Under the pieces are notes generated by a model. It did not search any database and was not told the origin of the DNA. It saw only the letters and a list, made by a program, of their open reading frames with translations. Positions 1 to 64,000 of a DNA stretch of 64,000 nt are shown in pieces. Position 1 is the first letter of the stretch; the number at the start of each line of letters is the position of its first letter. The stretch spans positions 67,828,001-67,892,000 of the forward strand of contig NC_043002.1 of NCBI RefSeq assembly GCF_006345805.1. The letters run 5' to 3'. The DNA is from Octopus sinensis. Its lineage: Eukaryota. The position numbers and the translations under genes are program-made.

Positions 1-349
1 GCAATGAAAATAGAATAAAAATAAGACTACTGAATGATAAGAGTAATGATGAACTTACAGTTTTCTGTGTTCAGATACATTACAACACATTGGAAAAGAA
101 TAAAAGAGGGGACAGAAAACGGCAATAAAGTCAAGTAAAGAAAGACAGCAATGAAAGCGAAAAGTACCGGCACAGTACACAGGCTAAAACATCAAAAGAC
201 AGAAAAGTGAACAATAAGGGAGTCATGATGAAGAAAGGGTGCATAGGTATATCAAGAATTGTGTTGGCAAATTTTGGAAAGCATGGAATTTTTGAAGGAT
301 GCTGCATCCTGACAGCTAATGACTGACAACAGTAGTTTGGTAGTTTATT

Positions 350-700
350 CTATAATATAATATAATGAAATTATTGTATACAGTTCTCAGGTGCACCACA
401 ACTTGTCAAAATTACATATAAAGCATATGCAGTAATGTACAAATGTCTGGGAAGTGAACAGTGTATGAGTCAGATACATGCTCGCGTGTGTATGGAGGGG
501 AGAAAATCAGGTGTAGTGTTGGTGAATCTCAGGAAGCATGGAAGTTTTGAAGGATGCAGTATTCCGACAACTAACAACTGATGCCAGAAGTTTGTTCCAT
601 ACTTCAGCAACTCTTAGTGTGAAAAAATGTTTCCAAAAGCCATGGGAGCTGTGCTATGGATGTAAGACAGGTGGAGTTTGAAAAGGTACTCAGAGTTATT
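350..700 (-). mobile_element. CR1/L2-group LINE 3' end
   Basis: The minus strand encodes KHFFTLRVAEVWNKLLASVV (CR1-group RT C-terminus) and ends in an ATT-rich tail. Near-identical copies at 21950-22235 and 23065-23440. Confidence 0.75.
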
Positions 701-852
701 GTTAGTAAGTGCTCAGAGTTATTGTTAGTAATAATTTAAACACTGAGTTTTTATTTTGAGTAAAGTTAAAATCTCTCATCAAATTAGTTGCTAGTTGTTT
801 ATTTTTAATTTTGGAATTAATTATAAGTTGTGTAACTTGCCTATCTTTTCAG

Positions 853-984
853 ATGTTTGTGTCATCATTTAATGACATTTTGGAACAACTCTCTGTAAAA
901 GAAGACATCTATTCCATTGGACATACCAGTCGATGTATTGCTATGGAATTAGAAAACTATGGACCTGCAAAATCTCGACGAAAA
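853..984 (+). CDS. SCFD2: SCFD2 exon 1 of 11 in window (MFVSSFNDILEQLSVKEDIYSIGH...AKSRRK)
   Basis: Acceptor ttttcag|, donor |gtaaga, phase 0; lies within track ORF 811..1146. Confidence 0.88.
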
Positions 985-3900
985 GTAAGAAATATATGTT
1001 TGTATGTGGGTGTGTGTGTGCATTTATTTATTCATTTATTAGTTAGTCAGGGGAGATGCTGGCTTTCTTCAACTGGTGTTATCGATGTGGCTAATTTCCA
1101 GTCTAAACAGCTGCAGGTCAATGACTACAGGGAAAACATAGTGTGACATGTGACCAAATCAATAGGATGACATCTTACTGACTGAAGGAGCATCAGTTCA
1201 TAAATATACCCTGATGGTGTACCATATCTATGACAAAGGCAATTGGCTCTCAAATACAGGACTATGATTCACCTAATCATAATTCATTACTCATAAAGCT
1301 GGATACAATGTTCATTGCTATAGGTTATATATATGTATACAATATTAATAATAAAGAGTATGGTGACTTGTTCATCCACAGAATTTATTTTATAATTTTA
1401 TACAGCATATTATAATGACCTATATGTGTTTCCACTGCACTGACTACTCGTGGTTGTAAATGCAACCTTGAATTATTATTGGTGTAGCTTCATCAGGGTC
1501 CGTTCATTTGTTGTCCTCAAAGTGAACTGAGTGAAGTAAATTTTTGTTAGTTAATGTAGTGTGTGTGTGTATATTTACATGGGTGTGTATGATTGTGTAT
1601 AGAAGAATATATTAATCAAAGGAATTCCAACTTTGTCTAATTTTCAAGTTTTATTTACAATCTTATGATAATATAAGATAATATATTATATTATATTATC
1701 ATAAGATAGTAAATAAAACACGAAAATCAGACAAAGAATTCCTTTGATGCACACATATACTTGAGCTTTATTAGTTTCTCTTTGCTAACTTCACTTGTAT
1801 TGGTTTGCCCATGATGTCATGCAGTGGGACTGAATCTGTGTGTGTGTGTGTAAATGTTGTATGTTATGAGTCAATCACACAAATTTCTTTTATCCATCCC
1901 TCTCCACACCAAGAGAGCCTATATTTTTGTTAGAATTTTATTTTGTCCATATTATCATCAATCAAGCCCAGTTCCTGAGATCAGGTGTGCCCTGTAGCAT
2001 CTCTTCCCTTGTCTCTGTTTTACATTGTCTCTCATCAGAACTGAATGATTTAAACATCTACTACATCTATCCTGTCTCATTCTTCCTTCATCCATCTATG
2101 AATCTAGTTTCCCTCAATTGTTAACACAACATTTTTTTTAACTCTATCACATCTTGGTAAAATATTTAGCTTAATACTAAAACACTAATTAATGATATTT
2201 GTGAAAAGCATTGACAAAAAAACCATAGCCCTATCTTATTTTAACTATTATGTTTTTATATTTTCACCTGAAATAGAATTGTGCCAGTAAAGCATCAGTT
2301 ATTTTTGTGGATCGTTCTTTGGACATTGTTGGTGCTGTCGGTCATCAGACAGAAACTCTCTTTGACAAAATATTGTCAATTTTACCTTCATTACCTGGAC
2401 ACATCATTGACCGTAATATAAACATGGAATCCATGAGGCCAGATTCAAAGTAAGTTCAGAAATCATTGTATTCAACACGAGCTTGTTTGACATAGTTTGC
2501 AATGCTGACACACCATGCCAACTGTTGGAAGATGAATTTGCTTTTGTTTGTATGTTTGTAGTTCTATTTCAGTTCTTATTCAAATAAACTCTTTTTTTCC
2601 TACTGTCTTAAACTTTGAAAAACATGTTGGATAATGAAATCCATGATAAACTATGTCTAGAAAAAAAGTTGATAGTTTGATCATGTTTGGATTGTTTTTG
2701 TTCATGGGCTGGTTGAGTGAGGCCTGCCTTGGGGCAGAATAACAACTTTAACTATTTCCAGATCACAATCATTCATGTTGATGGTGTTTAACCCTTTCGT
2801 TACCAACCTGGCTGAAACCACTTCTGACTCTCTAGTACAAATGTCTTGTTTTCATAAGTTTTGAATGAAAATCTTCCACCAAACCTTAGTCACAATTTAT
2901 GTTCCTAAAACTAGCTTAATGATAACTAAGTTATTTTACTAAATTTTTTGTTATATTTAAAGTAATTGAAAGAAACACAGAGCATCTCAATAGAAATATG
3001 GTAATAAAAGGGTTAACAGCAGTTACTGAATTGCTAAGCAATGAGATAGATTTTTGATGGAGAGAATGTTGTTATAAAAAGTATTTAAAAGACAAATAAA
3101 TCTACTGTTACCAAGTTTCTTGCCTTTACCTTGTAATATGCAAATACAGGACTAAAATCAAATGTAGAGTCCCAAACAAGTATGAAGCAATTACTGCAAA
3201 GTACAATCAATTGAAGCGTGCCACTTATTTAAAGTCAACCAAACCTTCTAAAACATATTGATAAATTTATAAAAGCTCAACAAGATCTTGTCTACAGTTA
3301 TGAAATTAACTACAGTTATGAAATTAAAGAATGGAAATATATTGAAAGCAAAATAGATTTGATTGTTTATACAGTAGTAAACAAACAATCCTCCCTAGCA
3401 TATCCACCATTTGTCTCTGGAATTACAAATATATATATTTATAGTCAAATCAAATCCCCAGTATCTTTAAAATCTTTAAGAAGATTTTAAAAGACTTTCT
3501 CAACATTTTGTTTATTTGAATAGTGTTTCAGAAAAACCAGTATCTTCTGATGAACCTGCCATTGCTCCAGGATGTTTGGTTTCTGCTTATGATGAGCATG
3601 AAAGGGATCTCATTAATATTCTTATCAAAAATAATCAAAAGGTATTTGAACAGCTTTGGCTGTTTTATTTCTATTTTCTGTTGTTCAATTAGTGTTATAA
3701 TCTAGTGTCCATGTCTTAATTTATGTCTTGTAAATTAGAAAATTACCAATATCTGCTAATATTAATTTGCAGATATTATTTTTGTTTCTTTTTACTGGAT
3801 TCATTCAAGGGAATGTGGCCATGCTGCAGCAACACATTAACAGATTTAGTTGATCACATTGACTCCAGCAGTTGTTTTGAGATTGCTGCTTCATTCTGTT

Positions 3901-6900
3901 GGTCTCATTTTTGCTGAACCCTTAGAATATGGGAATGTTAACAAACCAACACCAGTTGACAAACACAAAGATGTGCAAACAAGCATGTGCAAATGGACAC
4001 ACACGTACAAAGTTATGAATTTGGTGAGCTTCTGCACAGTTTCCATCTACCAGATTTACTCACAAGGTATTTGTTGGTCAATTTAAGGCTATAGCAGAAG
4101 ATAGTAGCCCAAAGTACTGCACAGTAGGACTGAACCTGAAACAGTATGGGTGCAAAGCAATTTTTTAACAACACAACCATAGCTGTGCCTAAATGCTGGT
4201 TATAGATTTAAAATTATTTTATTACAAATAGTTGACAAGTGACCTAGTATTTTAAAGAAGAAATACATAAAAAGATGAAATTATATATATATATTTATAT
4301 ATATATATATTGAAGTGTACAGTATTATTTATCCATTATGGCTGATCTTACTAATCGGTTTCACACTAGGGGTTCAATGGAATGTTAGATAACAGTCTGA
4401 TTATGTAACCCTGCACTCTTCAGAGGTAGCCATTATGGAATGAAATATGGCATTAAATATTAAAGCAATATATTAAGAGGATTAAGTAAGGTTTTTTTTT
4501 TTAAAGAAATGCAAAGAAAGATATTTAGAAATATATGTTTGTGCATTTGTAATATATATATTTTGACTAAATTTCTCTACAGGAAGCAATGTCAGAGATT
4601 AACACCAGTATTCTTCAAGCTGCAGTGGAAGAAAAGCTCCCTGTTAAAGTCGCTGTGAATCGAAACATTGTTGACAGTATAAAATCAATACTTAATTTGT
4701 TCAAGTATGTTTTAAGCTTTTCTTTGCAAATAAATTAGCTCCTCACCTATCCTTTAGATCTACTGAAGAGTCAGGGAAGGTAATCATCGTTAAACCATTA
4801 AAAGAAAAATTGTTAGTTGTGCATCTGAACAATATGTACAATAAACTCATTATTATTAGAATCAGACAAAGAAAATTCACTTCATTTGGAGTTTACATAA
4901 AGTTAACTTTGAAAAATTAACAAAAAGTTTTCATAAATGCAATATATAGTTTAATAAATATTTATTTATTCATTTCAAAGGACAGAATTAGAAATATGGT
5001 TGCATAACTTGATCTGAACATAATTTTTGTGTATTTCATTCCACATAAATTTAACCATGCAACATGGTGAAATGGTTGTTTGCATGTCACACATTCTTTC
5101 CAGTACCAGGAGCCTCTATGTATGCTGTGGTTTGCAGTCAATAAATAAATACAGTAGAGTCCAGGTCATTCTTTTACTGTAAAATGGCCCTGGTTGTTTC
5201 TTAGCTAGCAATTATCTTTAAACTCAATTGATTACCTCTCTTCAATTCTTCAAAGGATTTAAACACTAGATGAATGTCGTGATTTAAAATGAAAAAAAAA
5301 AAAATAACAATGTAATATTTACACAGAGACTTTTAGCATTAAAAATTGTTTCTTTCTTTATTAAAGAAATAGTAGTTAAAAACTATTCCATTATTTTTTT
5401 TGTAACTCATAGCTAGAGAAAATGAGTTTAAATCTAATTTATTAATTACATTAGAGATTTCTTTATCTTTTATTTATTTATTCGGGTCATCATTGAAAGT
5501 AAGCAAAAGATTACATATTTATGGAGGAGGTTATAATTGATTAGATTGATTTAATTACTTAAACAGTTCTTATTTTACCAACCTCCACTGGAAATTGGTA
5601 AAAATTTATTTATTCAGGTCATCATTGAAAGTAAGCAAAAGATCACATATTTATGGAGGAGGTTATAATTGATTAGATTGATTTAATTACTTAAACAGTT
5701 CTTATTTTACCAACCTCCACTGGAAATTGGTAAAAATTGTGTCATGACCAATTACTAGCCTCTACTTTTTCTTCTTTTTCCTCAAGCTGTAGGACTCAAT
5801 GCTGGCTTCTTTGGTGTATAAGTGACTAAGATCACAGCACTCACTTTGAATAGGACACTGGTCTGTTGCAGAGTTCAAGGCCAACAGTTTTGAGGGGAAG
5901 GGGCAAGCCATGTATATTGACCCTAGAATTTGACTGGTACTTTATTTTATTGACCCTGTTGGGATGGAAGGCAAAATTGACCTTGGCATGATTTGAAATT
6001 GGAACATAAAGAGCCAGAAGAAATGTCATTATGAGTTTTGTACAAAATGCTAATAATTGTGCCAGCTCACTGGTTCCTACATATTTTGTCATAATCCTTT
6101 GTACTCAAAGCACAAGGCCTCAAATTTTGGGGGAAGGGATTAAGTCAATTACATCGACCCGAGTGTGTAACTGGTACTAATTTTATCGACCCCAGAAGGT
6201 TGAAAGGCAAAGTCAACCTTGGCGGAATTTGAACTCAGAATGTAGCGATGGGTGAAATACTGCTAAGCATCTAATCCAGCGTGCTAACGATTCTGCCAGC
6301 TCGCCGCCTTACATATTTTGTCATAATGAACCATTTTGAAAAACCACTGCTGCTGGTAACATCTTAAATTCAGCCTCACATTCCTCTTGAAAAGTTGCAA
6401 ATTAATGACTGCAGAAAAACCTACACTGCAAAAGAATTATAGGAGGTCAATATTCTGAGAAAGAAGCCTAAGACATAGTGTTCAGTGCAAGGACTGGTTG
6501 GTGGATACAGTATACCATGTTTTACCTTTGTGCATTCAGTTTTCGACAATAACATGGATACTGTTATGAATTAGAATATTTGCATATTCTTGGAGTCATT
6601 GTCTTTTGAAGCTCAGTGCTTAATTTCTCATTTAGGAATGAAACTGGTCTGTCACTAATGGAAACTGAGGCTAAGAAAAATGGGAGAATTTAATAGAAAA
6701 ACTCTTTGTTCTAAATGCCAGAATGGCTAACTGGCTTCCATGCCGGTGACACATAAAAGGCACCATTTGAGTGTGATCATTACCAGCGTTGCCTTACTGG
6801 CACTTGTGCCAGTGGCATGTGAAAAAACATTCAAGTGAGGTCGTTGGACTGACTCCTGTGCTGGTGGCACATAAAAAACACCACTTGAGCGTGGCCGTTG

Positions 6901-9900
6901 CCAGTACCGCCTGACTGGCCCTCATGCTGGTGGCACGTAAAAGCACTCACTACACTCTCGGAGTGGTTGGCGTTAGGAAGGGCATCCAGCTGTAGAAACT
7001 CTGCCAAAACAAGATTGGAGACTGGTGCAACCATCTGGTTCACCAGTCCTCAGTCAAATCGTCCAACCCATGCTAGCATGGAAAGCAGACGTTAAACAAC
7101 AACAAACAACAATGTTTTATGTACTTTCTTGCAACTTCATTTTAATTCAATAAGTTTTCACTAGAATTTACATTGAGCACAATGTTACATGTGGCAGTCA
7201 TTGTGAATGCTATGTAATACCATAAACTTTGTCCTAATTAACTGATGACAACTTCTGTAAAATGTATGATTTTAATTCAAAAAATTACATGTAATATTCT
7301 GTTCTTTTTCTAAACAAATAATATTGTAAAATGTGGGATTATGTTGTAAAGCTGTAAAATTCTTGAAGTTTTATTGCAAAAAGAGAGAAAAAGAATATTT
7401 TTTTTTCATTTCCAGGGGAAGATATGATGTGATTCAAAAACATTTGGCAGCTATACAAGTTGCTTTGGCTGCTATACAAACGTCAAACCATCCATCTAAT
7501 AGTCATTTTAAACATCTTCAAGGAATGGAAAAAGTTATTTTACAAACTACAGCTGAAAAGAATGTTTCTCCTTTGAGTGAAATCTCTGAAATATTACGGA
7601 TGTGTCAAAGTGAACGACATAAACCTCATGAAGGAAGGTAATTTGTGATAGAATTTATATTACCATATGACAAGTTTACTTTGTTTTCATTTCATTCCAT
7701 ATGTTTTTGTATGTCTCACCATAACCATTCTGAACTAAGAGACAAAAAACCGGAATTTTCTGAGGCTCAAATGAAACACATTGTTTTTGTTCAACAGTTG
7801 AATCTTAATCCAGCAGATCTATTATTGATAGTTTTTCAGCCTTGAATATCTATCTTTTTAGAGGTATCCAGGCCTACATTATTTAATGCTACATTATTTA
7901 ATAAGCCTCTTTTAAGACTTTAAGGCAGTCATTCTCAAGTAGTACATTATAAGAAATATCTTATGAGTGAATTTGATTGGGGGAAACTGTACAAACCCTG
8001 TCACGTGTGTGTGTGCATTCATCTATGCCAATGTTTACTTCCTGCATGCTTTGCATGAGAAAACACTGCACTGCAAGTGGCAACACTTTTATTTCCCTGT
8101 CAGCAAATCATCTGCTGGTTGTGCACCTTTTAAGATGTCTGGAATTGGAGCTTGATTACTTGAAAAACAGCTACGGGTAAGTGATAGGGAGGGCATCCAG
8201 CTGTAATATAATGCTTTAATATTATATATTTATCCAATCCATATTAGCATAGAAAACAGATGCAAAAATGGATGAGCAAGCAAATTTAAGGCTTTAGAAA
8301 ATCTTTACACTGCTTGAACTTTAAAAAAAATTCCCACCTATTATTTTGTTATACATGTGTACAATCAAAAATACAAAGACATAGTTTTCTTTGTTATCAA
8401 ATTTTAAATCTTAAAACAGTCCTTTTTCTAATTTTCCAAGCAACATGTGCCATAATAATTTTTTTGTTTGATCTTAAGTGTACCACAGAATTAAAAAGAC
8501 TAATAACTATAACCACCCCTCTAGAGTATAATTTGAGGAGATTTGGTTGCTATTTCTAGTAGATTAAATTACTACATATCAGTTAGCTTAAGCGGAATAT
8601 TATGTTTTAATAACCAGTGGTACATAAAAAGCACCATTTGAGCATGGTTGATGCTAGTACCACCTGACTGGCCCTCATGCCAGTGGCATGTAAAAAGCAC
8701 CCACTATACTCTCATAGTGGTTGGCATTAGGAAGGGCATCCAGTTGTAGAAACCTTGCCAAATCAGATTGGAGCCTGGTGCAGCCTCCTGGTTTGCCAGT
8801 CCTCAGCCAAATTGTCCAACCCATGCCAGCATGGAAAGTGGATGTTAAACGATGATGATGATGAGGATGATGATCACTAACTTAATGATTCAAAAATTCC
8901 AAGTTCAAGTTTTATTTATGTCTTATTTTTCAGATTATACAGTCTAGATGACATATGGTGTCTCCTTCTTTATTGTTATTCATTGGCTGGGAAAGATCGT
9001 TATTTATGGACAAAAGAAGAACAAGGCTTGCAGGTAATTTTCCATAATTATTTATATTTCTGCATCAGTTGTTGACTGCCATGACACTGCATCCTTTAAG
9101 GCCCTCATGCTTCCCGAAATCCGTCGAAACTACACCTGATTATATATACACTTTAGATGAGTTGTAGTGCACCTGAGCACTGTACACAATTATTATTATT
9201 ATTATTATATTATTATTATTATTAAAAATATCCTAAGCCAAATACTATATTTACTCATGTATAAGTCACACCCCTAATTTAGTGTTAAATTTGGGTACAA
9301 ATTTTTTTCCATTCATAGTTTAGCTTTGCTGTGTGTATAGGTTGCACCCAGTTATTTTCAGTTCAAATCAAGTATAAAATAATGTGGCTTATACTCAAGT
9401 AAATACAATAATTTAAAGCTCATCGATGCCAACAAATTTTATATAAACACTATTTTTCTATAAATTTCTGTTTGAGTCAGTGTGTATAAACAAAGTGATG
9501 GGGAAATAGGTAATTTTTTTGGTGTCATCATCATCATCAACATCATCATTATTTAATGTCCACCTTCCATGCTGGCATGGGTAGGATAGTTTAACAGGAG
9601 CTGAACAGGCAGAAGCCTGCACCAGACTTCTGTGACTGTTTTGGCAGGAGTTTTACAGCTGGATGCCCTTCCTAACACCATCCATCCAGCAGAATGGACT
9701 TAGTGTTTTTTATGTATCACAAACACAGAGGTCAGTTTTTTATGTATCACAAATACAGAGGTCAGTTTTGGCAAGGTTTTTACTGCTGGATGCCCTTCCA
9801 AATGCCAACCACTTTACACTGTGGATTGGATGCTTTTTAAGTGGCACCTGCACTGATAGGGTCACCGAGTAATCTGCAAGACAAAAATCTTTTGAGAGGA

Positions 9901-12306
9901 GAGGGGGCATTAGAGGAAATGATCTTGTGTCAGATGATGAAAGGTTATAGTGAGACAGGGAGACAGAAACGGATGTCTTGCTGTAGAGGAGGTACAAGGT
10001 TACCCGGTTGGAGAGAGAAAGAGATCAGGAAAGAGGACAGAAACACGTGTGCTGCTGCAAAGGAGGTACATGGTTACCTGGATTAATAAACTACTTTGTC
10101 ATTGATTGAGATAAGAAAAGATCCTCTGATGTGTTTATTACTACTCTAACCAGGCTCTGACTCCTCTGAACACACTGAACACTTGCTAGTGATACTTATT
10201 TTAGAGAATATTTTAAATTTAAAAATAATAATTTTTTTAATAAAATTGAATAGGGAGTGGGATTAAACAATGGTGTTGGCTGATTATTTGACACCCCTGA
10301 ACTACGCCATTGTCTTAGGTAAAATGTAGTTTTCTAAAAGGAAGCAATTACATGGTTACCTGACTGGTTAGAAATTGCAACCAAATCTCACTCAACTAAT
10401 ACTCTATTAGTTTTTAAAGGAAAGGACATATTGAATAATGTAGTTCTAGTCACAAAGTGACTGAAACAGAAAATATGTAATGGTCATGGCTGGAATGCCT
10501 TTGATCATACAACTACTCAGTGAGAGTTGACCCGAGTTTAACCCTTTCATTACCAGCCTGGCTGAAACCAGCTCTGGCTCTGAGTACAAATGTCTTGTTT
10601 TCATAAGTTTTGAATTAAAATCTTCCACCAAACCTTAGACACAATTTATGTTCCTAACACTGGCTTAATGATAACTAAGTTATTTTACTTTGTTACAGAG
10701 CATCTCAAAAATAAATACAGTAACGAAAGGGTTAAATGTAGCATCAAATGTTTAGCATTGATAAGAATTACATTTCATATTCTAATAAAGATTTATTGAA
10801 GCTGACAATCTCTATATGAAATAAAATCATTCATTCCTCTTTCCTTTTACATAGAAAAATAAAATGTGAAACCAATTGAACCATTTAATTCAAAAATACT
10901 TTTTCTTCTATTTATTTCAGGCAGGCATAGTGAAAGAAATCCTTATAGAGTTGAAGAATTTACCTCCGATAACAAAAGCACTTGGTAAGATATATTCCTT
11001 CTTCAACCTTGGGTATATCAAGCAAATTGAGACTGGATAAGCCTTGAAAGCTACTTTGTGTATGGCTCATGAGAAAATATTTAGTTTCAGTGCTATTTTT
11101 GGTAAAACAGCTTTAATATCCTATCGACCAGGTTTTAAAGTATTAACTGCAAAAATGAAGACTCAATGAATGAACCTTCAATGAACAGTGGTAGTGGCAG
11201 CAGTGGTTCCTTCTTCTCCTTCATCATCATCATCATTATTTAACGTCTGTTGTCCATGCAGGCATGGGTTGGACAGTTTGATCAGGCTGGTGTGCTGGAA
11301 GGCTGTGCCAGGCTCCAGTCTGATTTGGCATGGTTTTCTATGGCTGGATGCCCTTACTAATGCCAACCACTCCAAGAATGTAATAGGTGCTTTTACATGC
11401 CACCAGCCTGGGTGCCATTTGCATGACACTGGTTTCTGCCATGACTGTGATTTTGTTCGGCTTGATGGGTCTTCTCAAGTACGATATAATGCCAAAGGTC
11501 ACAGTCATAGCCTCTGTGAGGCCCAACACTCAAAAGGAACTTGGCGACTTTGCCTCCATGAGGCCCAACACTCGAAAGGAACTCAGCCACCACTTCATAT
11601 CAAGCTTTTCTTACCAATCAACTTGGTCACCTTTGGCATATAATAAGGTGATCATGAGTCCTATGGTTTTAACAGTTTCAATAGTAGTATACCTGGAGTG
11701 CAAAGGCACATGGCTTAGTGGTTAGGGTGTTGCACTCACAGTCGCTAGATCATGGGTTTGATTCCCAGACCAGGCAGTGCATTGTGTTCTTGGGCAAAAC
11801 ACTTTATTTCACATTGCTCCAGTTGACTCAGCTGTAAATGGGTAACCCTGTGATGGATTAATTTTCCAGTCAGAGAGAATGTTGGCCTGTTAACCTAACC
11901 AACAAGGTGGCATCATTCAAAAGCTAAAATTATGCAAAGCGCATTATGACCAGTGATGTATAACAGCATCTGATAGTCTGGTCAATCACATGATATCTGG
12001 GAGTAAAACAGTTTGACATAGTCTATCTATGTCCAAACTATACTTACAGGAGTAAGAATATGCTTATAAAACATTTGCCAATATACTCTTACTCTTTTAC
12101 TCTTTTCAGTCATTTGACTGCAGTCATGCTGGAGCACTGCCTTTAGTCGAGCAAATCGACCCCAGGACTTATTCTTTGTAAGCCTAGTACTTATTCTATC
12201 GGTCTCTTTTGCCGAACCGCTAAGTTACGGGGACGTAAACACACCAGCATCTGTTGTCAAGCGATGTTGGGGGGACAAACACACACACACAAACATACAT
12301 ATATAT

Positions 12307-12358
<52 letters not shown>

Positions 12359-14823
12359 CATATATATGATGGGCTTCTTTCAGTTTGCGTCTACCAAATC
12401 CACTCACAAGGCTTTGGTTGGCCAGAAGCTATAGTAGAAGACACTTGCTGAAGGTGCCACGCAGTGGGACTGAACCTGGAACCCTGTGGTTGGTAAGCAA
12501 GCTACTTACCACACAGCCACTCCTCTCTTTACTCTCTTTTTTACTCTCTTTTACTCGTTTCAGTCATTTGACTGTGGCCATGCTGGAGCACCGCCTTTAG
12601 TCGAGCAAATCGACCCTGGGACTTATTCTTTGTAAGCCCAGTACTTATTCTATCGGTCCTGTTTGATTTTTTTTTTTTTTTTGTCATTCTTTACGTTCTG
12701 AGTTCAAATGCTACCAAGGTCCACTTTACCTTTTATTCTTTCAAGGTTGATAAAATAAGTACCAGTTGAGCTCTGAGGTCAATTTAGTTGATTAGCTCCC
12801 TCCCTTCAAACTTGCTGGTCTTGTGCCAAAATTTAAAACCAATTATAGTTTAAGTTTTGATAAATTCATGTCAAGGAGAAAAGAGAAAGATTACATTGTG
12901 AGCTCATCGCTTTTCCTCTAGTGAAATGATAGCCCCCAAACATTAGCTTTCACTTTTCCCTCCAGCATACAGAGTCAGCCATACCTACAATGTTCATTGT
13001 ATAATTTTTGTCAATACTGGCCACCCCAACTTTTTGCACAGATTCTGCTTTTGCTTATCGGTTAGTTTAACAAGGGGCTTCTGCTGCTTTGAATTATACA
13101 GAAGTAAATTGTACTTGAATCCTTGAAGTGTTTTAGTCAAATAAATTGACCTCATTTATCATACACAGGATGGGGTGGAGCAACACAGGTGCACACACAT
13201 ACACGTCAGGCTTCTTTTAGTTTCTGTCTACCAAATCCATTCACAAGGCTTTGGTCACCCCAAGATGACACTTGTCCAATATGCCACACAGTGGGACTGA
13301 ATTAAAAATCAAGTGGTTGCAAAGCATGTCTGTACCAAATATACAGTGCAACATTTGCAGTGGGATATGAAATATCACCCTTTCATGTTATAAAATATAC
13401 AGCCAACTAACTACATCAACTGTGTAGCCATTGATATAATATATAAATCATCATCATCATCATCGTTTAATGTTCGCTTTCCATGCTAGCATGGATTGGA
13501 CGATTTGACTGAGAGCTGGCGAACCAGATGGCTGCACCAGGCTCCAATCTTGATTTGGCAGAGTTTCTACAGCTGGATGCCCTTCCTAATGCCAACCACT
13601 TTGAGAGTGTAGTGGGTGCTTTCACAGTCAGGAGGTACTGGCAACAGTCACGGAAAATCGTGTTAGATGTTAATTCTTTCTTCTATAGAATTTGTAATTT
13701 AAAAAGAAAAAAAATTATGTTTTATGTTATCTGAAAATGTAATATCTTGAATATTGTCTTCTAGTTAAAGATAACCATACTGAAGGTACAGTGTCAGTGA
13801 TAGTCCAAGGTGTGTGGGAAAAACTGAAAGGCCTTGGTGATGCAAGAGAAGACCTCAAGCAGTTCAGGTATGTGTCTTTTTATTTATTTATTGTTCAGTC
13901 CTTTAATCATTCAGAATAAGATTATTTTTCTCTATCAGAAGTTTGTTTGTTCCTTCTTGAGCCACGCCTGGCTCATAGGGCTGATTTCCCAGTTTCCTTG
14001 GTGTATAGGTCCCCCACCTGGACAGGACGCCGGTCCATCGCAGGTGAGCTGCAAGATGCAGGTGGAAAGAGTGAGAGAAAGTTGAGGCAAAAGAGTCAGC
14101 AGAATTTCGCCATTATCTTCTACTGGAGCCACGTGGAAGTTAGGTGTTTCACTCATAAATACATACATCGCCCGGTCTGAGATTCGACCGTGAGTCCGCT
14201 GCTCTAACCATTAGGCCATGTGCCTCCACATGTTGGATCCTGCCAAAGCATCAACTCACAGTATAGAAGATGGGTATTAGATGGTGGTGGCGGTGGCACT
14301 GCTGCTACCACAGTCACCACCACCACCACCTGCAGTGTACTTATAAATGGATAGTGGCCATAGTAGATGAGGATCAATGAAGATATGGGGGGATGTGGTG
14401 TAATCAACTCTGAGGATGTTAGGCCTCAGAAACAAGATGATGGTAAAGTTTGGTGCTATGCCAGATTGATTATCTATCCAATCTATGACACCATTATTAA
14501 AAAGTGTTTTTTAAAAAATATTCTTTACTGTGACCAGTAAATTGTTTTTAAAAAAATGCAGTGAGCTTGCCTACATAAATGGATATATTGTTGTTACTTA
14601 ATTAAAACAAAATTTTCTTCTTTATTTTCAGTTCTATTCTTAAGGCAGGAGATGAAAGCAGTCCCCCTCATTACAAATCCATCTTGAGACAAATAGTTGA
14701 ATTAGTGTTTGATCCAAATAAAGTTGAATTGGTTGATGTTGAATGTAAAACTGGTGGCCTCAAAGATCTTCTGAAAACTGGTTTTGGGTAAGGAAGTAAC
14801 TATTACTTAATGTATACAACCCC

Positions 14824-14894
<71 letters not shown>

Positions 14895-16105
14895 CATATA
14901 TATATAAAAACGATAAATGTCAGCCTTTTCAAGCCTAGCCAGGCTCATGGGCCCTGTTTCCCGGTTTCTGTGGCGTATGTGTTCCCCCCAGCTGATGGGA
15001 TGCCAGTCCATCACAGCGTTACTCAAGAAACAGGAAGAGAGAGTGAGAGAAAGTTGTGGCGAAAGAGTACAACAGGGATCACCGCCACCCCCTGCTGGAG
15101 CCTTGTGGAACTTTTAGGTGTTTTCATTCAATAAACACACACAATGCCCGGTCTGGGAATTGAAACCGCGATCCTCCGACCGCAAGTCCGCTGCCCTAAC
15201 AACTGAGCCATTGCGCCTCCACACACATACTCACACACACACACACACACACACGTATATACAGGGCGCAATGTCATCAAAATTACACAAAAATGAAAAT
15301 AACGCAGACATCCCATTTTAACAGATATATTTACCAAAATTACATAAAAATATTTTTAAATACTAAAGAGTAAATTTATCCAATAAAATTATCATTGGCT
15401 TCAACCACGGCCTCCAGACGACTTCAGAATCTCCTACAATTTTTCTGAACAGTCTTCTTGTTTAAGATGGTGAATGCTGCCATAATCCTTGCCTTCAGTT
15501 CATCTTTGGTTTTCAATGAGTTTTGTTGGTCTCTCTCTCAACTGCGCCCTACACATAATAATGAAGTGGGTTGCAATCTGGGGAGTTAGGTGGCCAGATG
15601 TTAGGAGTGATGTGCTTGCAGAAATTGCCTGACAGTCATGACTGGGTTCTCCTGTTTGTGTGGCATGGTGCAGCGTCCTGTTGCCAGACACAGGTTTTCC
15701 AGTAGCCACCCTCTCTATCTCCTCCAGGCACTTGATGTATGCTTCTGTGTTGAGTCTGAGGCTGTGTGGGAAGATGAATGGAGGCATGGTGTTGCCATCA
15801 CTAGTGATCACTCCAAACACCATGATGTTGACTGGATGTTTGGCTTTTATCACTCTTCATACATGTCCTCAGACTGATACCCAAACGCTCTGAAGTGTTT
15901 GTATTGGAGCTCCTAGCGCAAATGCCAAGCAGTACAGCATGTCGTTTCCAAATTTCTGGCAGAGTGACTTACATCGTGATGCTGCTTTTCTGAGAGATGG
16001 TGCCCAACTGACCCTACTATACTGTGTAGTCGACAAAATCAAAAACAAACAATGCGCATGCACAAAATTAGAAATATAAAATGACAACAATTTATCCATT
16101 GCATC

Positions 16106-16152
<47 letters not shown>

Positions 16153-19100
16153 CGTTTAATGTCTGCCTTCCCTGCTGGTATGGGTGGGACAATATATACA
16201 TATACACTATTTCATTAAAGTTTAAAAGATCTTGAAGATTATTTCAGCTTTAATGAACTGGTACTTCGGTATTCAAGTACAATATATGTAGGTGTGCGTG
16301 TATATATATATATATATATATATAAGCAAAAATGCTAGTTCTAAAATGAATGCAATAGTTGTACTAGCAAGTAATGTACGTAGCCACTTGAACATGGCTG
16401 TTCTGTTTGAATGGACTTGACTGCAATTTTTTTAACCTCAAGAGGACATCTCTAGTTGGTTAATGATGCATACCTGCATCCAATATACTGCGAGCAGGGG
16501 AGCAAACCCCTACCACCAGCATACCAGCTTGGTTTCGGGCTATTTCTACCTCTCTTCAGTACTGGGGACCTTGTCTGCTAGAGATGGCAGTAGCTCACTT
16601 CTGCTTGCAATTTATATAAATTCTAGCAACACAGTCACTGATTTTGCAACAAGTCAAAAAGCTAGTTCTAAAATCTCTTTCAGGATCGATAAAATGAGTG
16701 CCAGTTGAACCCTGGGGTCAATGTAATCAACAAACCCCTCCCCTTAAATTTCAGGTTTTGTGCCTATAGTAGAAAGGATTATTATTATCATTGTTGTTGT
16801 TGCTGTTATTATTATTATTTCATAGGCTCTTTATGAATATCTCAAAGCCAAGACCCAATGACCATCCCCTCTTGATAATATACGTAATTGGAGGAATTAC
16901 CACAACTGAAGTCAAACAAATTAAAGACATGATGGCATCTTTAAAGACAGATACAAAGGTAAAGATTCCTATTGTGTTTTGTTTTTGTTTTGTCCTCCAT
17001 ACATATTACAACAATGAATCGAAACCAGCAGGTTCTTGGTGAGTTAGGCTAAAAAACTAGATTCCTCAAAATTACATGAAAAATAAATGTTTTTAATTCC
17101 CCTTCATGTGGATAATGATGCATTACTGCATGTGAAAATTTAAGAGGTAAATGTTATTTTTGAATTTATAACAGTGAAATTATTGTTATAGAAAAGGAGA
17201 AATTGTTTGTTTTTCTTTTCTTTTACAACTTATTAAGGGTAAGAGGCTTGTCTAATTTAAAAAATAAAATTTTTATGCACTGTGAAAAACTTGTCTGCTC
17301 ATGAGGTAATATTACCTTACTTGGCAACAGGTGAGGATTGGTGACAGGAAGGGCTTCTGAACATGGAAAATCCACCTCAGCAAATTCCATCTGACTCATG
17401 CAAGCATAGAGGTGGATGTCAAAACACTGAAGAAGATGATGATGATGACACACGCACATATGTATATGTGCAGGCATGGCTGTGTGGTTAAGAAGTTCAC
17501 TTCTCAGCCATGTGGTCTCAAGTTCAGTCCCACTGCACAGCAGCTTGGGCAGGTGTCTTCTATTATTGTAATTTCAAATTAGAAGGGAAATAATTGTAAT
17601 TTCAAATGTGATGGGAAAAGATGATTGCAATTTCATGTGCAGAAGGGAAACAATTGAAATTTCAAATGTGTTGCATAAAAGAAAAAAAATGTTCTTATAG
17701 ATTTATACCGATTGAATTTGATTGATTGTTTCCACAGTATTTTCTAAAAAAAAAAATAATATCTATGTATAGAAGTGTATATATGTGTGTATGAGTAATG
17801 TATGTGTCTATGAGTAACATGTAAGAACCAAGTCTTAATAAGCATTCACATAAGAGTCACAATTGCTAAAAATAATGATAGACTCAACTAATATGTTGTA
17901 CCCTCTGGCAAGATGACAGTTGACTATTCACAAACAAGCTCCACTGGCACAGTTAAGTAGTTAGTAATAGAAATGACATCCTGCTGTGAAAATTATTATT
18001 GCAACAATGTGCAGAATATCCAAATATCTAAAATGCTTCTCCTTTGTGTTGGCATGAGAGAAAAAATAGATGTTGAAAAGAAAATTCTTTAAAAAAGACA
18101 GCACAACTAAATTTTGACTTTAATTCTTGGTTTCAAGTTTTTGCACAAAGCCTGCAATTTTGGGGAGAGAGGGGTTAAGTTGATTCTATCAACCTCAGTG
18201 TTTAACTGGTACTAACTTTATCATCCTCGGCACCATTTAAACTCATAACTTAAAGTCAGAAGAAATGCCACTTAGCATTTTCTCTAGTGCAGTAACGATT
18301 CTGCCAGCTTGCTGCCTTAACTTTAACTTTAACTAGCATTATTGCCTGGCATTGCTCAGGTTTGTTTCGACCCTTTAGAATTAAAATTTTTGAAAAGTAA
18401 AAGTTTTGCATTATGTAGCTTGTTATTCTCTTTAAGTGAACATTTTTCTGGTTGAAATACACCGAAAAATGGCAACACAGCAGTAAAAAAATCGTAAAAA
18501 ATAGGGATTTTCATAGAAAAAAGCACCTTTTCCATGTAAATAATTTTTGGTGTTAACATGGTCCGATTTGAATTTTTTCTTCTACAGAAGGAAGAGCAAG
18601 CCTTCTTCTATCATACTTTCAATTTTGGTCAACTTGCGCCACAGGGTCTTGGAGGAGATAGTGTTAGTTGAAGGCTGCCATACACAGACAACTTCAGCTT
18701 TATATATATAGATTACCAATAATCAGACGTAGGGTTGTGCACTGAAGAAGTTCACTTTGCCACTTTGTGGTTCTATGTTTGATTCTGCTGTGCAGTACCT
18801 TGGGCAAGTGACTTTTCAATAGCTCCAGGTTGACCAGTACCGCGTGAGAGGAAGTTTGGTAGATAGAAACTAAGCAGAACCCTATCACTGAGTTTATTTG
18901 CTCATATGGGATTGATTGAAACCCGGGAGATAAAAACAGCAATCCTATTCTGTAATGTACCACAAAAGCATTGTGAGTGTTTCATAAAATCCCTGAAGAC
19001 ATAAAGGATTTTATCATCATCATCATCATCATTTTAACATCCACTTTTCCATGATTGTGTGGGTCAGACACAATTTATTGAGGCAAAATGAGGATGCCCT

Positions 19101-20520
19101 TCCTGTTTCCAAGCAAGCTAATATTTCCACATTACCAGACATGTTTTCACAGAATATTAGAAATAAGTGACATTCTTTTATAACAATCACATGTCCAGAC
19201 AAGGAGACACACACACACACAAACATGCATATATACAACAGGCTTCTTTCAGTTTCTATTTACCAAAATCCACTCAGAAGGCTTTGTTTGGCTCTGGGCC
19301 ATTGTAGAGAAATATTCCTTAAGGTACCAATGATTTAAAATTTAGAAAGTGAACATGAAAAATAAGATGATCAATGAATCATTTTCACATTTTTCTTTGA
19401 TTAATTTCAAACCTGAAGTCTGTATGTAGTAATAGCAGCCAAATCTCCCTTAAGTAACAGATTATTCTCTTAAAAGAAAAAGAGGACACATTAAATCATG
19501 TGGTCCTAGATATGGTGTCTGAAAAAGAAAATGAGAGAAAAAGACTGGATGGTCATTACTGGAATGTCTTTGATGATCGATCTTCTTGCTCAGGAATAAC
19601 ATGGGATTAAACAACTATCCAAACCTGTCTTTCCCTATAAAACAGAAGACCTTGATATGTCACTTTATATAATTTCTTCTGAGGATTTGAATTGAGATAT
19701 GTAACATTTTTACAGCATATGAGTTCATGGCTGTTTCCTGCACCAGCTTCACATAGAAGCCCCAGCCCATCCAAAGTCCCTTGGATCACAGGACGGCCTG
19801 CTGTGCTTACCTTGGATCGTAGGGCAACCTGCTGTGCTTGAGGAGACCTACTGAGTCAAGTACATCAGCATAAAAAAAATCAAATGGAAATTGTAGTTGT
19901 GATACCCGATGCCAGCGCTGCCTTGACTGGCTTCCATGCTGGTGGCACGTAAAAAGCACCAACCGATCGTGGCCGTTGCCAGCCTCCCCTGGCACCTGTG
20001 CTGGTGGCACGTAAAAAGCATCCACTACACTCATGGAGCGGTTGGCATTAGGAAGGGCATCCAGCTGTAGAAACACTGCCAGATCAGACTGAAGCCTGGT
20101 GCAGCCTCCTGGCTTCCCAGACCCTGGTCAAACCATCCAACCCATGCTAGCATGGAAAACGGACGTTAAACGATGATGATGATGGAATTGGTAAAATACA
20201 CCATTGTAAAGAGTGTGATGATTTCAAAGAAATACTCATTCTCTCTCTATCCGTCTGTCCATCCATCTATTCATTCATTCATCTCTCCCTATTTTTTATT
20301 ATATATTAATATTTTTGCAGCTACTTTCCTCTTTTTCTCCCTTCCCTTAAGTTAATACCTTAGCAATTTTATTAACTTTTCCAAAGATTTTGCTAACTTA
20401 AAATGTTTCTCTCTCTTTATTGAATATTTACAGATTTTATTTGGGAGTACACAGCTTGTGAATCCACTCAGTCTTGCAGTGTCAGTCTTATGTGAAAATA
20501 GAATGAACCCTTGTATATAA
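853..20520 (+). CDS. SCFD2: SCFD2 (Sec1 family domain-containing protein 2), 5'-partial; join(853..984,2277..2449,3524..3641,4583..4704,7416..7637,8934..9033,10921..10984,13765..13867,14632..14787,16826..16958,20434..20520)
   Basis: The 11 exons total 1410 nt (469 aa + TAA). All introns are GT-AG and the phases chain consistently (0,2,0,2,2,0,1,2,2,0). Peptides ASVIFVDRSLDIVGAVGH, IAPGCL, GGLKDLLKTGFG and SKPRPNDHPLLIIYVIGGITTTEVKQIKDM match my recollection of vertebrate SCFD2 (ASLIFVDRTLDLVGAVGH, VAPGCL, GLTDLLKTGFS, SRPHPSDYPLLILFVVGGVTVSEVKMVKDL). Confidence 0.93.
2277..2449 (+). CDS. SCFD2: SCFD2 exon 2 (NCASKASVIFVDRSLDIVGAVGH...RPDS)
   Basis: Acceptor aaatag|, donor |gtaagt; contains the Sec1-type IFVDRSLD motif. 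Confidence 0.93.
2792..3012. mobile_element. piggyBac-type MITE
   Basis: TTAA at 2788-2791 and 3013-3016; TIRs CCCTTTCGTTACC / GGTAATAAAAGGG. Confidence 0.85.
3524..3641 (+). CDS. SCFD2: SCFD2 exon 3 (VSEKPVSSDEPAIAPGCLVS...NNQK)
   Basis: Acceptor tgaatag|, donor |gtattt; completes the phase-2 codon of exon 2; APGCL motif. Confidence 0.88.
4583..4704 (+). CDS. SCFD2: SCFD2 exon 4 (EAMSEINTSILQAAVEEKLPVK...LNLF)
   Basis: Acceptor ctctacag|, donor |gtatgt; aligns to the EAVMEV..EAASRENLPIK region. Confidence 0.9.
5474..5737. repeat. 132-bp direct tandem duplication in SCFD2 intron 4
   Basis: Two copies of ...ttc(g/a)ggtcatcattgaaagtaagc...tggaaattggtaaaaat, differing at about 2 positions. 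Confidence 0.9.
5860..6310 (-). mobile_element. Two SINE family B copies (head GGCGGCGAGCTGGCAGAATCGTTAGC, core GTCGACTTTGCCTTTCATCC)
   Basis: Homologous to copies at 36130-36545, 46090-46490 and 52108-52330. Confidence 0.8.
6730..7098 (+). mobile_element. SINE family D (GGCGTTAGGAAGGGCATCCAGCTG core, GTTAAAC+(GAT)n tail)
   Basis: Shared core with 8620-8875, 9527-9860, 11220-11410, 13448-13625, 19880-20185 and 59052-59372. Confidence 0.8.
7416..7637 (+). CDS. SCFD2: SCFD2 exon 5 (GRYDVIQKHLAAIQVALAAIQT...HEG)
   Basis: Acceptor tttccag|, donor |gtaatt; inside track ORF 7333..7641. Confidence 0.9.
8620..8875 (+). mobile_element. SINE family D copy upstream of SCFD2 exon 6
   Basis: Family core plus (GAT)n tail at about 8851-8875. 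Confidence 0.8.
8934..9033 (+). CDS. SCFD2: SCFD2 exon 6 (LYSLDDIWCLLLYCYSLAG...GLQ)
   Basis: Acceptor tttttcag|, donor |gtaatt; matches the YSPEELLILLIYIYS-like segment. Confidence 0.9.
9245..9408. mobile_element. Decayed Tc2/pogo-like MITE
   Basis: TA at 9243-9244 and 9409-9410; TIRs CTATATTTACTCATGTATAAGTCAC versus (reverse complement) TTGTATTTACTTGAGTATAAGCCAC. Confidence 0.65.
9527..9860 (-). mobile_element. SINE family D copy, inverted relative to 8620-8875, with an internal 30-bp tandem duplication
   Basis: Starts with (CAT)n-TTTAATGTCC; TATGTATCACAAA recurs at 9711 and 9741. Confidence 0.75.
10542..10731. mobile_element. piggyBac-type MITE, second copy of the 2792-3012 family
   Basis: TTAA at 10538-10541 and 10732-10735; TIRs CCCTTTCATTACC / GTAACGAAAGGG; internal sequence homologous, with a deletion. 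Confidence 0.85.
10921..10984 (+). CDS. SCFD2: SCFD2 exon 7 (AGIVKEILIELKNLPPITKAL)
   Basis: Acceptor atttcag|, donor |gtaaga; phase 0 in and phase 1 out fits both neighbours. Confidence 0.85.
12088..12524 (-). mobile_element. tRNA-derived SINE family A, full length, with central (TA)n/(CA)n
   Basis: Head GGAGTGGCTGTGTGGTAAG...GGTTCAGTCCC (A/B-box-like) and tail GAAAAGAGTAAAAGAG. A second 3' fragment follows at about 12526-12660. Confidence 0.85.
13765..13867 (+). CDS. SCFD2: SCFD2 exon 8 (VKDNHTEGTVSVIVQGVWEKLKGLGDAREDLKQF)
   Basis: Acceptor cttctag| (an in-frame alternative AG lies 6 nt downstream), donor |gtatgt; matches the LRDIAGARSLLKQF-like segment. Confidence 0.88.
13938..14230 (-). 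mobile_element. tRNA-derived SINE family C
   Basis: Head GTGGAGGCACATGGCCTAATGGTTAG; homologous to 14915-15222, 21235-21515 and 46770-47035. Confidence 0.8.
14632..14787 (+). CDS. SCFD2: SCFD2 exon 9 (SILKAGDESSPPHYKSILRQIVELVFDP...LKDLLKTGFG)
   Basis: Acceptor ttttcag|, donor |gtaagg; strong DLLKTGF motif. Confidence 0.94.
14915..15222 (-). mobile_element. tRNA-derived SINE family C
   Basis: Head GTGGAGGCGCAATGGCTCAGTTGTTAGGGCAGCGGAC. Confidence 0.8.
15262..16108 (-). mobile_element. Internally deleted maT-type (DD37D) mariner transposon relic
   Basis: TA flanks; imperfect TIRs CAGGGCGCAATG / CAGGATGCAATG. Encodes KHPVNIMVFGVITSDG and, after a frameshift, WQQDAAPCHT...WPPNSPDCNPLHYY. There are 37 residues between the QQD Asp and the third catalytic position, which is now His. 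Contains stop codons. Confidence 0.88.
16826..16958 (+). CDS. SCFD2: SCFD2 exon 10 (LFMNISKPRPNDHPLLIIYVIGGITTTEVKQIKD...TK)
   Basis: Acceptor ttcatag|, donor |gtaaag; Sec1 domain-3 type IGG-T--E motif. Confidence 0.95.
19880..20185 (+). mobile_element. SINE family D
   Basis: Family core and GTTAAACGATGATGATG tail. Confidence 0.8.
20434..20520 (+). CDS. SCFD2: SCFD2 terminal exon (ILFGSTQLVNPLSLAVSVLCENRMNPCI*)
   Basis: Acceptor atttacag|; GST-L--P motif typical of SM-protein C-termini; TAA at 20518-20520. Confidence 0.9.
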   Translation: MLFGSTQLVNPLSLAVSVLCENRMNPCI

Positions 20521-20575
20521 AAAAAAAATGAAGAAAGAAATTTCTAAATACATATACATATATATGTACATGTGT

Positions 20576-20581
20576 AATAAA
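20576..20581 (+). terminator. Candidate polyadenylation signal AATAAA for SCFD2
   Basis: First AATAAA after the stop codon, followed by a T/GT-rich tract at about 20600-20640. No transcript data. Confidence 0.45.
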
Positions 20582-21234
20582 ACAAAGGTATTGCTCAGCA
20601 TTTTGATTTTTTTGTATTATTTTATGTTTGTGATGGATGTCTGGTGGAATGTAGTTTTCTTGAGGTCACTTTTTATACCCAGTTGAAATTATGTCCTTCA
20701 CTCTTAAGAATTATGTCTATGACTACTTTATCCAATGTGTCCATTCCTTATCCAACCCTTTGATACCAACATGCTTAAGGATGCTCTTGGTTACATCATA
20801 CAAACCTCCTGTTTTAAAGTAATTCGAGTTTGCATCTTCCATTAAAATTTCATCTTTATTTTCCAAATACCAGCTTAATAGTGACAAAGTTATTTTATTA
20901 AATTCTTCATTCATTGTTTTCAAAATTAATTGAAACAAAGGAAGTGTGTTTTTCAACAGAAATATGGTAATAAGAGGGTTAAGGTGGCAGAGTGTGGTTT
21001 TGAAGAAGATTGAACTGCTACTTCTAGTAGGTTGAATAACCATGCAGAGGCTTTTTTGTTGGCTTGCATATGAGTGTATGTGTGTGTGAGTGTGGCAAGG
21101 AGGGGGATAACTCTCTTTATCATTTGATTAGTTAGTAACCTCAAGATGTAAAAATAAAAAAATTACTCTTCCAAGCAAATGTGTAAAACATACCACGTAT
21201 ACTGGGATAAAAAAAAAATGAATATAAAGCAGGC

Positions 21235-21515
21235 TATCAGATGTTGTTACACGTCGCTGGTCACAATGCGCTTTGCATTGATTTAGCCTTCAAATGACGC
21301 CGCCACGCTGGCTAAGCGAGCAGGCCGACAGAAGAAAGAGTGAGAGAAAGTTGTGGCGAAAAGAGTACAGCAGGGATTGCCACCACCCCCTGCCGGAGCC
21401 TTGTGGAGTTTTACGTGTTTTCGCTCAATAAACACTCGCAATGCCTGGTCTGGAAATCAAAATCGCGATCCTATGACCGCAAGTCCGCTGCCCTAGCCAC
21501 TGAGCCATTGCACCT
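21235..21515 (-). mobile_element. tRNA-derived SINE family C variant
   Basis: Shares GAGTGAGAGAAAGTTGTGGCGAAAAGAGTAC with the other C copies. Confidence 0.75.
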
Positions 21516-21949
21516 GCACAGTAGTAAATATAATAGAATAAAATATGAACAAGCAGTTGCAAAGCATGAAGCCATTTAAAACATATTTATAAGGAAAAGA
21601 GTATAAAAATATATAAATTTGGCTAAATTTATGTATTCTTGTACTCTCTTCTATATAAACATGTTATAAGTGATTTGATGCCTTGCAACTGTTTGTACAT
21701 CTTTTATTCTGTTACACCTACATCAGCTTGACCTGTACATTGCTTACAGTCAATTCTTATTTCTACAAATCCTGTATTCCTTCACTTAACATTGGTCTGA
21801 TCTGAGCATTTATTGTGTGTATATATTTTTTGGCATTGTCTTACCTATTACTTATAAAGCAATAGAAAAATACATGCACATATGTATATCATAACTCATA
21901 CACTGTTCACTTCCCTGACTTTTGTACATAATTCTGTACATGCACCTTT

Positions 21950-22235
21950 ATAATAATAATAATAATGAAATTATTGTATTCAGTGCTCAGGTGCACCACA
22001 ACTTGTCAAAAGTGCATATAAAGCATATGCAGTAATGTACAAATGTCTGGAAAGTGAACAGTGTATGAGTCAGATACATGCTTGCGTGTGTATGGAGGGG
22101 TGAAAATCAGGTGTAGTGTTGGCGAATCTTGGGAAGCATGGAAGTTTTGAAGGATGTAGTGCTCTGACAACTAACAACTGATGCCAGCAGTTTGTTCCAT
22201 ACTTCAGCAACTTTGATGTGTTGTAGTGCACCTGA
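21950..22235 (-). mobile_element. CR1/L2-group LINE 3' end
   Basis: Highly similar to 350-615; (ATT)n tail. Confidence 0.75.
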
Positions 22236-22591
22236 ACACTATACACAACAATTTCATTATTATCATTATATAAAATTAACACTTTCTACCAATAGATGAT
22301 TGTATGTGGTCTGGTGTTCATTAGCTACATCTATCAAAATACATGTTCTTTTTTTTTCTTTTTTTGGCTTTGGTCCCATTCATCATTATGCAACTGATAA
22401 TAGGAATATCATACAACTGTATTTCATTTATTATAGCAATATGCTAATTACTAATTTATTTGTTTTGAGGACTTATATGTGATTCAATCATATTATACAG
22501 GGCCAAAACATATAAAAAAAAAGAAAGAAAATTCCATTGCCTTGAATGTTAAATATACTCTTGGATGTCTCTTAGCTGATGATTCCAAATA

Positions 22592-22817
22592 TAATAATCC
22601 CTCAATAATTGCAGGTGTTACTTTCCACCCACCCCACCCACTGGCGATAGGTGAAAATCTGCAAAGTAGAAACAGTACTGTATATTTTTTTAAAATCATT
22701 TTTATAATTTGTATGTATTTATTTTATTATAAATGCAAAACAACATCACAGAGGAATTGACGTAGGCTTAAATAATAAACCGTGATAGGTGAACTGTGAT
22801 ATGGCAAGGAATTACTG
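22592..22817. mobile_element. Tigger-like MITE
   Basis: TA flanks; ends TAATAATCCCTC...GGAATTACTG; homologous along its length to 62712-62928. Confidence 0.75.
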
Positions 22818-23064
22818 TAAACCATCAGCCTTGTTCTATCAATTCTAGTTTTGAAGATGCAGCATACCCCTTTATGTGCCAGTATATCAACTCAGGACTC
22901 TCAGTATTGCCCACTGAATATATGAAATATGAATTTTTTATAACATCTCTTATATGGCACCATCAAAAAACATTGTTTCAAATTTTTCTGTGGGTCAGTC
23001 TATGTAATTTACTGCTGAAAATAAACTGATATATTAATAAATGGTTTTAGTAGTATGTAATAGT

Positions 23065-23440
23065 TCAATAATAATAAATATAATGAAATTATTGTGTAAA
23101 GTGTTCAGGTGCACTACAACTCATCCAAGGTGCATGTATAGTACATAGAATTATGTACAAAAGTCAGGAAAGTGAACAGTCATGGCATATATGTGTGCAT
23201 GCACAGGGAGGGTGGGCTATCAGGTGTAGTGTTGGTGAATTTCAGGAAGCATGGAGGTTTTAAAGGATGCAATGTCTCAGCAAGTAATAATTGATGCAGG
23301 TAGTTTGTTCCATGCTTCAGCAACTCTGAGTGTGAAAAAAGTGTTTCTGAAAGTCATGGAAGCTGTTCTGTTTTCTGACTTTTTAGGCATACCCACATGT
23401 GTTAGACACATGGAACTCAAAAAGGTGCTCAAGGTGGTTG
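23065..23440 (-). mobile_element. CR1/L2-group LINE 3' end, more diverged
   Basis: Homologous to 350-700. Confidence 0.7.
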
Positions 23441-23718
23441 TTGGGTGCATGGCTTAGTGGTTAAGGTGTTGCACACAAGATCATGGTTTTGATTCCCTGA
23501 CCAGTCGGTGCATTATGTTCTTGAGCAATACACTTCATTGCTCCAGTCCACCCAGTTGTAAATGAGTAACCCTGCAACAAAGTGGTGCCCCATTCAGGGA
23601 GAAAGTTGTTGTCTCAGTCACTTGTGCAACATGGAAACCAGCCCCATGAGTCCTAAGACTTGAGACAGCAATATTTAGGATGATATTTGTCCATCTTATC
23701 CAAATTTTAATAATTCAT

Positions 23719-24088
23719 ACTCTTTACTCATTTGACTGTGGCCATGCTGGAGTACTGCCTTTAGTCAAGCAAATCGACCCCAGGACTTATTCTTTGTAAG
23801 CCTAGTACTTATTCTATCAGTCTCTTTTACCGAACTGCTAAGTTATGGAGACTTATACACACCACCATCGGTTGTCAAGTGATGTTGGGGGTACAAACAG
23901 ACATACAAACATACACACACACATATATACATATATACGACGGGCTTCTTTCAGTTTCCATCTACCAAATCCACTCACAAGGCTTTGCTATAGTAGAAGA
24001 CACTTGCCCAAGGTGCCACGTAGTGGGACTGAACCTGGAACCATGTGGTTGGTAAGCAAGCTACTTACCACACAGCCACTCCTATGCC
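23719..24088 (-). mobile_element. tRNA-derived SINE family A
   Basis: Homologous to 12088-12524. Confidence 0.85.
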
Positions 24089-25804
24089 TATTGCTATTTA
24101 TGTATCAAAGTAGTATATCATTAATTATTTAGAGTTAATACGGCAAAATTGATGACATTTTTGGAATCAATGTCTAAAAATTTACTCAAGAATAGATTAA
24201 GGTCCCTGAATGCAAGGTGCAACTGAAGTCTCCAGTTTCAACATAAGATTAGATACTTCAGCATATAAAGATGTAAGCTGTATCTACAAAACTAGAGCTG
24301 ATAGGATTAATATCTAAGGGACTAAAATATGTTGTGTTACAGGACAGTATTAATACAGTTGGGTACTTTCAAAGATAATTATTAATAAAATGGAAAATGT
24401 TGTAAAACAAAAACTGATATAATGGGGTGAAAATCTAAATGATTTTTAAGTTCCGCAATCTCAAATTAACCAAAACCATGTCTGAGATATGTCAGTAATA
24501 ATTGTATGACCAAGTTTTCCCTTTCTGAGTCGAATATTTTAACTTTTTGATGCCATCCTGCCTGAGATTTCCTTTGTTCTGACACAAATTTCCTATTTTG
24601 AAGTGATCAAGATTTAAAACCTTCCATCAAAATTTCTTGTTAATTTATGCTTCAAACATCCACTTTAACCCATTTCTTATATTTCCATTGAAATATGTCA
24701 GTAAAGTAAATTTGTCTGGAACTTAAACTGGCATTGAAATTTAATGAAAGGTTTTAACTTAGATCACCTTAAAATGGTTTGTTTGAAAAGGTGTTAAATA
24801 TGACAGTTATTTATCATTATTTACAAAATTGATTAAAAACAAAGGTATATTTGAACATGGTAATATGGTAACAAAGAAGTTAATCCTGACAGCATTTGCT
24901 TGTAGTTTTTATGGTATTAATCAACCAAATTTTTTCAACTATAAACATATAATTTATTTGTATACAGAATAAAGCCATTTTCATAAACATTTAAAAATTA
25001 TGTTTATTTTGCAATTTTATTTTGAGAGGAAAATTATTTACAGTACTTTCACTAGTCAGACATAGGGAAAAAAAGTAACAAGCAAACATTATAAGTTTTT
25101 ATTTATGATGTGTGACAAAAATGTGTAACAAACTGTTAAAAGTAAAAATTAATAATTTAGTAACATGAATGTAAAATAATGCCCCTTTCCCCAATCACTG
25201 TAGAAACAATATAAAATAGATAAAATTAACATTGTTTTAAGAAATATAATTTATTTAGAAGAACAATCTAAATTTGAATCAACAGTGGCAACAACTTAAC
25301 AAACAAAGTATGTGTTTATGTATGCATGAGTATATGTGTATATACATACATATATATATACATATATATATTATATGTAGTGAGTAACTTGTTTGATGAG
25401 CAATTACCCAAAAAAGCTCATCAAATTTTAATTTGGATTAACAAAAGGATTATTTTCAAGGTGAATACATGCTTTCAAATGTTCCTGAAAGACAGTAGTG
25501 TAAGAGTGTAAGTGAACTCCACAAAAGCAGGATCATGCCTCAAAACAGATTGAAAGGCATTCTATACAAATTCCCCATCAAAGAATATGGCTCTGAGGAG
25601 CAACTTACAATACAAAACTTTGTTTTTTTTTTTTTGCATTGGTAAGTTGCAAGAACTCAGATTTGAAACCTTGATGCAGATATATCACTCCTGCTCAGTA
25701 GATTAATAGATGAGTGGTGTTTATATTATGTATTATTGTTTTTCTTATATACATAGTTATATACACATACTTATACATACATATATTTATATACATACAC
25801 ATAC

Positions 25805-25841
<37 letters not shown>

Positions 25842-27431
25842 CATACACACACATATATGTAATGCATATATGTATATACACATAATCACACATAATTTAA
25901 ATAACATTTTGTGCTGTTTACCTTAACTTCCATTGAAGTTTTTATCCTTCACTCGATTTAAACTCACCATTTAAATTATTATTGGCAGGAGTTGCTACTC
26001 TTGGTTTGAAATTTTTGTTTCTCTGACAGGAGCAGCTTCTAAAGAGAATTTTTCACCTTTTTCCCTTCATGACAGAAATTATATTTTACTCCAGAATGGC
26101 TACATTTTATTTGCTGATTATTTACATCAGTTATTCAGTTGAACGGGATTTGATTTTATGTTCGTCTATCATTTCTTGTTTGTTCCCCTAAAAGAATCGC
26201 AAAAATATTTCAAAGAAGGCATTCTTACTGATGAAATATGTGAATTATTTGAACATACTCTGGTATATAGAATTTATACATACATACGTGTGTGTGTGTG
26301 TATAAATAGTGAGAGCTTTTTCTCTGCAGAAGTTATTTGTCCAGAAAAATTCCATGTTTTTATAATTATTATTATTATTATCGATTCATTTTTCACTGTT
26401 TGGGTTTGTTATAGAGTAATTAATTAGCATTAATCAAGAATGATTGCTTATTCACTTTTGTGAGACATTATTAATATTTCTGTATAAATGCTGTATAAAT
26501 CCAGCAATCTTTTAATTGTAAAACAATTAGTTATTTTAATTATTTTAATCCAGGAACCAAATATTTCTGGAAAGGGGTTTACCATACTAGATGTCATTAT
26601 TTCATTTTTACCATTTAACAAGTTTAGCAAATTTTCTTTGTTTTGATTTTCATTTAGCGATATGCTCAAAACTGGTTTTTATTAAAAGAAGAAACAAGAC
26701 TTCTGTTTGAAATTTAGATCACAAAATAGCATTCTGGTTTAAGCAATTTCAAAGATAACTTAATTTACTTGTTTTGTTTTTTTTTTCTTTTTTCTTATCC
26801 ATTTTGCACATTTCATTGAAATAGTATTTTAATAAAAGAACAATCGGCGTTATTCTAAGATATGCAGTAATCCAAGGTATATAATAATTGAAAATTAAAT
26901 GAAAGATTAAATGTAGACTTTAGAGGTAGCTATGAATAAAACTTGATTGATTGAATCTGTAAGTTGCACAGATCATGTCTCTTACTGTTGTTGCAGCTCA
27001 ATGTTATAAAACATTTATGTTTTGCAGAGAGTTGAATCAAGTAAAACAACAGGGATTGAAACAGTACAAAAAGAAATAAATATTCAAAATGTGAAAAATA
27101 AATATGTAAAGGAATTTGTGGTGGGATGGGAGAAATATTATTTCGGTAACAATGGTGAAGCTGCTTTAAATGTCTGCTTGGTGCTAACATACTAGGTTTA
27201 CATAAGTTACATAATCACAGATAGTTTGCAAAAAATAAACTTTTAATAATAAACATAATCTTAATTATTTAAAAAAAAAAAGCAAGCAATATATATAGTT
27301 TTTGTTATGGTTTTGTTTTCTTCTAGTTTTGAAAGAAAATGTCTTTTTTTTTTCCTTTCATGTTTAATGTATTGGGCCCCTATAACCAAGATAAATTAAG
27401 AATGTGATTCTAAACAAAATAAATTAACAAC

Positions 27432-30400
27432 CTACTGTCCTTTCCAGGGGTCAACTTGCATTTTAGCATACATATCGAAAAAACAAATTTGATAGTTTTT
27501 ATCACCGTTATTGTCCCAAAAGACATTATCACCAGCTTGATAACAAACCGCAAACTGCATTTTAGTATTAAAAACTGTCGGTACATTCATTTCAAAGGTG
27601 TACGTTTCATATGGATATGTGTATTCTGTATTAGACAAGCTAGCAGGTACATCTATGCAAGTCTTCCATCCATCAAAACTGCATCGTATAAATACGGTTT
27701 TCTTTACATTTAAATTTTTAACTTTGATGCTACCAGTTAACATGAAGTCCTTATTAAAAACGTGTTCTAAAGCTACAAAGTCTCTCTCAAGGCGGCTTTT
27801 AAAAGTGACATAATCAGCAGCAGGTTTAGAAACATTCAAGCAAATAGCTGATTTTCTAATATGTTTGGTTTCTTTTATAGATGAAGCCACATCCCAAGAG
27901 GAATTACTTGAGAAAGATGTCACACCTTTCTTCAACACACTTGGGTAGCATTTTGGTAACACAGCTTCAGTTTCACTTGAACGGAATTTGGAAAGCATTT
28001 CTTGCTGAATAGTATGGGTTGATACTATTTCATAGTTCTTATTGTCGTTATTGTCCCAATAAGTCTGATCATCACTTTTGTAGCAAACTGCAAAAACAAC
28101 ATGCATGATTTCTTCGAAGGACACTGGCATGGTTAAGGCAAAGCTAAAAGTTTCATATTGATTCGGGAAGCTGCTAGGGGTATGTGTGGCAGGAATATCT
28201 ACGGATGTCTCCCAAAGATTAAATGAGCAACGGAGAAAAACAGATTTCTTATTACCCATTGGTTTTATTTTCACAGTTCCAAGAATTATGTTATTTCGAA
28301 GGAGAACATTTTCAAGTGAAACATATGTCGTTTCAAGTCTGTTACGAAATGTGACATAGTCAGCAGCTGGTTGACGGAAGCGTAGAGAAAAGATTTGTTG
28401 AGTTGCCGGCGCCTCTTTATCATTTGAACTGGACAAATCTATCTGAGAACTTCTAGGTGATGATGATGATGTTGTGGATCCATTTGGTGATGTCATTACA
28501 ATCTTTGGAATATCTGAACTGATGGAACATTTGGATCGATCTGATTGAGCATCTGAGCTGAGTTCTTCCTGTAATTCCTCCATTAAAGCCATTGAAAACA
28601 TCTCACTAGTTTTCAATGTTGACTGACGTCTAAGCTTTGGTGATGGCAAAAGTTCACTGTCATCAGTTTCAATTTGATTTTCATTTTCTTTCAAAGATTT
28701 AGCAAGAATTTCTTTTGTTTCTAAAACCTCTTTAATTTTGGAACTTTTATCTATTGAACAACCACTGTCTTCAGCCTCTTTGTCTTTATTTTCTGACAGT
28801 GTGGTTTCAGTTGTTGGGTCTTGAAGCTGTATACATGAAGGGTCACTGGTAGAATCCGTTGATGAATCTAGAATATTTTCTTCAGTGAATTCATGTTTGA
28901 TATTGTCTGTGGTTTCATCACTTGGTAATTCATTGTCAGACTTTGCTTTCGTTGGTCCTTTCTCTGACTCTGATTCTTGCCTTTGTAATGCATCAGTTTT
29001 GGCAATAGGATAACCAAAATCAGGTTCAAGTATCACTTTTTTCTCTTCGGGATCACTTAAGCTGAAACATTCAAGTTCGTGTGACATCATTCGAGGTAAT
29101 TTGCTTTCAGTTTTGTTTTCATTATTTGAATTATTTTGTTTCTGAGATGAAGGGTGCCTGACTTTACTCAACAAATCAACTCTTACGTCTGATACAGGTG
29201 ATGAACATGAGGCATCAGTATCACTATTGAGGGAAATATCTCTTTTAAATGTCGATAAATCTTTAGCAATGTCTTCAAATTCAAAGGATCCACTCCTGTT
29301 AATCATTGGAGCTGAGTGTGGTATTTGAGGTTTCTTTTTAAACGATGGATGTGTTGTGCCAGTTTTAACATCAGCATCTGTTACTTCGTCTTGGCTACTG
29401 TGACCACTGGATCCTTCTAAAACTGCAAATCTTTTTTCATTGCCTTTCAAAGAGAACTGAGAAAATTCAGAAAAATGTTGATCTCTATCACCAGATGAAT
29501 AATAATCACTTGTAATTGATTGATCTAATAAATCATTATCATATGAAACATGTCCTCCATGCTGGAAGGAATCACTGTCATAAGATGCAAGAAGTTGTTC
29601 ATTGTTGTCTAGGAGGGAAATTCGCTCATTCTCTACGGAACGATCATCGTAACCAGATGAATGAGATATTGCTTCTTCCAGGAAATGTGACTCATTCAGA
29701 TTTGCAAGCAAATTAGTGTCTTCACTAATATCTAAAGAATGAGAACCATCTCTCTGGAAATAAATATTTTCTTCATTCAGATCCAATAATTCACCTCCTG
29801 TTTCACTGACACTCATAAACTCTTCCTTGCTGAATCCTTCTTTTTCAAGAAGTTCTCGAAATTCAAGAAATTCCTCAGGAGGGGACGGAAATTCGTTATC
29901 GTTTTCATTTTCTCGTTGATCGTTATTATCTGGTGTAGCTCTGTTTAAATGGTTCCCATTTTGACTATCTTTTCTGTCATCCTGTGTTTTTTCTACATCT
30001 CCATCATTATCATATGGAAATGTAGAAGAAGAGCATTCACTGGGTGAAAAAGATGGGGCATCATTTTCAAATGATGTCTCTCTCTGGATCTGTTCTTCTT
30101 CTGGGGGCAGGTCAACTGAATCAGATGTGGTGTCAAAATTAGTGGAAGCATTATTATTTGCTAGTTCATCTTCAAATGACACTTTTTTATCAAGAATATA
30201 TTTTCCAAAGGATTTCAGTGGATATTCTCTGAAACTTTCTTGGGTTGTTTCATTTTGAGAAATACATTTTTGAGCATTGTCAATGCAGCTTGACACAGTC
30301 TTATCTGCAAAATCTGATATATTTGTTGGAGAAGAAAATTCCATCAATTTATTCTCTGGTGTCAGGGAATCATGGGAACTGTCAGAATCAGGAAGGAAAA

Positions 30401-31760
30401 GGTCTGTAGAACACACAGTTTCTGAATCAGTAGATAGCTGGCAATTTCTTTTACTTTGTATAGGTGGTGTAGACTCAAGGAATGTTTCTTCATCATCAGC
30501 ATCATGTTCATCGTCATCTTCCCAAAGGTAAGTACGTGAGTCTTGAGGAAGTAATTGTTGTTTTTCTGGGACATTATGATAGCCATCAAAAGAACAAAGA
30601 TCATAAGATTCCTCTGAAAGTGGATTGTCCACAACACGCACTTGGACCATTTTGTCTTCATCTAATGCTGTATAAGAACTGTCTGTGCTGATTTGGAATT
30701 TTGGTTCGCCTCTATTATTAGCTGATTTGTGATATGGATAATCATCATAACCTGGAGTCATATCCCATTTATCTGTCAGGGACTGAGAACTGTCTGTAAA
30801 TGCTTCATTGTTGTGTACCAAAGTAGAAACAATGCATTCCTTGAAAACCTTATAACCTCCATTTGAATCTCTTTTAATAATTGTCTTCTCTTCTTTATGC
30901 AGTGAGCCAGAGCTATGTTTAAAACCCTCGTTAATATAATCTAATACCTTGGGTTTATCATTGGTTTCATCTTCTTTAAAAGTGAAAGATTGATTTCGGA
31001 GACTATCCAGTACACTTCCATTTGCAATGTCAACAAGGACTGATTCATGAATCTTCTCTGGTGGATCAACATTGGCAGTGTTGAGACGTTTGGGCTGTTC
31101 TAAACAGACACAGTTTTGTGAGACTTCAGGCTTCGTTTCTATTATTTTAGCAACTGTGGGAGTAAGTTCAATAACAGGTGACAACCTTACTTCGATAAAA
31201 GGAGGGGTCTCCTCTCTGGCAAAACGGGTACAAAATTCATCATTTGGTGTCTTTTCTCTAATGAAATCTGGTTGGTCTAATTGTCCTTGTTCAGTTGTAT
31301 AAGATACATAAGCTTTCAATGGTGTTCCACCACACTTTTTCGAAAGGATTGGTTGACGGTCATTGATATCAGGGCTGCCATCCTCAATAGACTTGGAAAG
31401 AGATCTGTTTTTAAATCGTTCTTTGAGCTCTTTTATCATAGGATCCTCGCTATATCCTGCAATAGCAGTTGGAGGTTTCGTGTAGACCGGATGAATTAGT
31501 GGATTTGCATTGGAGTTTTTATTAGAATGTGCACAAATTTTTGTCGGCGAAGCAAGGAGCACGTTAATTTTCTCAAAACTGTGCGTCTTTTCTTCATTAC
31601 TCGATTCAGGCTGTCTTTCAATAATATGGAGATCGTGAGGTTTTAACGAAGCAGCGATCGGTGTCTTCTCCTCCAGGGGCTTCGCCGCGGGTTTTGAAAA
31701 GTCACCGTGTTCATCGTCATCAGCATGACAACATCCCATACGAGAGAAATAATTCCCCAT
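27432..31760 (-). CDS. PPP1R3-like glycogen-targeting protein with two tandem C-terminal CBM21 domains, single coding exon, 1442 aa
   Basis: Uninterrupted 4329-nt ORF. There is an in-frame TAA shortly upstream of the ATG and a good Kozak context (agaATGG). Two repeats of (F/L)xxxQ/KPAADYxxFxxRL...VxLEx...GTVxI/VK...VFxRxSF..W...FAVCY......WDNN...NY are the CBM21 signature of the PPP1R3 family. RVxF-type KKVSF at aa 525-529. The exact orthologue cannot be assigned. Confidence 0.9.
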   Translation of the reverse strand: MGNYFSRMGCCHADDDEHGDFSKPAAKPLEEKTPIAASLKPHDLHIIERQPESSNEEKTHSFEKINVLLASPTKICAHSNKNSNANPLIHPVYTKPPTAIAGYSEDPMIKELKERFKNRSLSKSIEDGSPDINDRQPILSKKCGGTPLKAYVSYTTEQGQLDQPDFIREKTPNDEFCTRFAREETPPFIEVRLSPVIELTPTVAKIIETKPEVSQNCVCLEQPKRLNTANVDPPEKIHESVLVDIANGSVLDSLRNQSFTFKEDETNDKPKVLDYINEGFKHSSGSLHKEEKTIIKRDSNGGYKVFKECIVSTLVHNNEAFTDSSQSLTDKWDMTPGYDDYPYHKSANNRGEPKFQISTDSSYTALDEDKMVQVRVVDNPLSEESYDLCSFDGYHNVPEKQQLLPQDSRTYLWEDDDEHDADDEETFLESTPPIQSKRNCQLSTDSETVCSTDLFLPDSDSSHDSLTPENKLMEFSSPTNISDFADKTVSSCIDNAQKCISQNETTQESFREYPLKSFGKYILDKKVSFEDELANNNASTNFDTTSDSVDLPPEEEQIQRETSFENDAPSFSPSECSSSTFPYDNDGDVEKTQDDRKDSQNGNHLNRATPDNNDQRENENDNEFPSPPEEFLEFRELLEKEGFSKEEFMSVSETGGELLDLNEENIYFQRDGSHSLDISEDTNLLANLNESHFLEEAISHSSGYDDRSVENERISLLDNNEQLLASYDSDSFQHGGHVSYDNDLLDQSITSDYYSSGDRDQHFSEFSQFSLKGNEKRFAVLEGSSGHSSQDEVTDADVKTGTTHPSFKKKPQIPHSAPMINRSGSFEFEDIAKDLSTFKRDISLNSDTDASCSSPVSDVRVDLLSKVRHPSSQKQNNSNNENKTESKLPRMMSHELECFSLSDPEEKKVILEPDFGYPIAKTDALQRQESESEKGPTKAKSDNELPSDETTDNIKHEFTEENILDSSTDSTSDPSCIQLQDPTTETTLSENKDKEAEDSGCSIDKSSKIKEVLETKEILAKSLKENENQIETDDSELLPSPKLRRQSTLKTSEMFSMALMEELQEELSSDAQSDRSKCSISSDIPKIVMTSPNGSTTSSSSPRSSQIDLSSSNDKEAPATQQIFSLRFRQPAADYVTFRNRLETTYVSLENVLLRNNIILGTVKIKPMGNKKSVFLRCSFNLWETSVDIPATHTPSSFPNQYETFSFALTMPVSFEEIMHVVFAVCYKSDDQTYWDNNDNKNYEIVSTHTIQQEMLSKFRSSETEAVLPKCYPSVLKKGVTSFSSNSSWDVASSIKETKHIRKSAICLNVSKPAADYVTFKSRLERDFVALEHVFNKDFMLTGSIKVKNLNVKKTVFIRCSFDGWKTCIDVPASLSNTEYTYPYETYTFEMNVPTVFNTKMQFAVCYQAGDNVFWDNNGDKNYQICFFDMYAKMQVDPWKGQ

Positions 31761-32357
31761 TCTTCTTTATTATTACACAGAAGAATCTAAAAAAATAAAA
31801 CAAACACAATAAAAATTTTGCGACAAACAAAAACCACGTTCGGCAATGCCGAAAATAAACGTCCTTGAGGTAAACTACACTGTCAGGAAGCAACGTCAAG
31901 GTCACTGATGTTTTTCTCTACAACACTAACACAGCATCGCTAGCGCAGACATGTGTTTATAATAGACCTGTTGAACGGCACCAGTAGACACAATCATCCT
32001 TCCCACAAAATTAAAATTTTGATGAATATTATAATGATGAAGAGGGGGAAACATCATATCCAATAAGAAATAACGATAATGTAATTTTATCAATGAAATT
32101 ACTACCTTGAAAACGGAAAAGTAATCGATAAAAAATGTGAAACGGAAATTGTTCGATCCACAATTTACGTACATAAAAGCGTATTTTTTCTCTCTCTAAT
32201 TATATCGTTTTAGTTTTAATTTTACATTCCGTCACTGTCAATTTTTTTTTACCCGTTAGTATTATGTAAAGCAATGTTTTTATTATCATAATTAGTAGAT
32301 TCCTTAACACATTCCTCTTGAGTACCCGTATAGCTTTACCTACTAATATACCCAGTC

Positions 32358-32360
<3 letters not shown>

Positions 32361-32403
<43 letters not shown>
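32361..32403. repeat. (CT)n microsatellite
   Basis: About 21 perfect units. Confidence 0.95.
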
Positions 32404-32406
<3 letters not shown>

Positions 32407-32692
32407 CACACACTCTCTCTCTAGCGTTCTTCTATCAATGACCGTGATGAGATTATAATTAATAAATCATACATGCAGTAATATAAACAAGCAACGTTAT
32501 TACTGTGGGGCGACATTAAAAGAGATATGGGTATAGAGTCGGTTTTTATTTTTTTACGTGAGATGAGTTCTAGATTCACTTGTAGCGGCACAATCCATTA
32601 TACACTCACTGCACCATCTTAACCCTTCGTCTTTCAGACACTGACCAAAAACTCATTAAAATAAAAAAAATTTTAAATGCCATATATCTACC

Positions 32693-32695
<3 letters not shown>

Positions 32696-32737
<42 letters not shown>

Positions 32738-32747
32738 AGAGAGAGAG
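32696..32747. repeat. (GA)n microsatellite
   Basis: About 18 perfect units plus an interrupted extension. Confidence 0.95.
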
Positions 32748-32957
32748 CACGCATAGGAAAAAAACAACAACAAAAAAATCTACTGCAAGATTCGATTACT
32801 AACTGGAAATGAATGCACTGTCAAAATTCAGTTACTTACCGAGGGTACTTCTCGTTGGTAAATAATGTCGCATGTTTAACGGTGACAACGGCGACCGCAC
32901 AATATCCGTGTCTTTTTTTGGCATTTAGCAAAGCAGCAATTAGACCTGAAATGCGGT

Positions 32958-33380
32958 TTGTTCGGTTCCCATCTAAGTTGCTCTTTCTGCTCCTCTGCTC
33001 TCTCTTCCTCTTTCCCTCTGTATATCCGTCTCTTCGAGATTTCAGCTTCAGTTAATTGCCCAAGCTGTCTGCTGTGATCACGTGACCCGCAAGCAGCTGA
33101 TAGTTGCCACTCAGTATTTGGCAATAGAGCCGAAAGCATCCTAACTTTCACTTTTGGTGCATTGTGTTCGGTTCCATCAGAAGTTGCTCTTGCTTCTTCT
33201 CTGCTCTCTCTCGCTTCTTCTTTGCCTCCGTATATCCTCTCTCTTCGAGATTTCAGCTTCTCTTAATTGCCCAAGCTTGTCTGCCGTGATCACGTGACCC
33301 GCAACCAGCTGATATCTATAGTTGCCAGTCAGTATTTGGCAATAAAGCCGAAAGCATCATAACTTTCACTTTTGATGCAT
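32958..33380. promoter_or_regulatory. Tandem duplication (period 212 bp), each copy with ATCACGTGAC (CLEAR/USF-type E-box) and CAGCTG
   Basis: Copies at about 32958-33163 and 33164-33380. Motifs at 33077-33086 and 33289-33298; CAGCTG at 33094-33099 and 33306-33311. The duplication is seen directly; the regulatory role is inferred. Confidence 0.6.
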
Positions 33381-35669
33381 AACGTTATAACAATATCGAT
33401 AAAACAATACAAGTGGGAGGAAAGTGTACTTGTAGCTGCATAGTTTTATCTCAAATGTTGCGTACTTTTTTCCTCTCTCTCTCTCTCTCTTTCAGTGATA
33501 CAGTATTTTATTGAGGAGAGGGAAGCAAAGAAAGAAAAAGAAAAGGAATAGATATTTATTATATTGCATTAAGACTGAGATAGGAGGAACGGAAAACATT
33601 TCCAACACTTTGGAATTATCACTAAATTTTAATATAATACAATAAATATATTTGCCGAACATATACAAGGTGATCACACACACACACACACAGCGGTATA
33701 GATGTGTGAATCTCTCTACCTATCTGATAGATAGATAAATAGATATGATGCGCAACACAGCGACCATGTGTATTCAAACGCTCACACAGACACATAACAT
33801 TTGTCGAAATACTACAACAGAAATTTCTTAATGGAATTTCTATAACTACACAACACTGAAAGCTGCGTGTTCCGTACAATTCACTGCGTTAAACATACTA
33901 CTTACACACATTGCTCCCAAAATATTTACTTGATTGTTAGCACGTTAAATATCGAGTTCTTTTGAATCGAGAGAGAAAAACAATTGCTATTGTGGTGATC
34001 ATGTATGTCTCTTAAAACAACAGTGAAATGAAAACAACAGTTTGCCAGCGGAAACCGAAACCAGTTCGCTATGTTAACTTATAAAACACACACACGCACG
34101 TACGCAAAGAAAACATTGAGTTTATTAACTCTTCATCTTCCACTGTAATTCCATTCACATTTTTTAAAAAGGAATATTAAGTCAGTACTGCACTTAACTA
34201 GTAAATTAGTTTATCACCTTCCAGAAGAACGAGATTCAAAATTTACTTCGGCAAGATTTGAACGCTGAACGGAAAGGGTCATGACTGAGTAAATACCACT
34301 AAAGTCCGATGTTCTCACCATTCAGCTGATCAGTTTTATTTAGTTTTATTATGTTTCAAGAAAAAAAAAAAAAACTGGAATAGTTTCAACTGGAAATCGA
34401 AACCTTAATTGCTTATCTTGGCAAACTATTTGCTGTTGTAATAGAACAAAATAAAATTAAAAGATAAAATTAGAAAATGCTTTATGGTCGTTGAGACATT
34501 TCACCTTGCTATTCAATAATAATTGTGATTCTCTCGAAACAATTCTCTTTGAAATTAACTTTACGACAGCATTTCGTAATAATACGACTTGTAGATTGGA
34601 TTGACCTCGACGAAATAAAGGAAAAGTCGATCTCGAGAACTGACTCCTTCCTTTCTTTATTGTTCAATTGCGCGCTCAATGACTATAAACGAAGTCGGAG
34701 GATTTGTTGAATCGGTGGAGTGACAAACAAAAACGCATTGCAGTATTTAATTACATCTCTCTGTTCTGAGTTCAAATCCTATCATGACCAGAGCTGCCTT
34801 TTATCCTTCTAGATATCGATCAAATAAAACGGAGACCAAATAAAAAAAATTTACTAAGTTTGCACGGGAAATATAACCGTTTTAAAGTTATATATTTTGG
34901 GGGGAAATTGTAGAGACCTATTGCTTATTTTGTTTTCTTACTTCTGTATAACAGAATTATTGATAAATGAATTTCCAAGGCGTTCAAGCATTAATATGTA
35001 TTTTCTAAAGTTTTAAATTATATTTTTAAAAACCTGTGATGCATTTAGATACTACCCGCATTACGGCGAACCGAACTACTGCTAAAAAGCATTATAGAAG
35101 TGAAGTGAATGGAATTATGATAGAAATAGTAATAGAATGACTCCTCTAAAAATGTGAGTCCTTAAGCCTGTGCTAGAGATCAATATGAAATAACAATACT
35201 GTGTTTATACTGTCGTTATAACTACTACTTCTACTCACAGGCACCGATTTTGAATGAAGTACTATTCTGACTGAGAGACTTAAACGCGGTCTTAATTCAA
35301 ACACTGAGACATAACACCGATTGTTTTTAACTTTGTGTACAAGTCAAATACAGATCAAGTATGTGATCGATCACAGACCTACTAGAAATAGGAGGTAAAT
35401 CTCCTTCAAATCACACCCAGTTGAGTTAAACGAATAGAAAATCAAAGCAGAAAGAAAAGAAGAAAGAGAGGGCCACCTTGAATATGAAGTCCCTATTTTA
35501 TCAAAAACGCTGAGATAGCGAGGACTGAAACGGCTTTGGTCGCAAGTCTCCTTGATCGTGGGCATTTAACCGAATACACTGAGATATGAAAGGAAAAAAA
35601 ACAAACAATTAAACAATTAAGCTTACACAGAAAAACAAATCTCTCTCTCCCTATATATATATATATATA

Positions 35670-35855
35670 TATATTACTTGTTTCAGTCATTAGGCTGCGG
35701 CTGTGCTGAATCGACTCCTTTTTAAGCCTAGTACTATTGAGAAGATCGCCGAGATTTATTGCCGAACTGCTAAGTTACGAGGATATACATATACAAAAAC
35801 GGGTTGTCAAGCAGTGGTGGGGAACAACCATATATACAAAGACACACACACATAC

Positions 35856-35905
<50 letters not shown>

Positions 35906-36072
35906 TATACAGCGGGCTTCTATCAGTTTTTGTCCACCAGATCCACTCACAAGGCTTTGGTCGGCTCGAGGACATAGTAGAAGACACCTGCGCAAGGTGC
36001 CATGCAGTGGGATTGAACCTTGAACCATGTGGTTGGGAAGCAAACTTCTTACTATACAGACACGCTTGCACA
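35670..36072 (-). mobile_element. tRNA-derived SINE family A
   Basis: Homologous to 12088-12524; (TA)n core. Confidence 0.8.
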
Positions 36073-36129
36073 TGGGACACACACACACACACAGAGTAGT
36101 CTGGGTCTAAATAATCCTTTCTACTGGAA

Positions 36130-36548
36130 AGGATTATTTTTTCAAATTCTGGGGAAAAGGGATTAAGTCGATTACATCGACTCCAGTGCGTAACTGGTAC
36201 TAATTTTATCGACCCCGAAAGGATGAAAGGCAAAGTCAACCTCGGCGGAATTTGAACGCAGAACGTAACGACAGAGGAAATACCGCTGAGCATTTCGCCC
36301 TGCCAGCTCACCGCCTTAAAATACCTATTTCTTTACTACCCACAAGGGGCTAAACACAGAGAGGACAGACTAACAGATTAAGTCAATTATATCGACCCCA
36401 GTGCGTAACTGGTACTTATTTAATCGACCCCGAAAGGATGAAAGGCAAAGTCGACCTCGGCGGAATTTGAACTCAGAACGTAGCGGCAGACGAAATACCG
36501 CTAAGCATTTCGCCCGGCGTGCTAACGATTCTGCCAGCTCGCCGCCTT
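36130..36548 (-). mobile_element. SINE family B dimer
   Basis: Two consecutive bodies; the 36370-36548 copy is near-consensus and CpG-intact. Confidence 0.85.
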
Positions 36549-38449
36549 TCAAGGTCTAAATAATGCCAACATCTATTATAACCGTACATCAAGCGTATAA
36601 AATTACTGTAGGGACAACTCAAGTAGATATACGGCATGATAGAACGATAGTACAGGAATGCGTGAGTGAAGATCTTCACAGTCCTATCGCAATGACCGAA
36701 TTAATGAAATACCGAACTCTCAGTTCACGCTCTATATTTAATATCCTTATTACATGCGTTGTTTTTCGTTAACTTAAAACAAAGCATTTATTTATATTGC
36801 TGTCACTTTTTCTGTATCGCTAAGAAAAGCTGGCGAAAAGCTACTTATATATTATGTATACATGATTTTCATAACATCTCCTTTGGACAATGTGAATAAT
36901 GATTGTTTAATCAGACAAACGAGCATGTATGAATGTTAGTGTATGCTATATTGCTTTCTCGCACTGGCGGAAGGTACAAATTTGTTGAAGAAGAGAAGTG
37001 TCATCGAAAGAAACCTGTTTATTTGATCGAACCTGAGGAGGTGAAATGTAAATTTGTCTCCAGCAGGATTTCAGTTGAACTTTGAAAACACAAGGATGAA
37101 GCGAATAATTGTAGGGAGTTTAATCTAGAGCTCCTGCGTTATTTTTCCTTTGCTTATCATTCCAGAATGTCTGTTAACAATTTGGCGCATCATATCCAAG
37201 AAGCTTGGCTCTTTTTCTTCAGTTTTCTTGCAGACAAAGATCGGTCTTTTCCTTTTTCTATCATAATTCAATCCACATCTGAGACATATAGATCGACTCT
37301 GTACTTTATTTTATCATTCCGGTACTTAGAAAGACAAAGGTGACCATGGCGTGATTTGAACTCAGAAAGTAAAAGCCGGAACTGAAAACTGCCAATCATT
37401 TTTATCCAAAAAAATAAAAAGAGAGAAAAAGAAAAAAATCAACCATCAAACAAAGGTACAGAACCATTTTAAACGAATCTTTGTAACCGTGTAAAGTAAA
37501 AAAAAAATCAGATACTGCTCGTTAAAAGAACTTGGCATAGTTGCATAATTCTGAGGAAATACATGTTTATCCTGATGACCTTACAACGTAGACAAAGACA
37601 AATGTAATAGGCTGTTATCTAATAATAACACTAACATATATAAAAGAAAAAAAAATCAAATACTGGCGCAAACACTTGTATAAATCTAGAAGCTAAAGAA
37701 ATTTCTACCATCTTTAGTACAGATGACAGAGTAGAATAGCAAGCAATTCTCCACAAACACATCATATTACGCTTACGGACAGCAAACTAAAACTTCACTA
37801 GCAATCCGAAATGTAGATTAATTAATCCTGGAAAACCTTTATTTGGAATGGTTAGCAAATAAATTCTCGAAACGATTATTCTTAGAGTAGAAATAATACG
37901 ATATTCTTTCTAAAATGGAACAACAGAATAAGAATGTTTCCGTGGAGTCCACAATAAGCAGCAATGTAAGTTTACTTCGTTTGACATTTCTGACTTTTAT
38001 CTTTTTATCACCAAAGTTCTTTCTTTTCAAAGATTTCTTCTTAGTAAATAAAATCGCACCAGTTAGGAATCTGAGCTAATATAATAAAGAAATCCCTCTT
38101 GATTTTTGATAATTCTAACCGTTATTTTTTAAGGGCTGAATTGTACAGTAATTAATAGGAATATATGTATACTAGATCGTTTGCATAAAATAGTTCATCC
38201 AGTATTTATAGAAATTTTTATGGAGACGATGATTTTTTCGCCTCACGTAATATGAGTTGGCATAAGGTAGTTTGTTTAAAGAAAGATTTGATTGAGCTAC
38301 TTTGTAAAATAGATGTTGATCTTACTATAGCTATTTAGGCATTGCTTTGAATTTATAAACAAAGAAATTTAACCCACACTATAAACCTAATGAAAAATAA
38401 CAATAAAAGAGTTCTAACCAATGAGCCAGGTGATAAGCAAATGCTACTG

Positions 38450-39420
38450 GCAACATATTATGGGTGTCTCCTCTACAAGGTCCAGTGGCTCTGGTACCGT
38501 AGATTTGGATGGATGATTGAGATTTTCCTACACAGGAGTGGTGTCAACTATGTCTTCACAGACGGAAATGGGGATAGCCACAAGCCCCTGGCTGTCAGAT
38601 TGTGTTATAGCGTGAATCGCACAAGGTGTTAAGGAGTGGATCCCAGTAGATAGGAAGATTTGCTTTCTGAATCTTAGGCTGAAGGAAGGCTTGCTGTGGA
38701 TGTTGCAAGTATATGCACGAAACGGTGAGGACAAATACAAATCGTTCAGTAGATGTAATTCCCTAACATCTTTAGACGTAGTTAAAACCGAGTCATTTGT
38801 CCTACAAGCATATTTCAATGTACGTGTTGGCAGCAATCACCACCTAGTTGCCTACAAACTGAGACTGTCTACAGTAGGTAAAACCCATAAACCTGGTAAG
38901 TCTAGCGTAACTTCAGGTTAAAGTGGGAAACTGGGGATTTTCAATAACGACGTCAAATCCATCCTGTTTTATGGTGCTGAGCCATGGCAAATGGACAGGG
39001 ACATCCTTAAAGGGCTCTAAACATTCACGAACAGGTATCTCAGAAGAATCTTAAACACTATATACGCAAAAATTGTGAGCAATAAAGACCTTTGGGCGGC
39101 ATCCAAAAGGAAACCTGTAGCGGAATATTCAGCAATCACCCAATGTCGCGATTCGTTGGAATATGACACACATGATCAATAAATCTAACCAATCGCAACT
39201 TCGCCTAGAAAGAGTATTACACACATGCTCAACAAAATCTGGCCAATTACGATTCGATGTGGAACAGGTTCCAACAACAATTTCAACTTTTGGTGCACTC
39301 CTTTCTGAGCCCATCAATAGGTATAAAATGACATATACGCGACCAGCAACCAGAGAGCTTTAATATGTAGCATAGACAGTATGGCAGACGGATGGCTAAC
39401 AGACACGGACAACGGCTGAA
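38450..39420 (+). mobile_element. Degenerate RTE-clade LINE (endonuclease remnant joined to RT C-terminus)
   Basis: FNVRVG (GDFNARVG-like) at about 38810. From 38928 it reads KLGIFNNDVKSILFYGAEPW...TFTNRYLRRIL...VSNKDLW, which is RTE-type. Contains stop codons. Confidence 0.75.
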
Positions 39421-41499
39421 CCGAGCTAATGTCATCATAATGAACTACCGGCAGCAACGCAACGACGATCAATAACTTTTCAAATGCTATTTAAATTTCA
39501 CAAAGAACAATAACATCCAAACTCTCTCATGAAATAAAATTATTCGCAAAAACCTCAACAGATTTCGTCGTTTTCTTCTAGGTACAGCTGTTGACTTCCG
39601 ACGCTAGAAGTCACAGTCAGCTCCCAACGTCAGCAATCAAATACAGCTCCTAGCAGTTAGTCAATCAGCTCAAGTACAAGTGGTAACCACAACCAACAGC
39701 CACAAACCCATCGGCCAAAAATTAACGAGATGCAAGCGGAGCAGGGTTGGTCATAGGTTAAGAAAACCGGGGAGAAATTTGGTAAAGCAATACTTAGATT
39801 GGAATGTAAGATAGAAAAGACAGGAGGGCAGCCGAGGAGCGCTCGAGAGAAGTCCAGTCGTGTAGGAATTAAAGGAGGGGGTGACATTGAACCAAGTGAA
39901 AAAGGAAAGCACAAGAAAGACCGCGTTGAAAGACTGTTGTGAAGAGACTATGTTCCGCCAGAAATCCAAACAGAGCATCATGGTGATAATGATACAGACA
40001 TACTCGCGCATAATATATTCAAAGCCGGGCAAAATACTTAGCAGCATTTCGTCCATCTTCGTGTTCTGAGTTTAAATTCGGCCAAGGCTGACTTTGCCTT
40101 TCATAATTTCAGGATCGATAAAATAAGTAGCAATAGAGCACCCTCCCCCCGAACGTGCTGGTCTTGCAACCAAAATTTGAAACTAATATATTCAAAGCTG
40201 TGTCTGTGTGAGTCGCTGTTCAGCGTTTCGCATTTCCGATCCTCAGATGACGGGTGCTGTAATTTTTCAAACTTGTGTGTGTGTGCGCATAGGCTGATGC
40301 TGATCGGGTGATTCCGAAACCAATCTTGCCGGGATCATTGACTAAATTACGTAGGCAAATGCCATTGTGTAGAGAAAAAAAAGAAGAGAAATGGATGAAA
40401 AAAATAATAATAACAATAAGGGTACATGAAAAAGGAGGAGGGGGAGGAGAGGAAGAAGAAACGGATGAGAAATCATAGAAAAAAAAAAGAAAAACAAACG
40501 GAAAAGAATGATTAAGAATTTCAGCAGATTCTAATTAAGTGGCAATTACGGGTGCAGCAAATTTATGTGGATGAATAAATACGTAGGTAACTATTCATTC
40601 ACGCACTCACAAATGCAGGCGCACACACACACACGACATACATGATCTGAGGATAGAGACCGAGTTCTGATTAGGGATAAACATTAGGAATGTAATTTCC
40701 GGGTGGTTTTGTTCTTTTGGATGGCGTTAAAGCTTACATATAATTTAATCTATGGTACTCCCACGCACATACACAAACGTAGGGACACATCCCTATATAT
40801 ACATATATAAAGCATACATATACATACACACACACATGTATTTTGCAGGTGTACATATATACAAAGATACCAACCCTTACACTCACATACATAGCAACGT
40901 GCCTATACATAAACTGGCTTGTTTACGGTTGTCCCTGAAATCTGATAATGATCATCCTTTATTTGTATACTGTCAAGTAGTGGTTGTTGCTGATGATGTG
41001 GGGGAAGTTGCGTGTAATGAGGCAACAACACCATACGAACAATTAATTATGATTTTATTTACACCGCGTAAGTCATATTTCTAGATGACCAAGGATTATA
41101 CCAATCTTCAAATCAAATCAACACGACTGTATTGTAACATGCATGTTAAGCTGGATGCAAAGGCTTGGTACTGGAGCTTGATAAAAACATTAGCTGTACG
41201 CATTGATTTATATCTGCCAGATTATAACACATATCCAGATTGCGCATGGAGTCGCTAAAACGACTATGTTAACAGCAAGGAAGTGTGTGAAACGGACCAC
41301 AATTTGGTATACAATGAAAGTCGGCACTCAAACCCTATTAATAACCCTTGTATCGAATATTCTAGAAGGGTCTGGAATATTCTATCACCTGAAAACCGGC
41401 CGCTATTTGGCTAATAGCTCGGTCTTTCATGTGAATAGGGTTGAGCGATGTCGTGGCTTGAACTCAGTTTCGAATCTCGTTACAATACTCTTTACTGAC

Positions 41500-42290
41500 T
41501 ACATTTCAAACCTTGAAATACTGCTTCGGCTGTAGACAGACGTGTACATGTTTTGGTCGGAGACACCAGACATTACTTTACGGGTATGCCTCTTATCCTC
41601 GTTTCCCTTGTACGTTTCTCCGTCATATCTTCAATCTTCTTCCAACAGCGTCACCGACAAAGTAATCAGTGCTTAACAATGTCTTCCATACTTGAAGGGT
41701 TGATGTTGCTTTTCGTCAAAGTGATCATCAGTTGATCTCTAAACGGCTTCTTTCATCCTTCAGTCAGGTGTTGACTGTAGTGTAACTAACCATAGAGAAT
41801 CCTACATGGAATATGCGAGCTAGAAATGCACTCTACATGCCCGAGCCATCTTAGATGATGTCTGCATAGAGTAGGTTTAGCACTGACGGCGGATTTCTTT
41901 GTGCGCAGTCCTATCTCGCTAGGTGTTAAAAGCACCCCGGGTCATAATGTATCGGTTGTATGTGCTCCATGTCTCTCACGCAACATAGACAAAAACACCA
42001 GTGTGGAAGGTAGAATGGGTGTTTAGAAAAACTCTCTGAGTCTTCCAAAGGATATAGAGGGCTGTCTGGGGCAGCTTAGAATCTCCTTATGTGTACTCAT
42101 TAGAAATGGTGTCGCCTCCCTATCTGAATTAGGAAAGTGTGCTTAATTGTGGCTGGGATACTGAGATAGTGGAATGAGAGAGGATGAGGCGGTGTATCAT
42201 TGATGACTTCAGTTTTCTGAAAGTTAACTGTCAGGTCTATTCACTGATTCGTGCGGAAGCTTGCCAGGCTTAAATTTAATCGTCAGACGC
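41500..42290 (-). mobile_element. Degenerate RTE-clade LINE 3' portion
   Basis: The minus strand gives LTVNFQKTEVI, HLRWLGHVECISSSHIPCRILYG and PFRDQLMITLTKSNINP. Confidence 0.75.
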
Positions 42291-44251
42291 CCTTAAAACA
42301 GTATTAGACTAAAATAATGATTTATTTAGCATTTATAAGCCTGGAAAGCGAATATTTTTTTACTGATTTCTATATTGGAGCGAAAGTTTCAACCTAAATA
42401 AGAATGTCCGGGTACGCTCATCACTGCGGAGTCCAAATCAGGTCGAAATATCAGTGACTGACGATCTTCTGACGACATTCTGAGAGAGCTCTGTGTTTTT
42501 AAAACATAGCCTCAAGAGAAGTGTCCCTGAGACAAAATATTACAGCTTGCTCTGTTCTATATTTGTATATAGATTAAAAATGTTATACGCATCGTTTAGT
42601 CTAATGCTAACTGAAACGCGTAAATTGATTATGATGAAGAATGTACATATTTTGATCGTTATTCTTCATTTTGCCTAAAAAAAAAACATGGCAGTTTCCT
42701 CACTTTATTAAACTCCTATCATCAAGGAGATAGGATTTATGGCTTTTTAAAAAATTAGTCTCGCACAGAAATGTGGCTCTGTTCATGTACATAAAGCTAG
42801 TTGCTTGGATTCTAAGATAACTGCAAACATCATACGTAAATAATGTCTTATGTTATGATTAAAACCACTTTGTTCGATTCATCCGAATTTGTCAATCACC
42901 TCTTTTACAGAATGAAAATAATTTGTATCTTTATTCTTTATAACTAAATATTTATTTTCTTCGGGAAATTTGAAAACAAATACCCACACGGTTATTCAGT
43001 TTTATGTTTAGTCAATGTTCTTATATTCATTATCACCTAAGCGTTTCAATCTTAGATTTCGTTAATGCAATTTTAAAATTGCATTTGATAAGTTATGTCC
43101 TTCACACATGCTGAGAATAGCGTTTACTTTGAAAAGATGTTATTTGTCGTCATAACGTTGTCATAGAGATCACATTAGTTTAGAGTGAAAGAGAATAAAA
43201 TTGCGAAGAATGTATTTATTTTCGTTGTTATATACTCCTTCTTGCCTAAAGACATGGCAATTTGTTACACTCCTATTATAACTGATGCAACTAGATATTA
43301 GAACATTGGATAAACACAAGATATATTTATTACCCATGTCATTGTTTGATTTTCTAATATTTTTCAAATATATTTTGGACAAAAAAAAAATGGTTAACAA
43401 CGAAACTAAGTATATTCTTGTACCGGTGTATATAACATGTGTATACAAACGTTGAACAACACTGGCTGTAATAGTTTGAATCGGGAAAACTTCTCAAAGA
43501 GAATTATGCGTTAAAAAAGGGCTTCGTTCAGAATGTCAGTGATCGCCAGACATTGTATTTCGGCCTGATTTGGACTCCTGTGCATTAACTTCATATTCTT
43601 CATAATGTTTTCACTTCCACTCCAAACTAATGTGATTTCTATTTGTATAGCCTGCACTGTGACTATAAATAACATGTATTTGAATTGATCAATACGCTGA
43701 ATTTCTTTGATATGCGTAACTACACGAATGTAATTATCATCTAAGTTTAAATTTCAAATTTGTGCTGAGTAAGCCTAAGAGAGAGAAACACAGGCGCGTT
43801 GAATATTATTAGACCCACAGCTGTCACTCGTCAGCATGACTTAACAAAATGTACCATGCTTTTCTTAATTGTCTTAGGTACCGGCACAGTCGCTGACATG
43901 ACATCCTCCCGGCTCCTCCAGCGAAACATCGAGGATGTGACCGCTGGAGAATAGGGAGACGGCTGTACCAGTAACCCGCTGATACTTATTTCTAGAGCGT
44001 AGACTGTAGCAAGGTGACATGTAGTGCTTCGCTCAAGAACACTACACGCTACCAGATCCAAGAATCGAACACGATGATAGCCACCCCATAAATCTAATCA
44101 TGAAGCCACGTGCCTTCAGACTAGATTATTAGGACATTGAATTAATGCTAAGTAGATTAGGCATGTTATTATTTGTTTTTCAATTTTTAAATCAATTGTG
44201 TAAAAGAAATAAATCAAAATAAAATAAAGTTTCAAGATAAATCTTTCAATA

Positions 44252-45060
44252 CTCTGGGTTGCGTCATCAACGATGTTTCAGAGGCCGTAGGGGTTTTTTT
44301 GGTGGGGTTTCAATATCAGGCCCTTTCAATGCGGGACTCGATCAACCAGCCAGGGTTGATCAAGCCCCTCCTTGCATCTTAGCAGCAACTAACCATGGGC
44401 CTACCCTCTTCATCCTAAGAAATATAGTAGCTTCAATGAGAAGACGTGTATTCTCGGTTCTTGTTGTACCAGTGATTCCAACTCAACCAAACTTTGCAGA
44501 GTGAGCATCCCACAAACAACAGCAGCTCACTTTAGCTAGTACGCATTGAGGCCGCCAGCCCCAGCTTTCGCATTTCTCTTACCAGCTCCTGGTATTTGGT
44601 AAGTTTTCTCTGATATGCCTTCTCCATGTGTTCTTCCCAGGGCACAGTCAGTTTCTCACGCGGTTACTTGCTTGGTGGAATCGGAGGAAACGATTAAGTC
44701 TGAATGGAGTGTTGTTTGTAAAATGTGACGAGGAAACTTTTGTTATGCAAGATCTATTCTCAGCTACGAGTCTGGGGCCACGTAAAGTAGGCAAGTTTTC
44801 ATCTTTGACAATATAGAGCTTCTCTCCAGTTTTCAGAAAAGGCATAGTTTCCTTTTTGAGGTGATGTTTAATGGATTGCACAACTGTTATCAGCTCCATA
44901 ACTGCCTTAAGCATCTGGTCATGACGTCAGCAGTGGTAACCATCAGCTGAGATTTTATGGTAGCTACTGAAATGTTGAAGGTGTCCCTCTTTCAGCACAT
45001 AGAGAGTAGGAAGGTAATTCGCCCCAGCTAGAATATCTTTACTTAACGGTTCCTCTTGTT
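44252..45060 (-). mobile_element. HERO-like (R2 group, REL-endonuclease) non-LTR retrotransposon 3' fragment
   Basis: The minus strand gives RHDQMLKAV, LTVPWEEHMEKAYQRKLTKYQELV and LGITG, followed by a 3'UTR starting GGCTTGATCAACCCTGGCTG. Clade assignment is from recalled motifs. Confidence 0.72.
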
Positions 45061-45289
45061 GTTGTCATCGCAAATTCTTCTGAAAAGCAGCTGTGAGGTT
45101 TTAGAACATCTGAAGCTTTATTCTATAAAAGAGGCAAATAACAAACATGCATGCATAGATGGATGGATGGATGGGATTCAGTGTCGCTAATGCATATCAA
45201 CAATACTGTGGAGAGAAAATACTTCAGGGAAGATCCTGCATACTAAATACTCATATCCTTGCAAAAGTCGATTCTCATTGACCATTGGC

Positions 45290-46702
45290 TTCATACTTTG
45301 GTTCCAAATTTTGGTACAGGACCAGCGGTTTTTGAGAGAAGGGGGAAGTCGATTACATTGACACCCCCCCCCCCGTACTTGATTGGCATTTATTCTATCG
45401 ATTCCGAAAGGATGAAGCGCAAAGTCAGCTTCGGCGGAATTTGAAATCAGAACGTAAAGGCGTTAGAAATACCACTAAGCATTTTGTCCGATGCGGTAAC
45501 GATTCTACCAGTTCCCTGTCATTCTCTTTGTATATTAATGACCTTCAAGGACGGGGCGAAATTTCGTCCCCAATTTATTCATATATTTATTTTTATAAAA
45601 TATTCAATTCGAATACTATACCAGAATAACCTAATTTTAATTTTCTTTCTAGGTCTAGTTAGTTATTTTGGTCTTTTTGGAATTAAAGTTGAAATATTTC
45701 AGGACAGAATCCATTAAATCAAGGACATATCTCCAAGTACTGGGGTCGATTGTTTACCCTAAAAAAATTGCTGCCTTTTGCGTCGATCAGAAACCATTAT
45801 AATTACTATTTGTATGGCGGCGAATGGCAGGATCGTTAGTGCGTCGGGCAAAACGCCAATTTGCATTTCTTCCCGTTGTTTACATTCAAAGTTCAAATCC
45901 CACCGAAGTCAGCTTTACCTCTATCCTTAAAGGCTTGATAAAATAAAATACCAGTTACATAGAAGGGTCAGTGTAATCAATTAATCCCTTAGCCCTAAAA
46001 TTGCTGAACCAAAATTTGGAAGAATTATTAGGATTTTATGATAGAAATGATATCGCCAGACAATTTACTTTACAATATTTAGTTATGTCAAGGTGGCGAG
46101 CTGGAAGAAACAGCGCGCCGGACGAAATGCTTAGCGGTATTTCGTCTGCCGCTACGTTCTGAGTTCAAATTCTGCCGAGGTCGACTTTGCCTTTCATCCT
46201 TTCGGGGTCGATTAAATAAGTACCAGTTACGCACTGGGGTCGATATAATCGACTTAATCCGTTTGTCTGTCCTTGTTTATCCTCTCTGTGTTTAGCCCCT
46301 TGTGGGTAGTAAAGAAACAGGTATTTCGTCTGGCGCTACATTCTGAGTTCAAATTCCGCCGAGGTCGACTTTGCCTTTCATCCTTTCGGGGTCAATAAAT
46401 TAAGTATCAGTTGCTGACTGAGATCGATCTAATCGACTGGCCCCCTCCCCAAAAATTTCGGGCCTTGTGCCTAGAGGAGAAAAGAATATTCAGTTAGGTC
46501 TTGTAAGGCGGCGAGCTGGCAGAATGCTTAGCCGCATTTCGAACGTCTCTATTTTCTGAGTTCAAATCCCGCCGGGGTCGACTTTGCTTTTCATCCATTC
46601 GGGGGTCAATAAAATAAGTACCATTTGAGCACTGGCGTCGATGTAGTTGACTTGCCACCTCCCGATCTTGCTGGCCTTGTGCTAAAATTTGAAACTAATA
46701 TT
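45290..46702. mobile_element. Cluster of SINE family B copies (45290-45515 -, 45815-46030 +, 46090-46490 + dimer, 46503-46702 +)
   Basis: Repeated TTCTGAGTTCAAAT..GCCGAGGTCGACTTTGCCTTTCATCC core. Confidence 0.85.
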
Positions 46703-46769
46703 TAGTAGTCTTCTTTCTATTTTATACTGGGAGTTCAAATCGTGTTAAATCATACTTCTTTATTTATTC

Positions 46770-47035
46770 GTGGAGGCACATGGCCTAGTGGTTAGTGCAG
46801 CGGACTCGCGGTCGAGGGATCGTGGGTTCGAATCTCAGACCGGGTGATGTGTATGTTTATGAGCGAAACACCTAAGCTCCACGCGGCTCCGGCAGAAGGT
46901 AATGGCGAACTTCTGCTGACTCTTTCGCCACAACTTTCTCTCACCTGCGACGGACCGGCATCCCGTCCAGGTGCGGAACCCATACGCCAAGGAAACCGGG
47001 AAACCGGCCCTATGAGCCAGGCATGGCTTGAAAAG
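46770..47035 (+). mobile_element. tRNA-derived SINE family C
   Basis: A box TGGCCTAGTGG and B box GGTTCGAATC, followed by the family body. Confidence 0.85.
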
Positions 47036-47057
47036 GAACAAACAATTTTATTTATTT

Positions 47058-47097
<40 letters not shown>

Positions 47098-47764
47098 TAC
47101 GTAAGAAGGTGTGATTAAAATAAGTACCAGTCATGAACTGTGTAAATTCAAGCGCAGCCTCTTCCTCTATAAATTCGTGGCCATGTGCTAATAATGACAG
47201 TAACTGTAATTAGAACAGTGAATTGAGGGCAATTGCAGGAAGTTTAGTATCTAGTTCGGTGTTTGACGGGAATACAGATTACGGCAATATTGATTCTTAC
47301 CATTCTTCCTACGGAAGTCGAAGAAATAGGTATTAGTAAGACATTAAAGTTGGTCACTATCGCTACTTTTACAATATTTGGCTGACTGCCTAGGTTAAAA
47401 AAAAATAATAATAAAATGAATTAATAAATAAACACAGAAATCGTTGCTGTCGTCATTACGATCATCACCACCATGATTATTATCTCCATCACCATCATCG
47501 TAATAAGGATAGCGTCATACTCTTCTACTGGGGTCGACAATTGTGTGTGTGGGTGTGTGGTTAATGACTTACTTTTAAAATGAGCACACTCGTTGTTTAG
47601 CTCCAGGTAAAGCCAGATCGAACAGAGACTGCGATCAAACCATAAGTGTGGAAACGAAGTTTACTTACGAGGGTGCAAACCCATGTTTTTAGGAGGATGT
47701 TCAAAACATTTACGTTGCCCCTCCCCCAACCTAAAAAAAAAATTATGAATAAAGGGGTGCACAT

Positions 47765-47897
47765 AAAGTGGCTGTGTTAAGTAGCTTGCTTACTAACCAC
47801 ATGGTTCCGGGTTCAGTCCCACTGCGTGGCACCTTGGGCCCGTGTCTTCTACTATAGCCTCGGGCCGACCAAAACCTTGGTAGACAGAAGCCCGTTG

Positions 47898-47952
<55 letters not shown>

Positions 47953-48010
47953 GTGTGTGTGTATATGTTTGTGTGTCTGTGTATGTACCCCCAACATCGC
48001 TTGACAAAGA
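47765..48010 (+). mobile_element. tRNA-derived SINE family A, 3'-truncated
   Basis: Head GTGGCTGTGTTAAGTAGCTTGCTT..GGTTCAGTCCC; (TA)n core. Confidence 0.8.
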
Positions 48011-48809
48011 AAGAATTACTTGTACCAGTCAGATAATTGATTAGACCACCCCACCTCCTCCACCTGTGTATGTGGTAAGGAGTATATTTCCTAACTACTT
48101 GGTTCTGGGTTCGGTCCTACTATGTGGCACCTTAAGGAAATATCTTATACTTTAGCTGCGAACCGGCCAAAGCCTTATAAGTGGATTTGGTGGACGGAAA
48201 TTAAAAGCACACACACACGCATACATACATACATACATACACACGCACGCACACATACATACATGTGCGCGCGCACACATTCATACACACACACACGCAC
48301 TCACACTCATACATCTAAAAATTGAACAGAAGGACGACAAAGGAACAGACGGAAATTTTACACACAAGACATGGACATGCTCTTTCCTCGTCAGTTATCG
48401 TCCAGAAATCATCACAATGTCACACCTTTAACGATAATATTGTTCATTTTGATGGCGTCAACAGCAAAAAGCTGCTGGGAATAACTGAGCGAACATGAAG
48501 GACGGTAACGAAAACAAACACGATACACGTAGTTGGTACAAATATGAATGAATATACAAACAAAATAAAGGCCCTACGGCTCTGACACAGCATTAAAACA
48601 AGAGATGTGTATAAGTAATACAATGGAAAATGATGTCCTATAGGACTGGAAAAAGAAAGTGGAGATGAAAAGGTGGAAAGATAGATAGAACGAAACGTGG
48701 AAGAAAAAAAACGAATTAGTTCTGAAGGTAGAGGAGATGAGAAGAGTCAGGAGATGCGTGATTAAACAGGTCAGCTGTGAAGCGAAAAACCAGGAAGCTG
48801 AAAGGAGAA

Positions 48810-49095
48810 GATGAGAGAGAAAGAAAGGGAGAAAGACAGAAAGAGAGAGGGGGAGTGAAAGAGAGATAGAAATTGATAGAGAGAGTGATGGAGGAAGAGA
48901 GAGAGATGGAGAAACAGAGAGCGATGGAGAAACAGAGATAGATGGAAAAAGAGAGAGAGATGGAGAAAGAGAGAGATAGAGAAAGAGAGACAGATGGAGA
49001 GAGAGAAAGAAACAGACGGAGAGAAAGAGAGAGACAGACAGACAGGGAGAAGTAGTAAAGGGCAGAGAAAAAACCCGAGGAAGAGATAAAAGCAA
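48810..49095. repeat. Purine-rich degenerate (GA)n/GAGAAA low-complexity tract
   Basis: Almost pure A/G on the + strand; produces the LSLSVS-type ORFs in the track. Confidence 0.9.
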
Positions 49096-49615
49096 AAGGA
49101 GAAATGGGTACAAAGAAAGCTTTTGTCGGATGCAGTTTTTTCTTTTCTTTTTTTTTATTGATAATAGTGCGTCGGACAAAATGCCTTGTGCTATTTATTC
49201 CAGCTATTTCAGGCCCTATGCTTTTAGTAGAAAGGATTATTATTATTGAGTGAGAGAGCAATGCACGCCATCAAAGTGACACTAGGGAACAAATATACGA
49301 AGCTCAATATACCCATCATGACTACTCGTCTGATAAGGATACACGAGGCACATGCACCACAACCATATGTGCGCGACATGGTGATCTTATATCAAGATAA
49401 ACAGCACATGACCTTGCAGGTGGGCTCAGTTAGAATTTTCTTCATGTTGAGTAGTCCATCTCTCTCAAAATGTCCCTGAATAAGTCTTGTTTAAGGATGA
49501 TGAACGAAATACCCATGTTTCCAGAGGTGAATTATTCACACCCCTAAGAATTCCTCTTGACACATGGCTATGATGCTCCCCCACTACTCCTGCTCGTGAT
49601 CAGAGATGCATATAC

Positions 49616-49737
49616 CTATTTCTTTACTGCCCACAAGGAGCTAAACACAGAGGAGACAAACAAGGACAGACAAACGGATTAAGTCGATTACATCGACCGC
49701 AGTGCGTAACTGGTGCTTACTTTATCGACCCTGAAAG
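49616..49737 (-). mobile_element. 5'-truncated SINE family B with 16-bp target-site duplication
   Basis: TCAGAGATGCATATAC at 49600-49615 and TCAGAGATGCACATAC at 49738-49753. Confidence 0.85.
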
Positions 49738-50789
49738 TCAGAGATGCACATACCGTTAGTCACTAAGGGACATGCTCAACTGGTTACAGTCAAGCAAGTG
49801 ACAAGCAAAACTCTGGTATCGAGCAAGAATATTTGCTGTAGCCCATCTTTTTTATACCAAGACAAAACAATGTACATGATAACACTTCCAATCAGTTAAG
49901 ATCAAGAACCATGAGAACCAATGCCTGGTACTGCATCAGGACATTTATTATTATTATTGTTGTTGCTTTACAAAGGGAGATGTGCTTGCCTTTTATTCGC
50001 TTCTCAAGCTTTCATAAATAAATGTCAGTAATGTAAACTAACGCAGTGCGTAAAAATGAAATTCTTATTGTCTATGGCTGCTTCTGACTTCGTTAAAATA
50101 GAAATTCGTATATGCTTGGTTGTTGCATATATATATCGGCATCTTTTTCAATGAATGTGGCTATCAGTACTATCAAAATCATTGGAGATGTTCCAACACT
50201 GATAAAGCAGTTATACCCTACATTTCTTCATACAGGGCAATATTATATTTTATTTTATTTTTAGTTTTAGTCTTATTTTGCATAACTAAAGCGTTTTTTT
50301 TTTTTCTTCCCCTTTTAGTCGGAAGGGAAGCCATCATCCATAACTCTTCACAGAACATCTTTGGTGGGTGGGAAGCAGACTGGAAGGAAGTTATCCCCAA
50401 ACTAGAGACCAGGCCCGAATACTTGCAACAAAGTAATCTTCGCCAAAGGTACTCAAGGTGCCAGGTAGTGGTGTTAATCCGGGGGACAGATGAACATATT
50501 AAGTTTATTAAAGTTTATCACCCCTGAAAGCCATGGCGTGATTTGAACACAGAATGTAAAGAGCGGGACAAAAACCCGTGAGGTATCCGGTCCGACATTC
50601 TTACATTTTCGCAAATCTTCCACCTGGAAAGGATGAAAGGTAAAGTTGACCTCGGTGGTATTTGAACTCGGAGCGTAGAGTTCGAACAAATATCGTCAAA
50701 GTATTGGAGGGACGACAGGAATCTGTAAGATGGACTAACCCTCAGAAAATACAATAGCTTAGGAATAGAGAAGTAATTCCTAAGTATAA

Positions 50790-51880
50790 AAAAACCTTGG
50801 TGGGCCTCAATTACTTCAAGGTTTTTTTTTTAAGTTGTTCGAGGTTAGCCATTTTGGATCTAAAGATGGACTCGAAAGCTAGGTCAGTAACTGGGGCTCA
50901 AAGGGAGCACCATGCTGGTGAAGGAGGAATCACGATTGAAGGGAAGGAGTCAACAAATAGTTTAGTAGTGTGCTCATGCAAAGCTGAGTGGTTGAGGAGC
51001 CAGAGCTTGCATTTGGAGCTGTTAACACTAACGCCTCTATGACCAAGCATCTCGATCATCGTCTCGCAGTTGCAAGCACCCTGTCAGGAGCCCCCTTCCC
51101 CCCAAAGCATCATTGAGGTCCCAGGCATTTATGTGTATGTCGGCTTCCATCTTCGTAACAATGCGAATAAGGCAGGACCAAGTGGATCACCCTGTTGGAC
51201 TCCAGAAGCAGATGGGATGAGGTGATCACCAAACGAGAGGTAGGAGGACTCCCGATAGGCTTGCCCAGCAAAGTGATGAAGTGGTGGGGAATTCTCCCTT
51301 ACTGCACGGAGAATGACGTCTCGACTGATGAAGTTAAAAGCATTTTTAAAGTCAAGTTTGAGGATGAACTTTGGGGACTCAGAGGACAAGTTGGTGAAAA
51401 TCCTGGTGGCATGAGCAGCAGTCTCACAACCTAGCTTAGTACCCACTCCTAGCTGAATAGGGGAAAATTCTTCAGGCAATTAGAAACTGAGGACAAGCAC
51501 AATTTTGCTGTGAGCCGTCACAGAGTGCAACCCGCAGCTATGGGGCGAAGGTAACCGTTGGACTTGGTGAGACCAAATAGTTTGGTCCAAAGAACAGGGG
51601 ACGAATGTAGGCAAGGACGCTCTCGGACGAGAACAAGTTTATGAACTGTGTTAGGTTCTCCAAGAGTTCGAGCCCAGCATCACCAGTTGACAGGGAGATA
51701 TCATTCTTGAGATGATGAGGTCGTAAGCCATCGATCCCAGCGCCAGAACCTGCTGGAAAGGAGGTGAAGATGGGTCAGGGGTGAAGATGCGTTGTAGAAA
51801 ACTTGGTGGGTCGGACCAGTGTAGATGATCATCAGTAGGGGATATTAGTATAGCCTGAAATCTGTCTTGATTGAACAGAC
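50790..51880 (-). mobile_element. CRE-clade-like non-LTR retrotransposon reverse-transcriptase fragment
   Basis: LTKSNGYLRPIAAGCTL*RLTAKL followed by ORF 51129..51479 (QLGVGTKLGCETAAHA...LKLDFKNAFN...SGVQQGDPLGPALF), then VNSSKCKLW. Frameshifted. Confidence 0.8.
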
Positions 51881-52107
51881 CTCTGATCAATAACAGTCCA
51901 CCCGAGAACGCTTGATAGAATAAGTACCAAACCAATAAATACTGGGGTTGATTTGATTGAGTAAACTTTTCAACGCAGTGCCCCAGCATGGTCGTAGTCC
52001 AATGACTGAAATATGTAAAAGAATATAAGAATGTACTTTTTTTTCTAAGTTCTTTGCTTGTTCAAGAACAGAAAAGATTTATAAAAGTTCTTAATACGTA
52101 GTTATAG

Positions 52108-52330
52108 TAAGGTGGTGAGCTGGCTGAATCATTAGAGCGCCGGGTGAAATGCTTACTGGTATTTCGTCCGTCCTTACGCTCTGAGTTCAAATTCCACTGA
52201 GGTCGACCTGGCCTTTCAATGAAAGTCTCATCTTTTCGGGGCCGACAAAATAAGTACCGGCTGAATAGATGCAATCGACACCCGCTTCCCCGAATTTGCT
52301 GGCCTTTTGCCAAAATCTGAAACCAATATT
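52108..52330 (+). mobile_element. SINE family B
   Basis: Head AAGGTGGTGAGCTGGCTGAATCATTAG plus the family core. Confidence 0.8.
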
Positions 52331-53879
52331 TTGTTGTAGTACTTACAAGTATCAATAAAACAAAGGATTCTCGCTTATTTAAGTATCAAATTTATTCAGA
52401 GTCCTCTGATTGTTCAACAAGATGTCCATAATAAACAGTGGTTGCATTAAATGTTACCCTATTGTTTGTATGTGTACGAAGATTGTTATTCACAGGATAA
52501 CAATCTACGTACACAATGTGTTCTTTTGTCTGTTGAACGGACACTTGCATTATTTATTTAGTTTCCGGGGTATTTATAATATTTAAAAAAACAGAAACAG
52601 CTAATATATTTATGGTTTCTTCTATTTTCTTATATATGCATTATTTCTTTCAAATTGGAATTTTGTATATATAAGTTTTCTGCCTCTAATTCCCGGATAT
52701 GCCTCATACAATATTTCTTTTGTATTTTAACTTATTTTAGACTCATTTCAGGTTTATTTGGCAAACCACCAAACAACAGTACACTTGACTCGGTTCTGAA
52801 TACCAAAACTTCCCAAAATATTTCAAGATGTAAAAGTCATTTTAACAACAGTCTCTGTTTCCTCCTGTTGATAATATTCACACATGTAGCCAGGGGTGTT
52901 TTCCCGTAAATTAGACGGCTAACGGTGGATCCATTTTTAACCACTGAGAAGTCCCTCGGTCAAAAATCCTGGCTACACCCATGCTATGCACAGTAACATT
53001 TTTTTTATTTATTAATCTTTCAGATGGTTGGTTTGTTCAAACAGTTAAAACTTTTCATTTGCGACAGCTTCATATTCTGGTCTGCTTACAGTTTCCTGAA
53101 GCTGTAAGTCTCTAAGGAATTAATGAGAATCTAGCACAAAGAAAGGCTAAGATAGTCTTCGGCAATATGGTGGCTTTGATAATATAACTTATGGAGTAAA
53201 AGTAGTTAATTTCATTTTAGGGTATAGTGCTTTAAAGAAGAACGACAAAAACCACAACAGCAACAGCTAGTAAAATAAGCATTTTGGATCACATTAAAAC
53301 AAGATTAAAAACATAACCTTCGACCCCAAAATTAATTACAGTAATTGCATAAAGAGTAGGACTCTTGTACTGTGGAGGTCCCACAAGTTGCTTCAAATGA
53401 CCAGAAGACGAGTTTGAACCAGGCACTTCGCTGTACTATGGAATAACAGAGGATGGTAATTCCTTGAAAAGCCAGTTAGCCACAAAGATTAACCACAAGG
53501 ACCGCAACACCAGTAATGACGAAACTGTGACACGCAAGTTAGCTGTCTCACATCTCACATTTATAAGTGATACGCGATAGACTTTGAAAAATAAAATGTC
53601 CATATTATAAAACGCTTATCTATAGGCACAAGTGTGGTTGAGCGGTAAGAAGTTTGCCTCCCAACCACATGGTCTGGTTTCCAAGACAAACGAGTGGTTA
53701 GAGATTAAAAAAGAAAGAAATATATTGGTAAAAGAACACCTATAATGAAATCAAACATTCTGCAGACATTAATAAGGAAGCCTCCAATATAAGACCCCGA
53801 CACTAATAATTTACGGGAAGATATGACTTCACTGAAGAGCTGAGGTCACAACCGCACAATATATATTCTTTTCGAGAGA

Positions 53880-54800
53880 TGAAAAAATCAAATTCCAGGA
53901 TACAATGTTTTTAGTTTCTTCAAACATAAATTTGCTGAAGGTTGACACATGGAATTTAGTATCTGACCTTAAGTGAAAGTAATTGCATCTACTTCGTGAT
54001 TAATTCCCCACCCATTTCAGCTTGGGATACCTACTTGGAGGACTTCGTGGTTACGGTGTTAACCTCATGAAACCAGTGGAAAAGTAAGAGTGAAAAATTG
54101 GACAACACATCTGTAAACTTTTAAACCGACAAGTTCATGCTAACTGTTTTGTTGCCGGACTGATCGCTGGGTTAAAATTGCTGGTATTTTCATTCGATCA
54201 AATGACTTTCAAATTAACAGAGGTGAAGATCAGAGCGAAGAATTTCGCCTCGGAAAAGCTGAAAGTGTCTTGGAAAGCGAAGTAGAAGAGATGAATGCCT
54301 CCTGCTTGTGAGTTATAATCTCTCCTATTCAGCACCTATTTTTGACTTTTTGTTGAAGATTAAAATTCCTTTAATCAGAAAGTTCATCTACTCTCAGAAA
54401 AACACGCCTGTCTGAGTATCACTGTTAAGATTATAGTAGTTGCAAAAGTCGGAAGACCTTCCATTCTCGCATTTATTTCAGGGTTAATAGAATGGATGAA
54501 TAAGTGATGGGTTGGTGATGTGCTTACCATCGATGAAGAAACACTGCATAAAGGCAATTTTAGGTCATTGCTTATAGATCGATTTTCATAGTTAACAGCC
54601 TGTTAAAGGGGTAGGAGTAATTTGTGTGAGTGTGGCGGCAATTGTAGATTGCCTTGTAGTAGATAGTAGTGGCGGTAGCAAACGTTTGTTTTCCCTTTCT
54701 GTTATGAGGAGAGTCGTGGGTTTGAATGTATATCCAGAATTTGGTACTTTGAAAGATATTTCTGAATATACGATATTTACATTAGTAATACAACAAAACT
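53880..54800 (-). mobile_element. Possible highly decayed L2/CR1/Jockey-group RT remnant
   Basis: Only a weak VPNSGYTFKPTTLLI segment resembling VPQGSVLSPTLF; heavily disrupted. Confidence 0.3.
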
Positions 54801-55517
54801 TATGCAAGGGGAAGGATAGATAGATAGATATATTGAAATGAATCAAGTTCAGACACTAAGTTTTTTTTAATTGTTTTTATATTTTTGTTACATTAAACAT
54901 TTAATAAGGTTTAAATAAGAATGTAATATCGATAAAACAGCTGCAAATTTAAGAATAAGAACAGTATATCAAGTAAATTAAAAATAAGTAAAAAAAAAAT
55001 CTCATTTCACCCAGTCACTTACTAATGTCCTCTGCCTCCTAATTTTCGTTTTATGATGGAAAAGCAACTAAAGAAGATACGAATGATAATTTGGCCTAGA
55101 CGAATTTGGTATAGAGATCAATAAAATCTAGTTAAAACAGACGAATTCTGTGGCTGAAAAATTGTAGTTCATAGTATATGTCAGTTCATTAAAAAATTAT
55201 ATGCGATCTGTTTCTAAAACAATCACTATTTTAAAGCTTTGTAATAACGTTAAAATGCAAGTATTTGTAAAACCTTTAAGTTTGACAATAAACAGATATT
55301 AAACCATAAGACCATAGTCTAGAAAAAAATAAAAGGAAATAAAAGAACTTGCCGCAATGGGTATCATATTTCTTTGCTTTGAATGTTAAATGTCTTCAAA
55401 GTATCCGCTTATGTTTCTGAGACAATAATATTTTATTTTCGCAACACTAACTTTTTAGAAAGCTTTAAAATACTAGCTTCTTTCAGTTAAGGACAATAGG
55501 TACGTGTAGCTATTTCG

Positions 55518-55778
55518 GGTACTACTTGAGAAGAGTGGTCCCGGTGCGCGTACTCGCGCATCCGCGCTAGCTAGTCGTGACTAGTCGACCCTACAACGAC
55601 TACCTAGCAAAGTAAATAAAACACAAAATAAATATTTTTTTTACACAAAGTAAATAAATTTTTAAACAAAGTGAATAAAACAAAAACACAAAGTAAGGAT
55701 CGACTAGTCACGACTAGCTAGCGCGGGTGCGCGAGTACGCGAGTGTGCTCACCGGGACCACTCTTCTTAAGTAGTACC
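55518..55778. mobile_element. Mutator-like (MULE) non-autonomous MITE, 261 bp
   Basis: TIRs at 55518-55592 and 55696-55778 (GG...CC ends; 8-bp insertion in the right arm). 9-bp TSD GCTATTTCG (55509-55517) / GCTATTTTG (55779-55787). Confidence 0.82.
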
Positions 55779-56293
55779 GCTATTTTGTGCTAGTTATTTA
55801 AGAAAACAGTTACACCTTTCTTCGTGTGTAGTGATGTTATTAATGTTTAGTGGCAGGCTAGTCCTGATTGAACAGACTCGTGATCAAAACCGTTCTAGAC
55901 GTAACCATCCCTCCTTTTTAGGACAATACATTGTCCAATATTTCTCTTCCTTATTGAAAACAGTAGGGTTGTAAATTTGAGAGAGATTTGGCAGTTATTA
56001 CTAACAGATTCAGTGACCATGTACAAACTCCCGTGTGTGTGTATGCAACCATGATCATCATTATTTTACGTCCGCTTTCTAGGCTGGTATGGGTTGGACA
56101 TTTCGACTGGATCTAACTGGTCGGTGTACACCAATGTGTTGCACCAATGTTTCATGGTTTCTATGACTAACTACCCTTCATAATGCTAATCACTTTACAG
56201 AGAGAACTGAGTACTATTTTCGTGACCTCAACCCTCCTGGTGAGGCCACATAACAAAATTAAAGAGCTTCCACATCAGAGTTTATTTCAGTTA

Positions 56294-56805
56294 CCGTAAA
56301 TCTTCGAGTATAATCCGCATTTTCCCCCCAAAATTTAAAGGTCAAAATCTCTAGTGCGTACTATATACAAGGTTAAAAATGAAAATTATTTTCTAAGCAA
56401 GGTCCGAGTCTCTATTTGCTGTCCGGCAATGTTTATTCAGATGCATTTTGTGATGTTGGGTGCGAAAATACCTTAAGCTAAGCCTGAAAGCAATGAAGTC
56501 ATAAAAGAATCATCCATAACTTGCAGTTAGCAACATTTATTAAACGTTATTACTGTTATTTCGTTATTTTCTGCAAACAAAATGCACAAAAAAGCTACAC
56601 ATTTGCATTATGTTATATATTCAATAATAATAAAGGACGTTACCGTATACATTTTTACAAACCAAGAACGTTATATAGACCTCCTTGACTCAAGTTAGAG
56701 AAGGGGTGCGTATTATACACAAGGTTTAGGTTTTTCAGAGGTACAGTCCCCTAAAAATCCACTGCGTATTATACGCAAGGGTGGATTATACTTGAGGATT
56801 TACGG
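56294..56805. mobile_element. Tc2/pogo-like MITE, 512 bp
   Basis: TA at 56292-56293 and 56806-56807; TIRs CCGTAAATCTTCGAGTATAATCCGC versus (reverse complement) CCGTAAATCCTCAAGTATAATCCAC. Confidence 0.82.
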
Positions 56806-57944
56806 TATTATTCACACAGACAATGAAATATATCATCGTTCCCCACCACTCAAAGAACAAGCAGACCTTTGATATTTATAGCTGGACATAATGATATTTG
56901 GTGTTGAGTATTTACAATGAACAATATTAATACTGAATGGAACAGAGAGAAAAACTGCACTGCATCCATAGAAGTTACTTATGAGATGTTGTGTGAATGT
57001 TCAAAATAGGTATGTCTGAGAACTTGGAGTTGTCTGCGCAGATGTCTAGAACCATCTGCATGCCAAGAGAGGAGACACATGGATCAGTCAGCTGCCTTCC
57101 ACACACGACAATGAGTTAAAGTGCCAAAATAGTTTTTTGTAAGAGACAAGAGGTTAAATTGTAGAACATTCAAGGAAACCATATCACACCACAGCCTCAC
57201 GCTGATTGGTTGGTTCATTTACAGACGAATCATGAAAAACTGTGGTGTCTCATTCATAGTACTTGACCAAGTATCTGCTAAAACATCACCACAAAGTCGA
57301 TCTCTATTTGAGGAACAGGGTTTAAGAATGGCTTGAAAGTTCCTGTAGATATAGATGCATTTGTTCTTGTTCATCTTGCCTCTTGTGACCCCTTGAAAAG
57401 CCAGTCAAGAGGTCTCTTAAATAATTTTCTTTTCTTCATATATTTTCTTGTAGCAGGCAATAAATTTATGAACCGCTACTGGTTTTTGTATAAATCCACC
57501 CAATATTTGGTCTCTGAGGGCTGAAAGAGGCTAAACAGAACCAGCTGCCACCTCTGAACAAATGTGGCTTTAGTAACATGTACCATGTACATGCTTTTCT
57601 TAATTGTTTATGCAGAACCAGTGGACATAGGCATTTTCTTGACTCTCCCACCCTTTGATGCAGTGTCATATTGAGGATGTGACAGCTGGAGAGAGAGAGT
57701 TACACTAGCACTCAGCTGGTACTTATTTTCAACTGAATAGGCTGGGGCAATATGAAATGAAGGATTTTGCTCAAGGATTAAAATTCAAGTATCAACAAGT
57801 TTCACAGCAATAGGGGATGATATAATTTCAAATTTTCAATAAATTTCATACCAATAATACATGGTAGAAGACTGAAAGTTCAATAGCTTTCAAAGTTATG
57901 AATTATATTAGCAATTACATACAATGAAAATTTTAAAGAGTAAC

Positions 57945-58345
57945 TCTTTACTCTTTTACTCTTTTACTTGTTTCAGTCATGTGACTGTGGCCATGCTGGA
58001 GCACCGCCTTTGGTCGAGCAATTTGACCCCAGGACTTATTCTTTGGAAGCTTAGTACTTATTCTATTGGTCCCTTTTGTCGAACTGCTAAGTTACAGGGA
58101 CGTAAACACACCACCATCGGTTATCAAGCAATGTTGGAGGGTGGGGGATAAATACAGACACACAAACATATACACACACATACCAATATGTATACATATA
58201 TATGACAGGCTTCTTTCAGTTTCCGTCTACCAAATCCACTCACAAGGCTTTGGTCAGCCCGAGGCTATAGTAGAAGACACTTGGCCAAGGTGCCACACAG
58301 TGGGACTGAACCTGGAACCATGTGGTTCATAAACAAGCTACTTAC
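57945..58345 (-). mobile_element. tRNA-derived SINE family A
   Basis: Homologous to 12088-12524. Confidence 0.85.
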
Positions 58346-58874
58346 CACACAGCCACTCCTACTCCTAGGGAATTATTTTACAAGTTCTTTAGTAGTGAGT
58401 GAAGGAGAATTGTTCACTTGTTTGAGCCACGATTCAAGCTGATATTGCTTTGTATATATAGGTTTTAAGAGAGGATGAAGTCCTCATTGGTTACCTACTC
58501 AGTTACATCACTTGCTTTTGTCTGCCTGTGGTCTACTATTGTGGTTACTGCCTGCCTGAGTATATCATTTGTTTATCATATGTTCTGGTCAGTTATTATT
58601 GTTCAGCATTCTGATTGGTTGACTGCCTGAAGATATCATTTGTTTATCAAAGACAATTGCCCAAGGTGGTATGCAGTGGGATTGAGCCCAGAACTATGTG
58701 GGCAAACAAATCTCATAACACACAGCCATGCCTAATGCAAACACATACACAAACATAGATATTAATTTTTTTCATTCTCTTCCCATTTTTTTCCCTCTTT
58801 ATCCTTTCTGTCGAAGAGTGTAAGCTTGAGTGACTCTCGGACTTTTTGAGTTACTCTGTTGCTTCTGCTAAATA

Positions 58875-58912
<38 letters not shown>

Positions 58913-59051
58913 GGGTGTATATTCCTCACTCATTCATTTAATTACAACTCTTAATGGAAAACTTTTCTGATACCCCTGCTTGAAATTTGATGACATTGGG
59001 TGTGGCAGCACACCCAGTACAACAACCACCATATACCACTGATATATATAT

Positions 59052-59372
59052 ATCATCATCATCATCATCATCGTTTAGCGTCCGTTTTCCATGCTAGCAT
59101 GAGTTGGACGGTTCTACTGGGGTCTGTGAAGCCAGAAGGCTTCATCAGGCCCAGTCAAATCTGGCAGTATTTCTACGGCTGGATGCCCTTCCTAACGCCA
59201 ACCACTCCGTGAGTGTAGTGGGTGCTTTTTACGTGCCACCCGCACAGGTGCCAGACAGAGCTGGCAAACAGCCACGAACAGATGGTGCTTTTTATGTGCC
59301 ACCGGCATGAGGCCAGTCGGGGCGGCGCTGGCAACGGTCGCGAAACGGAAGGTTCTCTTACATGCCACCGGC
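59052..59372 (-). mobile_element. SINE family D, CpG-rich (probably young)
   Basis: (CAT)n-CGTTTAGCGTCC start, family core and repeated TTTTACGTGCCACC modules. Confidence 0.82.
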
Positions 59373-59389
59373 AATATATATATATATAA

Positions 59390-59805
59390 GTGCAGGCATG
59401 GCTGTGTGGTAAGAAGCTTGCTTGCCAACCACATGATTCCAGGTTCAGTCCACTGTATAGTACCTTGGGCAAGTATCTTCTGCTATTGTCTTGGGCCAAC
59501 CAAAGCCTTGTGAGTGGATTTGGTAGACAGAAACTGAAAGGAGCCCATTGTAGATATATATATATATATATATGTATGTATATATGTATACATATATATA
59601 TGTGTTTGTGAGTCTGTGCTTGTCCTGCCATTACCGCTTGATAACTGATGTTGGTGTGTTTAAGTCCCCCGTAACTTAGCAGTTCGACAAAAGAGACTGA
59701 TAGAATAAGTACTAGGCTTACTAAGAATAAGTCCTGGAGTCGATTTGTTCGACTAAATGTGGTGCTCCAGCATGGTAGAAGTCAAACAACTGAAACAAGT
59801 AAAAG
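59390..59805 (+). mobile_element. tRNA-derived SINE family A, full length
   Basis: Head GCAGGCATGGCTGTGTGGTAAGAAGC; tail GAAACAAGTAAAAGA. Confidence 0.85.
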
Positions 59806-62711
59806 AATATATATTTTTAGTGTATGTATGTTTGTGTGTGCTCTTGTCTAGACAACACATGATGCTTGTAAATGAACAGCATCATCATACAAGCGGTGTA
59901 AATATTCCATGTCTGGCCATGGAAAAATGTTACCTTACTTGGAAACAGCTGAAGGCTGTCTGTCTGTGGAAAATCTGCCTCAACAAATTCCCATGCAAGC
60001 ATGGAAAAGTGGATGATAATGATGATGATGGTGATAATGTATTGTGTTTGTGTGTGTAAACAGGTGAATGTGTGTATTTGAGTATGTGCATTAAGTTTGG
60101 AAAAAGAATTAATGAAATTAGTTCGAAAAAAAAAAAGAAATGCGACTGTTCTGATGTTAGTGAAGTTAAAATTAAATACTCTACTAACTTAAGACCATAG
60201 TGAACGAAAATATATTCAATCAATAAACGTCTTCAACAATAATGTTAACGTGCTGTACCGTCATTCAGTCAGCTTTCAGAAGTATTTCATTGATTGCTTC
60301 TGAAGATGAACAGATGAGAAGTGAAAACTGATATAACAGGCATAGTTTGTTTGGCTGAATTTTTTTGGTTTGTTTGTTTGCTTTTTCTTTTTTTTAACCT
60401 GTCATGAACAACGGTGAGTTCTGCGAGTTCAATAACCAGAAAAATGAATCGATCATTTTCTACAATCCAATCAGCTATATTTGATAAATCTTCTTTTATG
60501 ATTCCATACAAATATCTGCTGTATCATAGGTATAACACTGATTCTTGACTGGTATTTAATTACCTCTGAATTCTTGATGCTCTTATCTCTGTCTTAGTCT
60601 TAACATAACTATAAGAACATTGCATGTTTGAAAGATGACTGAATAAAATAGATGAAACATCATCATCATCATTTAACATGCATCTTCTGTACTGACATAG
60701 GTTGGATGGTTTGACAGCAGCTGGCAAGCCAGAGGACTGCACCAAGCTACATCTTATGGTAGTTGTAAGACAAGTATGGCTGTCATACAAGAGGTGTCAT
60801 TCTTTATCATGCTTCCATGAAAACCTGTCTGGTTATGGGGAAATATTACCTTGTATGGAAACAAGGACAGGTTGGTGACAGGAAGAACATCCAACTACAG
60901 AAAATCTATCTATTGATTTTCTACATTGGATGCCTTTTCTGTCATCCAAGTTCTGTCTGGCCCATGCAGGCATGATAAAGCGTTAATGGATGATGATGAT
61001 CCCACAACATGTTAAAACGTTAATGATGATGATGATCCCACAAAGATCTTTATGAGCAATCTGGTAAAAGCATTAAATGATATAGCATTAGCAGATGGAA
61101 AATTTAGTTTGTTCTTTCATGAATTACAAAGATTCACACAGATTCGCGTAAGAGAAGATTCAGCTGATCACACATCTCACTAGAAAAGTTGGCTTTGTGC
61201 CTTGTACAGGAAGAAAGCAATATCATTCAAGAGAAACAATAGTATTAGATGTAAAAAAAATTGTTTTAGTTTTTTTTCAACAAAGTATGAAAGTCCCATG
61301 ATTTAGAGTAAAAAGAAAAGGAGAAGTAGTGGCATTCATACTTTTCCAAGGAGCTTATTTCAGCATAAATGAAGTAGACTAGCATGAACACTGAAAATGG
61401 AATTGTGCTATGATACATATTCATTATACATAGGTGCAGGCTTGGTTGTGTAGTCAAGAAGTATGCTTCAGAACCTTGTGACTAAGGGTTCAGTTCCACT
61501 GTGTAACTATTGTCAATTGACATTCTATGATATAGCCATGGGTCTACCAGTCCCTTGTGAGCAAAGATTGGTAGACAGAAACTGAAGGAGCCTGTCATAC
61601 CTGTCTATCTATTTATCTTTCTGTCTATCTACCTATGTCTATCTGTCTGTCTGTCTGTCTATATCTATCAATCAATCAATCAATCAATAAATCAATTCCT
61701 GTGTGCATTTGTGTGGTTGTGTTTGATTTCCTCTCATTTTCATGTGTGTTTGCTGAGTGTATATGTAAAGGGTGTCATTTGCTTGCAGTGAATTGCGAAA
61801 GCATGTCTGGACTTCTTAACATGTCTTGGCATGTTGCACCATCTTTGTAAACAATGGTGTTATTTGTTTTCAGTTCACGGTGTAACTATGTCTAGATTGT
61901 TAGTTGCTTGATAGTCTGGTGGATTATTGCCTTGCTTGAGAACCAATGAGGGTTGGCAACAGAAAAATCATAAAAGGACATCAAGTTGTAGAAAATTTGC
62001 CTCAATGAATTCTGTCTGATCCATGCAAGCATAGAAAAGTGGACATTAAACGAGTGATGATGACAGGACAATGATTGTCAATACTTCGAAGTGAAACTTT
62101 GGAGGAATCAGTAACCAGATGGTGTAATTGGACATTACACCATCTACACTCAATTCTGATTAGTGATTTACCCATCTGAGGCACTTTGGCTTGCCATTAG
62201 AAACTCCTCTTGCTTCATCTTACCCAGTCAAAGAGTGCTAAAAAAAGGAATCCCAGGAGACTGAAATATATTTGTTGCTTTAACTGTTAACAAAGATCAG
62301 ATTTTATTGCATTAAGTATGAAAATTCAATTTTCTGTTACATTTATCCTTATGCTTGAAATTATCACCCTCTTTCTTTGAGAGTCACTAACATCTGCCAC
62401 AAACTTTTTTTCTTTCCCCAACTAAAAGGCAAACTTCAATTCATTTTGAACTTTTTACATTCACCATTTGGTATATTACCCACTACCTGAACATATATAA
62501 ATGTACACTCCACCACACACATGCATGCAATTCTGTCTGTTCTGATTAAGAATGATACTATTGAAAGACTACTTTCTATTGACCTGTTCAAAATCTACAT
62601 ATACTAAGCTATTGCCGTCCCAAATCCTTCTGTTATAATTCCATTCACATCTTGGATGTCTTATAGTCAGCCGGACTCTCTAGCTTCCATGTCTTTCTGG
62701 GAATGGTTATA

Positions 62712-62928
62712 CAGTAATCCCTCGACTATCGTGGGTGCTACGTTCCAAAACCCACCACAATAGGCGAAAATCTGTGAAGTAGAGACAGTACTGTATATTT
62801 TTTCTATTATTTTTATAATTTGTACATATTTATTTTATTATAAATGCAAAACAACACCATGGAGAAATCAACGTAAGCTTAAATAATAAACTGCAATAGG
62901 TGAACCGTGATATGACAAGGGATTACTG
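62712..62928. mobile_element. Tigger-like MITE
   Basis: TA at 62710-62711 and 62929-62930; TIRs CAGTAATCCCT / AGGGATTACTG. Confidence 0.82.
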
Positions 62929-63244
62929 TACCCAAGAATTTGTATATTTGATGGGTTTGCTATTATTCCAGTTTCCTACTGCTTTTTAACCAGTACTTGG
63001 TTGTTTGCTGGACTTTGGTATGCTTTTATGTAAGCAATTAAAGTATGAGTATTTTAAAATCTTTTTTAATGTTGGTGTTTACTCTCAGCACTATATATAT
63101 TCAATAAGCTCAGTGTTAACCCATATATGCCCATAAAAAATTTCACTGTATTTAGATGAAATATTATGGAAAGTTTCCACAATCTGGAAGTGAAGGACAG
63201 CATACAACTGTTAGCTACGAGTGTGGACTACCTTTTTTTTTTAA

Positions 63245-63640
63245 CTCTTTTAATTGTTTCAGTCATTTGACTGCGGCCATGCTGGAGCACCGCCTTTAGT
63301 CAAGCAAATCGACCCCAGGACTTATTCTTTGGAAGCTTGGTACTTATTCTATCGGCCTCTTTTGCCGAACTGCTAAGTTACACGGACATAAACACACCAC
63401 CATCTGTTGTCAAGCATTGTTGGGGGGGTCAAACACAGACACACAAACACACACACACATATATATATACATATATACGACAGGCTTCTTTCAGTTTCCG
63501 TCTACTAGATCCACTCACAAGTCTTTGGTTGGCCTGAGGCTATAGTAAAAGACACTTGCCCAAGGTGCCATGCAGTGGGACTAAACCCGGACCCATGTAG
63601 TTGTTAAGCAAGCTACTTACAACACAGCCACTCCTGCATG
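63245..63640 (-). mobile_element. tRNA-derived SINE family A
   Basis: Homologous to 12088-12524. Confidence 0.85.
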
Positions 63641-63819
63641 CTTAGTCAGATACTTCCCAGCGAGTTTATGTCTGAACAAGTACGAGCAGGTTTTGTGTAG
63701 TGAAAGTACAACCAGGGGTATACACGGGTTAATATGTTAGTCCTAGTATTCTATACCATATTGTGATTCCAGTGATGTTCATGATCCACTGACAGTCTGC
63801 TCTGAAATATTTTGCCAGT

Positions 63820-63990
63820 AATATTGGTTTCAAATTTTGGCACAAGGCCAGCAATTTCGGGGGAAGGGCTAAGTCAATTACATGAATCCCCAGTACTCAA
63901 CTGATACTTATTTTATTGACCCTGAAAGGATGAAAGGCAAAGTTGACCTTGGTGGAATTTGAACTCAGAAAGTAGCGGCACATGATATTT
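63820..63990 (-). mobile_element. SINE family B, CpG-depleted
   Basis: The family core is recognisable, with most CG changed to TG. Confidence 0.8.
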
Positions 63991-64000
63991 TGCCAGAAAT

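What the first reader, a model, noticed from the sequence alone, without database searches (positions are those of the whole stretch)
27480..28400. Two tandem CBM21 glycogen-binding domains in one PPP1R3-like protein
Seen: two complete CBM21 units at aa ~1121-1247 and ~1306-1428. PAADYVTF is at aa 1131 and 1313, and WDNN..KNY at aa 1235 and 1415. The duplication is still visible in the DNA (gtgacatagtcagcagctgg versus gtgacataatcagcagcagg). Established: the PPP1R3A-G glycogen-targeting subunits and yeast Gac1 each carry a single CBM21. Inference: an internal duplication gave a bivalent glycogen or glycogen-synthase binder, possibly lineage-specific.
Basis: partly seen in the sequence, partly recalled or inferred. 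Interest (0 to 1): 0.75.

Follow-up and report, generated by a model that had tools for sequence, protein, structure and literature searches.

The report
Octopus PP1-regulator-like protein with two CBM21 domains
An octopus gene encodes a very long protein of the glycogen-targeting PP1-regulator type that ends in two real CBM21 sugar-binding domains; the pair is old, is found in octopuses and cuttlefish only, and both copies have lost the family's main glycogen-gripping residues.

Summary
One uninterrupted 1442-aa ORF (window 27432-31760, minus strand; Octopus sinensis chromosome CM016864.1) ends in two complete CBM21 domains. They are aa 1121-1250 and 1303-1431, scoring 83 and 87 bits against a Pfam cut-off of 28.9. 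All motif positions and DNA 20-mers are as stated.

- **Age:** the pair is not a recent duplication. The domains are about 41% identical, no closer to each other than to single-domain PPP1R3 proteins, and synonymous positions show no residual similarity.
- **Distribution:** the architecture occurs in Octopus, Argonauta and two cuttlefish-type species. An exhaustive search of 1.84 billion representative proteins found it nowhere else, so it looks specific to coleoid cephalopods.
- **Selection:** both domains are under strong purifying selection (dN/dS 0.03).
- **Binding sites:** both lack the primary glycogen site (VxNxxFEKxV motif and aromatic clamp), which about 91% of 175 single-domain relatives keep. 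Both retain the second site (WxNxGxNYx).

The rest of the protein is a cephalopod-only, mostly low-complexity region. It carries a conserved MG...CC N-terminus and one conserved KKVSF PP1-docking-type motif.

Most likely it is a divergent, possibly membrane-anchored PP1 scaffold that compensates for weak single-site binding with two modules. No paper describes it. Interest is moderate.

The parts
27432..31760 (-). Complete single-exon coding sequence (1442 aa plus stop) of the cephalopod tandem-CBM21, PPP1R3-like protein
   Evidence: ORF list. The identical protein is called on Octopus sinensis CM016864.1. There is an in-frame stop 9 nt upstream of the ATG. Orthologues of 1423-1594 aa exist in other coleoids.
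31728..31760 (-). N-terminus MGNYFSRMGCC: Gly2 with Ser6, plus Cys10-Cys11. This fits an N-myristoylation and palmitoylation-type signal, which is inference from the motif only.
   Evidence: Conserved in Octopus spp., in Argonauta (MGNHFSRMGCC) and in the cuttlefish-like P0202 (MGNYFSRMGCC). The Acanthosepion model starts at the internal MGCC.
30174..30188 (-). KKVSF (aa 525-529), the only RVxF-type PP1-docking motif in the protein
   Evidence: A regex scan gives a single hit in 1442 aa. It is positionally conserved in all five orthologues (K-K/M-V-S-F-E), inside a region that is otherwise 43% identical between octopus and cuttlefish.
28620..28631 (-). RRQS (aa 1044-1047), a basophilic-kinase-type site within the invariant block LRRQSTLKTSEMF, about 75 aa before D1
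   Evidence: Invariant in all orthologues. Its function is inferred.
28011..28400 (-). CBM21 domain 1 (aa 1121-1250)
   Evidence: Pfam CBM_21 83.4 bits, profile 2-112/113. AF2 beta-sandwich with pLDDT 84-93. 81% identical between octopus and cuttlefish. dN/dS 0.056.
28239..28268 (-). D1 counterpart of the family glycogen-binding motif VxNxxFEKxV. It reads IKPMGNKKSV, so Asn, Phe and Glu are all replaced.
   Evidence: Gap-free alignment to human PTG 175-184. Motif definition from PMC9287172. Ligand contacts from PMC9582199.
28026..28058 (-). D1 WDNNDNKNYEI, the retained WxNxGxNYx(I/L) / site I motif
   Evidence: W, N and N aligned with PTG W246, N248 and N253 are all present. Coordinates.
27855..28010 (-). 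Inter-domain linker (aa 1251-1302). A helix follows D1, then a stretch predicted to be flexible.
   Evidence: AF2 gives a helix at aa 1248-1261 followed by pLDDT below 50, with pTM 0.47. Identity to octopus is 92% in Argonauta and 58% in cuttlefish. No Pfam hit.
27468..27854 (-). CBM21 domain 2 (aa 1303-1431)
   Evidence: Pfam CBM_21 87.1 bits, profile 2-112/113. AF2 pLDDT 76-87. 83% identical between octopus and cuttlefish. 0 non-synonymous against 7 synonymous changes versus a sister Octopus species.
27693..27722 (-). D2 counterpart of VxNxxFEKxV. It reads VKNLNVKKTV, with Phe replaced by Val and Glu by Lys. The cuttlefish orthologues read VKNIEGEKKV and VKHIEGEKKI (Phe replaced by Gly).
   Evidence: for octopus and Acanthosepion; for the second cuttlefish-like orthologue.
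27486..27518 (-). D2 WDNNGDKNYQI, the retained WxNxGxNYx(I/L) / site I motif
27435..27467 (-). C-terminal tail AKMQVDPWKGQ. Its Trp aligns with the conserved Trp in the tail of single-domain PPP1R3B-like proteins and with W1289 after D1.
   Evidence: Alignment A4. This is weak evidence, resting on a single invariant column.

Best explanation
SHOWN: The window carries the Octopus sinensis copy of a coleoid-cephalopod-specific member of the PP1 glycogen-targeting (PPP1R3) superfamily.
- It is a single-exon 1442-aa protein.
- About 1100 N-terminal residues are acidic, Ser/Thr-rich, have no known domain, and have no homologue outside cephalopods.
- Two complete CBM21 beta-sandwich modules follow, joined by a linker of about 50 residues with no confidently predicted fixed orientation.
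- The two-module architecture predates the octopus-cuttlefish split.
- Both modules are the most conserved parts of the protein and are under strong purifying selection.
- In both modules the primary glycogen site of the family (site II: VxNxxFEKxV plus the Phe/Tyr clamp) is degenerate. The second surface (site I: Arg, two Trp, two Asn of WxNxGxNYx) is fully intact.

INFERRED:
- The protein docks PP1 through its single conserved KKVSF motif.
- It is tethered to a membrane by N-terminal myristoyl/palmitoyl groups (MG...CC).
- It uses two weak, site-I-only CBM21 modules on a flexible tether to hold glycogen particles, or the glucan attached to glycogen synthase/glycogenin, by avidity rather than by one strong site.
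- It thereby places PP1 next to glycogen-bound substrates at a membrane.

Whether the pair arose by internal duplication or by joining two already diverged paralogues is not resolved.
For: - **Architecture and fold:**
- **Source and orthologues:**
- **Rarity:** the exhaustive phmmer search of 1.84 billion representatives drops from 727 and 591 bits (Argonauta, Acanthosepion) to 125 bits.
- **Cephalopod-only N-terminal region:** a profile search of the N-terminal 1120 aa finds four proteins, all coleoid orthologues. That region has no Pfam hit.
- **Constraint:** dN/dS is 0.029 for the tandem region and 0.19 for the N-terminal region. Octopus-cuttlefish identity is 81% (D1) and 83% (D2) against 43% for the N-terminal region.
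- **Site audit:** PTG site II residues N177/F180/E181/K182/Y203/D214 read P/S, N/G, K, K/R, H, E in D1 and N, V/G, K/E, K, L, E/K in D2. Among 175 single-domain relatives, position 180 is F/Y in 166, position 203 is Y/F in 163, and both are aromatic in 160. Site I residues score 5/5 in every D1 and D2.
- **Residue roles from the literature:** PMC9582199, PMC6235537 and PMC9287172.
- **PP1-docking motif:** the RVxF motif is unique in the protein and conserved.
- **Canonical paralogue kept:** cephalopods also retain a single-domain PPP1R3B-like protein with intact RVSF, NxxFEK and WDNN motifs (Argonauta P0003). The tandem protein is therefore an extra, divergent paralogue.
Against: - No binding was measured. 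PP1 docking, lipidation and glucan binding are all inferred from motifs.
- The RVxF motif lies about 590 residues upstream of D1, not the roughly 40-70 residues seen in PTG, GM and the cephalopod single-domain paralogue. It also lacks the canonical 'VSFAD.FG..L' extension.
- About 1.3 RVxF regex matches are expected by chance in 1442 aa (my estimate). Only its conservation supports the motif.
- In GM and PTG, cyclodextrin binding in solution was detected at site II only. Modules that keep site I alone may therefore bind glucan very weakly or not at all.
- The role of the WxNxGxNYx surface is disputed. It is a glycogen synthase recruitment surface according to the GM N228A result, or a sugar site with no direct synthase contact.
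- The linker, although predicted to be disordered, is 92% (Argonauta) and 58% (cuttlefish) identical to octopus. This hints at a function the model does not capture.
Confidence: 0.55

Rival explanations
1. Repurposed modules. The two CBM21 folds no longer bind glycogen. They act as a pair of protein-binding (or other-ligand-binding) domains, for example gripping two subunits of an oligomeric partner such as glycogen synthase. The giant disordered N-terminal region scaffolds PP1 and other factors.
For: Both aromatic clamp residues and the FEK core of the primary sugar site are lost in both domains of every orthologue. The domains nevertheless evolve under very strong constraint. The retained Asn aligned with GM N228 is needed for glycogen synthase dephosphorylation by GM:PP1.
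Against: Site I residues (Arg, two Trp, two Asn) contact beta-cyclodextrin in the PTG crystal. Another study argues that this motif is a sugar site and that the PTG CBM21 does not contact glycogen synthase directly. No partner is known.
Confidence: 0.25
2. A fairly recent, still DNA-visible internal duplication produced a bivalent high-affinity glycogen binder of the ordinary PPP1R3 type.
For: There are two complete CBM21 units in one ORF with shared motifs. The architecture is restricted to one lineage.
Against: Third-codon positions show no excess identity, 28/50 against 24.6 +/- 3.4 expected. The shared motifs are family-wide. D1 and D2 are no closer to each other than to single-domain relatives. 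The pair already existed before octopods and cuttlefish diverged. The canonical glycogen site is degenerate in both.
Confidence: 0.08
3. On origin only. The two CBM21 modules came together by fusion of the C-terminal parts of two already diverged PPP1R3 paralogues, not by duplication within one gene.
For: D1+D2 monophyly appears in 11 of 200 NJ bootstraps. There is no excess of shared rare residues, 3 against a background of 1.4 +/- 1.3. Each domain has single-domain proteins that are more similar to it than the other domain is.
Against: Both share the same rare loss of site II, which only 6 of 175 relatives show. That is more economically explained by one loss before a duplication. Each ranks within the other's top 10-33 of 180 in HMM cross-scoring. 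Each unit is followed by a tail with an aligned Trp. Only 129 columns are available, and the quartet test with matched controls is uninformative.
Confidence: 0.3
4. Artefact. The two domains result from an assembly or gene-model error, such as collapsed or duplicated sequence or two genes read as one.
For: None found.
Against: The 4.3-kb frame is uninterrupted in the raw window. The two copies differ at 59% of residues. The same architecture occurs in six independent assemblies or models. Four independently assembled contigs from another Octopus species are colinear with window 25867-32386. Purifying selection acts on both copies.
Confidence: 0.01

Closest known systems
PPP1R3B / GL-type glycogen-targeting PP1 subunits, including oyster CgPPP1R3B and the cephalopod single-domain 'PPP1R3B-like' protein (Argonauta P0003)
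   Same: They share the CBM21 fold with its N-terminal strand and helix, the QPAADY start and the WDNN..NY motif. D1's best solved-structure match by sequence is human GL 2EEF, E 4.7e-29. The most similar single-domain relatives include the cephalopod P0001 and oyster sequences. There is an RVxF-type K-K-V-S-F motif upstream.
   Different: The known proteins are about 300-350 aa with one CBM21. Their RVSF motif lies about 60 residues before the domain, and their NxxFEK glycogen motif is intact. CgPPP1R3B co-sediments with glycogen (PMC6396720). Here the protein is 1442 aa with two CBM21 domains, site II is degenerate in both, the RVxF is about 590 residues upstream, and the N-terminal region is cephalopod-only.
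PPP1R3C / PTG (structures 7QF7, 7QFA, 7QM2)
   Same: This is the best structural match, with target TM-score 0.90 and rmsd 1.5 A. D2's best solved-structure match by sequence is PTG, E 3e-24. PTG site I residues R187, W193, W246, N248 and N253 are conserved in both octopus domains.
   Different: PTG binds beta-cyclodextrin mainly at site II through N177, F180, E181, K182, Y203 and D214. The octopus domains keep one to three of these six site classes. PTG has one CBM21 and a SALK motif, whereas no SILK-type motif was found here.
PPP1R3A / GM, the large membrane-anchored glycogen-targeting subunit of muscle
   Same: It is a very long protein (1109 aa) that combines an RVxF motif, a CBM21 domain and a long non-globular region. 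It is tethered to membrane, and a PKA-type site regulates it; both points are from my own knowledge of GM. The octopus protein likewise has a putative membrane signal and a conserved RRQS site.
   Different: GM has one CBM21 near its N-terminus, a C-terminal transmembrane anchor and an intact site II centred on F155. The octopus protein has the opposite layout: a lipid-type signal at the N-terminus and two CBM21 domains at the C-terminus. Its long region shows no sequence similarity to anything outside cephalopods.
Tandem starch-binding modules of other families (three CBM53 in plant and algal starch synthase III; tandem CBM25 in Microbacterium alpha-amylase)
   Same: Several weak glucan-binding modules in series act together. 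This is the mechanism proposed here. CBM53 also matches both octopus domains weakly. Papers on these systems were listed (PMC5715617, PMC4625611, PMC5730167).
   Different: Those modules belong to different CBM families, are attached to enzymes that act on starch, and occur in plants, algae and bacteria. They are not a metazoan PP1-regulator-like scaffold. The resemblance is functional analogy only and was not tested here.

Membership tests
PPP1R3 glycogen-targeting PP1 regulatory subunits | RVxF/RVSF PP1-docking motif N-terminal to the CBM21 (PMC9287172) | tested here: met
   KKVSF at aa 525-529 is the only regex match in the protein and is conserved in all five orthologues. However, it lies about 590 aa upstream of D1 and lacks the canonical 'FAD.FG..L' continuation. 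PP1 binding itself was not tested.
PPP1R3 glycogen-targeting PP1 regulatory subunits | CBM21 domain | tested here: met
   There are two domains, at 83.4 and 87.1 bits against a cut-off of 28.9. The fold matches PTG CBM21 with TM-score 0.90.
PPP1R3 glycogen-targeting PP1 regulatory subunits | Glycogen-binding motif VxNxxFEKxV (site II) | tested here: not met
   D1 reads IKPMGNKKSV and D2 reads VKNLNVKKTV. The Phe and Glu are replaced in both domains in all orthologues, and the partner Tyr (PTG Y203) becomes His or Leu. Of 175 single-domain relatives, 160 keep both aromatic residues.
PPP1R3 glycogen-targeting PP1 regulatory subunits | Putative glycogen-synthase-binding / site I motif WxNxGxNYx(I/L) | tested here: met
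   D1 has WDNNDNKNYEI and D2 has WDNNGDKNYQI. W, N, N-Y and I are kept; the Gly is replaced or shifted by one position.
PPP1R3 glycogen-targeting PP1 regulatory subunits | One CBM21 per polypeptide, as in PPP1R3A-G | tested here: not met
   There are two complete domains. Every other retrieved relative has one.
PPP1R3 glycogen-targeting PP1 regulatory subunits | Physical binding to the PP1 catalytic subunit and to glycogen | not testable with these tools
   This needs pull-down, ITC or co-sedimentation experiments.
CBM family 21 (starch/glycogen-binding modules) | Beta-sandwich fold with two sugar sites: site I (Trp-rich tray) and site II (aromatic clamp) | tested here: inconclusive
   The fold is met. 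Site I residues score 5/5 in both domains. The site II clamp is absent in both. Sugar binding was not measured.
N-myristoylated / palmitoylated membrane-anchored proteins | Met-Gly start with a small residue at position 6 and nearby Cys residues | tested here: met
   MGNYFSRMGCC is conserved in octopods and in a cuttlefish-like species. There is an in-frame stop 9 nt upstream of the ATG. The evidence is at motif level only, and the modification was not tested.

The most novel reading that the evidence does not exclude
Coleoid cephalopods evolved a lineage-specific, lipid-anchored giant PP1 scaffold. Its two CBM21 modules have both given up the ancestral glycogen clamp. They now act as a bivalent reader of something other than bulk glycogen: two subunits of glycogen synthase, or glucan primers on glycogenin, held at a membrane. 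This would be a new way of organising glycogen metabolism, and a natural experiment separating the two disputed functions of the CBM21 surfaces.
Probability: 0.2. Interest if true: 0.6.

Novelty: new variant of a known kind. Interest (0 to 1): 0.42.

Why it matters
- **Architecture.** PPP1R3 proteins are described as having one CBM21, and nothing in the searched literature reports two. This protein shows that the family can be built differently.
- **A natural separation of the two sites.** Two modules retain only the WxNxGxNYx / site I surface. What that surface does is disputed: glycogen synthase recruitment (PMC6235537) or a second sugar site (PMC9287172). These domains are ready-made reagents to test what that surface does without the dominant site II.
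- **Cephalopod biology.** It adds a large, conserved, cephalopod-only gene to the set of coleoid innovations. It suggests membrane-localised control of glycogen metabolism in these animals.

It is not a new principle. Multivalent glucan-binding modules and PP1 targeting subunits are both well known.

Tried and rejected
- **Are D1 and D2 each other's closest relatives?** Four approaches gave no resolution on 129 columns.
  - NJ with 200 bootstraps: D1 and D2 each monophyletic 200/200, D1+D2 together 11/200.
  - Shared rare residues: 3, within the background of 1.4 +/- 1.3.
  - Cross-scoring with D1-only and D2-only HMMs: each domain ranks among the other's top 10-33 of 180, level with oyster and cephalopod single-domain proteins.
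  - Four-point quartet test: 57-87% of quartets favour D1D2|XY, but matched long-branch control pairs give 58 +/- 18%.
- **DNA trace of the duplication.** Rejected.
- **Word-indexed protein search with the tandem region.** It returned only single-domain proteins and missed the orthologues. The exhaustive search and the N-terminal profile search found them.
- **Logan contigs L003-L006 as evidence for transcription or introns.** They are colinear with the window at 93-94% identity and break at a microsatellite. They cannot be told apart from genomic contigs, so no claim about expression is made.
- **Relatives with '2 stretches'** (P0038, P0118, P0129, P0137, P0145, P0170, P0022). All are single CBM21 domains split by an insert.
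- **Other PP1 motifs.** SILK and MyPhoNE gave no match.
- **Pfam on the N-terminal 1120 aa and on the linker.** Nothing found.
- **Rfam on the window.** Nothing found.
- **Assembly or gene-model artefact.** Rejected (see rival explanations).
- **Literature searches** for tandem or two CBM21 domains, PPP1R3 in cephalopods, and the gene and protein identifiers. Nothing relevant was found.
Full report
**What is in the sequence**

The finding lies at the 3' end of the only long reading frame in the 64-kb window. That frame is 27432-31760 on the minus strand and encodes 1442 aa. The identical protein is called on Octopus sinensis chromosome CM016864.1 of assembly GCA_006345805.1.

Pfam CBM_21 matches the protein in two stretches, 153.6 bits in total against a cut-off of 28.9. 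Scanned separately:
- D1, aa 1121-1250: 83.4 bits.
- D2, aa 1303-1431: 87.1 bits.
- Each covers profile positions 2-112 of 113.

D1 against D2 gives 43% identity at E 1e-41.

AlphaFold2 on aa 1100-1442 gives two confident beta-sandwiches. Each has the extra N-terminal strand and helix typical of PPP1R3 CBM21 domains. A helix follows D1, and the roughly 45-residue connection has low confidence; pTM of 0.47 means no fixed mutual orientation is predicted.

**How widespread the architecture is**

The protein belongs to a 90%-identity cluster with O. bimaculoides XP_014778619.1 ('uncharacterized protein LOC106875140'; UniProt 'CBM21 domain-containing protein'), O. vulgaris CAI9724299.1 and a fourth Octopus-like sequence.

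An exhaustive phmmer search with the tandem region against 1.84 billion representative proteins found two proteins matching end to end:
- Argonauta hians GAB1598349.1: 727 bits, 93% identity.
- Acanthosepion (Sepia) pharaonis CAE1256861.1: 591 bits, 76% identity.

The score then falls to 125 bits, and from there on each hit matches only one of the two query domains. The few hits reported with two stretches are single domains interrupted by an insert. A metazoan-type protein with two domains of ordinary similarity would have scored above the third rank. Very distant two-domain proteins could still hide below the 150 hits listed.

A profile of the N-terminal 1120 residues finds only four proteins in 5.8 billion. 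All are coleoid orthologues. One is a second cuttlefish-like sequence, P0202, which is 82% identical to the Acanthosepion protein. The N-terminal region has no Pfam domain.

The gene, with both CBM21 domains, therefore existed before octopods and cuttlefish diverged. From my own knowledge that split is on the order of 250 million years old. The gene is not seen outside coleoids in these databases. Nautilus and squids could not be checked.

**Age and origin of the pair**

The claim that the duplication is still visible in the DNA does not hold.
- The similar 20-mers encode P-A-A-D-Y-V-T, part of a family-wide motif. QP[AS][AST]DY occurs in 93 of 175 single-domain relatives, and WDNN in 120 of 175.
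- At residues identical between D1 and D2, third codon positions agree in 28 of 50 cases, against 24.6 +/- 3.4 expected from the gene's own codon usage.

D1 and D2 are 37-42% identical across species, while each reaches 45-48% with some single-domain proteins. Four tests of whether they are sister domains gave no resolution:
- NJ bootstraps: D1+D2 monophyly in 11 of 200.
- Shared rare residues: no excess.
- HMM cross-scoring: each domain ranks near the top for the other, level with oyster PPP1R3B and the cephalopod single-domain paralogue.
- Quartet test: within the range of matched controls.

Both domains look derived from a molluscan PPP1R3B-like CBM21. Whether they arose by internal duplication followed by long divergence, or by joining two paralogues, stays open. 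Two points favour a single ancestor: the shared rare loss of site II, and an aligned Trp in the tail after each unit. Both points are weak.

**Are both copies functional?**

Both appear to be under selection. Compared with a sister Octopus species (contig L003, 93% nucleotide identity):

| Region | dN/dS or changes |
|---|---|
| N-terminal region | 0.19 |
| D1 | 0.056 |
| D2 | 0 non-synonymous, 7 synonymous |
| Whole tandem region | 0.029 |

Octopus-cuttlefish identity is 81% for D1 and 83% for D2, against 43% for the N-terminal region.

**The binding sites**

Published work defines three family motifs: RVSF, VxNxxFEKxV (glycogen) and WxNxGxNYx(I/L) (putative glycogen synthase binding) (PMC9287172). 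It also defines two sugar sites.
- Site II comprises PTG N177, F180, E181, K182, Y203 and D214, equivalent to GM N152, F155, E156, K157, Y178 and D188. It is the dominant site, and the only one detected in solution.
- Site I comprises PTG R187, W193, Y196, C235, W246, N248 and N253. It is ancillary.
- GM N228, equivalent to PTG N253, is needed for enhanced glycogen synthase dephosphorylation.

The alignment is gap-free in the beta3-beta4 loop and is anchored on both sides. Site II reads as follows:

| PTG residue | D1 | D2 |
|---|---|---|
| N177 | P/S | N |
| F180 | N/G | V/G |
| E181 | K | K/E |
| K182 | K/R | K |
| Y203 | H | L |
| D214 | E | E/K |

Among 175 single-domain relatives:
- Position 180 is Phe or Tyr in 166.
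- Position 203 is Tyr or Phe in 163.
- Position 214 is Asp in 161.
- Both aromatics are kept in 160.
- Only 6 lack both.

The site I residues Arg, Trp, Trp, Asn and Asn are present in every D1 and D2. The cephalopod single-domain paralogue (Argonauta 'PPP1R3B-like', P0003) keeps all motifs. The tandem protein is therefore an additional, divergent paralogue whose two modules both lack the family's main glycogen grip.

**The rest of the protein**

The full-length alignment of orthologues shows islands of conservation in an acidic, Ser/Thr-rich region.
- **N-terminus.** MGNYFSRMGCC is conserved from octopus to a cuttlefish-like species, with an in-frame stop 9 nt upstream. It fits a myristoylation-plus-palmitoylation signal. 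This is motif-level inference.
- **RVxF motif.** The only match is KKVSF at aa 525-529, conserved as K-x-V-S-F-E in all orthologues. The two cuttlefish-type proteins carry a second motif, K-[KR]-R-V-S-F-D-N, about 40 residues downstream, where octopods read RETSF or REMPF.
- **RRQS block.** LRRQSTLKTSEMF, with a basophilic kinase-type RRQS, is invariant about 75 residues before D1.

**Most likely mechanism**

Shown:
- The two-module architecture.
- Its age and constraint.
- The loss of site II with retention of site I.
- The conserved RVxF-type motif and the acylation-type N-terminus.

Inferred:
- The protein is a membrane-tethered PP1 scaffold.
- Its two weak, site-I-only CBM21 modules on a flexible tether bind glycogen particles, or the glucan on glycogen synthase/glycogenin, by avidity. 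This is analogous to the tandem starch-binding modules of starch synthase III or bacterial amylases.

I put this at about 0.55. The main rival, at about 0.25, is that the modules have become protein-binding domains. An assembly artefact is excluded by the continuous frame, the 59% divergence between copies, six independent assemblies and purifying selection.

**Comparison with known systems and novelty**

The protein works like, and is related to, PPP1R3 glycogen-targeting subunits. It meets three family features: the CBM21 fold, the WxNxGxNYx motif and an RVxF motif. It fails two: the VxNxxFEKxV motif and the single-domain layout. Its RVxF motif is also at an atypical distance.

No paper in the searchable library mentions CBM21 or PPP1R3 in cephalopods, these gene identifiers, or a PPP1R3 protein with two CBM21 domains. 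The proteins are in public databases only as 'uncharacterized' or 'CBM21 domain-containing'.

I rate it a new variant of a known kind and of moderate interest. It is not a new principle. It is a clean, conserved natural construct that separates the two disputed CBM21 surfaces, and it is a cephalopod-specific gene.

Noticed in passing
P0033 aa 642-647 and P0202 aa 633-638 (cuttlefish-type orthologues); corresponds to window about 30060-30075 (octopus RETSF): The cuttlefish-type orthologues carry a second, more canonical PP1-docking-type motif (K-[KR]-R-V-S-F-D-N) about 40 residues after the conserved KMVSF. Octopods have RETSF or REMPF at that position. The ancestral protein may therefore have had two RVxF motifs as well as two CBM21 domains.
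   Followed up: partly
window 31761-31800 (minus strand, just upstream of the ATG): A T-rich tract ending in 'ttag' lies about 26 nt before the start codon and looks like a 3' splice acceptor for a 5'-UTR intron. The contigs from a related Octopus species nevertheless run colinearly through it up to window 32386.
   Followed up: partly
window 32360-32422 and 32696-32747: (TC)n and (AG)n microsatellites lie 600-1000 bp upstream of the gene. The four related-species contigs L003-L006 all start at the (TC)n tract.
   Followed up: no
window 51129-51479 (minus strand): A 116-aa ORF weakly matches reverse transcriptase RVT_1 (26.3 bits, below the 29.6 cut-off, E 7e-6). It is probably a decayed retroelement fragment.
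   Followed up: partly
window 15500-15853 (minus strand): A 117-aa ORF has a sequence that, from memory, resembles the C-terminal part of a Tc1/mariner-type transposase. Pfam gave no hit at E <= 0.01.
   Followed up: partly
window 5472-5738: A 132-bp unit is repeated exactly twice at 98% identity, which suggests a recent local tandem duplication in non-coding DNA.
   Followed up: no
window 48800-49045: A GA-rich degenerate repeat array (periods of 8, 18 and 52 bp) produces spurious Ser/Leu-rich ORFs of 181-201 aa on the minus strand.
   Followed up: no
L002 2001-6785 (ENA ERZ21867824 contig ctg120847l): The gene model of the second cuttlefish-like orthologue (P0202, 1594 aa) runs about 50 residues past the conserved C-terminus ...DPWKGQ. 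The tool also reports that the locus does not translate to the query. This is probably a model or stop-codon problem in that assembly.
   Followed up: no
window 1-64000: Apart from this gene, the 64-kb window (36.8% G+C) has no other long ORF with a domain hit and no Rfam family at gathering threshold. The gene sits alone in repeat-rich DNA.
   Followed up: partly
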